A stretch of DNA of 45,977 nt. Origin: a virus (lineage: Duplodnaviria; Caudoviricetes). The first letter of the stretch is position 1, and each line of letters opens with the position of its first letter. Positions 1-45,977 of this stretch are shown here, in pieces. Location: positions 1 to 45,977 of the IMG/VR virus record IMGVR_UViG_3300021082_000047. One strand, 5' to 3'. The notes below the pieces were generated by a model that made no database searches, was not told the origin of the DNA, and was given only the letters and a program-made list of their open reading frames with translations. The position numbers were made by a program, and so were the translations under genes.

Positions 1-445
1 CCGACAGCAGGTAGCCGTAGGGCGTGTTGATCGGATCCTCGACGATCATCTGCAAGCTCAGGACGATGCCGGGCGGCGGCTGCGACGTGCAGTAGATGAA
101 GCTCTGGCCGGCGGAGTTGAACCCGGTAGAAGGTCCGATGAAGCCCGACCACGCAAGGAAGAAGTCGTAGTAGAACATCGGCAGGTCTACAGACCCGTAG
201 AGCGTGATCTCCTGCCCGTAGAACGGCGGATGCGGGCACGCCCAGACTTCGTAGTACGCGCCCGGCCATCCCTGTAGCCTGATCCACGGGAGCGGGTTGA
301 ACTGCACGATGGGGATAGTGCTTCGCTCCAGCGTGGCAAAGAGCGTGTTCTGTTGGCCTTGTGGCGGCGCTGGCGACGGTGGCGGTAGCGTAAGTTGCGC
401 CTGTGCGATGGTGCACGCGAGCATCACCAGAAGGAAGCGGCTCAT
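1..445 (-). CDS. Secreted protein, allele A (3' end cut by window edge)
   Basis: MSRFLLVMLACTIAQAQLTLPPP... is allelic to 45046-45516; signal-peptide-like N-terminus. Confidence 0.75.
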   Translation of the reverse strand, partial: MSRFLLVMLACTIAQAQLTLPPPSPAPPQGQQNTLFATLERSTIPIVQFNPLPWIRLQGWPGAYYEVWACPHPPFYGQEITLYGSVDLPMFYYDFFLAWSGFIGPSTGFNSAGQSFIYCTSQPPPGIVLSLQMIVEDPINTPYGYLLS

Positions 446-636
446 GCGGGCTCGATTCTCATACAGTCTTGGATGGCGTTAGCCGACCTGAGCGCCTGCT
501 CCTTCTGGTTGACCATTGTCCTGCTGTCATTCCAATGGTCGCGGACCAAGGCGACGGCTTCGATCTTTGCCGCAAGCCAGCCCGCCTCGAAGCATCGTCG
601 CTCGTGGGCGTCGAATCCTTCTGGGATCGTGGTCAT
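442..636 (-). CDS. Hypothetical protein, allele A (64 aa, MTTIPEGFD...)
   Basis: Reading frame is conserved in the second allele (45513-45707) with mostly synonymous changes; ATGA overlaps with neighbours. Confidence 0.75.
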   Translation of the reverse strand: MTTIPEGFDAHERRCFEAGWLAAKIEAVALVRDHWNDSRTMVNQKEQALRSANAIQDCMRIEPA

Positions 637-842
637 TCTTCCCACTCCTCCATGAGCGCGAGCACGGCGTCGTCGTCTGGTGCCATAGCGCAAGCAAAGC
701 GGGCGCAGTCCAGCAGGAGCTCGAGGTGTTCCAGCGTCACGTTGCGCTCGAACATCGCCTGATCGTCGGCGCATCGCTGGAGCATCTGGAGAACGGTTGT
801 CCGTTCGCTCGGCAACTTGCCGCGTCCTGTGGCCTTCAGCAT
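633..842 (-). CDS. Hypothetical protein, allele A (69 aa, MLKATGRG...)
   Basis: Frame conserved in allele 45704-45913; GGAG upstream of the ATG. Confidence 0.7.
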   Translation of the reverse strand: MLKATGRGKLPSERTTVLQMLQRCADDQAMFERNVTLEHLELLLDCARFACAMAPDDDAVLALMEEWEE

Positions 843-1264
843 GGCGTGACTCCTCGCGACCTGTACGCCGCCTGCCGCTCGCGGTGGCATGTTCGGCAGT
901 ACCGCTGCTCGGGCGATAGGCGCGTCAGTTCGTGCCCACGCTTGCAGTGCGTTTGCCGTGCCCTATCGGCTGCTGGAGCAGTCGAACGCAGCACGTTCTC
1001 GCGGTGCGTTGTGGGCTCCACATGCCACGGATTCACGCACCGCGGGTTGTTGCATCGGTGGTCAAGGTCCATGCCGGCAGGGATCGGACCGCGCTGGTCC
1101 TCGTATGCGAACCGATGGGCGCAAGGGCGCACGCCGGGAGCAACGCGGAAAGAGCCGTATCCGTTGCGGTTGGCGGCACCGTTCCATCGCCAGCACTCAT
1201 CCTTGGTGCCGATACTGGCGTAGCTCCAGAACGCGCCACGCCGCATCATCGGAGTCATCGTCAT
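836..1264 (-). CDS. HNH endonuclease with C-terminal Cys/His zinc-binding tail
   Basis: ECWRWNG..GYG..AHRFAY..LDHRCNNPRCVNPWHVEPTTHREN, then THCKRGH..RYCRTC; lies just after terL. Confidence 0.9.
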   Translation of the reverse strand: MTMTPMMRRGAFWSYASIGTKDECWRWNGAANRNGYGSFRVAPGVRPCAHRFAYEDQRGPIPAGMDLDHRCNNPRCVNPWHVEPTTHRENVLRSTAPAADRARQTHCKRGHELTRLSPEQRYCRTCHRERQAAYRSRGVTPC

Positions 1265-2779
1265 CTACCTACCCCACTGTTTCGCAAAGGCCCGGTACTC
1301 TTGCGGTGTTGGTTCTGCAAATCCGTCAGGATGGAGCGCGGTCACCAACGCATCCGAGTCGTCTGGGGAACGGCCTGCGCGGTTGCGATGTTTGTCTTTT
1401 TCCTCCATGCGCATCGCGCCTCCTGCCCCAGTGTTGTCGTACCGCAACTCGGTCAAGTCCTCGCGCAGCATCCGGTTCTCCGGCGTGTCAGGTACGCCGA
1501 TCTCGCCGCGTCGGAACATCACGCGCATCGCGTCGTGGAGCTCGGCCTTCAGGTTGTAATGCAAGGTGTCGACGCCGAGGAGGTCACGCCAACCGCCGCA
1601 AGGCTTCGCTCCGAAGTTGACTCCCACCACGGGTCGGTTCTCCGTGCGATAGAGGTCCAGTATGCCAGCTCCGATGCCCACCATGTCGACGCGCTTACGC
1701 CTGTCGGGCACTCCGTGGGCCTTGCACAAGGCATCGAATCTGTCCCTGCTTTCTACTGTGTTGTCACTCCACCATGCATCGCGCTTTACAACTACGCGGT
1801 GCTCGTTCGTGATGATCGCGACGTTCTTGTCGCCGCCGCCCGGGTTGCGGGCAGGATCGAATCCGCCGCGCGGGGCCTCGCGGATGTTGGGAGCGAGCGC
1901 GCCCCACTTGTTCTTGGTGGCGAACCGCTCGCACTTGGTGATCAGCGAGTGCGGGATGAGCTGGCGTGATCCGCCCTCTGGGAACTCCCCGAACACGCGC
2001 GCGGTGACGTTGGGATCGTCCGCGCCCCAACGCTGGATCATGCGCCAGATCCACTTGCGGGATATTGCGCCCGGGATGTGGTTCTTGCCTGCTTCCGCCC
2101 ACTCCTCTGTGAACTCCTTGGGGCGCTTGCCGATGTTCGGATGGTCGAACGCCGACAGCTTCAGCTTGTGCCAAGACGGATCGCGGAAGTGCTGCCAGAT
2201 CGGGCCTTGCGCCGCGAGCGGGTTGTACAGCGCGATGAGGCGGGAGTCGGGATGCTGGAGGAGCGATTCGAGCGCGGTCCAGTATTCAAGATCCTCGACG
2301 CCAGAGGCCTCGTCCACGATGACGAACACGGGACCGCCGTGACCGCGGCGCCCCTGGATGCTGGTTGGGTTCTGCGGGTTGACGACGGCGCAGTCCCATC
2401 CGGTCATACGCTTGCCGTTGGCGTCGGTCATCACCCACTCGGCGTCGAGCAGCTTGCCGTCGATAGGGATGACGGACGACTCGTAGGCACGCACGACTTC
2501 CTGCCACAGCCCTGCGTAGACATTGTCGAAGCTCGGGCCTGTGAGGACAGTGCGCGAGTTGGGCGTCGTCGACATCATCTCGACGATCTGCCCGCCCATT
2601 GCGTAGCCCTTGCCGAGGGCGTTGCCTGAGCGGATTGCCACGCGGTCGTACTTGCGGATGAAGCGGGGTATCTCGCGCTGCTTCCGCCAGTATCGACGTC
2701 CCTGGACGACGCGGGAGAAGTACAGAGGATCGCCTGCGATGGCTTCGGTCAGTGAGGGCTCGTCGAGGACGGCTTCCAT
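1265..2779 (-). CDS. terL: Terminase large subunit
   Basis: Walker A-like RSGNALGKG, Walker B VIVDEASG, coupling motif LYNP, nuclease GFDPA...GD and C-terminal SPDDSDAL. Confidence 0.93.
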   Translation of the reverse strand: MEAVLDEPSLTEAIAGDPLYFSRVVQGRRYWRKQREIPRFIRKYDRVAIRSGNALGKGYAMGGQIVEMMSTTPNSRTVLTGPSFDNVYAGLWQEVVRAYESSVIPIDGKLLDAEWVMTDANGKRMTGWDCAVVNPQNPTSIQGRRGHGGPVFVIVDEASGVEDLEYWTALESLLQHPDSRLIALYNPLAAQGPIWQHFRDPSWHKLKLSAFDHPNIGKRPKEFTEEWAEAGKNHIPGAISRKWIWRMIQRWGADDPNVTARVFGEFPEGGSRQLIPHSLITKCERFATKNKWGALAPNIREAPRGGFDPARNPGGGDKNVAIITNEHRVVVKRDAWWSDNTVESRDRFDALCKAHGVPDRRKRVDMVGIGAGILDLYRTENRPVVGVNFGAKPCGGWRDLLGVDTLHYNLKAELHDAMRVMFRRGEIGVPDTPENRMLREDLTELRYDNTGAGGAMRMEEKDKHRNRAGRSPDDSDALVTALHPDGFAEPTPQEYRAFAKQWGR

Positions 2780-2989
2780 CTAATAGGTCAGCCTCGGAGA
2801 CGAGTAGAGAAAAAGCGTCTCATAGTGCTTCCGACGCCACTGTTCCCGAGCAATGTCGGCAGGATGAGGGCAGCCGAGGTATGCGTCGATACCGGCTTCC
2901 CACTGATCGCGGCGAGCCCGCTCGCGCGCCTGCATGTCCTCCATCTCAGCCGTCCATCGATCCCATGCTTTGATGTTGTCGTTGCTCAC
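2780..2989 (-). CDS. Hypothetical protein (69 aa)
   Basis: Tightly packed ORF between terS and terL. Confidence 0.6.
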   Translation of the reverse strand: MSNDNIKAWDRWTAEMEDMQARERARRDQWEAGIDAYLGCPHPADIAREQWRRKHYETLFLYSSPRLTY

Positions 2990-3162
2990 GCCGGCATCAT
3001 CTCCAGCATGGCGAGCAGCGGGCCGTCGTGGGCGTCGTCGTCCAGGTCAAGGCGCGAGGCTATCATGGCGAGGTCGGCGTCGTCCGGCTCGCCCTCGCCG
3101 ACTGAGTCATACTTCATGGCTGTGAATCGCAACAATGATCCCAGGCGCCGGATGCGCCTCAT
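2986..3162 (-). CDS. Hypothetical protein (58 aa, MRRIRRLGSLL...; not in ORF track)
   Basis: Hand translation; 4-nt start/stop overlaps with both neighbours fill the gap exactly. Confidence 0.55.
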   Translation of the reverse strand: MRRIRRLGSLLRFTAMKYDSVGEGEPDDADLAMIASRLDLDDDAHDGPLLAMLEMMPA

Positions 3163-3563
3163 CCTGGCTTCCGTCCCTTGCGCGCGCGCTCCGCCGCCAT
3201 GATGGACTGGACGCTTTGCTTGGCGACCTGGCCGATGGCCTTCGCGTCGTCAGGCGACAACTTGCGCCCCCATCGCTTGTAGTTCTTGCGTTCCAGGTAC
3301 CACGCCGAGGCTTTCCAGTCGGTCAGCATCGCGTCGACGATGACAGCCACAGCCCGTGCTTCCGCCGTGCATTCGGCAGCCTTTATTGCCGCTCGATACG
3401 CTGCAAACGGCTCCTCGCCCTTTTTCCCTCGCGTCATCCAAGAGCGATGGGTCGAAGCTCCAACCCCACACGCTTGCGCCGCTATCTCCGGGAAGTTGGC
3501 CCCCTTGACCAGATCGACGATCTTGGCGTGGACTTCCGGCGTCAGGTCCGTAGGTCTGCCCAC
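3159..3563 (-). CDS. terS: Terminase small subunit (HTH type)
   Basis: GRPTDLTPE..IVDLVKGAN..AAQACGVGASTHRSW HTH and DWKASAWYLER motif; upstream of terL. Confidence 0.8.
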   Translation of the reverse strand: MGRPTDLTPEVHAKIVDLVKGANFPEIAAQACGVGASTHRSWMTRGKKGEEPFAAYRAAIKAAECTAEARAVAVIVDAMLTDWKASAWYLERKNYKRWGRKLSPDDAKAIGQVAKQSVQSIMAAERARKGRKPG

Positions 3564-3832
3564 TACTCACGCGCCGCCCCGTCGTCGGCTTGGTTCAGGT
3601 CGTCTGGATCCTCGCACGGATAGGAGTGCATCTCGCAGAGGGACATCGCCACGGCGTCGGTCAGGCGGGAAAAGCTACCGGCGCGTCCGGTGGCGAACAG
3701 CCGCCACGCCTTGCCGTGTTTGGCTGTGTCGGGGTAATCGAGGATGACGACGGCTACGGCGGTACCGCGCCGGCTCAGGGCGTTGATGAGGTCGGTCGAG
3801 GCGACGTAGTCCAGGTCAGCGGAGTCGGTCAC
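3563..3832 (-). CDS. Hypothetical protein (GTG start, MTDSADLDY...)
   Basis: GTGA overlap with the upstream gene; abuts terS. Confidence 0.6.
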   Translation of the reverse strand: MTDSADLDYVASTDLINALSRRGTAVAVVILDYPDTAKHGKAWRLFATGRAGSFSRLTDAVAMSLCEMHSYPCEDPDDLNQADDGAARE

Positions 3833-4011
3833 TCGCCGTCCTCGTCTGTCTCGACGACCTCGAATCCGACGGCATTGGCGTTGCGCCTGGTCGTCGTGGC
3901 TTCTGAGCACGCCCGGAGCGCCTGAGCGCATGAGAGGACGGCGTTGGCGGCAGCCTGGACGGCTGACTGCGCGGCGGCAAGCGTGCGCTCGGATGCGGTC
4001 TGCCTGCTCAC
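3829..4011 (-). CDS. Hypothetical protein (60 aa)
   Basis: 4-nt overlaps with both neighbours. Confidence 0.55.
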   Translation of the reverse strand: MSRQTASERTLAAAQSAVQAAANAVLSCAQALRACSEATTTRRNANAVGFEVVETDEDGE

Positions 4012-4427
4012 GTCACGACCGCTTCCGAGGGCTGGTCGACGGGATCAGGGCTGGCGACGACCGGCGCGGGCATGTCGGGCAGCGGCATCAGCTCCTGGAC
4101 GATGCCTGAGGCGATCTGCCGCGCCTCGTCAGCGAGCATCTCGCCGGCGCGGACCAGCGGTGACCACTTCGGGCGGGCCTTGGCTTCCAGCTCCTCGCCG
4201 CGGATGTCATCGTCGCCGTCGCGGATGATCCGGCGCGTGTCGTTCATCTCCTTTTCCCACAGCGCCCGCGCCTGCTTCCGGTAGGGCTCGAAGGATTCAG
4301 GCTTGGTGATGACGGCGCGGAGGTAGTCGGTGGCGAGCTGTGAGCGGAACTGGTTGGTGGCTTCCGCCCAGGCGAGGATGGGATCTTTCGGGGTGGTCGC
4401 CGCCGGCGTTTCTGGTTGGGTTTCCAT
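4008..4427 (-). CDS. Hypothetical protein, first gene after a ~100-nt intergenic gap (probable start of late operon)
   Basis: GAGG RBS; protein-like composition. Confidence 0.7.
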   Translation of the reverse strand: METQPETPAATTPKDPILAWAEATNQFRSQLATDYLRAVITKPESFEPYRKQARALWEKEMNDTRRIIRDGDDDIRGEELEAKARPKWSPLVRAGEMLADEARQIASGIVQELMPLPDMPAPVVASPDPVDQPSEAVVT

Positions 4428-4528
4428 GTGTTGCCCTCAGTCTTGCCGGGTAGGCGACATCCGTAAAGCCCCGAGGAGAGGCATCCGTCAGCGGGGGCAA
4501 GGGTGGGCTCGGTTGGATAGGGAACACT

Positions 4529-4675
4529 CTATAACGAGCAAGTCGACATCCCGCCAGAGGAAGGGAGTCCGCACCACCAGCACTTCGCGCCTTCCACCTT
4601 GGGCTCGCGGCAGGTGCAGCTGGTAGGAGCAGGCCTGCCGCGCGCCGCCTCGTCCACGTCGTTCAATTCGATCAT
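4529..4675 (-). CDS. Small Cys-rich protein (48 aa)
   Basis: MIELNDV..CTC..CWWC; ATGA overlap with the VRR-NUC gene; GGAGG RBS. Confidence 0.5.
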   Translation of the reverse strand: MIELNDVDEAARGRPAPTSCTCREPKVEGAKCWWCGLPSSGGMSTCSL

Positions 4676-4998
4676 GCTGCCTCCATCGCCGCATTGAGAA
4701 TGGCTACCGCCTCCTCCGCGCTCGTCACGAATCCCGCAACGCATCCCGAAACACGCATTGCGTCGATGGTGGCGATCTGGTCAAGCGTGCCGCCGTAACC
4801 ACCACCGGGGGCTTTGATTTCGATTCCGATGCGGCGTCCGTCCTTTGTCCATCCGTCAACGTCAGGCATGCCCTTGGGACCTGAGCGGTAGTTGCCGCGC
4901 ATCCTGCCTATGCTTTGTTTCCAAGCGCGGGCAACGAGCGGATGCCGTTGGACGGCGGCGAGAATGGCGGGCGTGACGTCGGCCTCGGTAGTGGTCAT
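4672..4998 (-). CDS. VRR-NUC domain nuclease / Holliday junction resolvase-like
   Basis: PD-(D/E)xK motif GMPDV..IGIEIK..Q and C-terminal FVTSAEEA. Confidence 0.85.
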   Translation of the reverse strand: MTTTEADVTPAILAAVQRHPLVARAWKQSIGRMRGNYRSGPKGMPDVDGWTKDGRRIGIEIKAPGGGYGGTLDQIATIDAMRVSGCVAGFVTSAEEAVAILNAAMEAA

Positions 4999-5207
4999 GC
5001 TGACTCCGTTGCTGTCAGTGCCCTTAGAGCATCGCGCATGTTCGACCACCACGCATCGCGCTCGTTCAGCGTGTCGGCTTTTATGTACGCCTCGAAGCGA
5101 TCCGCGAGCGCGAGCAGCAGCGCCAGGTCGTTTGGTCGCAGCATCGCCTGCTTTTCAGACATGATCGCGGCATGAGCTTTACGCACTCGTTCCAGTGGCG
5201 TGCTCAT
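4995..5207 (-). CDS. Hypothetical protein (70 aa)
   Basis: GGAGG RBS; ATGA overlaps. Confidence 0.6.
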   Translation of the reverse strand: MSTPLERVRKAHAAIMSEKQAMLRPNDLALLLALADRFEAYIKADTLNERDAWWSNMRDALRALTATESA

Positions 5208-5491
5208 GTTGCCTCCGTTGCTGGCGGCTGCTTGCGGAGGTTTGCGATGTGTACGGCAATGGTCGCAGCGTGCCATCGCTCGTAATCCCCAATCGTTGGC
5301 ACGTCGTCGTACTCGCCTCTGAGAGTGTTGGCGATTTTGACCGCAGCCTCAATGGCCGCGTTCCAGCCCTCGGTGTACTGCCAGCGTTGGATCTTGTCAG
5401 AGATGGCGGCAACCAGACGATCCTGGCCACATGCAGGGCAAGGATTGTCGGGCCTGCCTCGCTCGTATCCATGTTTGCATATGTCGCTCAA
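5204..5491 (-). CDS. Hypothetical protein (TTG start, CKHG..CPAC, GWNAAIEAA motif)
   Basis: TTGA overlap; motif typical of small phage early proteins. Confidence 0.6.
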   Translation of the reverse strand: MSDICKHGYERGRPDNPCPACGQDRLVAAISDKIQRWQYTEGWNAAIEAAVKIANTLRGEYDDVPTIGDYERWHAATIAVHIANLRKQPPATEAT

Positions 5492-6603
5492 TCCCCACCC
5501 CCTTGCGCTGCGTCCGGGTGCCGGGCGAGGAATGCGCGGATGTCGCGCATGTCGAGAGACATCAGATAGCCAGCGCGAGACGCGAGTGAGCATCCCTCAT
5601 CTCCCATTGTGCAGCACACGCGCCGCAGCAGCCGCACGGCTTCGTCGCGCTCGGCCTCGGCCATGTTCCGAGTGGCTGTCGCATTCCCCCTACCGCGCCG
5701 CATCCGTTCAACCTCCAGCGTTAGGTCCGCGATCTCCTCGACGGCGCGGCTCGCGGCGGCTGCCAGCACATCTGCGGCGTCTATGGCTCGCCCTTCCTTG
5801 CGATGGCATCCGCGCCGATGTACGCCTACGCGCTCTGCGCCGTAAGCCTGTAGCGCATCCCGCAACTCAGCCGCGCTGGACGGGGCGGTACTCGTCGCAC
5901 TCTTGGATTCCGAGCCACCACATGCCGTCGCTGGTAAACCTGACGCGGTGTTCCGATCCGAGTCGTCCGCACTCGCAACGCTCGGGCTCTGATTCTTCGG
6001 GCATGGGTCACTCCCCTCGGCTCTCTCGGTAGTCGCACCACCTGTCGAATGCGAGGTAGCCGACGATCGCGAGGACAATGATGCTGCATCCGATAGCGTC
6101 CCACATGATGGCTGCTCCTTCCTGACGTGGTGAATGAACGGCTTTCCGTAGTCGTCAACGTCACCGAAGCACTCGGTACCGCCGCACTCGCACGTAGCAG
6201 GAGGCTCGTCCGGCGCTTTCGCCACGGGCAGTCCCAACGCCTCACGCTGACCAGCGGATAAGGTAGGAGTCGCCACGCCGCGCGATGTGGCGTGCTCCAA
6301 GTTGTGCAATACCTCGATGCTGTCGTCCGCTTCCAGCGCGGCGCGTATCTCCGCATAGGTCGGACGCTCGCGCAGAGCCTCCAGCATCTCGGCCTTGCCT
6401 GCCGTGAAGTTCTCCAGGTCGTTGAGCCGCTGGTTGTTCACGGAGTCTGATCGCTCCAAAGCCGTCAGGCGAGCGCAGACCGACGACAGCGTGCGATTCA
6501 GCTCCGAGAGCTGGCGCTCGTAATCATCCCAGATGGCGCTATCCAGCTTCAGGCTGGCCTCGATTGCAAAGATCCGCTCGATTGCGTCCTTCTCCGCGCT
6601 CAT
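5488..6603 (-). CDS. Hypothetical coiled-coil protein (371 aa) whose Ser/Thr-rich middle overlaps two out-of-frame small ORFs
   Basis: Long ORF with ATGA overlap; coiled-coil-like N- and C-terminal parts. Confidence 0.6.
   Translation of the reverse strand: MSAEKDAIERIFAIEASLKLDSAIWDDYERQLSELNRTLSSVCARLTALERSDSVNNQRLNDLENFTAGKAEMLEALRERPTYAEIRAALEADDSIEVLHNLEHATSRGVATPTLSAGQREALGLPVAKAPDEPPATCECGGTECFGDVDDYGKPFIHHVRKEQPSCGTLSDAASLSSRSSATSHSTGGATTERAEGSDPCPKNQSPSVASADDSDRNTASGLPATACGGSESKSATSTAPSSAAELRDALQAYGAERVGVHRRGCHRKEGRAIDAADVLAAAASRAVEEIADLTLEVERMRRGRGNATATRNMAEAERDEAVRLLRRVCCTMGDEGCSLASRAGYLMSLDMRDIRAFLARHPDAAQGGGD
5867..6004 (-). CDS. Nested small Cys/His protein (45 aa, MPEESEPERCECG...)
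   Basis: Hand translation; GAGGGGAG RBS; CECG..H..C pattern. Confidence 0.5.
   Translation of the reverse strand: MPEESEPERCECGRLGSEHRVRFTSDGMWWLGIQECDEYRPVQRG
6008..6106 (-). CDS. Nested small membrane peptide (32 aa, MWDAIGCSIIVLAIVGYLAF...)
   Basis: Hand translation; AAGGAG RBS; one TM segment. Confidence 0.5.
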   Translation of the reverse strand: MWDAIGCSIIVLAIVGYLAFDRWCDYRESRGE

Positions 6604-7019
6604 GGCTTCCTCCGCTCATCCGTCACCAGCGCGATGTTCCCCGCCGCCAGTCGCTTCTGCAATTGCTCCAGGAACTCCTTGCTCCGCGCCCTGTCCTCCG
6701 GGCTCGTCGCCGCGATCTCCGCGCTGATCCTGTCCGCTGTTGCCACGCCATTCCTCGCCTTCAGGATGGTAGCCACCTTGCCGCGGATAGCTGCGATAGG
6801 ATTCCCGACACGATCCGCCGTGTCGCCAAGCTCGAGCAGCGCATCGCAAAGCACATCCTTGGGCAACGTGCCGACGCGACTCCGCACGTACAGGATCTCC
6901 TCCTCCGATACCGAGCGCCCGCAGATCAGCGGAACGATCACGGCGAGCGAGTCGAGCAGCCCATCGCGCGCCGCCTCATTCGCCTTCGGTAAATCCAAGC
7001 TGAAGTGTTTCTGTTTCAT
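6600..7019 (-). CDS. Hypothetical protein downstream of replication initiator (possible helicase-loader partner)
   Basis: Position only; 139 aa. Confidence 0.6.
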   Translation of the reverse strand: MKQKHFSLDLPKANEAARDGLLDSLAVIVPLICGRSVSEEEILYVRSRVGTLPKDVLCDALLELGDTADRVGNPIAAIRGKVATILKARNGVATADRISAEIAATSPEDRARSKEFLEQLQKRLAAGNIALVTDERRKP

Positions 7020-7884
7020 TCTGGTTCATCCTTTGGAAAAGAGCCTGCGCCCTGTTTGCGAGCGATGCCGTGCGGGACTGGACTTGGTTCGTCTTCGGGT
7101 CGTGCTGCCCTGCGTCGAGGGCCGCGAGATTCTTCACGCCTACCGCCCAGAGAATCCCCGGGCATTGCCAGTCGTACTCCTCGCCGCGCAGCTTTGGGGA
7201 GGCCCCGATACGGGCGAACGCCGCGTACCAGTCCCGCTTGCCCTCCCGCTTCAGAGCCGCCGCGAGCTGCTTCCTGACGCCGGCAGCGAGGGGGCGGTCG
7301 GGCTGGCTCATGGTCGGGCATCGGTCCCCCCAGATGTCCGCGAGGTCATCCGGGGTGAGCCCCGACCCCGTAGGGGGAGGGGGGTCTACCGAACGTAGTG
7401 AGGTAGTCTTACTCTCTATCTCTATCTTGTGCGGTGACAGAGCGGTGACCGTCACCGGTTCTGGCGGTGACATGCCGGTGACATGCCGGTGACCGTCGCG
7501 CTGTCTTTGCGCCCTCTTGTTGTTTCGCTTTCGGACCAGTTCCCCGAACATCTCGTCGAATCCGTGTAGACTGGCTTCCGGTGTCCCTGGGTTATCTATG
7601 AACCCGGAAGACATCCACGCGGCGTGGACGGCGTCGACCTTGCGCGAGTGAGGCCAGGCAATGAGCCTGCAGAACGCCCGAGGCGCGTGGTGTCCGAGCT
7701 TGCCGTCGTCCGTGGTGTCAGCGAGCCGACACGCCAGCCGGTGAAGCTGGCCCACGGCGACGTCGAGCGACCAGTCAGGATCGACGCCAAGGGCCTCCAG
7801 AGCCCTTGCCAGGGCCGCCGTCTTCGGATGGTCCCAGACGTCCGCGTACAGCCTCGCCCACGTCCCATGCGCCCTGGAGCCCAT
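6976..7884 (-). CDS. Phage replication initiator (replisome-organiser / lambda-O-like)
   Basis: N-terminal WARLY..WDHPKT, LHGFDE..RKRNNKRAQRQR, a repeat-rich linker containing DNA iterons and KIEIE, and a C-terminal helical domain. Confidence 0.75.
   Translation of the reverse strand: MGSRAHGTWARLYADVWDHPKTAALARALEALGVDPDWSLDVAVGQLHRLACRLADTTDDGKLGHHAPRAFCRLIAWPHSRKVDAVHAAWMSSGFIDNPGTPEASLHGFDEMFGELVRKRNNKRAQRQRDGHRHVTGMSPPEPVTVTALSPHKIEIESKTTSLRSVDPPPPTGSGLTPDDLADIWGDRCPTMSQPDRPLAAGVRKQLAAALKREGKRDWYAAFARIGASPKLRGEEYDWQCPGILWAVGVKNLAALDAGQHDPKTNQVQSRTASLANRAQALFQRMNQNETETLQLGFTEGE
7432..7493. repeat. Putative replication-origin iterons CGGTGAC
   Basis: Direct copies at 7432, 7443, 7465, 7476, 7487 (11-bp phase) and an inverted copy at 7451; AT-richer TCTCTATCTCTATCTT next to them. 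Confidence 0.7.
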
Positions 7885-7943
7885 CCCCACCCCTTCCCGT
7901 GCTTGCGGGCAACCCAAGGTGGGCCTCCCGTAGTGCCAGGCTG

Positions 7944-8017
7944 AAAAAGAACCGGGCCGGTCGCGCGTCCCCTGCTGTGCGTTGTTTCCCCACCGCACAT
8001 TCGCGCGACCAGCCCGG
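7944..8017 (-). terminator. Long hairpin plus U-tract upstream of the replication gene (terminator/attenuator)
   Basis: CCGGGC-CGGTCGCGCG ... CGCGCGACC-AGCCCGG stem with inner TGTGCG/CGCACA; followed by TTCTTTTT on the minus strand. Confidence 0.6.
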
Positions 8018-8131
8018 GAAAATTTCGATCGGCTGCCGGTCTCTTCGCAGCACGGCTTGAGACGCGCTGCTTTTCGCGGTGCCGATCGCGGAACGGAAAC
8101 AATCCGCCCCGGTTGTTTGATTCGGTGGCGT

Positions 8132-8416
8132 TCACGCGCTCGCGGCTTTGATCGCCTTGAGCTTGTCGAGGAACGGCACGAGCGCCTGCGCTGCGTCCTC
8201 GCGGGCCTCGTGCGCCGCTACCGCCTTGGCATCCGCCGCATCATGCGCCCTTGCCGCCTCGCTCAGAGCCTTGGCCTCAGCCCCCGTCAGCGCGAGGACG
8301 TGCCGCGGCTCGAATCCGCGCATCTCCGCCCACGCCCGCAGTGAGAACCGATCCCGCTTCGTCGCGCTGTTGGTGTCCGTTGGCATCCCCGCTAGATCCG
8401 TTGCTTCCGCTTCCAT
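8132..8416 (-). CDS. Hypothetical protein (94 aa)
   Basis: AAGGAGGAG RBS. Confidence 0.65.
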   Translation of the reverse strand: MEAEATDLAGMPTDTNSATKRDRFSLRAWAEMRGFEPRHVLALTGAEAKALSEAARAHDAADAKAVAAHEAREDAAQALVPFLDKLKAIKAASA

Positions 8417-8482
8417 CCTTGATCTCCTCCTTGATTGCCTCGCCTCTGAACGCCGATACCGCCGTCCACCCGTGCCCGGTGC

Positions 8483-8680
8483 TCACTTCTTCTCCGGCTT
8501 CGCGACGTTCACCTGCACCTGATGCACATCGTCGCCGCATTCGTGTCCAAAGAACTCGTGCGCGTCCTTGACCAGATCCTTCACCTTCGCGTCCGTCGTC
8601 ATCTCGATCAGCAAAAACAAACGCCTTGGCTTCATTGCTTTCTCCTTGTTCATGTTCACCGCCTGCCAGTCGGGCATCAC
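8483..8680 (-). CDS. Hypothetical protein (up to 65 aa)
   Basis: GGGAG RBS; internal alternative start with AAGGAG. Confidence 0.55.
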   Translation of the reverse strand: MMPDWQAVNMNKEKAMKPRRLFLLIEMTTDAKVKDLVKDAHEFFGHECGDDVHQVQVNVAKPEKK

Positions 8681-8737
8681 TACTCCCGACTGGCGTCCGC
8701 ATCCTTCGCTTCGTCCTTCCCCTGGCCATGTGGCCGA

Positions 8738-9235
8738 TCAGAATGGAATGTCGGGCCGCATGTTCGCCGTGGCCTGCGCCGCGTGATTCGGCTTCGTGAC
8801 AGCGCCCTTGGCATCCTCCTGCGGGATCGCTTCCACCTTTGGATGAGGAACGCCGTCGTTCCCGATCTTTGTTGTGACGTTGATCCGAACGCGCCGCTTC
8901 ATCAGGAACCGATCGGCGGTCCGCTGATCCAGGAAGTCGGTGTACTCCCCGATGCCTTGCGCGTCGAGTTCCTCCGAGGAGTATCCGGCGTGCTTCAAGA
9001 GGCTCGCGATGGTAAAGACCGCTTTCCCCTCGACGATGGCGTCGTACCAGACCTCGCGGCCCTGGCTGTCAGCCATCACCAGCTTGATCTTGCGATCGCC
9101 GGATGTCTTGGTCTTGAGCGGCCCGCCGCCCTGCGATGTCGTGAACACCTTGATGATGTCCACGACGTACTTGCCATCCGGGATGCGGTCAGATTTGACC
9201 GATCCTGCGTCTGCGTCCAGGTTGATCGGCGGCAT
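8738..9235 (-). CDS. DUF669-like single-stranded DNA-binding protein
   Basis: IPDGKYVVDI OB-fold-like start and C-terminal DIPF; follows the Sak4-like ATPase. Confidence 0.75.
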   Translation of the reverse strand: MPPINLDADAGSVKSDRIPDGKYVVDIIKVFTTSQGGGPLKTKTSGDRKIKLVMADSQGREVWYDAIVEGKAVFTIASLLKHAGYSSEELDAQGIGEYTDFLDQRTADRFLMKRRVRINVTTKIGNDGVPHPKVEAIPQEDAKGAVTKPNHAAQATANMRPDIPF

Positions 9236-9237
9236 GG

Positions 9238-10248
9238 TTACGCAACCTCCTTCGGTGCGAGCTTGTCTTTCACTTCGGTTGACTTGTCGGAGTAGAGCTG
9301 CCGGAGCACTTCGATGTGCTCGTCGAGCAGGTACCGCGTCTCTTTCTTCATGGTCGTGGCGAACGATGCGACATCTTCGATGGACGCGGCGGCAACGATC
9401 TCGGCCTTGAGAGCCCTGAACTTGGTCAGAGACTTTTCGGCCTTGTCCTTTGCCTTGTCCTCTTGCTTCTGAAGCAGCTCGCCGTCCTTTGCGATGCGCT
9501 CCGACTCGTCCTCGGTCGGTGCCTGGACTTCCCCGAGAAGAGGCAGCAAGGGTTCAATCGTCGAGAAAGACGGGTTGCGGAACACCTTCCCGGAGAGCAC
9601 GCCGGTACGATCCTTCTCGACGTACACCTCGTAGATGCTCTTGGTCGAGTCGGTCGGATCCTTGCGCGACTCCATCCGCATGCAGATGTGCGTCTCGTAC
9701 TGAGTCTCACCCTCGGCGCGCATCGAAACGCCCACGCGCTGAAGCTCGCCGTTGACCGTCTCAAAGAGGTTCTTCTGTCGGCCGAGGACGAACAGATCGA
9801 ACGGCGAGTCGATCACCCAGCTGAGCAGGCTGCGGTACGGCTTCTTTGCCGGACCCCAATGGCGAAGCTCTAACGGCTTGCCGTTGTTGAAGCGCGACTC
9901 CGCGGCTTCGATTGCCGAATCCCAGACGTGGGAAATCGAGTCGATCACGAGGACGCCGTGAGTTGCAGGATCAAGCGACTTGATCGCCTCAACCGTGTCG
10001 CCCAGGCTGCGGGTGTAGACGGCGTCGAAGTCGAACGCAGCCGGGTGGACGGTGCGCTGCGGAATCGCCATCGTGTAGAAGTCGGTGCCGCGCTCCGTGT
10101 CGACAAAGGCGATCCGCTTCCCGCGCACCTTGGCGAGCCCTTCCGCGAACAGGAGCGCGGTGAAGGTCTTTCCCGAGCCCGGAGGCCCGTACATGGAAAC
10201 CTTGAGCCGTGCCTGTTGCGCGGCAGCCTTGGAGAATCGAACACTCAT
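9238..10248 (-). CDS. Sak4-like AAA ATPase (single-strand annealing recombinase)
   Basis: YGPPGSGKT, VDTERG, VLVIDSISH, KDRTG. Confidence 0.85.
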   Translation of the reverse strand: MSVRFSKAAAQQARLKVSMYGPPGSGKTFTALLFAEGLAKVRGKRIAFVDTERGTDFYTMAIPQRTVHPAAFDFDAVYTRSLGDTVEAIKSLDPATHGVLVIDSISHVWDSAIEAAESRFNNGKPLELRHWGPAKKPYRSLLSWVIDSPFDLFVLGRQKNLFETVNGELQRVGVSMRAEGETQYETHICMRMESRKDPTDSTKSIYEVYVEKDRTGVLSGKVFRNPSFSTIEPLLPLLGEVQAPTEDESERIAKDGELLQKQEDKAKDKAEKSLTKFRALKAEIVAAASIEDVASFATTMKKETRYLLDEHIEVLRQLYSDKSTEVKDKLAPKEVA

Positions 10249-10315
10249 CGCACGCTTCCTTTACCGGGGTATCCGCAGAGCGAAATGCTGCGCGGGCGTG
10301 CCGGAGAAATTGGTT

Positions 10316-10435
10316 TCAGTCTTCGAGCCATGCGTCCTCGTTGCCGTGATCCGCGCGGAGCGACCGATGCGCGAATCCCCAAAAGATCGCCGTCACCGCG
10401 GAGAAGAATGCCCACCAGCCGAAGAACGTAATCAT
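10316..10435 (-). CDS. Small membrane peptide (39 aa)
   Basis: MITFFGWWAFFSAVTAIFWG; AGGAGG RBS; ATGA overlap with the sigma gene. Confidence 0.55.
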   Translation of the reverse strand: MITFFGWWAFFSAVTAIFWGFAHRSLRADHGNEDAWLED

Positions 10436-11073
10436 GCCCGCCTCCTTGCCAGCTCGTGCATGGCCTGCGTCTCGAGTTGCCTCACCTGCCGGCGCGTGAG
10501 CTTCAGCCGCTTCGCGCAGGCATCCACCGTGTGCTGTTCCTCGCCTTCGATGCCGTAGCGGAGCTTGAGCACGGAAGCCGACGCGCGCGGCAGAGTTCCG
10601 AGCATCCTTCCGAGCTTGCGCGCGTCGTCGTTGGCAGCCGCGATCCGCTCCGGCCTCGGCTGACTGCACCTGGCCTGCTCGATCGCCTCGCCGAGCGCGA
10701 CCTTGGCCTTCTTGGCGCACTCCGTCGAGGACGCCGATCCTTCTCGCCAGCGGTAGTACTCCGGGACGCGGATCAGGGATCCCGTGTTGTGGATCGCGCG
10801 CTGCATGAACTGGATCACCCAAGGCGTTGCGTAGGTGGCGAACTTCACCCGCTTCTTCGGATCGTAGTCCTCGAGGGCGCGGATCAGGCCGAGCATCCCG
10901 TGTCCAACCAGATCGTCGAAGTCGAGCCCGCCGCATCCCTTCATCCGCTCGGCGCGCGCCTTCACGAGCCCTTGATTGCGCAGGATCATCTCGTCCCAGG
11001 CGGCGGTGTCGCCCTTGCGGATGCGCGCGATCAGCGCGAGTTCTTCCTCGCGGGTGGGGTGGGAGAACTTCAT
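10432..11073 (-). CDS. Sigma-70 family RNA polymerase sigma factor (RpoD/RpoS-like, shortened)
   Basis: Region 1.2 TREEELAL; region 2 NQGLV..DLVGHGMLGLIRALEDYDP..KFATYATPWV; region 4 VLKLRYGI..TRRQVRQLETQAM. Confidence 0.9.
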   Translation of the reverse strand: MKFSHPTREEELALIARIRKGDTAAWDEMILRNQGLVKARAERMKGCGGLDFDDLVGHGMLGLIRALEDYDPKKRVKFATYATPWVIQFMQRAIHNTGSLIRVPEYYRWREGSASSTECAKKAKVALGEAIEQARCSQPRPERIAAANDDARKLGRMLGTLPRASASVLKLRYGIEGEEQHTVDACAKRLKLTRRQVRQLETQAMHELARRRA

Positions 11074-11333
11074 GCGTTCTTCCACCTCCCGCAGATCACG
11101 AGCGCCGCGCGCATCTTTTGCAGGAGGGCATCCGTCTCCGTCGGCGGATACCCCTCTGGCGCGAAGGTGTTCGGCCCGCCCAGCTCGCGGATCTCCTCAT
11201 GCGCCAGTTCGCACGCATCCGCGAGCGCCTTCACCTGCATCCGCAGGTGGCGGATGTGATCGCCAAGGGCGGTGAACTCCGCGTCTACGGGATCGATCTC
11301 GGACTCGACGACCTGCTTTCCGTTGCGGATCAT
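11070..11333 (-). CDS. Hypothetical protein (87 aa)
   Basis: AAGGAGG RBS; ATGA overlaps. Confidence 0.65.
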   Translation of the reverse strand: MIRNGKQVVESEIDPVDAEFTALGDHIRHLRMQVKALADACELAHEEIRELGGPNTFAPEGYPPTETDALLQKMRAALVICGRWKNA

Positions 11334-11536
11334 GACGCCTCCTTCGGGAGCATGTCGAACGCCAGGGCTGCCTTCTTGAACGCGAGCGAGAGGTTGAGAC
11401 GCATCTCCATCGGGAGCGCATCGAAGTCGGGACGGTTGCGGACCAGCGACACATCCGCGATGAACGCGATCAGGAGAGATTCCACGCGCTCGCGGGCGGT
11501 ATGGGTCGGCATGGCGATGGGACGAAGGGCGTTCAA
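11330..11536 (-). CDS. Hypothetical protein (start TTG 11536 or ATG 11512)
   Basis: Fills the gap with 4-nt overlaps. Confidence 0.55.
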   Translation of the reverse strand: MNALRPIAMPTHTARERVESLLIAFIADVSLVRNRPDFDALPMEMRLNLSLAFKKAALAFDMLPKEAS

Positions 11537-11886
11537 GATGCACCAGCTTTCTTCGAGTAGAAGCGCACGCCGTTGGCGGCCATTTCCTTGTCGTTGCAGG
11601 CGTCGCACTGCTTCTTGCCGGACAGCTCCTCGATGCGCCCGAAGTCGGCGCTGTCAAAGAGCTTGTCGCAGTCGTCACAGGTCAGGATGTCCTGATCCTG
11701 ATCCATGAACGCCTGCGCCGCCGTCTCGCGCGCCCACCTGGGGTCGTAGACGGGGCGGTCGAACTCGATCCGACCATCCGCGAAGAGCGTCGCCTCGACG
11801 TCGTTGAAGTCCGAGTAGTCCGTCTCGGCCTTGATCCACACCTCGCACACCTTGAAGGTGGAAGGATCGAACTTGGTTTCGCTCAT
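11533..11886 (-). CDS. Hypothetical zinc-ribbon protein (117 aa)
   Basis: CDDC..CDAC; ATGA overlap with the HNH gene. Confidence 0.65.
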   Translation of the reverse strand: MSETKFDPSTFKVCEVWIKAETDYSDFNDVEATLFADGRIEFDRPVYDPRWARETAAQAFMDQDQDILTCDDCDKLFDSADFGRIEELSGKKQCDACNDKEMAANGVRFYSKKAGAS

Positions 11887-12395
11887 GCTGCACCCGCTTT
11901 CCGCGCACGAATCCGCTTGCACATCCGGCACATCCGGTGGGTCCCCTTGTTCTTGCCCGACTCGTGCCGGTAAACGATCAGGTTCTCCCCCTCGTAGGCG
12001 TGACCGGCGGGGCAGTGCGTCTTCTTGGCGTTGTGGGCCGCAATCGTCTTGCCGCGCATCAAGTTCACCCGATGCGTGACCGGCTGAAGGTGCTTCGGAT
12101 TGAAGCACGCACGATTGCGGCAGAGATGGTCGAGCTCCAGGCGCGGGTCGATCCGGCCCACGAGCTGCTCGTAGGCGTAGACGTGCATCGGCTTGCCCTT
12201 GGTGCCGATGTAGATGACTCCGTAGCCATCGGCGTTGGTGCGAGCCCACGTCCAGCACTCGCCCTCAAAGGAAGGTGGCGCGGCGTCCGCAGCGCCGCCG
12301 GGCACTGCGAAATGACGAGCAGCGTCGGAACGCCGCGCCTGTCCTTTTTGTCTGGTGGAACGCTGTGGAGATTCAGCGGACGATGAACGGAGCAT
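11883..12395 (-). CDS. HNH endonuclease, first ORF of the early operon (paralog of 836-1264); N-terminal ~40 codons may mainly serve RNA structure
   Basis: ECWTW..DGYG..LDHLCRNRACFNPKHLQPVTHRVN, THCPAGH..CRMC; GGAGGG RBS. Confidence 0.85.
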   Translation of the reverse strand: MLRSSSAESPQRSTRQKGQARRSDAARHFAVPGGAADAAPPSFEGECWTWARTNADGYGVIYIGTKGKPMHVYAYEQLVGRIDPRLELDHLCRNRACFNPKHLQPVTHRVNLMRGKTIAAHNAKKTHCPAGHAYEGENLIVYRHESGKNKGTHRMCRMCKRIRARKAGAA

Positions 12396-12516
12396 TCGCA
12401 GTGCCCTCCGAGTTTCTACCTCGGTACCGCTGATCCTCGCGGCCAGGTGCGGTTCGGGTTTATCAGGCCCGGGCCGCTGTCGGCGCGGCGCACGTTGCGC
12501 CTCACTGACGACTCAG

Positions 12517-12545
12517 AATCTACAGCGACAGATTCCGCGAGTCAA
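12517..12545 (-). promoter_or_regulatory. Leftward sigma-70-type early promoter
   Basis: Minus strand TTGACT (12545-12540), 17 nt, TAGATT (12522-12517). Confidence 0.7.
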
Positions 12546-12690
12546 GAAAGAATTTCTTTGACCACGCCAAAAAGCAAATCAGGAGGCTCGGACGCTGAAG
12601 TCCGTCAGAAAACGCCATCTGACTACGGAGCGGAATGCGCTGTTTTCGGGGATCCCGGATCGTGACCGGGTGGGTGCCATCAGTCGGAGC

Positions 12691-12805
12691 GCTCGAATGG
12701 TACTACGGATTGACTGGCCGTTCGTGTTTCTACCACGGCTTGTGGGTGTAGGGTGGTGCCCACCCTCCCGACTTATCACCGGGACCCACGGGGGGCCGTT
12801 CGAGC
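12691..12805 (+). ncRNA. Predicted structured small RNA immediately upstream of the tRNA
   Basis: Hand fold: P1 GCTCGAATGG/CCGTTCGAGC, P2 GCCGT/ACGGC, P3 TGTGGGT/ACCCACG enclosing P4 AGGGTGG/CCACCCT and P5 CCCG/CGGG; G-U pairs favour the plus strand. Confidence 0.55.
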
Positions 12806-12809
12806 ATCA

Positions 12810-12882
12810 GGGGTCGTCGTTCAATTGGATAGGACCTGGGCCTACGAAGTCCAGTATCCCGGTTCGAGTCCGGGCGACCCCG
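12810..12882 (+). tRNA. tRNA-Arg(ACG), no encoded CCA; probable attP
   Basis: Acceptor GGGGTCG/CGACCCC, D arm GTTC/GGAC, anticodon arm TGGGC-CTACGAA-GTCCA, T arm CCCGG-TTCGAGT-CCGGG; abuts the integrase stop codon. Confidence 0.92.
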
Positions 12883-13806
12883 CTACTTTTCCTTCTTCTT
12901 CGGCGGATTCCAGACCTTTTTCTTCCATTCCTGGATCAGGTGGGCGTCGCCCATGTCCATATAGTGCAGGGTCATGGCCCTCGTGGAGTGCCCGACCACC
13001 TTCTGAATCAGCGCGCCGTCTAATCCGCTCCGCGCGAGGCTTGAAATGGCTGTCCAACGGAGCGCGTGGATGTCCAGAGAGCGCCCCGTTTGATCCTCGC
13101 GGGGGATTTCAGCGCGCTTCAGCGTGTCGAAGAAAGCGCGTCGCGCAATGCCGTGCGTGCTCTTTGACCACGGGTCGCCGTTCGGTGTGACAAAGATCAG
13201 CGGGCCGACGGACTTCGCCTTGAGCTGCGCCGCGAACGCCGGACGAATCGGGACCGAGCGAGGCGGCCCGCTCTTCCCTCGCGTCGGTCGCAGGTGAACC
13301 ATGTTCTTCCCGATGTCGTCCACCGTCAGACCGACGACGCGGCCCCATCGCTGACCGAGTTCGATCAGCGCTTCCCAGATCGGCGTCATCGGGAATTCGA
13401 GTTCGAGGTCTTCATCCCGATGCCTGGAAGCAGCGAGAAAACGCTGTATTTCGGCCTCGCTCATGGATCGCCTGAGCTTCTTCAGGTCGCACGGTCGCTC
13501 GGGGAGAGCTTTGATCCCTTCGATGGGGTTCTCCTGGATGAGCTTCGCGCCGCGGCACCACTCGAAGAACGTGCTGAGCGCCTTGATCTCGGCGTTGATC
13601 GTCCGGTTGCTCTTCCGCTTCGACTTCCGCCACTGTCGGTAGCGGAGAATCCTCACCGGGTCGAAGTCTTGGAGATGCTTCATCAGGCGGTGAAGCTGGC
13701 TCCTGACGTTTCGGTAGTGGTCGTCCCCGGCCCTGTCCTTCAGGTCTTCGAGGTAGAGTTCGATCAGTTCGGACGGTGATCGGGCCGCGCGCTTTTTGGC
13801 GAGCAT
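12883..13806 (-). CDS. int: Tyrosine recombinase / integrase
   Basis: SAM-like N domain (RTINAEIKALSTFFEW), LGQRWG (catalytic R), HALR, VGHS..MTLHY; GGGAGGG RBS before ATG 13806. Confidence 0.92.
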   Translation of the reverse strand: MLAKKRAARSPSELIELYLEDLKDRAGDDHYRNVRSQLHRLMKHLQDFDPVRILRYRQWRKSKRKSNRTINAEIKALSTFFEWCRGAKLIQENPIEGIKALPERPCDLKKLRRSMSEAEIQRFLAASRHRDEDLELEFPMTPIWEALIELGQRWGRVVGLTVDDIGKNMVHLRPTRGKSGPPRSVPIRPAFAAQLKAKSVGPLIFVTPNGDPWSKSTHGIARRAFFDTLKRAEIPREDQTGRSLDIHALRWTAISSLARSGLDGALIQKVVGHSTRAMTLHYMDMGDAHLIQEWKKKVWNPPKKKEK

Positions 13807-13890
13807 GGCTTCAAATCCGCCCTCCCGTGTCACTTTCGACGCTTCGCCGCCGCTTCCGGCTTGCGTCGAACCCCGGTAGAATCCTTGGGT

Positions 13891-14133
13891 ATGGCGCAAA
13901 AGCGTAGGCGTATGCCAAAAAGTGACAAGATCACCCGGAACACCTGGCTCACCCCCGGGTACGCGAGCCTGCTCATGGGCGGGAGGCCGAGCGATCAGAC
14001 GATCATCAACGCCATCCGAGACGGGCGGCTGGACGGGATCATCACGTTCGGGGACGACGACACCAGAGCGTACTCGGTCCAGTGGGGGAGGGTGCGCTCT
14101 TTCACACCCAGGATCTACACCCGCAAAAGCTGA
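13891..14133 (+). CDS. Excisionase-like / winged-HTH DNA-binding protein, divergent from int
   Basis: WLTPGYASLL..SDQTIINAIRDGRLDG resembles HTH_17/Xis; TAGAAT 8 nt upstream of the ATG. Confidence 0.6.
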   Translation: MAQKRRRMPKSDKITRNTWLTPGYASLLMGGRPSDQTIINAIRDGRLDGIITFGDDDTRAYSVQWGRVRSFTPRIYTRKS

Positions 14134-14282
14134 ACACCTTCTGTGAATTCCGAGGCAAACACCCAAGAAAGCAAGGCAAGGCAGATCCTGGCGTTTCATG
14201 GGGCGTAAGGTTTACGACACACCCCTTGCCGGATTCTTGCGCTTGTCACTTTTTTTCTGGCCCGTCGCTGTAGACTCCCGCC

Positions 14283-14486
14283 ATGCGTGAAGAAGAGCCG
14301 CGCCGCGTCCTCGTCGAGCAGACCTCGAAGAAGCTCAAGAAGGAGCACCTGCTGTGGGGCTGCCTGCTTCTCGTCGGGCTCGGCCTGCTCCTGTGCGGCA
14401 TCTGGAAAGCCGGACTCGTCGCGATGGCGGTCGGAGCCGTCGGATGCGGCGCGGTCAAGCAGAAAATCTGGTGGGACCACGGATAG
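14283..14486 (+). CDS. Small two-TM membrane protein (possible superinfection-exclusion/lysogenic gene)
   Basis: EQTSKKLK, two hydrophobic segments, C-terminal WWDHG. Confidence 0.7.
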   Translation: MREEEPRRVLVEQTSKKLKKEHLLWGCLLLVGLGLLLCGIWKAGLVAMAVGAVGCGAVKQKIWWDHG

Positions 14487-14488
14487 CC

Positions 14489-14902
14489 ATGAGAACCATC
14501 CTCGCCATCGTCCTCGCGTCCTCTCTCGCCCTCGGTCAGAAGCAGGAGATCTGCCAGGAGAACAGCGACAACGCCTACGCCACGATCTCAACGGTGATCA
14601 CTCCGACCCTGTACGTCGGCGGCCTGCCCAACCAGCCGTTCATCCTCTGGGCATCGCAGACGTTCCTGTGCTCAGCCGCCACCATCGAGGCCGGCAGCGT
14701 GGATCTCGCCTTCTACGAGGGGAGCCCGTTCTTTCTCACGATGGGCAACACGGGCGCGCAAACCTACTGGACGGCCGACCTCCCCATCGTCTTCGAGCTG
14801 GGCTACATCTTCATGCAGGCGGCTGTGGTGGATCCGACCGCGCCCGGGGGATGGCGACTCACGGCGCGTGTGTTCTGGTCTGAGGGCTGGCAGCCCGGGT
14901 AA
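14489..14902 (+). CDS. Secreted protein (137 aa), distant paralog of 45046-45516
   Basis: Signal peptide MRTILAIVLASSLALG; GSVDL motif; C-terminal QAAVVDPTAPGGWRLT. Confidence 0.75.
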   Translation: MRTILAIVLASSLALGQKQEICQENSDNAYATISTVITPTLYVGGLPNQPFILWASQTFLCSAATIEAGSVDLAFYEGSPFFLTMGNTGAQTYWTADLPIVFELGYIFMQAAVVDPTAPGGWRLTARVFWSEGWQPG

Positions 14903-14906
14903 ATGG

Positions 14907-14949
14907 TCACGGCCACCATCCCGCCGAAGTGGCGATCAGGTGGCCGTGA
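14907..14949. terminator. Strong hairpin between convergent transcription units
   Basis: TCACGGCCACC / GGTGGCCGTGA perfect 11-bp stem with inner CGCC/GGCG; no U-tract. Confidence 0.5.
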
Positions 14950-14987
14950 TCCAGTCGTGTCTCGATCTCTGGGGACTGGGATTATAG

Positions 14988-15116
14988 CTACGCTGCCGAG
15001 CGATCCGCGATCCACGCGGCGCAGGCTTGTAGGCTCCCGATGAACACGGGCAGGCCCCATTGCTCGACACGCCACCAGAATCCGTCCGACTTCGGTTCCA
15101 TCTTCAACTCGAACAT
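14988..15116 (-). CDS. Small protein (42 aa, MFELKMEPKSDGFWWRVEQW...; not in ORF track)
   Basis: Hand translation; GGAGG RBS. Confidence 0.6.
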   Translation of the reverse strand: MFELKMEPKSDGFWWRVEQWGLPVFIGSLQACAAWIADRSAA

Positions 15117-15129
15117 CTTGCCTCCAGAG

Positions 15130-15161
15130 ACAAAGACAGCCGAGCGCGATGCCCGGCTGTC
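15130..15161 (-). terminator. Putative intrinsic terminator near the end of the late operon
   Basis: GACAGCCG..CGGCTGTC hairpin followed by TTTGT on the minus strand. Confidence 0.45.
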
Positions 15162-15181
15162 GGCGTTCCTACGTGGTCAGA

Positions 15182-15436
15182 TCAGGGAGCGAGCGGCGGG
15201 TTCAACACGTTGTTGATGTCCACCGTCTCCTGCTCGATCTGAGCGGCGACGGCGTTGATCGCCGCGTCCTCGGCACCATGCGCCGCCTGGTAGGCGGTGA
15301 CGAGCTGCGAGGTGGCGGAGGCGTTGGCCTGAACTGCGGCGGTGAGTCTGTCGAGGGCTGCTGACATGCGTCTTGCTCCGTGGGTGATGGAAAAGGAAAC
15401 GAACAGCGCCACGAGGGCGATGAATGCGACGGTCAT
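15182..15436 (-). CDS. Hypothetical protein with N-terminal TM segment and coiled coil
   Basis: MTVAFIALVALFVSFSI then Ala/Gln-rich heptads; ATGA overlap. Confidence 0.65.
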   Translation of the reverse strand: MTVAFIALVALFVSFSITHGARRMSAALDRLTAAVQANASATSQLVTAYQAAHGAEDAAINAVAAQIEQETVDINNVLNPPLAP

Positions 15437-15651
15437 TTGGTCTGCGCCGCCTTGCGGCGTGCGATTTCGCGCTGGATGTACCAGATGCTCTTTTCGAGAT
15501 CCTGGATGGCGTTCCCCTTCTCGTCAGCCCGCCAGATGTACTTCATGGCGTTCCCGAGGCAAAAGCCCATGTGCTCAGTGATCTCGATGCACTCGACCCC
15601 GGAAGGGTGCCCTGTGTAGTGCTGCGGGTAGTTGACCGGATCGTGAGTCAT
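15433..15651 (-). CDS. DUF3310 (SaV-like / T7 gp1.7-related) protein
   Basis: DPVNYPQHY..ECIEI..GFCLGNAMKYIWRA..K..QDLEKSIWY. Confidence 0.9.
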   Translation of the reverse strand: MTHDPVNYPQHYTGHPSGVECIEITEHMGFCLGNAMKYIWRADEKGNAIQDLEKSIWYIQREIARRKAAQTK

Positions 15652-16880
15652 CCCGCTCTCCTTCGCTTTCTTCCACGTCGAGCAGCAGCCACCGGAACCC
15701 GAACGACTGGAGAACCTTGGCGGCGTCGCGATCCATGCCAGTCCTCCACGGTCCTGATCCCCCGTTCCGTCTCCAGCACCTCGAGCTTGTGACGATCCGG
15801 CCAGAGGATCATCGTGCGATCCGGGTACAGGTTGTTGTGCGTGTACCCGTGCTCCGTGTCGTAGGCGCCGCGCCCCTTGTAGGATCCGAGCTGGATGACG
15901 TGCCGGCGCTTCTCGAACAGCTCCATCTCGGCCTGCCCGGTCGAATGCGTGTGCCCCGCGATGGTGGCGTCCACGTCGCGATGGTTGGTCCGCATGTGGC
16001 GGATGCCGGCGGCTGCCGGGTACTGCCCGCCGCCTCTGAACTTGTGGCGGATCTCCAGCTTGTAGGACTGGACGACCTTTGCGCGGTAGGCAAGGTTGAC
16101 CGTCAGGATCATCTCGTAGCGGGCGTATGGGATCTCCCTGGACAGGCGGCTCATGGCCACGTCCAGGTGGGAGTATCCGGCGATCTTCTGGGAAAAGAGA
16201 TCGTGGTTGCCGGCGTTGACGTAGAGCAGGCGGCCGGCGACGGCGATCCGGTCGAGGATCATCACCGCGGCGGCGATCTCCTCCTCTGGGCTGATCGCCG
16301 ACTTCCAGGCTTCCTCGATCAGCTTCTGCTTGATCGGGGCGTCAAGGACGTCGCCAACGGACCCGGCAAAGATCTTGGCAGTCTTGCTCTCGCACGCCTG
16401 GGCGACCGCGATCAGGTCGCGCGGGTTGGTCTGCGGCGATCCGATGTGCATGTCGCCCATGTGGATGATCGCCACGGGCTCGCCAGGGGCGCTCAGGTTG
16501 ATCGTGACGGTCCGGTAGACCTCTTGGGCCTGTTGCTCGCTGTGGCGGTCGTAGCGGTCCTGTAGCTCGCTCAGGAGCATCGCAGGCGCGAGGCGGTAGG
16601 GCGCGTTGGCGGTGACGCCGGCGCCCAGGGTGACGGTGCGAGCCGTTGCGTTTTCTGCAACAGCTGGCCCGCCCAGGCACTCCTGCCGGTACTCGGCAAA
16701 GCTCTTGCTGTGGTGAGAGCATGGGGCGGTCGTGCTCTTGAATGGAGCGTCCAGCGCCTTTAGCCCGTGGGCGAAGCCGATAGCACCAGTCTTCTCGCCG
16801 TGGGCATCGCACCACGCGGCGGCGCGGCGCCCCCACTCGACGCACTCCGCCCAGGACATTCTCCCGACATCGCCGCGCAT
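15648..16880 (-). CDS. Calcineurin-like metallophosphoesterase
   Basis: GDMHIG, GDVLD, GNHD, GHTH motifs. Confidence 0.88.
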   Translation of the reverse strand: MRGDVGRMSWAECVEWGRRAAAWCDAHGEKTGAIGFAHGLKALDAPFKSTTAPCSHHSKSFAEYRQECLGGPAVAENATARTVTLGAGVTANAPYRLAPAMLLSELQDRYDRHSEQQAQEVYRTVTINLSAPGEPVAIIHMGDMHIGSPQTNPRDLIAVAQACESKTAKIFAGSVGDVLDAPIKQKLIEEAWKSAISPEEEIAAAVMILDRIAVAGRLLYVNAGNHDLFSQKIAGYSHLDVAMSRLSREIPYARYEMILTVNLAYRAKVVQSYKLEIRHKFRGGGQYPAAAGIRHMRTNHRDVDATIAGHTHSTGQAEMELFEKRRHVIQLGSYKGRGAYDTEHGYTHNNLYPDRTMILWPDRHKLEVLETERGIRTVEDWHGSRRRQGSPVVRVPVAAARRGRKRRRAG

Positions 16881-17125
16881 CAGGCCCTCACCCGGACTCT
16901 GGCGCGCATCGGCACGATTTGGGCGCGCTTCAGGCGCCGCTCGTCTCGCTTGTATCCCGTCCGCAGCGCTTCCTCGCGCGCGTGGTAGTCCTTCCGCTCC
17001 AGGTAGACCACCTCGAACCGCCCGCACTCGGCGGCGGTACCCGTGAACATCGCCGTCACGCCGTCTATGTGGATCACAGAGAACAGCCGCAGGCCCTGCT
17101 CGACGCACTCAAAGCGTACTTGCAC
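16880..17125 (-). CDS. Small hypothetical protein (GTG start after GGAGG)
   Basis: MQVRFECVEQG..FTGTAAECGRF; TGATG junction. Confidence 0.6.
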   Translation of the reverse strand: MQVRFECVEQGLRLFSVIHIDGVTAMFTGTAAECGRFEVVYLERKDYHAREEALRTGYKRDERRLKRAQIVPMRARVRVRA

Positions 17126-17204
17126 GCGCCATCCTCCATGATGGTTGGTTGTTCCTGGCCCGGGCGGCACTGACATGCCGTCCGGCCTCATTTAGACGCC
17201 TGAT

Positions 17205-19487
17205 TTAGCCGACCGACTCTGGCTCAGTCTTCCTGGATCTCCTTGCGCGCAAAGCGGACATGTTCGGCACGTCGAAGGTCAAGTCTTCGTCGACCACCAC
17301 GAGTTCGAACAGGTTGACGGTGAACTCCTCTACCTGCACGGGTGCCACAAGCGTGGACGTGGGCGTCCATCTCGTCACAAGAGTCTGGACGCCGTCGACG
17401 GTCCTGACGAGCGCGAGCGGCACGGCGGGGTTGAGCCCGTAAGCCTCCGGCACGAGCCGTATGTCGACCCACCTCGGCCCTGGCGCGCACGCCAGCACGG
17501 GCGACGACATCCCGGCCTTGTAGCAGTGGCATACGACGACGGCGACGCTCCCATCTTGCGCCTGCCACACGGCCGTTTGGACCGGGTACGGCCCGCACAG
17601 GGCGGCAACGCGCGCCTCCTCAAACGTGCCTGCGAATGACGATGCGTTGAGCGTGAACGTGTAGTCATCGCCAAAGCCGAGAACCCGCTTGCCGTGGAAG
17701 TAGTCGGCGGCAGGGCCGGTCGCGAAGTCCACGAGCTTCTTGACCCACTGCCAGAGCATGCCGAACGTTCCGGTGGCCGGATTGGAAGTGTTGACGAGCG
17801 TGTTGGCGGCGGTGAGGTCGGATACGGTCGCGATGCCTGTTGCAAGCCAGTCCTTCGTGATGGCCTGGTTGGTCGCGTAGATGTACGGCTCGTTGCCCTC
17901 GGCAACCCCGATGCCGTCCAGCTTGCAGGTGCGGATGAGTTCGCCTGCGATGTAGGACTGTGACCGGACGTCGTTGCCGGCCTCGTACGTGTGCCACGGC
18001 TTCCAGATGCCGCACAGATCCAGCACGTCAACGGTGGCCGTGTCGACGACCTCGGCATGAATGATCGTCTCGGCCACAGCCGCACGCCGCGCCGTTCGGA
18101 TGGCCTGGAGCGCCGCCTTGAGGCCGGCCCTTTGCAGCGTGAACGTCCATCCAGTATCTGCCGCAAGGTCTTCCTGCGCCAGCCCGACCATAGCGTCGTA
18201 GTAGACGGTAAAGGCGTCGAGGTAGATGCCGGTCGGCTTCTCGCCGCTGTGCAGCGTGTAGTACCCGGCGATGACCTCCAGCAGCACGTTGTCCGTGGAT
18301 GCGTGGGTGTAGTCCCACATGTAGGCGTCGAGGGCGTTCTGCCTGGCGGTGCCAGCAGAATCGTGCAGCATCATCGGCTTCAGATCACCGAAGCCGCTGT
18401 AAGAGTCAGGGTCGTACGGAGATCCCTGCGCCGCGAGCCAAAAGGCTTCGAGAGTGTAGATGGAGACGTCGATGCTCGCGGTACGAAGCGTCGTGATCCC
18501 GTCCAGGTAGTCCAGCGTCAGCGCAGACAATCCCGGGTATGGAGGATGATCCTGGAACGATCCGTCCTCGAACCGCCACCGCACGAGTAGCTTGCTTGCG
18601 CCTATGTATGCGGCAAGGCTGGTGGCCTCGGCAGCTATTGCGGTAGACCCCGTGCCGTTGTTGAAGACGAGCGCCTTCGTCTTGACCTTAGACGAAACAC
18701 TCGCAGCGTTGTACCAGTGCCCTCGCGTGCCCCACGGACGCGAGCCCGACGCGAACCAGTCGCGGTACCTATCGCAGAAGTCCTGGTAACAGAGGCGTCC
18801 GTCGGGAGAGATGCCCGTGAACGGCTCAAGGTGGACCTCGTACGTCTTGGCGTACGTCTTGGTCAACTGATACCGGCGATCCATGTGGTGCTGGTAGTAG
18901 AGCAACGTGGAGGCGGTCAGCCCGGTGAGCTTCGCGCTGATGCCGTTGTTCTCCTCGTCGTCGCACCAGAGCATGAGGCAGTTCTTTGACTGCGCGTCGT
19001 AGATGCCTGAGAACAGAAGCGACGGCGGCAGGATATTCAGCGCGCCCGATACGTCCGTCTGCGTGTGAGGCTCAGGGATGACAGCGCCGCCGAGCACGCC
19101 CCACGACTGCGCTCCGGTGCCGTAGTTCAGCGGCGACACATGCGGAAAGCGGATGTGAACGACTGAAAGCCCGGCGGGGCACGCCGACACTTCGGGCGCT
19201 CGGTAGGAGAGCGTCCCGTCTACCTCCTCCTGAACGTAGAACTTGAATTGCAGCCCTGTCAGCGGGGCAATGGCGTCGTAGGTGATGGTGTAGAGCCCAT
19301 TCACGGGGCCGGCGAGCGCGGGCGCGCTAAAGTTGGCGATACCGATGTCGGCTTCCGTGCCTGGAGGATTCGCGTAGACTCGCGCCGCAAAGAAGTACTG
19401 CGGATCAAAGCTCCAAGTGACACCGTTGGCCGTGACGGTCTGAATGAACAGACCGTAGGTCGGATCAACCGCAGTCGTGAAACTCAT
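17205..19487 (-). CDS. Putative glycoside-hydrolase-like protein (760 aa; DUF6259/GH-D-clan-like layout)
   Basis: N-terminal beta-rich domain, YQDFCDRYRDW linker, TIM-barrel-like core with GIYLDAF, C-terminal TAVWQAQDGSVAVVV beta domain. Confidence 0.55.
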   Translation of the reverse strand: MSFTTAVDPTYGLFIQTVTANGVTWSFDPQYFFAARVYANPPGTEADIGIANFSAPALAGPVNGLYTITYDAIAPLTGLQFKFYVQEEVDGTLSYRAPEVSACPAGLSVVHIRFPHVSPLNYGTGAQSWGVLGGAVIPEPHTQTDVSGALNILPPSLLFSGIYDAQSKNCLMLWCDDEENNGISAKLTGLTASTLLYYQHHMDRRYQLTKTYAKTYEVHLEPFTGISPDGRLCYQDFCDRYRDWFASGSRPWGTRGHWYNAASVSSKVKTKALVFNNGTGSTAIAAEATSLAAYIGASKLLVRWRFEDGSFQDHPPYPGLSALTLDYLDGITTLRTASIDVSIYTLEAFWLAAQGSPYDPDSYSGFGDLKPMMLHDSAGTARQNALDAYMWDYTHASTDNVLLEVIAGYYTLHSGEKPTGIYLDAFTVYYDAMVGLAQEDLAADTGWTFTLQRAGLKAALQAIRTARRAAVAETIIHAEVVDTATVDVLDLCGIWKPWHTYEAGNDVRSQSYIAGELIRTCKLDGIGVAEGNEPYIYATNQAITKDWLATGIATVSDLTAANTLVNTSNPATGTFGMLWQWVKKLVDFATGPAADYFHGKRVLGFGDDYTFTLNASSFAGTFEEARVAALCGPYPVQTAVWQAQDGSVAVVVCHCYKAGMSSPVLACAPGPRWVDIRLVPEAYGLNPAVPLALVRTVDGVQTLVTRWTPTSTLVAPVQVEEFTVNLFELVVVDEDLTFDVPNMSALRARRSRKTEPESVG

Positions 19488-19536
19488 CGCCCTGGAGCCG
19501 CCAGCGGGATGTTAGCCACTTGCGCCGGCGATCTCA

Positions 19537-22500
19537 TCAAAGTGTGTAGCCCTGGCAGAAGAGTCCCGTGTGCTTCTGAGGCCAGATGTTGTAGTTGAGC
19601 GCACCGTTGCCGGAGTTGGATGCGCCCGTTACGCCCGTGGGCGACGAACTCATGCCAGGGAACTTGACGCTTGGATCAGCGTAGGCCATCTTGCAAAGCT
19701 GATCGTAGAGCTGCAACCACGTCAACCCGCCCGGAGCGACCGCGCCCGGGAACCACGACGACAGGTACGCAAAGATCGGCATCTCTTCGATCTGATGCGG
19801 GTAGTTGTTGTATGAGTTGTTGGCGTTCCCTGGGGAGTTGAACACCTGGATGGGCGTGTTGTTCCACGTCGCGCCGCCGCCGCTCATGTCCGGGTACATG
19901 CGGTACGCCGCCTCGGCCATGCCGTTCCCGATAAAGCGAACGTTGTTCGTGTACCACCACGACACCATGTCCTTCCACTCGGCGAGGCGCGTCGGGTGCA
20001 GGGCCTCGTCGACCATCCACCTCGTGATCCACTTGAACATGCCCTCGGTGTTGCCCCCGAGCGCGCCCGTGGTGATGGGCGTGACTGTTGGCGTTTGGGT
20101 GATAGGCACCCATTTTGTCTTGGTTGCCACGCCCAGCGCCGCAGTGCAAGTAGCCGACTGGTCAACAGCGGTCCATATCTTGCCGAGATACGTGGACGCT
20201 TTCGTCTTGAGCGTTGCGGCCCGCGCGGTGTAGCTGCCACCCTTGAGGAGGCACACCTTACGGAACAACCACCACGACTCCATGACGTGCGCGGCACCGC
20301 GGGTTCCAGTAGACGGACCGCTGGCATTGCCGCCAGAGTTGCCGGTGAACGGGGAGTTCTCGTTTTCGAGTTGAACCAGCCGGCGCTCCCAAGCGTCGTG
20401 GATGAGCGGATCGTTGCCCTCTGTGAGCAGTTCGCCGAGGACCAGCGCAGTGTCCCACGTCTTGCCGTAGAACGGGATGCCGCCAGCAGCGCCACCAGTG
20501 CCCATCCTCGCAAACAGGATTGTGCCGTTGTATGTAAACGAGGTCGCGCCCTCGTCGCACTGCATCCCTTTGTAGATCCCTGCCGCGTCGGTGCGATTGA
20601 TGGCCGTGCGGCAGAACGTTCGCAGCAGTCCAAGAAAATACTCGTATGTTCCTTGCGCGTTGGACGCGGCAGGATGGCGGCACACGTAGAGCCCGTAGAA
20701 CAGGATCGAGTAGTACCAGCCGGGGCGCAGATTTTGTGACGCGCCGTCCTCTGGGGAGATTGTGTAGAGACCGGTGTACCACGTCTTGTACGGATTCGGG
20801 TTCAGATTCGTCGCAGGCCCAGGGTGATGGGCGTGCATGAACTCGATGCGAGTCAGCGCCGTCATCCTGACTTGCTGCGCCGGCAAGTTGACGTTGGTGT
20901 AGTTGGCGGCGTCGTGCTGCGAAAGATCCATCAGGTAGCCGAGGAACGGCCACGCAGCGATGCGAGTCTCGTCCACTTCAACCACGGTCAGCGCGTTTGC
21001 GATCGTCAGCGCGGACGGCAGCGCCTCGTGCGGGTCGGCGCTCGGCAGGAAGCGCCAGTACATCGACTCGCCGCCGTCGAGCATGTGGATGCTCTTGCTT
21101 GGCTCGTAAGGCCCTCCCGCGACGTTGGAGACGTTCGACCGCGCCGGATGCTTGGGCGTCGTCGGCTTGACCAGCGACCATGCGTCACCGACGTGAGTCG
21201 CGCCACAATACTCCTCGCCGAACATCACGATCCGGCCTGGGATGTTGGCGTCGACCGTCTGGAAGTACACCGGGCACCCAAGCGGCTGACCGCTGATGTA
21301 GCCGCGGCTGAGATTCTGCATCTCAAAGTGCCCTGCGGTCATGGTCACCTTGAGTCCGAGCGGGCAGCCGTTGGGGGCGTTGCCGGCGATCAGCGTCCCG
21401 GCAGGAGGCGCGGATTTCGCGGCAAGGTCGAGAGTTTGCGAGAGTGTGTAGAAAGGCGAGACGCTGGTGGACGCGCCGCCTGTCGCTCCGTTCAGGATCG
21501 TCGCGGCGCATCCTTCGCCAACGGTCAGGATCGTTCCATCGCGGAACGCGATCTGCTGCGTTCCGGGCGCGAGGACAGGCAGCACAGACAGCGCGAATAC
21601 CTTGGTCCCCGTGGTGTGAGCGGCTTCCACAGCGGACACGGTGAACGTCGACGTGCCGAGGACGGTAGGCGTTCCAGAGAGCAATCCGCCGGAGGAGAGC
21701 GAGAGCCCAGTCGGCAGCGACCCAACAGTCACCGACCACGTAGGAGTGGTGCCGCCGGTCTGCGTGAGCTGCACAGGCGTGTAGACGGCGTTGAGGGTCG
21801 CGGCGGGAAGCGGGCTGCCCGAGGTGATGACGATGACCGTTGACTGAGTCACCGCGAGAGAGCAGGCGACGGACGCGGGTGGGCCGATTCCGTCCGATGC
21901 CGTGACCGTGAATGTGTACGGACCGGCGGCGGCAGGCGTTCCCGATAGCAGCCCCGAGCTCGACAGCGTGACGCCAGTCGGCAGCGTGCCTGCGCTCTTG
22001 GTCCAGGTCAGCGTGCCGATGCCGCCCGTCGCGACGAACTGGACCGGCGTCATCAGGACGCTGACGGCGGCGCTCGTGAGCGCGCCTGACGTCGTGATCG
22101 CAATGGCCGGATACGCCGTCACCGTGAACGGGCCGGCCTGGCCGAATCCGCCGGTCGTCGTCTCCGTGATCCGCACGCCGTAGTTCGTGGCCGCAGGCAA
22201 AGAGGCAGGCAGCGTGGTCGTCGCCGTCCAGACACCAGGCGAGCCTTCTACTGGCGTCGTCGTGGTGATGACGCCGGCGGGAAGCGATCCCGTGTACGCC
22301 TGGACTTCCCACGCGGGCGAGGCGGGCTGATTGGCGCAGGTCCACCCGAGCGCGACAGCCGTGCCGGCTCCGTAGGATCCGCCGGCGGCCGGCGCAGTGA
22401 CGACCACTCCCGCAGTCGCACCGAGCACGGTCATCACGAACAGCTTCGTGCCGTCGAAGGCGACGCCGTCCGATGCTCGAAGCGTCACCGTAAACGGACC

Positions 22501-23400
22501 GCTCGCCGTTGGGATGCCTGTGATGAATCCGTTTCCACTCATGGTCAGTCCAGTCGGGAACGCACCTGAAACGATGGACCAAACCACAGGCAGGGACGAT
22601 CCCGTGTACTGCAGGTGGACTGGCGTATAGGACATTCCCACGACGCCGGAAGGAAGCGGCGACTGCGTGGTAATGATGATCGCGCCCGGATCGGGGAGAA
22701 TCAGCGGCTCTGCGAGGATGGAGAGCGAACAGGCGAGCGTGTCGGATGTGGAGCCGTCGGTTGCCTCAACGGTGAACGTTTCGGCGCCCGGCGCGGTTGG
22801 CGTGCCGACGAGCTGGCCGTTTAGCTGAAGCGTTAGCCCAGCAGGCAGCGATCCCACGGTCACCGACCATTCGATGCCAGCAACGCCGCCGCCAGCCTGC
22901 AACTGCAACGAGTACGTCTGACCAACGATCCCATTCGGGAGAGGCGACGTCGTGATGATGCTTACCGGATTCTCAAGCTCGTAAGCATTGGCGGCACAGA
23001 CTATCTCGTAGTCGTGCGTTGCCGGGAGCACTACCGCAGGCTCGCCCTCTTCGTTCTGGTTCAGATAGGACGGGTCGATATACGCCCGGATCCTGACGTT
23101 GAACGTTTCGATGTCCGTGCTGTTGCCCGTCAGCAGCCCATTCTCGGTGAGGATGATTCCGTCGGGCAACTCGCCCAGATCGAGCTGATACAGAAGCGGC
23201 AGCCCCGACTGCGTCTGTCCTCCCGGCCCGTTGTAGACCGAGTACGCGACGATCTGGAAGTTGTAGTCGAGCCCGGCGATGACGTTGGGGATCTCGTTGG
23301 TGACGAACACAACGCCTGCCTGTGGTGGCTCGGCACCAGCCGCTACGACCTGCCGCCTGCGCCGAAGCGCGTTCTGGACTGCTGCTGAACGTGGCGGCAT
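19537..23400 (-). CDS. Large protein with tandem putative-Ig (He_PIG-like) domains and a ~650-aa C-terminal domain
   Basis: Five repeats of ITT.SPLP....Y...L...GG....W.V..G.LP.GL.L...G.L.GTP...G..TFTV.A plus one other Ig-like unit; no signal peptide. Confidence 0.85.
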   Translation of the reverse strand: MPPRSAAVQNALRRRRQVVAAGAEPPQAGVVFVTNEIPNVIAGLDYNFQIVAYSVYNGPGGQTQSGLPLLYQLDLGELPDGIILTENGLLTGNSTDIETFNVRIRAYIDPSYLNQNEEGEPAVVLPATHDYEIVCAANAYELENPVSIITTSPLPNGIVGQTYSLQLQAGGGVAGIEWSVTVGSLPAGLTLQLNGQLVGTPTAPGAETFTVEATDGSTSDTLACSLSILAEPLILPDPGAIIITTQSPLPSGVVGMSYTPVHLQYTGSSLPVVWSIVSGAFPTGLTMSGNGFITGIPTASGPFTVTLRASDGVAFDGTKLFVMTVLGATAGVVVTAPAAGGSYGAGTAVALGWTCANQPASPAWEVQAYTGSLPAGVITTTTPVEGSPGVWTATTTLPASLPAATNYGVRITETTTGGFGQAGPFTVTAYPAIAITTSGALTSAAVSVLMTPVQFVATGGIGTLTWTKSAGTLPTGVTLSSSGLLSGTPAAAGPYTFTVTASDGIGPPASVACSLAVTQSTVIVITSGSPLPAATLNAVYTPVQLTQTGGTTPTWSVTVGSLPTGLSLSSGGLLSGTPTVLGTSTFTVSAVEAAHTTGTKVFALSVLPVLAPGTQQIAFRDGTILTVGEGCAATILNGATGGASTSVSPFYTLSQTLDLAAKSAPPAGTLIAGNAPNGCPLGLKVTMTAGHFEMQNLSRGYISGQPLGCPVYFQTVDANIPGRIVMFGEEYCGATHVGDAWSLVKPTTPKHPARSNVSNVAGGPYEPSKSIHMLDGGESMYWRFLPSADPHEALPSALTIANALTVVEVDETRIAAWPFLGYLMDLSQHDAANYTNVNLPAQQVRMTALTRIEFMHAHHPGPATNLNPNPYKTWYTGLYTISPEDGASQNLRPGWYYSILFYGLYVCRHPAASNAQGTYEYFLGLLRTFCRTAINRTDAAGIYKGMQCDEGATSFTYNGTILFARMGTGGAAGGIPFYGKTWDTALVLGELLTEGNDPLIHDAWERRLVQLENENSPFTGNSGGNASGPSTGTRGAAHVMESWWLFRKVCLLKGGSYTARAATLKTKASTYLGKIWTAVDQSATCTAALGVATKTKWVPITQTPTVTPITTGALGGNTEGMFKWITRWMVDEALHPTRLAEWKDMVSWWYTNNVRFIGNGMAEAAYRMYPDMSGGGATWNNTPIQVFNSPGNANNSYNNYPHQIEEMPIFAYLSSWFPGAVAPGGLTWLQLYDQLCKMAYADPSVKFPGMSSSPTGVTGASNSGNGALNYNIWPQKHTGLFCQGYTL

Positions 23401-23994
23401 TTACAGATCCAGCTCTCTGATGCGGAACTCGAAAAGCTCGTTGTGGTCGCCGTCTGGATGCGGCACGCCTCGGCAGAAATCGAGGTGATGCACGAACTCG
23501 TGCCGCCACGTCTGCTTGATCGCTTCTTCGCAGAACGGCTGGCCGTCGGCATCCTGCATCCAGACTTCAATCAGGTGGCCGTCGTTCTGGTAATGGCCGA
23601 GCTTGAAGATGCGGGCAATGGGGATGTCCCAACACTCGACGACGCGGCACGGAGTGGGCGCGTCGATGAACGACGTGACCGGATCGGGGATGCCGAACCT
23701 GACTGCCAGTTCTCGCCCCCTCCGATCCGACCACGCACACAGTCCGAACACCGTAGGGCGGGAGTCCGCGGCGAGCTTGTACGCAGGCGAGGTCGGCTTG
23801 GGGGCGATGACCTCGAACGGCCCGTGCCTCTCCGGCGCCGCGCACGAGAACAGGCACAGGCACGCCACCACGCCAACGAGCAGCATCACCCAGAACCACC
23901 CGAGCGGGGCGTCATCGCGCGGCGGGAGGATGATCGGCTTGTTGTTGATTCCGTACTGGTGAGGGCGGTCGTATCCCAAGTCGCGGAACCTCAT
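23401..23994 (-). CDS. Membrane/lipid-anchored zinc metallopeptidase-like protein (HExxH)
   Basis: Hydrophobic segment ending LFSC; WRHEFVHH..HPDGDHNELF (SprT-like third His); ATGA overlap with the holin-like gene. Confidence 0.65.
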   Translation of the reverse strand: MRFRDLGYDRPHQYGINNKPIILPPRDDAPLGWFWVMLLVGVVACLCLFSCAAPERHGPFEVIAPKPTSPAYKLAADSRPTVFGLCAWSDRRGRELAVRFGIPDPVTSFIDAPTPCRVVECWDIPIARIFKLGHYQNDGHLIEVWMQDADGQPFCEEAIKQTWRHEFVHHLDFCRGVPHPDGDHNELFEFRIRELDL

Positions 23995-24212
23995 CGCTTG
24001 CTGAACCACCAAGAAACGAGCCCGCCGAAGATGACGCCGCCGATGGCACCGAACGCAGCGGCCTTGGCCCGCATGGCGGCGATGTTCTCCTGGATGGCTG
24101 AGAGGGTCTTTTGCATCTCGTCCATGCCCTCCTTCAGCTCCTCCAGTTGGCTCACGACCAAACGGCGGTACTCGCTCCATGAGCCACGATCTTCCTCCTC
24201 GGCGGGCGCCAC
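23991..24212 (-). CDS. Holin-like / XhlA-like protein (coiled coil plus C-terminal TM)
   Basis: WSEYRRLVVSQLEEL..heptads..AAAFGAIGGVIFGGLVSWWF. Confidence 0.55.
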   Translation of the reverse strand: MAPAEEEDRGSWSEYRRLVVSQLEELKEGMDEMQKTLSAIQENIAAMRAKAAAFGAIGGVIFGGLVSWWFSKR

Positions 24213-24216
24213 GGAA

Positions 24217-24381
24217 CTACTTGGCGGGCTTGCTGTCGGTGCCGAACGGATTGAGGACTTCGGCCTTGCCGTCGGCCTTGCCCTCGACGGTGCCGTCCAC
24301 GGCGCATCCGACAGCGGCGACCGCGATGCCGCCCAACGCCACGAGGCAAACGACGCTGAGGATCTTCTCGAACTTGGTCAT
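24217..24381 (-). CDS. Small lipoprotein (54 aa; not in ORF track)
   Basis: MTKFEKILSVVCLVALGGIAVAAVG-C; AGGAG RBS. Confidence 0.65.
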   Translation of the reverse strand: MTKFEKILSVVCLVALGGIAVAAVGCAVDGTVEGKADGKAEVLNPFGTDSKPAK

Positions 24382-24391
24382 GGCTGATCTC

Positions 24392-24871
24392 CTATCGGTT
24401 CTTGATGGATGCGATGAGCGCCGCGACGGGCGCGGTCATGTGCGGATTGGAGGCGGCGTTCGCCTTGAACTCCTTGGCTGCCTCTGGCGACAGCTCCGAA
24501 GCGGCATCAACGGCGACGGTCGCCGTCTTCTTTGCCGTGCGGTACTTGGCGAACGATGCCGCCAGGACCATCAGGAAGCCTCCCAGCGAGCTGAAGGCGG
24601 TCCCTGGGTTCTGCTTTGCCCATTCGGTCAGCTCGGCTGGCGTGCCCTCTACGGGCGCTCCCTTGGCTGCCAGCTCAGCGCGGGCCGCGTCGAGCTTGGC
24701 GTCCAGCTTCTCCTTCATCGCAGGCAGGGCGTCCGATACCGCCTTCACCCGGGCGGCCACCACCTGGACGTCCTCAGCCGTCCGGTTTGCCTTCTCCATG
24801 AACTGCGTCGAACCGCAGCTCTGCCAGAGCGGAAGGACCAGGAGGAGCGGGATCATCAGGCTTCGCAACAT
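24392..24871 (-). CDS. Lipoprotein with coiled coil and internal TM segment (spanin-like topology)
   Basis: Signal ending WQS-C, helical linker, TAFSSLGGFLMVLAASFA hydrophobic segment; GGAGG RBS. Confidence 0.65.
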   Translation of the reverse strand: MLRSLMIPLLLVLPLWQSCGSTQFMEKANRTAEDVQVVAARVKAVSDALPAMKEKLDAKLDAARAELAAKGAPVEGTPAELTEWAKQNPGTAFSSLGGFLMVLAASFAKYRTAKKTATVAVDAASELSPEAAKEFKANAASNPHMTAPVAALIASIKNR

Positions 24872-25076
24872 CTTGAACCTCCGTGGCTTTCCCGAGCTTC
24901 AACTTGCAGTGGGCGTTGGCGTCCACCCCAACGAGCGGAGCCGAGACGCCGAATCCCGTATCCAGGTCAACCGCGGACCAGTCCGAATCAGCGCATCCCG
25001 ACAGGAACAGGAAGCAGAACGCGAAACGGGTGGAGCGGGTCATCGGCGGGCGTAAGCATGGGGTCTGAGTCGACAT
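24774..25076 (-). CDS. Small lipoprotein (start 25076 or 25043), 3' end overlapping the next gene
   Basis: RFAFCFLFLSG-C lipobox. Confidence 0.55.
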   Translation of the reverse strand: MSTQTPCLRPPMTRSTRFAFCFLFLSGCADSDWSAVDLDTGFGVSAPLVGVDANAHCKLKLGKATEVQDVAKPDDPAPPGPSALAELRFDAVHGEGKPDG

Positions 25077-25091
25077 TTGGAAAGCCGGGAA

Positions 25092-25409
25092 TCAGTCCTC
25101 CATGAACGCCGCGAGCAGGTCGGTTTTCAGGGCGTTCTTGGTCACGAGCGGAACGGCCGCGTTGGGAATCGCCGTGATGAGGTCGTTCAAGACCGAAGCC
25201 GTCCCGGCGATGGTGATGAGCGTGCGGAATCCGATATCGCTCACGATCTTGTAGCGTCCAGAAGTGGAGTCCCAGACGATGGTGATCTTGTTTCCTGGTG
25301 GGGCAGCGGCACGGTTGTCCGGCCCAAGCCAACACTGGAACCGAGCACCGGACCCGAAGGTGATCACGAAGCCCGCGCCCTCGAGCTGCTGTTGCGTGAC
25401 GGCAGCCAT
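25092..25409 (-). CDS. Hypothetical protein, tail region (105 aa)
   Basis: TAATG junction; GGAG RBS. Confidence 0.7.
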   Translation of the reverse strand: MAAVTQQQLEGAGFVITFGSGARFQCWLGPDNRAAAPPGNKITIVWDSTSGRYKIVSDIGFRTLITIAGTASVLNDLITAIPNAAVPLVTKNALKTDLLAAFMED

Positions 25410-26050
25410 TAGACGGGCTCCATCGAAAACACGACCTGCACGACGCTGTAGTAGTAGTTGTTGGTGCCGCCCGTGGACCCCGCGATCATCCCAATGAAGG
25501 GAATGATTCTTCCTCCGGCAGCAACGGAGGCGAGCGGGGTGATGTCGTCAACGGCTACTGACGTGATGCCCGCGCTGCTGTCATTCGACTGGTTGAGCAG
25601 GGTCAAGACCACCGGATAGGTGACCGAGTTGGCCTCTTGTACGCCAGCCTCGCAATCGTAGTTACTTCCGACTGTCGCGCCTGTCCGCACGTCAGCGAAC
25701 ACTTCCCAGATCTTCGCTACGTAGCCGGTTGGGATGGTGACCCCCATGTATCCGTTACCTGCCACGTTGCCGAGGCCGACAATCCTCGTGCCAGCAGCGG
25801 CTACGGTATTGGTGACGAATTGCATCGTCTGGTAGCGCACGCGTCGCGGGTCGTACTGCCCGCGCCACGGAATGGCGATACGGGGACCGAACGCCTGATC
25901 CCTGGTGTTGTCATAAGACGGCAGTCCGTTCGGTGTGCGCTGCGGTCCCATCGGGAAGCCCTGCCCGGGAGGAACGATGACCCTCCCGGGCGCGTAACCG
26001 TGCATGGGCGGACGTGACGGATCGAGCGGACCAAGGAACTGTGAGTGCAT
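25409..26050 (-). CDS. Putative tail-associated beta-sandwich protein with Pro-rich N-terminus
   Basis: Operon position; beta-rich C-terminal part. Confidence 0.65.
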   Translation of the reverse strand: MHSQFLGPLDPSRPPMHGYAPGRVIVPPGQGFPMGPQRTPNGLPSYDNTRDQAFGPRIAIPWRGQYDPRRVRYQTMQFVTNTVAAAGTRIVGLGNVAGNGYMGVTIPTGYVAKIWEVFADVRTGATVGSNYDCEAGVQEANSVTYPVVLTLLNQSNDSSAGITSVAVDDITPLASVAAGGRIIPFIGMIAGSTGGTNNYYYSVVQVVFSMEPV

Positions 26051-26409
26051 CAGACGATCTGGTTCACGAAGCCTGTAGCCAGAACGACGTTGGCGCTACT
26101 GGCGAACACCGCGAGCACCAGCGAGTTGTTCAGCAGAAGCCCCGGGATGACGAGGATCGGCCCAGAAGACGGCGGCAGCGACATAGCCTTGCAGATCAAG
26201 CCATCAGGGTCCGTGACCGCGCCGTACTCGATGGTGACGGTAACGGCTGACGTACTCGTGTTGGTGAGATAGAGGTAAATCTCGTCATACGCCGCGGTGC
26301 CGGACACGGCGGTATGCACCGTCGTTCCAGCGGTGGCGGTGGCGGCGATCTTGACGGGCTTACCGTTGGTCGAGCCGGATAGCTTTGCTTTGGTGAATAC
26401 TTGAGGCAT
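26050..26409 (-). CDS. Small beta-sandwich virion protein accompanying the tail fibre
   Basis: LSGSTNG..GTTVHTA..DEIYLY..LVIPGLLL..GFVNQI; follows a fibre ending AILAAQIFG. Confidence 0.7.
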   Translation of the reverse strand: MPQVFTKAKLSGSTNGKPVKIAATATAGTTVHTAVSGTAAYDEIYLYLTNTSTSAVTVTIEYGAVTDPDGLICKAMSLPPSSGPILVIPGLLLNNSLVLAVFASSANVVLATGFVNQIV

Positions 26410-26418
26410 GTGGTTCCT

Positions 26419-27813
26419 TTACTGTCCGAAGATTTGAGCGGCGAGAATCGCCTGTCCGTATGCGGTGCCGTCGAGCTTGTCTGAGATGACTGCGCCTGTT
26501 GAGATTCCATCCGACGCGACGCGCCCCCATCCGATTGACGTGCCGGTGTTGTCGCTCACCATGACCTTGTCAGCGCTGCTTGCTGCGATATCCGCCGGAA
26601 CGCCCGCGCTGTTGGTTGCTCTGCCAACGAGTGACATCCCCGCGCTGTTGCGCAGCATCGCACTCGTGACCTTGGCCGCGCCGATTGCCGTCGTGATCGC
26701 GCCTGTGCCGCTGCCGCTAACGTCGCCGGACAGAGTGATGGTCTGGTCGCCGGTATTGGTCCCCGACGACGTGCCCGAGAACGTACCGCTCTGCGTCGCA
26801 AGCGTTCCAAGCCCGTCTACGTCAAGAGTCGAGAGCCGGTTGCGCCGCGCGAGAGTCCCAAGCCAGTTGATCTGATCCGGCGTGATGAGAGCTGACGCGC
26901 CAGGCACAGCCCAAGTCCCATCGCCGCGCAGGAACGTCGTTCCGTCGGGCGTGCCCGTGCCGAGGTTGGTCACGGTATCCCCAGGCGTCACCGACGCCAT
27001 GAAGTCAGCGCCGTTGATGCCAACCGCGCCCGCGGACACGACGCCGCCGATGATCGCGGACGACGGAAGCCCCTGCACGCTCGTTGCGTCGGTGAAGTCC
27101 CAATCCCCTTGCGGCTTGTTCGTGACGTCGACAAAAGCGTTTCCAGGAACGCCGCCGATCAAAAGCTCGATCGTCCCGCTTCCGCTCGCGATCTTTGTCA
27201 GATCCGTGCCCGCCGTCGCGCGCCAGATCTTCCGCGTGCTCACCTCGATCACGCCTTGCGTCGTACCGTCCGTGAATCCGATGCTCGGATTGGGAAAGTC
27301 CGTCGCGTTCGGGAGCAGCTTCCGCTTTGCCACGAGGATCACGCGCACGCCCGCGGCAGGAGCGGCTTCGCTCATCGCGCCTGTGAGAGTGATCGTCGTA
27401 CCAGTCGTAGATGCCACGAGGTACGGCGGGCGCTTCGGACCGCTCGCGCTGTCCAGGATGTACAGGATGTGATTCGCCGTCGCCGCAATCGTCGGCAACG
27501 TCGGCTCGAGGATCTGGATTACCGTGGTCGTCGAGCCTGCCGCCGTCGCGCAATAGAACGGGACGCCGAACGCCTCCCGCTGCATGTTCGCCAGCCCCCA
27601 GAGCCCAGCGAGGATGTCGACCTCCCGCTGCAAGCGGTCAGGGCGGTAGATCGGAGATCCGCACGTTGCGTCTGCCGTGAACAACGCCGACGACTGCGTT
27701 CCCGTGATGATCGCGCCGCTGCCGGACAGCTTGAACAGCCCGCCCTCGTAGTCGGCCTCAACGAGCGCAGTAGCCGCCGGCCCGTGCGTGTTGCTCCTGT
27801 ACGGTGCCGTCAT
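26419..27813 (-). CDS. Tail fibre-like protein
   Basis: Fibre motifs LGTGTPDGTTFLRGDGTWAVP and SGTNTGDQTITLSGDVSGSG. Confidence 0.75.
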   Translation of the reverse strand: MTAPYRSNTHGPAATALVEADYEGGLFKLSGSGAIITGTQSSALFTADATCGSPIYRPDRLQREVDILAGLWGLANMQREAFGVPFYCATAAGSTTTVIQILEPTLPTIAATANHILYILDSASGPKRPPYLVASTTGTTITLTGAMSEAAPAAGVRVILVAKRKLLPNATDFPNPSIGFTDGTTQGVIEVSTRKIWRATAGTDLTKIASGSGTIELLIGGVPGNAFVDVTNKPQGDWDFTDATSVQGLPSSAIIGGVVSAGAVGINGADFMASVTPGDTVTNLGTGTPDGTTFLRGDGTWAVPGASALITPDQINWLGTLARRNRLSTLDVDGLGTLATQSGTFSGTSSGTNTGDQTITLSGDVSGSGTGAITTAIGAAKVTSAMLRNSAGMSLVGRATNSAGVPADIAASSADKVMVSDNTGTSIGWGRVASDGISTGAVISDKLDGTAYGQAILAAQIFGQ

Positions 27814-30578
27814 GATGCGTCGCTCACGCCGGTCGCGCTCGCGCCGGATTCCTGCTGTGGCTTCGTGATGGCTTTGCCGGTGTGATACTCGATGGTGTTC
27901 CCGTCCTTGTAGTAGATGCGGGAGCTGCACATCGACGTGGGCTGCTCGCCTGTCTGCGAGCCTCGCGCGCAGTCGTTCAACTGCTTCAACGCCTTCGAGT
28001 AGGCGCTCAGGTCCGCGATCTTAGAAACGTGCTTCGTCATCAGCTCCTGGTAGATGTCGATCTGCAAGTCTTCCTTGCCGTTGTCGAAGCCGAAGACGAC
28101 CTCGTCATTCTCAAAGTCCCAGGTGAACTCCGTCAGCGTGCCGTTGAACCCGCCGTAGCCGGAGCCCGTCGCGTGCAGCGCGCCCGCGAGAGACGAGTAG
28201 AGATTCACGTCGATGGACAGATCCAGCCACACGCCGTTCTCTTTGATGCCGGGCTTTCTGATCGTGCCCTGATGATGCGCGTGGCTCTTGCTCTGCCAGA
28301 GACGGAACGCCAGATCCGTGTAGTCGGCTGTCTGGGAGTCATCGGTCCAGTCCTCCACGAGCGCCGAGAACTCCGACGCCAGCCCGTACCGCGCGAACGC
28401 CGGCCCCGCGTATCCCGTCGCCGGGTAGCGCGCGTTCCGCAGCGTCGTCGTCGTCGTCTCGTAGTCGACTTGAACGAGGCGAGGCGGCGTCCACCCGGTA
28501 CCACTGGTACATGGACTGCCAGTAGGTTGCCGTGTGTACGTCGCCCGCCTCCATACCATTGTTGCGCCGATGCCGCCGCCGGCGAGTTGTTCGAACGCTC
28601 CGGCGGGCGTGACGTTCGTCGCCGGATACCCGAGTCCTGGATGCATCGTGCTGACACGCTTCGATGACTCGGTGCCGTTGTCAGTCGTCATCTTCAGGTC
28701 GGTGCAGACCTCGGTATGCGGCGAGCTTGATGCGTCGAATTGGACGGTCTGGGAATTGAAGTAGAACTTCCGCCCGACCTCCCACTTCTTGTTGTTCCCG
28801 CCAGTGGTCGGGAATCGCTTGTCTTGAGTGAGAACAACGCGATCCGTCCCGCCGCCGCCGATCGTGTTGAAGAGCGGGGAGTCCGAGAGGATCTTTCCAG
28901 GACTGGCGGTAACGGTGATCTTCAGTCCCGGCGTTCCGTCGCCCACATCCGCCATGTGCTGGCTGGTCAGGATGCGGTACGTCCGATTGCTGTTGCGGAT
29001 GCTCGCGGTCGCCTCGGTCCAGATCCACAGGGAGCAGTCGGTCCACTCGTTGGACGAGTGCCGCGTGCCGTACTGGCTCTGCGCGTAACTGACGGTCACG
29101 AAGTCGTGCGTCCCGTCGTTGCTCAACGTGTACGGCTGCAAGCCCTCGCCGTCTGCGCCCACGTCCATCTCGCGGTCGGCGTCCTTGTCAGTCCACGCCG
29201 ATTCAAACGACGTGTCCCAGCCGTGCTGCATGATCCCGCTCGTGTACGACTGGCGGTTCCATGCCTCGTTGCGGGATTCCGTCTTCTGGTTGACGGAGTA
29301 CAGGTTGACCGCCGAGTAGACGCCATCGGCGTCCTGCTGGAGCGACACGCCGCCGCTCGGCACGTCGTCGAGCGACAGGTTCAGGACCGCGAGCGCGGAC
29401 GTCGCGACCGGGTACGCCTTCCACGATCCCGAAGCAAAGAAGTAGGTTCCTTGCTCTACGAATCTCAGCTCGCTCCCGACGATGGAGTAGATCGTTTTCT
29501 CTTGCGTGAGGTTGTATGACGGGTGCAGCGTTGTCCCGCCGCCGTACATGCGAACACGCTGACCAACAGCGAACGCTCCGGGAGTGTCAACGCTCCCAAC
29601 CGACGCATAGCCCACTCCCGCAAAATTGCCGTATCCGCTCGTGCCGCTTGCATACGTTTCCGTGAGCTTCGGTCCATGCTGGATGAGCCTCCATTGCGTC
29701 GTGCGGTGATCCACCACGAGGCGCAGATGCGGTGCCCACGCGCGCAGGATCTGCCGGACGCCGTCGGCGAATCCGCAGTCCTGGAGGACGATCTGCGTCG
29801 GCTTCCATGTGAGAGAGCCGATCTCCGTCGTGTTGAACAGCGTCGAGGCGAGCGACGTATCGAGCACTCCCTCAGTGACAAGTCGCGTGCGGTAGTGCGT
29901 CTGCAGATAGTCGAGGATTTGCCCGACGCTCGCGCGCGTGTCCGCTTCCGCCGATTCGCCTGTGCCAAGCGGAGTCGCGCTCGCGCTGCTGACGAGCTTG
30001 ATCGAGTAGATAAAGTCGGGATGTTCGCGCGGCAGGTTGAAGGCGATCTTCGGGATCGTGATCCCGTCCGGCGCGGATCGCTCGAGCTTGATGACGTTGG
30101 ATCGGAACGTTGTGTCCCGGCAGGTGATCGCGAGTCCGCTGTCGGGGTCCATCGTCACGTCGGCGACGTGCCCGTAGAACATCCGCACCTGAGTCCCGGG
30201 CGTGACGCCGTTGATGTGCCACGAGGCGGTAGCGACGGTCGCATCAGGCGTCGGCACCTGCGCGTACAGCTCGACGGTGTCGTTTGGCGTCCAAGGGTAG
30301 GCGTTGGCCTGGTCGTTCTTCCAGGCGGTCAGGCCTTGCACGTCGAGGGTGAGCGTCTTTCCCGACTCGACGTTGTGGGCGAGGGACTTGACGTTGATCC
30401 ACTCGCGTTCGACTTGCAGCGTGGCGCCCGAAGGCAGCGCGCCTGTCGTGAACGAGTTGTCGTAGCGCCTGCCAGATGTGGCGTCGGCGTCGGCGGTAGA
30501 TCCGTCCTGAAACACCGCGATCAGCCCCGATCCGTCCGAGGCCCGCACCTTCAGCTTCTTTTGGGAGAGGACGGTCAA
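27810..30578 (-). CDS. Tail tip / baseplate hub (Tal-like) protein, 922 aa
   Basis: Second gene after tape measure; MFYGHV..ITCRD hub-like N-terminus. Confidence 0.7.
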   Translation of the reverse strand: MTVLSQKKLKVRASDGSGLIAVFQDGSTADADATSGRRYDNSFTTGALPSGATLQVEREWINVKSLAHNVESGKTLTLDVQGLTAWKNDQANAYPWTPNDTVELYAQVPTPDATVATASWHINGVTPGTQVRMFYGHVADVTMDPDSGLAITCRDTTFRSNVIKLERSAPDGITIPKIAFNLPREHPDFIYSIKLVSSASATPLGTGESAEADTRASVGQILDYLQTHYRTRLVTEGVLDTSLASTLFNTTEIGSLTWKPTQIVLQDCGFADGVRQILRAWAPHLRLVVDHRTTQWRLIQHGPKLTETYASGTSGYGNFAGVGYASVGSVDTPGAFAVGQRVRMYGGGTTLHPSYNLTQEKTIYSIVGSELRFVEQGTYFFASGSWKAYPVATSALAVLNLSLDDVPSGGVSLQQDADGVYSAVNLYSVNQKTESRNEAWNRQSYTSGIMQHGWDTSFESAWTDKDADREMDVGADGEGLQPYTLSNDGTHDFVTVSYAQSQYGTRHSSNEWTDCSLWIWTEATASIRNSNRTYRILTSQHMADVGDGTPGLKITVTASPGKILSDSPLFNTIGGGGTDRVVLTQDKRFPTTGGNNKKWEVGRKFYFNSQTVQFDASSSPHTEVCTDLKMTTDNGTESSKRVSTMHPGLGYPATNVTPAGAFEQLAGGGIGATMVWRRATYTRQPTGSPCTSGTGWTPPRLVQVDYETTTTTLRNARYPATGYAGPAFARYGLASEFSALVEDWTDDSQTADYTDLAFRLWQSKSHAHHQGTIRKPGIKENGVWLDLSIDVNLYSSLAGALHATGSGYGGFNGTLTEFTWDFENDEVVFGFDNGKEDLQIDIYQELMTKHVSKIADLSAYSKALKQLNDCARGSQTGEQPTSMCSSRIYYKDGNTIEYHTGKAITKPQQESGASATGVSDAS

Positions 30579-31291
30579 ACAGCCGTCCCGTATTGCGGCG
30601 CGTCAACGGACGTGAACGCAATGTCGATGTCCTTGACGGCCTCGGTTGCCCCCTCCGTGTCGTTGCCTGGCATCTCGATGCCGGGCTCCATGTACGCGCC
30701 TTGCACCGCAACGATGGCTCGGAACAGGTACGCCGACGACGTGTAGTTGTTCGCGAGCGTCGCAGCGACGATCTGATTCGTAACGGCGCCGGCGGTCGTC
30801 GTGAACAGCTCAGCGGCAGATGTCGATACATCGAAGATGTACCAGAGTTCACCGAGGACGAGCGTGGTCGGCGTCGTGCCGCCGTAAGGGTTGGTGATGT
30901 CCAGCGCGACGCTACTCCCCGCACTCTCCGATCCCGTCAGCTTGAACACCTTCTGCTGGTCGTCGGTGACGGCGAGGATGCCGTACGTCGTCGTGACCGT
31001 GGACGGCACGTAGCCGCGGATGGTCGCCACGTTGTTGATGAAGCCGACCTTGCGCTGGAAGAAGACTTCCGTCGATTCCGTGGCGTAGAAGCTGCGCTTC
31101 ATGTTGACCTGGAGTGACGTCTCGAACCACGTCTTTGCGCCTCGGTCGACGACGCTGGAGCGCGTTCCGTACAGGGCAGACTTCACCTCTGGACCGTCGC
31201 CAGCGACCTTGAACACGGGATAGCCGGTGAGGTAGTCGCCGAGAGGCAGCGTCTTGTAGACGGCGAGCGGGATCGGGTCGGGATTGGTCAT
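30575..31291 (-). CDS. Distal tail (Dit-position) protein
   Basis: Directly after tape measure; beta-rich. Confidence 0.6.
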   Translation of the reverse strand: MTNPDPIPLAVYKTLPLGDYLTGYPVFKVAGDGPEVKSALYGTRSSVVDRGAKTWFETSLQVNMKRSFYATESTEVFFQRKVGFINNVATIRGYVPSTVTTTYGILAVTDDQQKVFKLTGSESAGSSVALDITNPYGGTTPTTLVLGELWYIFDVSTSAAELFTTTAGAVTNQIVAATLANNYTSSAYLFRAIVAVQGAYMEPGIEMPGNDTEGATEAVKDIDIAFTSVDAPQYGTAV

Positions 31292-34200
31292 CGTCCGGGG
31301 CTCGTTGGGATAGCTTCGATGTCCTTCTCGGCCTTGGCGAGACGCTTCTCAAAGTTGGCTTGGGTTTCGGCGATAGCCTCGAGCTTCTCGATGGCGGCGT
31401 TCAGGGCTTCGAGTTCGCGCTCCTCGGTCTGCTGAAGGATCTCGATGGTCTGCCCCGTCTTGTCGGCAAGGTCGGCGAGTTGGGCGTCCTTCTCGCGTGC
31501 GATGTCGGAGAGGCGATTCAGGGCTTCGTCGAGCGCCTTCTGCGCGGCGTTCGCTCCGCCCTCGGCGCCAAGTACTTGCTTCTGCGCGACGTTCTGGAAG
31601 ATCTGCTCCGCGCCGCCGTTGATCAGGTCGTCGTCGCCGAGGCCTGCGCCCTGCTGGTTCAGTTCGTGCCGCAGAGCCTTGGTCGCGCGGCGCGTTCGCT
31701 TGCGAGCGGCGCGCTTGAACTTGCCTGGGATGGCCTTGTCGAGATCCGCCCCGCCGAACTCGCCACCGAAGCCGGCGGCGCTGGAGAGCGAGCCGGACAA
31801 CTGGCCGACGCGGGAGGCGATCTCATCCATCGCGGCTTTGAAGCCCCCGATGATGTCCTCGCGCTTGGCGGCAAAGTCCTGATTCAGCCGCTCGCGCTCC
31901 GCGATCTCATCCTCGTACACCTGCTGGAGCTTCGCTCCGAACTGCTCCTGGATGGACTTCGCGGAGCCCAGCTCGGAGATGGTGTCTTCCCAATACTTCT
32001 TCTGCTGCTCGGCGGCATCGAGCCCCGCCTTGAGTCCAGCGGTCTGCTCTTTCTTGTACCGCTCGAAGTCCTCGGCGATGTCGTTGCGGCGGAAGTTCTC
32101 GGAGATCTGCGCAAGCTGCTCGTCGGTGAGGTCAAGCTCTGCGACCGCGCTTTCGAGTCCGGCATTCAGGAGGCGCAGATACCCGTTCAGCGCCGCGGCC
32201 TGCGTAAAGATGTCTGGACCGAGCGTGCCGGTGTTCGCGCCGCTGACATCGAACGACGCGCCAGCGCCTCCGCCGGTGCTCGTACCGCCTCCGAAGCCTC
32301 CGAAGTTGGAGACTTGCGGTCCGTACTTGGAACCGAAGAAAAGAGATGGATCACCCCCGCCGCCACCGCCGCCTGCGACGATGGTAGGTCTGCCCGCGGC
32401 CTGATCCTCGATCACCTTGCGCAGCGCTTCCAGTTGCGCATTCAGCGCCGTGATCTGCGGATTAGATCCGAGCGAAGCCGCGGCGTTGGTGAACCTTCCG
32501 CCTGCTCGCTTGACAAGCCCGGATGCCTCGCTATCCAGCTCCTTTGCTCGCGCCTCGGTTGGCGATTGCAGGTTGCCCTTGTCGTCATAGAACGCTGTTG
32601 GGTCCGGCAGCAAACGAATTGCAGCGGCCTTTATCTTTGAGAAGCCAGCGATGAACAGGTCTACCGTCGCGTCTGCTGCGGCTTTCGCGAACACGGTGAA
32701 CTCGACCCACAGCTTCTTCGCCTGAAGCTGCGCCAGAGTGAACACCTGATCGAGCTTGATGGTGCGGATGATCGCCGGGAGATCTTTGAGGTTCCCTACG
32801 ATGCCGCCAATCGCGGTGTTCAAAGACTTCGCTATAGCCTCGTTGTTGTTCTTGAAAAAATCCCCGATGGCCCTTGCGATCTTTTCGATGTAATCGAACA
32901 CCGGCTGCAGAGTCCTGATGAGCGGCTTGCCAATAAAGTTGAGCACATTCTGCGCCGTCGCCTTCAGGCGTTCGAACGAGTCGGATGCGTTGTCGACCTG
33001 CGGCCCGAGCTTCCGCGCCTGATCGGTAGCCACCTTCATCACAGCATTGAGCCGAGCGTGCTTGACGAGCGCGTCGTCAAGCGCCTCTACCTCGACGCCT
33101 TGCGACTTCGCAAGTTGTTTGACCACTGCATCGAAGTTGATCGCGGTGCCGAGGTATTGCTTTAGTCCCTTGGCGTTACCGCTGACCAATGCGGCGGTGA
33201 AGTCCTCAAGCGCCTCGGTAGGCCCGATGTTGATGGACTTACCGAGTTGCACCGCGACCTCTGCGAGTTCCGCATACTCTGGGATGGACGCGACCGTCTC
33301 GGTGCGGACCGCTTTTACGGCCTGAGTCTGCAAGGCCAGATCAGGGATCATCCCGCGAGTGGCCTTTTGCAACTTCTCCAACGCTCCGGTTGCAGTCTCG
33401 CCAGCCGCGACCGCGAGCGTGTCGAAAGCCTCGCCCACGTCCTCTTGCTCAAAAGCCTGCTTGATCCCGAGCACGGCCACGCCCACCGCGGCCCCCAGCG
33501 TGACCTTCAGCGCCAGTCCGAGCTTGTCGCCGATGAACCCGGCGATCTGCCCTGCCGCCTGCCCCAGCGCGCCCGCGAGCTCGCCCACGACCGCGAACGC
33601 ATTGCCAACCGCCTTGCCTATGAATCCCAGCGCGCCTGGCAGAAGCTTCGAGAGCGCCACGCCAAAGCCCCTGGACAGGCTTGCAGCCGCTTGCCCAGCG
33701 CCCTGCAGGAGGTCGCCTGCCGCGCGCGGTGCCGATCCGAGGATGCCGGTGATCCCGCCAGAGGCCAGCTCGCGCCCAGCGTTGCCGATGCCGTTCCCGG
33801 CCTGCCCTGCAGCCCTGTACGCGCCGTAGCCGATGCTCGTGGCCGCGCCGCCGATTGCCTGACCTGCACGCGCCCTGAACCGCGAGCGGGCCTGTGCGGC
33901 CTTTGCCGCCTCGCGCTCGACAGCCTTTGCTTCCTGCGCCGCCGCTCGTTCCGCCTCTTTCGCCGCGCGCTGATCCTCGCGGATCTTGGTGTTGGCGACC
34001 TTGACCGCAAGCGCCTCCTCCTTGCGAGACTCCTTCTCCCAGTTGGAGAAGATCGCATCTATGTCCTTCGACACCGACGCGGCGTAGGCTTTCGACGCCG
34101 CCGCGCGCTGGCCGAACGTCTTGTCAAGCCCGGCGATCCCGGACGATCCCGCTCCCTGGAAACTAAAACGGTTCTTCTGAATCGCGGCCTTCTGGAAAGA

Positions 34201-34512
34201 CGCGATCTGATCCGCTGCGCGTTTGGCTTCCTTGATCTGGGAATTGGCCGCGCGCTTCGATTCCTTCTCAATCGCATCCGCCGCGCGCTTGGCCTCGCGC
34301 GCCTGTGCATCGGCTGCGCTCTTGGCCTGCCGCGCCTGGGTCGCCGCGATCTTGTTGTAGGCAGCCTCCTGCACCGCGGCGTATCGCTTCGCCGCCGCTT
34401 CGGCCTTCTTGGCGTCAGCCTCCGCTTGCTTCGCGGGGTTGGTGGAACCCCGGCCCGACGAGCCTCCGCCGGCTTGGCCTTGGTTGCGGATTACGATCTC
34501 GAACTTCGCCAC
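31288..34512 (-). CDS. Tape measure protein (1074 aa)
   Basis: Long Ala/Lys/Gln helical protein with Gly/Ala hydrophobic stretch; follows tail chaperones. Confidence 0.9.
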   Translation of the reverse strand: MAKFEIVIRNQGQAGGGSSGRGSTNPAKQAEADAKKAEAAAKRYAAVQEAAYNKIAATQARQAKSAADAQAREAKRAADAIEKESKRAANSQIKEAKRAADQIASFQKAAIQKNRFSFQGAGSSGIAGLDKTFGQRAAASKAYAASVSKDIDAIFSNWEKESRKEEALAVKVANTKIREDQRAAKEAERAAAQEAKAVEREAAKAAQARSRFRARAGQAIGGAATSIGYGAYRAAGQAGNGIGNAGRELASGGITGILGSAPRAAGDLLQGAGQAAASLSRGFGVALSKLLPGALGFIGKAVGNAFAVVGELAGALGQAAGQIAGFIGDKLGLALKVTLGAAVGVAVLGIKQAFEQEDVGEAFDTLAVAAGETATGALEKLQKATRGMIPDLALQTQAVKAVRTETVASIPEYAELAEVAVQLGKSINIGPTEALEDFTAALVSGNAKGLKQYLGTAINFDAVVKQLAKSQGVEVEALDDALVKHARLNAVMKVATDQARKLGPQVDNASDSFERLKATAQNVLNFIGKPLIRTLQPVFDYIEKIARAIGDFFKNNNEAIAKSLNTAIGGIVGNLKDLPAIIRTIKLDQVFTLAQLQAKKLWVEFTVFAKAAADATVDLFIAGFSKIKAAAIRLLPDPTAFYDDKGNLQSPTEARAKELDSEASGLVKRAGGRFTNAAASLGSNPQITALNAQLEALRKVIEDQAAGRPTIVAGGGGGGGDPSLFFGSKYGPQVSNFGGFGGGTSTGGGAGASFDVSGANTGTLGPDIFTQAAALNGYLRLLNAGLESAVAELDLTDEQLAQISENFRRNDIAEDFERYKKEQTAGLKAGLDAAEQQKKYWEDTISELGSAKSIQEQFGAKLQQVYEDEIAERERLNQDFAAKREDIIGGFKAAMDEIASRVGQLSGSLSSAAGFGGEFGGADLDKAIPGKFKRAARKRTRRATKALRHELNQQGAGLGDDDLINGGAEQIFQNVAQKQVLGAEGGANAAQKALDEALNRLSDIAREKDAQLADLADKTGQTIEILQQTEERELEALNAAIEKLEAIAETQANFEKRLAKAEKDIEAIPTSPGR

Positions 34513-34771
34513 TACCGGCCCCCGCTCCCGACAGCGCCGCGCCCTGCCGCGCCATCATGTGACTCGCGTTGTCCGCCGCGACCTTTGTCGCCAGCACGAT
34601 CTCGAAGCACAGAGCCACACCGCCCGGCTGATCCCGCAACGCACCGGCAAACGGGAAGTCCCCCGTCGTCGCCGCGTAGATCAGCCGCAACGTGAACGAC
34701 CGGTGACGCCGATCCTCGGGCGCTTTCGCACCCAGGAGGAGGTGGGCTGCCTCCTCCGCTACGAGTTTGGG
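34415..34771 (-). CDS. Tail assembly chaperone C-terminal extension (-1 frame, gpT-like)
   Basis: Open from the slippery site: PKLVAEEAAHLLLG..FPFAGALRDQP. Confidence 0.6.
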   Translation of the reverse strand, partial: PKLVAEEAAHLLLGAKAPEDRRHRSFTLRLIYAATTGDFPFAGALRDQPGGVALCFEIVLATKVAADNASHMMARQGAALSGAGAGSGEVRDRNPQPRPSRRRLVGPGFHQPREASGG

Positions 34772-35139
34772 ACGGACGCTGCGTCATTGCTCATGTGCCC
34801 CTGAAACCAGGAGATGCAGTCCGTCAGAGCGCGAATGGCCTTCTGCTTCTGCCCCTTCATCCACACGAGCCACGCCTGTACGCCAGCGTTGCGCACCGGC
34901 ATCCCGGGATCTTCGGCGTGGTCGATGTACGCGGCGAGCATGTGCGCCGTAGCCTCAGTCCCGAGTGGGTCCTTCTGCGCCGACTTGATCCACGCCGTCA
35001 CGTTCTGCGGCGAAGCGTCGACGAGGTACACCTTGCCGAGTCCGAAGAACGTCATGTCCACCGTCGCCTCGCACCACGACGTCACGTCGAGCCGTTCCGG
35101 CTTCGGCTCCTCGCGCTCTTTCACTTCTGGGTTGTCCAT
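34759..35139 (-). CDS. Tail assembly chaperone (gpG-like)
   Basis: Between tail tube and tape measure; ends C CCA AAC TCG TAG; GGAGGGG RBS. Confidence 0.75.
   Translation of the reverse strand: MDNPEVKEREEPKPERLDVTSWCEATVDMTFFGLGKVYLVDASPQNVTAWIKSAQKDPLGTEATAHMLAAYIDHAEDPGMPVRNAGVQAWLVWMKGQKQKAIRALTDCISWFQGHMSNDAASVPNS
34765..34771 (-). promoter_or_regulatory. -1 programmed ribosomal frameshift heptamer CCCAAAC
   Basis: X XXY YYZ in the correct phase, one sense codon before the stop. Confidence 0.7.
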
Positions 35140-35190
35140 GTCCCCTCCGTGTTGTTGAGGCCACGAGCTTCCACGGCTCAAGGCACCGCA

Positions 35191-35331
35191 CTAAATCTCG
35201 TTGTCGGCTTCGTTCTCTTGCGCGGCGCGGATCAGCTCCTCCAGTTGGATCTTCGTGGCGGCGCTCCCGCAACCCCTGACAACCAGGAGCCCGAGAGCGC
35301 CGCGGTCCACTACTCGCCAGCCTTGGAACAT
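35191..35331 (-). CDS. Possible small protein (46 aa)
   Basis: Hand translation fills the intergenic gap; weak RBS. Confidence 0.35.
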   Translation of the reverse strand: MFQGWRVVDRGALGLLVVRGCGSAATKIQLEELIRAAQENEADNEI

Positions 35332-35347
35332 CCGCCAGCCCCAGAGA

Positions 35348-36907
35348 TCACGTCGAGGGGTATCCGGCGAAGTCGTCGTTGTATGCCTTCACGGTGATGA
35401 GGGAGGTGGTGGTAGGCGTGAGGAACGCCGAGCCAGTCAAGCTGATCGTCGCGACGTTAGACGACTCGTCCGGCTCGCTCCTCTGATCGAGGCCCATGCT
35501 GTGCACCTTGACCTCGAAGGCTCCGTTGCGAACGGTGATCGTCTCTGACCCGCCGTTCATCGCAACGTCGGCCGCACTGATGGTCGCCGTGGTGCCTACC
35601 AGTGCCGTGATGGTCACGACCTGCTGCTTGCCGGCAGTGTCCTGCGAGAGAAGGAGGACGTCTCCGACGTGGAACCCGGTTGCCGCCGACAGCACGAGCG
35701 ATGTGCCAGCCGCCGCGAGCACCGTGACCGAAGTCGTCGACCCGGACGGGTTGTCCGACACAGCCATGAAACGGACGCGCGCCTGCCTGAGCGCCACGAG
35801 GTGCGTGAGGCGCAGGTAATCCGCGTTGTTCAGCGTCAGCGTCGACTGGAAGTCAGCCGTCACGTCGCCCGGGTAGATCTGGGTCCAGGTGTTGGACAGC
35901 GACGGGTCGGTGTTCGGCCGCGAGATCGCAACCGTGGTATTCTGCGAGAACTTCAGGCTCGCGCTCTGCAACGCCTGGCGGTCGCCGGTCCAGCCCGTCG
36001 AGAACGAGCCGTTCCTGTCCGCGAACTCCAAGTCGATGTAGACGTTCTGCGGGCGGTACGGGTTCTGCGCCGGCCAGCCCAGGATCGCGTAGCCCGGGGT
36101 CGCGCTCGTCGCCGGGGTCGGGACGGCTGCGGTGATGATCGTCTCGGCGTTCAGGTAGCCGGTCAGAGTGAGGTCGATGGCGTCGACCGACTCGCGGTCA
36201 AACGTCATCTCCCAGCCGTCCCAGATCAGGCCCTTCAACCCGCGGCCGGTCTGCGCCGTCGCGCCACCGGTGCCACCGTCCGACGCTGCCGGGATGAACG
36301 TCGCCGTGCCGGTGCCGATGGTCGTATCCCAGTAGTGCTCAGCGGAGTAGTACCGCGGGAGCGTCGTGCCGCTCTGCACAGCGATGGGCAGATTGAGCAG
36401 GAAGCCCGCGTTCTCGGGATGCACGCCGGTCTGGAGCGTGCCCTGATCGCGGTTGCGGTGGCCAGCCCAGATGTAGCGCGGGCCGCGGTCCTTGTGCTGC
36501 GTGTTGCCCTTGACCAGCGAAACCTTCTCGCCGATCTTCAGCCCGCCGTCGACGTACGGGATGTACCGCGGCGTGCCGCGCATGAGGTAGATCGTGCCCG
36601 TCGCGCCACCGACGCCGGTATGCACCGAGTCGGTAAGCGTGATGGTGGTTCCGTTCGTGATGACCGCGCTCGTCCAGGTGCCGTTGGCCGTGGTGTTTAC
36701 CAAGTGCCCAGCAATGAACAGTTCGACGACATCGGACGATGCTCCGAGCGTTGCCGTTGATCCGACCGTGACCACGATCGGAGTTGCCGCCGTGCTCGAC
36801 ACGATGGCGACCGAGACGCCAGTGTTGAACGCGCCCGTGCGCGACGTGTTGGTCGCGTTCTCGGCCATGCGAAGGAAGAAGACGTCTTTCGGGATCTCAT
36901 TTGCCAT
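35348..36907 (-). CDS. Major tail (tube) protein with inserted accessory domains (519 aa)
   Basis: Position upstream of the chaperones; Thr/Gly-rich beta composition. Confidence 0.7.
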   Translation of the reverse strand: MANEIPKDVFFLRMAENATNTSRTGAFNTGVSVAIVSSTAATPIVVTVGSTATLGASSDVVELFIAGHLVNTTANGTWTSAVITNGTTITLTDSVHTGVGGATGTIYLMRGTPRYIPYVDGGLKIGEKVSLVKGNTQHKDRGPRYIWAGHRNRDQGTLQTGVHPENAGFLLNLPIAVQSGTTLPRYYSAEHYWDTTIGTGTATFIPAASDGGTGGATAQTGRGLKGLIWDGWEMTFDRESVDAIDLTLTGYLNAETIITAAVPTPATSATPGYAILGWPAQNPYRPQNVYIDLEFADRNGSFSTGWTGDRQALQSASLKFSQNTTVAISRPNTDPSLSNTWTQIYPGDVTADFQSTLTLNNADYLRLTHLVALRQARVRFMAVSDNPSGSTTSVTVLAAAGTSLVLSAATGFHVGDVLLLSQDTAGKQQVVTITALVGTTATISAADVAMNGGSETITVRNGAFEVKVHSMGLDQRSEPDESSNVATISLTGSAFLTPTTTSLITVKAYNDDFAGYPST

Positions 36908-36919
36908 GTGTCAAAGTCC

Positions 36920-37429
36920 TCACGAATACCGGAAGACGCCGTTCAGCGTGATCTCCCATGTCCATGCCCAGAGCCGCGGAGCGCCGGCCTCGGGTCCGTT
37001 CTTTCCCGCCGCAAGGCCACCCTTCGGCGACCATTCGAAAGAGCCATTCAGCAGCGCGTCGAGCGCCTGCCGCTTCGGTCGCGGGTCGAGCGCATCGCGG
37101 ATGACGTTCATCGCGGCATCCACCAGATCCGCCGCCAACGTCGCATCCCCCTCGGAGGCGCGATAGATCAGCGTGAGATCCAGCGTCACGAACCAGCGCG
37201 AGGATGTGCCCGCATGGGACCGGTCCCCTTCGATGTTCTCGCGCCCGGCGTCCGTAACGAGCGCCGAGATGCACGGCATCACGTCGCCGATCCTGCCCGT
37301 CTTCCAATCGAACGGCAGCAGGTTGCCGTCGTAGAAGCGGTACTCCCGCAGCCCCAGCGCGGTGTACGCGGTCTGGTTGGCGAGGTGCGCCCACAGCGCC
37401 GTCTGCAAGTCCTTGATTGGAGTGCTCAC
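36920..37429 (-). CDS. Tail terminator / completion protein
   Basis: Position and size. Confidence 0.6.
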   Translation of the reverse strand: MSTPIKDLQTALWAHLANQTAYTALGLREYRFYDGNLLPFDWKTGRIGDVMPCISALVTDAGRENIEGDRSHAGTSSRWFVTLDLTLIYRASEGDATLAADLVDAAMNVIRDALDPRPKRQALDALLNGSFEWSPKGGLAAGKNGPEAGAPRLWAWTWEITLNGVFRYS

Positions 37430-37944
37430 GAGCCAACGGCCCTGCCCTCCAAGCGTCCCGTCAGGTACTTGACCAGATCGCGCTCAATGCGAGCGCCCAA
37501 ACTCTTTTCGTCCCAGATCTGCGCATCGTCGAACACTTTGCCGACGATGTTCGAGAACGGGTTGGGGACGACGCCTTCCAGCGGTCCCTCGTAGTTCTTG
37601 TCGGGGTCGATGACCGCGCGATCAGGCGCGAGCGTCGTCCAGCGCGAGGCGGCTTGGCGCAGCGATCCCGTCCACTCGAAGAACGGCGACGACGACGTAG
37701 CCCGCGAGGATGGTTGATTCGCCTCGTAGTAGCCGGACCGCTCCGAACGAGCTTTGATTGTCCCTGGCGCGTGACGGACGCTCGTACCGAAGCGGCGATC
37801 CCACACCTCGCGCTCGGCAACGTCCAGCGCCCCAGAGGCTTCCTCCAGCTTCTGGAAGAACGGGATCATGTTCTTCAGCGCCAGCTCCAGCCGGAGCACG
37901 TACGCGGCTGCTTCCGCCTCGCTGTTGACGGTGACGGTAGGCAT
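37426..37944 (-). CDS. Neck/tail-completion (virion morphogenesis-like) protein
   Basis: APGTIKAR..FFEWTGSLRQA motif; position. Confidence 0.6.
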   Translation of the reverse strand: MPTVTVNSEAEAAAYVLRLELALKNMIPFFQKLEEASGALDVAEREVWDRRFGTSVRHAPGTIKARSERSGYYEANQPSSRATSSSPFFEWTGSLRQAASRWTTLAPDRAVIDPDKNYEGPLEGVVPNPFSNIVGKVFDDAQIWDEKSLGARIERDLVKYLTGRLEGRAVGS

Positions 37945-38108
37945 TACCGCGGCTCGCCTCTGCCGGGCCAAGGCTTCAGCTTCGCGGGCGTAGGCGGCGC
38001 TTCCTTCTCAGGAGCAATCCTGCCCGTCGCGATGCAGTTGGGGCAAACGTCGGTGTTGCCCGCGGCTTCTGGATTCCACTTCGCGCCGCAGTTGTCGCAT
38101 GTGCTCAT
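37944..38108 (-). CDS. Small zinc-ribbon protein (54 aa; not in ORF track)
   Basis: MSTCDNCG..CPNC; overlaps both neighbours. Confidence 0.55.
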   Translation of the reverse strand: MSTCDNCGAKWNPEAAGNTDVCPNCIATGRIAPEKEAPPTPAKLKPWPGRGEPR

Positions 38109-38554
38109 CGTGAAACCCTCGCGAAGATGGAGCCCGCGCCGGCGTTCTTGGGGAGGATCATCGAGCGATCCGCGCCGAGCAGGTAGCCGCGCCCGAGGAT
38201 GCGCTGGACTTCGAGGTTGGCCTCCATGATGAGGTCGGCGGCGTAGACGGGAGCCGCGACAGGCAGGCCGGCCGCCATGACCTCGCCCGCGAACGTGCGC
38301 GAGGCGTCAGGGCTGGCCTTGTTGAATCCGCGGCGGATGTACTCCGCCGATGCGCGCTTCAGTGCAAGCTCGGCCACCTCGGGCGGGACCGAGCCCATCA
38401 CCCATGAGGTGCGATCCCATGCGGCGAACGAGGCGTCCACCCACAGGTCGGCAACAGCTTCCGACGCCGTCGCCCGCGCCGTGACAAAGCCAGTAGAGCC
38501 CTCGCCTTCGAGGTGGTTCTGGGCGGCGACGAGGGTCACGTAGCGCCCGGCCAT
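38105..38554 (-). CDS. Head-tail adaptor (gp36/gp6-like)
   Basis: YVT..ASEAVADLWVD..VPPEVAELALKRAS helical pattern; position. Confidence 0.65.
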   Translation of the reverse strand: MAGRYVTLVAAQNHLEGEGSTGFVTARATASEAVADLWVDASFAAWDRTSWVMGSVPPEVAELALKRASAEYIRRGFNKASPDASRTFAGEVMAAGLPVAAPVYAADLIMEANLEVQRILGRGYLLGADRSMILPKNAGAGSIFARVSR

Positions 38555-38655
38555 TAGTCGCGCCTCGCGGGGCGGATGAGCAGCCAGTACAGCGCGAGCC
38601 CGACGCAGGCGATGCCCGAGCAGAAGCCGATGATAAAGGCAGGCCAGAACATCAT
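38554..38655 (-). CDS. Small membrane peptide (33 aa)
   Basis: MMFWPAFIIGFCSGIACVGLALYWLL; GGGGG RBS-like; TAATG junction. Confidence 0.5.
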   Translation of the reverse strand: MMFWPAFIIGFCSGIACVGLALYWLLIRPARRD

Positions 38656-38672
38656 GCGTCCCCCACAGGTCG

Positions 38673-38678
38673 TATAAT
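38673..38678 (+). promoter_or_regulatory. -10 box TATAAT for a probably leaderless HNH transcript
   Basis: Perfect TATAAT in a GC-rich genome, 6 nt before ATG 38685; no SD. Confidence 0.6.
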
Positions 38679-38684
38679 GTCGGT

Positions 38685-39179
38685 ATGCGTAAGGCCGACC
38701 CTTGGCGTCATAAGGTGACCGACCGCAATCACCCGCTTGCGGATAACCGCGGGCAAGTGCTTCGCGCACGATGGGTGCTTCACAAGGCGCTCGGACAAGG
38801 CGCGCATGCGTGCCGGTGGTGCGGCGAACCCTTGCGGTGGATGAACGGACCCAAATGGGTCCACGAACCGGGCGCGCTTGTCGTTGACCATCTTGATGGG
38901 AACGTGCGCAACGACGACCCGTCCAACCTCGCGCCGTCCTGCTTCCGTTGCAACTGCGAGAGGTCGCGCCCGTCCATCATTCGAGATGGCGAGCTGTTCG
39001 TGGTTCATGGAAACCAGCGCACTCGCGCCGAGAAGCGGATCTGCAAGTTGTGCGGAACCGAGTTCGTGCGATCCAAGTGCGCCAACCGTCAGGGCGGCGG
39101 CTACTTTTGCTCTCGTTCGTGCGGTGGAAAGCATAGATTCCCGGCTAAGCTTTCTCTACCGCTACCCACGAAACCATAA
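38685..39179 (+). CDS. HNH endonuclease, antisense within the structural operon
   Basis: HPLAD..ACRWCG..VVDHLDGNVRNDDPSNLAPSCFRCN; C-terminal CKLC..FCSRSC. Confidence 0.85.
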   Translation: MRKADPWRHKVTDRNHPLADNRGQVLRARWVLHKALGQGAHACRWCGEPLRWMNGPKWVHEPGALVVDHLDGNVRNDDPSNLAPSCFRCNCERSRPSIIRDGELFVVHGNQRTRAEKRICKLCGTEFVRSKCANRQGGGYFCSRSCGGKHRFPAKLSLPLPTKP

Positions 39180-39417
39180 TCGTCTGCGACAACCGCAGCG
39201 ACGTGGTTACGGTGCAGGTAAAGCCCGCCGTCGTGATGCTTCCGGCGGTGATGGTCCCGCTGTCGCCGGCGGCAGTCACCACCATGACGGAAGGGATTGC
39301 CGTGAAGGCAGGATCGAAGACGACAGCGCCCGTGCCGGTGCCAGAGCCGTTGGTCGTCACCGCCACCTCGTTCACCTGATAGTGGCGCTTCTTCGTAGTG
39401 GTGTAGAGCTGCGGCAT
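39145..39417 (-). CDS. Small H-type-lectin/gp53-like beta protein
   Basis: VVFDPAFTAIPSVMV..ITTAGFT..VSWVAV. Confidence 0.65.
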   Translation of the reverse strand: MPQLYTTTKKRHYQVNEVAVTTNGSGTGTGAVVFDPAFTAIPSVMVVTAAGDSGTITAGSITTAGFTCTVTTSLRLSQTIMVSWVAVEKA

Positions 39418-39422
39418 GAGGA

Positions 39423-40232
39423 TTATCCAACCGCGACCGCGGCATCGAACGACACCCAGCAGACCGTGATGGAATCCGCGTAGATGTCCACGACGTTCCC
39501 AACGCGCGCGTCTCGCGACAGAACGCCCTGCACGTAACTGCCCGCCGTCGCCGTGATGCCAAGAGCCGTGAGAGGCACGATTACGTAGTCGGCAGCGGCG
39601 TAGGTGGTCATGTCAATCAGCGTGTTGACGGAGAAGGCGCTGGTCGTTCCAGCAGATCCCTCGTCGCTCACGAACTGCTTGCCGATGACGGAAAGCTGGA
39701 GGCCGTCCAGCGCCACCGGGGCACCCGCCACGATGAAGCACACGCTCGGCGTGATGTCACCCGTGCAGCCATAAGGCACGCGGAATCCGAAGTGCGCCCA
39801 CGAGGTGTTGTCGTCTGGGAACGCAATCCCGACCGTGTGATTCTCGGCATCGGTAGCCGTCCCGATGGCGGCGGCAGTTGCGACCAGCGTAGGCGGCGAG
39901 CCCGCAACGGTGCCGAACGTCGAGCTTCGGTTGAAGTACTCGGTGTGAATCGTCCTTGTTGCGGTGGTGGCCACCGTAGGAACGGCAACGAACGCCGAGC
40001 CGCTGTAGGTGTAGAGCACGCCGCCAGCGACGTATGTGTGCTGGGGCATCTCGGCCTTGCCCATGAACTTGTAGGTGCCGTCGCCCACCACTTCGGCAAG
40101 CTCGCCGGCGTGGTTGACGAACGCGCTCCCGGTCGTCGGGCTCGAGCCCACCACGATGTACCGAGCGCCAGTCGCGCCGTACTGTGCGGGCGGCGTGTTC
40201 GAGCCGGTGACGCTCACGAGATTGATCTGCAT
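39423..40232 (-). CDS. Head-fibre-like protein with DUF2793-like N-terminus
   Basis: NTPPA..GARYIVV..TGSAFVNHAGELAE..GTYKF; C-terminal beta sandwich. Confidence 0.6.
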   Translation of the reverse strand: MQINLVSVTGSNTPPAQYGATGARYIVVGSSPTTGSAFVNHAGELAEVVGDGTYKFMGKAEMPQHTYVAGGVLYTYSGSAFVAVPTVATTATRTIHTEYFNRSSTFGTVAGSPPTLVATAAAIGTATDAENHTVGIAFPDDNTSWAHFGFRVPYGCTGDITPSVCFIVAGAPVALDGLQLSVIGKQFVSDEGSAGTTSAFSVNTLIDMTTYAAADYVIVPLTALGITATAGSYVQGVLSRDARVGNVVDIYADSITVCWVSFDAAVAVG

Positions 40233-40234
40233 CG

Positions 40235-40522
40235 TTAGCCCTTCTGCTTCGCGTGCGCGTACCAGCGGACGCGGATGTCCCGTGAGATCAGATTCGAGCC
40301 GGTGATGGCGATCGTAAAGCCGGTCTTGGTGGCAGCAGGCGAGCCCGAGACGGCCCACGTCGCGCCGTCCGCCTCGTCCGCCTCGTCCGCTATCACCATG
40401 ATCTGCGGCGTGCTGTAGAAGCTCTCCGCGAACGTGACGGCTGTCGTGCCGGCACCCAACGCGCTGACGGCAACGGTCGCGACGCCGTAGTCCGTCTTCA
40501 CTCCGTCGAAGGTCATGCCCAT
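40235..40522 (-). CDS. Small H-type-lectin/gp53-like beta protein (paralog of 39145-39417)
   Basis: VTFAESFYSTPQIMV..TKTGFTI..VRWYA. Confidence 0.65.
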   Translation of the reverse strand: MGMTFDGVKTDYGVATVAVSALGAGTTAVTFAESFYSTPQIMVIADEADEADGATWAVSGSPAATKTGFTIAITGSNLISRDIRVRWYAHAKQKG

Positions 40523-40539
40523 GGTGGTAAGGTCGGGCA

Positions 40540-40565
40540 GGGGCTGCCCGGTGAGAGGCAGCCCC
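40540..40565. terminator. GC-rich hairpin after the capsid/decoration genes
   Basis: GGGGCTGCC / GGCAGCCCC stem; no U-tract, so partial terminator or mRNA stabiliser. Confidence 0.45.
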
Positions 40566-40577
40566 CGTCCTGTCCTC

Positions 40578-41057
40578 TCACATCGCGAGTTCGGTGAGCT
40601 GCGCCGAGTAGGTGCAGGTGCCCGACGCCACGACCAGCGTGTAGATCCGCAGGTAGCGGAACACGCGCCCGTTCTTCTCGTTGCGGAAGTAGTAGACGAG
40701 CCGACCGCGACCGGTGGTCACGAGGTCGTCCGTCGCGTCCGCGTCCGTGCGCCGAGCCGCGATGTCGCCGAGCGTGCCAGTCGAGAACAGTTCCTCGATG
40801 TTGCCGGCCGTGCCGAACGTCGCATCAGGCGAGCCCTGCACGTAGACCTCGACCGCGTTGCTGGCAGTCGCCAACAGCGCCGAGAAGTCGAGGACGAGCT
40901 TGTAGTACGCCAGGCCAGTGCCGCAGTCCACGATCGGAGCAGCAGCGCCGCCAGTCGCATCAAGGGCGCCGGAAGCCGTGATGGCTCCCGAGTTCTTGAG
41001 GATGAGCAGCGCATCCTTCTGGTAGCCGGGCTCGAAGTGAGTCTGAGAAGCAGCCAT
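40578..41057 (-). CDS. Capsid decoration / cement protein (Bbp16-like jelly roll)
   Basis: Directly after MCP; KDALL..VQGSPDATF..FRYLRIY. Confidence 0.7.
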   Translation of the reverse strand: MAASQTHFEPGYQKDALLILKNSGAITASGALDATGGAAAPIVDCGTGLAYYKLVLDFSALLATASNAVEVYVQGSPDATFGTAGNIEELFSTGTLGDIAARRTDADATDDLVTTGRGRLVYYFRNEKNGRVFRYLRIYTLVVASGTCTYSAQLTELAM

Positions 41058-41087
41058 GTGTGTGTCTCCTGTTCTTTCTGTGCCGGA

Positions 41088-42026
41088 TTAGGCGATCATC
41101 GCGGCGTTGGAAATGTTGCGGAGACGCGCCACGCTCCACGGGTTCTCGATCGCGAGCCCGATGTCCCACTCGATCCGCCCGATGCGGTACGGGTCAGAGG
41201 TCGGAACGTTCGGCGTCACGATCATCGGCTGGGTCTGGAAGCCGAAGCAGTAGCCCGGCTCGAACTTCACAGCGTAGATCGAGCTGGCCGAAGCCGTCGC
41301 GCCGCTTCCGCCGAGCTCGTTGAACGCGATCGACGCGTACACCGAATCGACCGGATCGACGATCACGATCGGGATGTCGTTGTAGGTCGTGACCTTGCGG
41401 CCCAGCGCGTCCTGCGAGTAGCCGACGTAGCCGAGCACCGACGTCGAGCGTCCGCCCGCCGTGATGATGTTCTGCATCGCCCGCGACATGAGCAGCGCGT
41501 TGGCCCCGGGGACCATCGAAAGCAGCGTGTCCAGGCTGGACGCCTGAAGCGGATCGCCGCCGTCCGTCGAGCCTTCCGACAGGATCTGCCCCGTCGAGCT
41601 GACCGACGTTCCGACGCGGATCGCGATGCCGTCGAACGACTCAGGATCCGTGACGCTGTTCCCGTTCAGGAACGCATCGCCGATCTTGTGAGCCAGTGAC
41701 TTCGCCTTCATCGCGAACTGGCGGGCAACGATGCCCTCGCCGTGCATGCGAATCAGCGCGTTGTCGACCTTGAGATCGCCACCAGCGAAGGCGACCTTTT
41801 CCACCTTCGGGTTGACCTTGCCGGTCGACTCGCTGAACGCTTCGTTCAGGGAGCGGAAGCCAACGGTCGGCAGATCCTGCTCGAGGGTGTACTGCCAGGT
41901 GCCCGAAGGCGCGTTTTCAATCGGGAGAATGGCGCCAAGCGGATGCGCGGCGGCATAGACCTCCGCGTACGTCCGCTCCGGGCCGATCTCCATCAGCTTG
42001 ACGGATTCGACGAGAGTAAGAGCCAA
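41088..42026 (-). CDS. Major capsid protein (HK97 fold; TTG start)
   Basis: MALTLVE..LPTVGFRSLNE..ESTG..GGDLKVD..FLNGN..FDGI..YNDIPI..VARLRNI. Confidence 0.9.
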   Translation of the reverse strand: MALTLVESVKLMEIGPERTYAEVYAAAHPLGAILPIENAPSGTWQYTLEQDLPTVGFRSLNEAFSESTGKVNPKVEKVAFAGGDLKVDNALIRMHGEGIVARQFAMKAKSLAHKIGDAFLNGNSVTDPESFDGIAIRVGTSVSSTGQILSEGSTDGGDPLQASSLDTLLSMVPGANALLMSRAMQNIITAGGRSTSVLGYVGYSQDALGRKVTTYNDIPIVIVDPVDSVYASIAFNELGGSGATASASSIYAVKFEPGYCFGFQTQPMIVTPNVPTSDPYRIGRIEWDIGLAIENPWSVARLRNISNAAMIA

Positions 42027-42049
42027 AGGTGCCTCGCATCACGCCCCGA

Positions 42050-42778
42050 CTACTTGTTGTACTTTGCGCGGATCTCCATCTGACGTGAGGCGCGAGCAAC
42101 AGGATCAGGGATTGCCGCAGTCGCGGACATCTCCACCCTGTATGCGTCGTGCGACCCGATCAGAGGCGCGGACCCGGCAAGCGTTCCGGTGCCGTTTGTG
42201 ACTGACGTAGGCTTGTACACGTCGTCGGTGAGGTTCTCCCTGAACACATCCACAACGGGGCGCAGCGTTGAGCCGTCGTCGTGGTAGACCTGCCCGTCCG
42301 TGCCGACCTTGAGGTAGGGCAACATCTCGCGCTTGAGGCGGTCGGGTCGCGCAGGCATGTGCTTGGCGATCAGATCCTCAAGGGCGTAACGCGCCTTGTT
42401 CCTCGCGGCCTCCGCCTCTGCCTCGGCCTCGCGCGCATTGCGAGCTTCGTTCTCGCGTTGCACCTGCCGAGCCCAGTTGCGGGTGGCTTCGTCCGGGATT
42501 GCGTCGATGTTCGGGGCGGTTGGGCTTGTGCCTTGGTCCTGAGTGACGGGCTCTGAGCCTCCGCGCCTCGCGATACGCGCACTTGCCGCCGTGGAGTTGC
42601 TGAGTCGATCAACTCTGTGGACAACCGGGGCGATCTTGGCGTCCAGTAGCTTCTCGATTGCTTCCAGGGTCAGCCCAACATTTGCAGGCGGTTGGTCGCC
42701 GGTCACGGTGTTGAGTACACCGGGGACTACAGCGGGGCTCTCGCTGCCAGGATTCGCGCCGGTTGTGGCGGTAAGCAC
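42050..42778 (-). CDS. Capsid scaffold protein
   Basis: Between portal and MCP; coiled coil and GTG-rich C-terminus. Confidence 0.7.
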   Translation of the reverse strand: MLTATTGANPGSESPAVVPGVLNTVTGDQPPANVGLTLEAIEKLLDAKIAPVVHRVDRLSNSTAASARIARRGGSEPVTQDQGTSPTAPNIDAIPDEATRNWARQVQRENEARNAREAEAEAEAARNKARYALEDLIAKHMPARPDRLKREMLPYLKVGTDGQVYHDDGSTLRPVVDVFRENLTDDVYKPTSVTNGTGTLAGSAPLIGSHDAYRVEMSATAAIPDPVARASRQMEIRAKYNK

Positions 42779-42870
42779 TTACGCGCACCCTCCCTTTTGG
42801 GATCTCCGCACAGGTTCAACGCCTGTACGGAAGCGCACTTCGCCCGGGGTCCACGCCCGGACAGATATGC

Positions 42871-44658
42871 TTATCGCTTCGGAGGCGACACCTGTGAAGG
42901 GCGCTCCGTGCGATTTTCTACTGGCGGCTTGGGCTGTCCCGCCGTCATGGTCGCGGGCTTACCGAATGCGCCGCCCTGCCCGCCTGGTGCCGTCATGGTC
43001 GGAGGCGGCGGCGTGATGTCTTCCTCCGTCAAGGCGTCGATCTCGGCCTCGATCTCGCTCCATTCGTCCTTGCTGATCTCGCCGCGGGAGAGCTGCGCGA
43101 TACGCTTCAGTTGCCCCTTGTGCCAGGTCAGGGACTTGATCTTTGGCCCGATCTTCAGGTACTCGTCGACCAGTTCGGCTCGGTCGGCAAGGTCGAACCG
43201 GCTCGTGTACTTGACCGAGCCCTGGAACGCCTGCGCGTCGATGGGCGGCGCGACTCCCATGAGATACCGCGCGGCGATGTCCAGCAGGTCGTAGTGGCAA
43301 TCCGCCGCGTCCTTGGCGATGCGGGCCAGGGAGCGTGATTCGGTGTTGTTGAACCGCGACTGCTTGGCGGTGCCGGATTCCGCCTGCGGGCCTCCGTTGA
43401 AGGTGCCCACGGCGTCCGCTCCAGACAGCCTGGACGCCTGGAAGTCCAGTTCCTCGACGCGCTTCATGGCGGTATCGAACGCGCCGGCGTCGGTGTTCTT
43501 GTAGTCGACGCTCTCGCCCTCGTTGAGGATGAACGAGTTGGTGGCATCCCGGTACAGGTTGGAAAGCGTCCTGTTCTTCAGGATGACTTGGAGCATCGGC
43601 ACGGCGTGCAGGTATGCGGAGATGGTCGCCCATGACCGCTCCTGGAAGCCGGCAAGGTCGGCGCGCTTTGCCCCGTCCAGGATGGACCGCGACTGAAGCG
43701 GCGCGATCTTGCGCCCGCCGCCGTAGTACAGCGCCAACGGCACGCGGTTCAGCCCGTGCGTCACCCGCGCCGTCTCGATGGGATCTCCCACGAGAGTAGC
43801 CGCGACAGGGAACACCGCAGGCGTTGCCGCCTCGTTCAACGGTGGCGAGCCTGGAGCGCCCGTACCGGCGTCCGAGACGCCCGAGGACCGGGCGATATTG
43901 CTCGTGGTGCTCTGCTGCTGATGCGACGTGTACGGGGCTTCGTAGACGATTGCCTCGGTCCTGGTCAGCACGATCCACTGGATCAGGCTCTTGCGCATCT
44001 CGGTAGGTGCGTCCTGCCTGGAGATGTGGTGCGTGAGGATCACCCATACCGGCCTGCCCTGCTCGTCACATTCCCAGTTGGTCACGTTCTCGGGTGCGAA
44101 CTTCACCACGCGCGGGGCCTGGTCGATGCCGAGGCCCTTGACGATGTCCGTGGGGAGTTGGCCGGCGGCGTTGCGGGTGCCTGTTGGGACAGCATCCAGC
44201 GCGGCGGCCTGCTCGGGCGTGAGCTTTGGCTTGGTGACATAGAACGCCACGAGCCCCATCGGCACGGCCTCGTCGCTGTTGGTTTCCAGCAACTCGGTCA
44301 GGCTTGAGCCCTGCCCGTCGACGTTGTCGGCCCACTGCTCCAGCATCTGCCCGAAGGCGTCCAGTTCCTTCTGCTCGGCAGGCCCGTACTTGATCTCAGG
44401 CTGTTTGGCGAACACCGCGCCTGCGAAGCTCGAAGCGATGCCTTCCGTCTTGCCCAGGAAGGGCGAGATGAGGACGCGGACGCGGTACTGCGTCTCGTTC
44501 TCGAAGTCGCCGCGGTTGAGGAACTCGCGCTTGACGGCGGGATCGGAGAATCTCCCTGTGACGGCGCGCGCGAGCTGCCACTGGTTCGGAGCAGTGATCT
44601 GCTCCAGGTACCAGGGATGGAGGCTGAGGAGCGAGTCTTTCAGTGTGGAGTCAATCAC
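42871..44658 (-). CDS. Portal protein (DUF4055/SPP1-like; GTG start)
   Basis: FL..E....Y..R, NVDGQGSSL, PENVTNW, HGLNRVP, AESGTAK. Confidence 0.88.
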   Translation of the reverse strand: MIDSTLKDSLLSLHPWYLEQITAPNQWQLARAVTGRFSDPAVKREFLNRGDFENETQYRVRVLISPFLGKTEGIASSFAGAVFAKQPEIKYGPAEQKELDAFGQMLEQWADNVDGQGSSLTELLETNSDEAVPMGLVAFYVTKPKLTPEQAAALDAVPTGTRNAAGQLPTDIVKGLGIDQAPRVVKFAPENVTNWECDEQGRPVWVILTHHISRQDAPTEMRKSLIQWIVLTRTEAIVYEAPYTSHQQQSTTSNIARSSGVSDAGTGAPGSPPLNEAATPAVFPVAATLVGDPIETARVTHGLNRVPLALYYGGGRKIAPLQSRSILDGAKRADLAGFQERSWATISAYLHAVPMLQVILKNRTLSNLYRDATNSFILNEGESVDYKNTDAGAFDTAMKRVEELDFQASRLSGADAVGTFNGGPQAESGTAKQSRFNNTESRSLARIAKDAADCHYDLLDIAARYLMGVAPPIDAQAFQGSVKYTSRFDLADRAELVDEYLKIGPKIKSLTWHKGQLKRIAQLSRGEISKDEWSEIEAEIDALTEEDITPPPPTMTAPGGQGGAFGKPATMTAGQPKPPVENRTERPSQVSPPKR

Positions 44659-44843
44659 TGGCCACCTTTTCTCTTGCCATCGCACTCACACTTGACAGCT
44701 ACCGCCGCATCCGGCAAACGAATTATCCTCACAACATGCCCGCATTTCTCGCCGCGCATATAGTCGCCGTAGTGCTGATGGCCTTCGCACGAGCAACGCC
44801 AAAGGCGCGCGGTGGCTTCTGGATGCCATATGTCCATCAGCAT
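44655..44843 (-). CDS. Small Cys-rich protein (62 aa)
   Basis: WRCSC..CGH..KCEC; GGAGGTG RBS; GTGA overlap with portal. Confidence 0.6.
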   Translation of the reverse strand: MLMDIWHPEATARLWRCSCEGHQHYGDYMRGEKCGHVVRIIRLPDAAVAVKCECDGKRKGGQ

Positions 44844-44845
44844 TC

Positions 44846-45040
44846 TCACCGGCACCTCCCGCCGTGGCAATGACCGCCGCGGCTGTAGATGAACACTGGC
44901 GACGGCGCGTAGTATACCGGCGGCGCGTAGTAGGGCCGGTAGACGGTGATCGGCGCAGGCTCGGGCTCCGCGTACACGGTGGCGGCGCATCCCGACACGA
45001 GCAAGAGCGCGATGGCAAGCAGGAGTTTCTTCATGGTCAT
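44846..45040 (-). CDS. Small Pro/Tyr-rich lipoprotein (64 aa)
   Basis: MKKLLLAIALLLVSG-C lipobox; YRPYYAPPVYYAP. Confidence 0.7.
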   Translation of the reverse strand: MTMKKLLLAIALLLVSGCAATVYAEPEPAPITVYRPYYAPPVYYAPSPVFIYSRGGHCHGGRCR

Positions 45041-45045
45041 TTGTT

Positions 45046-45516
45046 TCAGTATGTGACGATCAGGAGCGCCGCCGACAGCAGGTAGCCGTAGGGCGTGTTG
45101 ATCGGATCCTCGACGATCATCTGCAAGCTCAGGACGATGCCGGGCGGCGGCTGCGACGTGCAGTAGATGAAGCTCTGGCCGGCGGAGTTGAACCCGGTGG
45201 ACGGGCCGATGAACCCCGACCACGCAAGGAAGAAGTCGTAGTAGAACATCGGCAGGTCGACGGATCCGTAGAGCGTGATCTCCTGCCCGATGAACGGCGG
45301 ATGCGGGCACGCCCAGATCTCGTAGTAGGCGCCCGGCCATCCTTGCAGCCGCAACCACGGGAGCGGGTTGAACGGCGCGATTGGGATGGTGGATCGCTCC
45401 AGCGTGGCAAAGAGCGTATTGCACTGTCCCTGCTGCGGCTGTGGCGCCGGTGGAGGCAGCGTCAACTGCGCCTGCGCGATGGTGCAGGCGAGCATTGCCA
45501 GGAGAAACCGGCTCAT
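45046..45516 (-). CDS. Secreted protein, allele B (156 aa)
   Basis: Signal peptide; GSVDL; C-terminal LQMIVEDPINTPYGYLLS. Confidence 0.8.
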   Translation of the reverse strand: MSRFLLAMLACTIAQAQLTLPPPAPQPQQGQCNTLFATLERSTIPIAPFNPLPWLRLQGWPGAYYEIWACPHPPFIGQEITLYGSVDLPMFYYDFFLAWSGFIGPSTGFNSAGQSFIYCTSQPPPGIVLSLQMIVEDPINTPYGYLLSAALLIVTY

Positions 45517-45707
45517 GCGGTCTCGATACTCATGCAGTTGTCGATGGCGTTAGCCGACCTGAGCGCCTGCTCCTTCTGGTTGACCATTGTCCTGCTGTCG
45601 TTCCAATGGTCACGCACCAGGGCGACGGCTTCTATCTTTGCCGCAAGCCAGCCAGCCTCGAAGCATCGCCGCTCGTTGGCGTCGAATCCTTCTGGGATCT
45701 TGCTCAT
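45513..45707 (-). CDS. Hypothetical protein, allele B of 442-636
   Basis: Same frame and length as allele A. Confidence 0.75.
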   Translation of the reverse strand: MSKIPEGFDANERRCFEAGWLAAKIEAVALVRDHWNDSRTMVNQKEQALRSANAIDNCMSIETA

Positions 45708-45913
45708 TCTTCCCACTCCTCCATGAGCGCGAGGACGGCGTCATCGTCGGGCGCATGCGCGGCGCAGAAGCGAGCGCAGTCCAGCAGTAGCTCGAGGTGC
45801 TCCTGTGTGAAGCAATCGCGGAACAGGCGGTCATCGTCCACGCAGTTCTGGAGCATCTGCAGAACGGTGGTCCGTTCGCTCGGCAACTTGCCGCGTCCTG
45901 TGGCCTTCAGCAT
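45704..45913 (-). CDS. Hypothetical protein, allele B of 633-842
   Basis: Same frame and length; central residues diverged (RCADDQAMFERNVTL vs NCVDDDRLFRDCFTQ). Confidence 0.7.
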   Translation of the reverse strand: MLKATGRGKLPSERTTVLQMLQNCVDDDRLFRDCFTQEHLELLLDCARFCAAHAPDDDAVLALMEEWEE

Positions 45914-45977
45914 GGCGTGACTCCTCGCGACCTGTACGCCGCCTGCCGCTCGCGGTGGCATGTTCGGCAGTACCGCT

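Follow-up and report, generated by a model that had tools for sequence, protein, structure and literature searches.

A predicted tRNA-linked antisense RNA facing the early operon of a tailed phage with a probable planctomycetal host

We lean, with some reservation, towards the view that a temperate phage genome encodes an antisense immunity RNA resembling C4 and CI, which would act across divergent transcripts and be released by tRNA processing. The match between the loops of this candidate RNA (R) and those of the early leader (L) is a real, non-random feature, and in our computations the leader is bistable owing to a 12-bp anti-RBS element. Comparison with phage tRNA genes suggests the anticodon arm of tRNA-Arg(UCU) as the model or ancestor of the main recognition hairpin. 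The switch as a whole is a prediction from one genome. A sequence-only reading had already proposed an RNA switch here; loop complementarity, a duplex over the SD, the plus-strand fold of R, its tRNA-like 3' end and the lack of a cI-type match in Pfam and PHROG scans all speak for it, but it was incomplete, having overlooked the tRNA-Arg(UCU) arm identity, a segment ahead of R that may trap it, and the bistability computed for the RBS.

The window analysed, a whole viral contig of 45,977 bp (G+C 64%), encodes a terminase, portal, capsid, Sak4-like ATPase, sigma factor, two HNH proteins and a tyrosine integrase, with nearly all genes of the contig running leftward. Its IMG/VR record is labelled linear and 50% complete. 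A direct repeat of 906 bp (89% identical), with paralogous small genes inside, occupies both contig ends (1-906 and 45072-45977) and probably broke the assembly; because of this repeat, and because the terminase-to-portal gene order closes, the genome is probably nearly whole. The phage is a temperate, helper-independent, tailed phage of 46 kb, probably with a host among Planctomycetota, the host assignment following from a secreted protein (14489-14902) that resembles Planctomycetota clusters only. Two sequencing runs contain the whole stretch, both from freshwater sediment. The gene for this secreted protein is one of two that run against the main direction (14283-14902, plus strand), the other encoding a small membrane protein; the pair is moron-like, possibly with a role in exclusion. 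The ATG of its first gene lies 6 nt past a -10-like hexamer, and this gene and P0008 (below) may both be leaderless. The early operon also encodes a sigma-70-type factor with regions 2 and 4 (10432-11085, minus strand).

The leftward early region comprises the following features:

12517..12545, minus strand: leftward early promoter (TTGACT-17-TAGATT), with its start site probably near 12510
12396..12510, minus strand: structured early leader L, the putative target RNA (minus-strand fold of 12400-12510, z -2.19)
12449..12477, minus strand: leader hairpin c, whose 9-nt loop exposes UGAUAA (target 2)
12408..12424, minus strand: hairpin of the leader displaying GUAGAAA as its loop (target 1); the first GG of the SD belongs to the 3' arm
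11883..12395, minus strand: first early gene, an HNH endonuclease heading the replication/recombination operon
12348..12392, minus strand: weakly structured C-rich stretch (18 C, 7 G) directly past the AUG

The early promoter is one of two consensus promoter matches in 11000-14500, where 0.4 would be expected, and the first early gene begins with an AUG at 12395, 9 nt from its SD (GGAGG, 12409-12405). An arm of the target 1 hairpin had been said to overlap this SD; two G's are indeed common to both. No intrinsic terminator was called in the early leader. The C-rich skew past the AUG is equalled by 1.7% of genome windows and some other gene starts are similar, making the stretch a possible, weak and unexceptional candidate for a Rho loading site. 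Two similar hairpins, at 12277-12297 inside the first gene and at 12481-12501 at the leader start, can pair with each other (17/21), which closes a 225-nt domain. The second target loop (12454-12470, minus strand) reads CU-GAU-AA above a stem with a C-A mismatch; it resembles the anticodon loop of tRNA-Ile(GAU), with a YUNR U-turn motif.

On the opposite strand, the region up to the integrase contains:

12525..12553, plus strand: possible but weak promoter for rightward transcription (GCGACA-17-AAGAAT), which overlaps the early one
12646..12681, plus strand: segment U, computed to pair with R (12752-12788) and to mask both of its loops before the precursor is cut
12691..12809, plus strand: candidate small RNA R, 115-119 nt, with an 11-bp closing stem and a 3' tail AUCA
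12722..12738, plus strand: R loop 1, an anticodon-type arm with loop UU-UCU-AC
12767..12783, plus strand: R loop 2, ACUUAUCAC atop a 4-bp stem
12810..12882, plus strand: complete tRNA-Arg(ACG), CCA not encoded, its 3' end abutting the integrase stop codon
12883..13833, minus strand: tyrosine integrase, starting at 13806 or 13833, its stop codon abutting the tRNA 3' end

Within the contig, GTTTCTACC occurs only at 12412 and 12726, with no reverse-complement copy, and TTATCA at 12460 and 12773, with one further reverse-complement copy at 38631. These positions, the shared order and the spacing (48 vs 47 nt) agree with what had been reported; all four copies lie in loops on R(+) and the leader(-), as their placement at hairpin tips had implied, and the antiparallel complementarity of the leader loops to a rightward RNA is borne out by the loop-against-loop score. 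The stems, described earlier as unrelated, are not: 12403-12424 and 12717-12738 are identical at 18/22 positions, and the stems CCGAG/CTCGG and TCGTG/CACGG around the common loop TTTCTAC differ by one A:T to T:A swap and one C:G to T:G change. Because one of these differences is a compensatory swap, both hairpins persist around unchanged loops. The 13-nt R loop drawn at 12722-12734 is a likely alternative, whereas the MFE structure has the 7-nt loop TTTCTAC (stem probability about 0.52).

As bare words the match is weak and unremarkable: 253 of 20,000 shuffles match it (490 with either orientation counted), as do 274 of 2,278 genome window pairs. Scored loop against loop, the R and leader windows, which were picked post hoc, reach 15; neither 3,000 shuffles nor 1,600 genome window pairs rise above 11, and none attains the 9+6 loop match. 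The score depends on the boundaries of R, since genome windows stepped over the same locus did not reproduce it. The matches had been cautiously put at only 9 and 6 nt, which holds for the words but not for the pairing, which extends to 22 nt over the SD. The SD region of the leader is the best partner of this 22-nt R arm among 22,892 genome windows, narrowly ahead of the next (-31.6 vs -30.0); the leader ranks third among genome windows for the 17-nt core of the arm, and lies outside the top six sites genome-wide for the second R arm. After opening costs the net duplex energies are -11.7 (22 nt), -4.7 (9 nt) and -2.7 kcal/mol (6 nt), the last of these marking the second kiss as weak. A third copy of the loop at 13875-13883 (8/9 match), overlapping a -10-like hexamer, was left as probable chance.

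For 12691-12805(+), previously folded by hand into five helices, RNAfold gives an 11-bp closing stem and five further helices (-52.4 kcal/mol, z -2.27; 5 G-U among 40 pairs), arranged as a D-like arm, an anticodon-like arm and a three-way domain. The minus strand gives -44.0 (z -1.72); R thus folds better on the plus strand, and the tRNA needs a plus-strand transcript. The 3' end of R is tRNA-like (A-UCA) and lies 4 nt upstream of tRNA-Arg(ACG), and its 5' end, with G12691 at +1, is tRNA-like as well. The 5' G, the 11-bp stem, the AUCA tail and the nearby tRNA hint at RNase P maturation; the tRNA is probably the attachment site too. From the early promoter rightward to the tRNA we found no coding frame, only structured sequence. 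A plus-strand frame across R (12595-13023) was rejected as coding, with no Pfam match and no coding signal.

Segment U is predicted to hold R in a different structure before processing. Its duplex with R (-49.0, against -39.2 +/- 3.7 in shuffles) was reached by 2 of 200 shuffles; the total energy of U and R together is borderline, 21 of 400 shuffles being as strong, and U pairs mainly with the R stems. Between the long precursor and the trimmed RNA, the probability of the loop 1 stem rises from 0.03 to 0.52 and that of the closing stem from 0.05 to 1.0. A hairpin at 12654-12670 (plus strand), part of U, has a stem as in the T arm of the tRNA (16/19 identical), with a CCA 6 nt later. The earlier remark that no clear rightward promoter exists was accurate: the best candidate, at 12525..12553, is weak, agreeing with the consensus at 8 of 12 positions, under the threshold of the promoter scan, and no TAnnnT hexamer occurs on the plus strand upstream of R. 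Back-to-back TTGAC hexamers form an imperfect palindrome (12541-12563) between the two directions, the rightward one having no -10 at normal spacing.

The RBS of the first early gene is itself part of a computed three-segment switch:

12390..12409, minus strand: segment A, with the SD and AUG; also a 5-bp hairpin with the anticodon-type loop CU-GCG-AA
12300..12311, minus strand: segment B, the anti-RBS, a perfect 12-nt complement of 12395-12406
12272..12297, minus strand: segment C, which pairs with B or folds alone (loop CU-GCG-GA) before a weak U tract

Segment B sits 85 nt downstream of segment A, and can pair instead with C over 11 bp (-19.1 kcal/mol). The 12-nt anti-RBS repeat is equalled at 1 of 1,140 sampled positions, probably the same site, and at none of 32 other starts. 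The A:B and B:C states are isoenergetic (-68.1 and -68.4 kcal/mol), and with the R sites held unpaired the fold favours B:C over the terminator-like C hairpin.

In the antisense reading that we prefer, the weak rightward promoter would produce a U-R-tRNA precursor in which, by structure computation, U hides both R loops. RNase P could cut at the 5' end of the tRNA, and probably also at G12691, to free a stable product, about 119 nt long, in which both loops are open; were this maturation slow, it might give an incoming phage a time window. Mature R is computed to kiss both leader loops and to zip over 22 nt, including the SD of the first early gene. Translation of this gene would then be blocked, leaving the A/B/C region, whose bistability is computed, and the C-rich stretch ribosome-free, and the early operon might be silenced by polarity or termination, the termination and the sign of the effect being presumed. 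With a whole tRNA at the integrase end, the processing site would stay intact in both free and integrated phage. In a bolder form, which we regard as doubtful, these parts would set lysis or lysogeny without a repressor, a tRNA-Arg(UCU)-derived RNA kissing the AGA loop over the first early RBS; the RNA would be matured together with the real tRNA-Arg at the attachment site, and tRNA-Arg(UCU) or arginine supply could feed in.

The origin of the shared hairpin was addressed by an IMG/VR scan, which returned 15 matches: five fall on anticodon arms of genes that ARAGORN calls tRNA-Arg(TCT) (four distinct sequences), one is a tRNA-like copy cut by a contig end, and nine are unrelated. One matched tRNA is identical to the annotated tRNA-Arg of Mycobacterium phage Myrna (NC_011273). 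Read on the plus strand, 12408..12424 matches all 17 nt of the anticodon arm in phage tRNA-Arg(UCU) genes; in R an altered stem carries that loop, and the leader displays the complement of the loop, centred on AGA. These data also feed an unlikely alternative in which L(+) and R(+) are paralogues, former tRNA-Arg(UCU) genes that have decayed or been repurposed and that share a strand with tRNA-Arg(ACG), be they a worn tRNA cluster, old attachment-site relics or anticodon-nuclease decoys; the leader would then be complementary simply because the early promoter happens to separate L from R. The five tRNA-Arg(TCT) matches to the left hairpin suit this alternative, as does the alignment of L and R over about 120 nt with arms in the same order. 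A model built from the matched tRNAs scores 12392-12454(+) at 18.7 bits (E 0.017), with 6/7 of an acceptor-like stem, a score that is circular since the model was chosen for that anticodon arm. Against it, the tRNA-like fold of L(+) is not the MFE (-13.9 vs -17.4), neither ARAGORN nor the Rfam tRNA model (RF00005), even at E<=10, called L or R a tRNA, and only the anticodon arm of each is tRNA-like, D and T consensus being absent.

The strand of the left element bears on the same alternative, and the evidence is mixed. Earlier caveats, that G-U pairs might let this element fold on the plus strand and that the two could be paralogous RNAs, still stand: hairpin c (12449-12477) folds to -20.3 on the plus strand, with four G-U pairs, vs -11.9 on the minus, a gap of 8.4 kcal/mol. 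On the other side, only on the minus strand is the word fully open and the promoter strong. The openness of the second word is 0.90-1.0 in L(-), 1.0 in R(+) and 0.11-1.0, or half paired, in L(+), for which no good promoter was found. Nor would decay be expected to spare just the two loops and the SD overlap. Hairpin 12479-12510, with one G-U pair per strand, was set aside as an indicator of strand.

Arginine recurs across the locus. Genome-wide, 35 of 837 hairpins with five-bp stems and seven-nt loops are anticodon-type and eight of the 35 read Arg; five of these eight fall within 12281-12853 (<600 nt), one being the real tRNA arm. Two further anticodon-type leader hairpins read GCG, also Arg. 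The first 27 codons of the first early gene include four CGU and one AGA among six Arg codons, both rare genome-wide (44 CGU and 19 AGA among 595). It is nonetheless improbable that the leader senses arginine tRNA in the style of the thrS operator, with tRNA-Arg(UCU) kissing the AGA loop or ArgRS binding the two GCG hairpins, and R and the phage tRNA serving as mimic or titrator. Arg identity elements include C35 and U/G36, and a precedent exists in thrS (PMC9976931); the same paper names A20 as the main ArgRS determinant, which the isolated arm lacks. The clustering and the rare codons are post hoc and partly dependent; the four hairpins amount to two non-independent pairs, and complementarity to segment B accounts for each GCG loop. 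A T-box leader was also considered and rejected, Rfam giving no match at E<=10 in 12000-13200.

We give similarly little credence to a protein decision, with the RNA pair a secondary tuner or unrelated. The candidate is the following:

13891..14133, plus strand: P0008, a small HTH_17/Xis/Cox-like protein, the sole non-sigma HTH candidate found

No cI/XRE repressor was found in 78 ORFs by Pfam and PHROG, nor in 25 ORFs at E<=5. P0008 remains as a Cox-like candidate: as a winged helix of Cox/Xis type it would repress the early promoter. Its likeness is to HTH_17, excisionase and Cox clusters, with all Atlas family scores under the naming bar. In favour of this reading, a 14-nt motif shared at 13/14 positions by 12516-12529 (minus strand) and 14264-14277 (plus strand) overlaps a -10-like hexamer at each site, the first belonging to the early promoter and the second to the promoter ahead of the two rightward genes; it may be an operator or mark a class of promoters. 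At the early promoter itself we saw no array of repeated operators. Moreover, the position of P0008, divergent from the integrase, is usual for an excisionase. Upstream of the integrase and of the rightward genes alike is a perfect 13-nt inverted repeat (13917-13929 / 14242-14254) with a TTGTCA hexamer. The integrase itself is short, about 310 aa, and its family is small, close relatives being few; integrases of 75, 59 and 59% identity exist. Attachment sites at anticodon loops take the form of an inverted repeat around a 7-bp core, and the integrase adjoins the locus, yet we consider it very improbable that the two palindromes with their identical 7-bp core are DNA recombination sites of this short enzyme rather than RNA, since their direct orientation means that recombination would delete the early promoter, and since the second loop, the R fold and its G-U pairs would be left unexplained.

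Homologues of the locus were sought by several routes. Integrase searches, with the single protein and with alignments, over viral, metagenome and genome contigs returned the contig itself and relatives of 23-31% identity only, and a capsid search found no homologous locus. None of 61 Sak4-family loci has an integrase match; their best nucleotide match to 12251-12900 is one 34-nt stretch (E 0.013), ARAGORN found tRNAs in four of the 49 scanned, and the three inspected (L185, L202 and L156) lack the module. INPHARED blastn gave short matches over the tRNA part only. A two-word pattern scan of 121 loci gave no sign of the module, the four loci with a second copy of the 9-mer all being AT-rich, and four of the 13 listed DNA runs yielded only identical 151-nt pieces over the locus.

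RNA-based prophage immunity of the C4 and CI kind has been described from elements infecting Proteobacteria, with RNA and targets in one transcript. If the antisense reading is true, its divergent-promoter version with an attachment-site tRNA would widen RNA immunity to a new phylum and a new architecture; if the bolder form holds as well, a tRNA gene would have been caught turning into an antisense repressor. The anticodon-arm identity makes two ideas testable: that tRNA-like repressors originate from tRNA genes, and that host tRNA cross-talks with the lysis-lysogeny switch. The parts of the switch together occupy about 600 nt and are open to in vitro tests.

R is a member of neither C4 nor P4 CI, given the lack of an Rfam score, its different size and arm number, its divergent wiring and the absence of an antirepressor. 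The available part of PMC12197685 describes no such system, and the literature searched, mostly outside subscription journals, yielded no published account of this arrangement. The C4 RNA of P1/P7 (RF01695, clan CL00128; targets RF03163, c4-a1b1) is a small tRNA-like RNA, processed by RNase P, with two loops and RBS occlusion (PMC5320573); PMC11143913 is a further source for this working mode. R resembles it in having two recognition loops complementary to two targets, one over an RBS, by computation, and in its predicted release by RNase P, which PMC5320573 states for C4. The comparison with C4 invited by the sequence-only reading gave no score above the Rfam gathering threshold: c4-a1b1 scores 12.1 bits against a cut-off of 46.7, and C4 has no match at E<=10. 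R has 115-119 nt, a closing stem and five helices, whereas C4 has about 77 nt and three stems; C4 targets an icd-antirepressor operon, whereas R would target an HNH-headed early operon, with no antirepressor family among the 78 ORFs. Moreover, the targets of R lie on a divergent transcript and R is fused to a real tRNA.

P4 CI is a processed RNA that represses a replication operon by RNA only (PMC4825925, with PMC3632133 for seqA/seqC), and repression of this kind is predicted for R. Like seqA, segment U may base-pair with its RNA before processing. For the premature termination and immunity that P4 CI and C4 bring about, the possible counterparts here are the weak C-rich stretch and the bistable fold. 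In P4, seqA and seqC flank CI on one transcript, whereas the RBS target of R is on the opposite-facing one; in both P4 CI and C4 the RNA and its targets share a transcript, whereas the R words flank the leftward promoter as direct repeats, with no same-strand complement of the 9-mer in the contig. The present phage is also helper-independent, tailed and probably planctomycetal, and has no sequence similarity to P4. The E. coli thrS operator places two anticodon-arm mimics in an mRNA leader near the RBS (PMC9976931), much as two anticodon-type hairpins lie near the RBS here; it governs a synthetase gene rather than a phage early gene, and the leader hairpins are explained more simply as switch segments. 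Finally, L and R are not tRNAs and lack D or T consensus, yet the left hairpin and the anticodon arm of phage tRNA-Arg(UCU) genes agree over all 17 nt, and R has that loop too.
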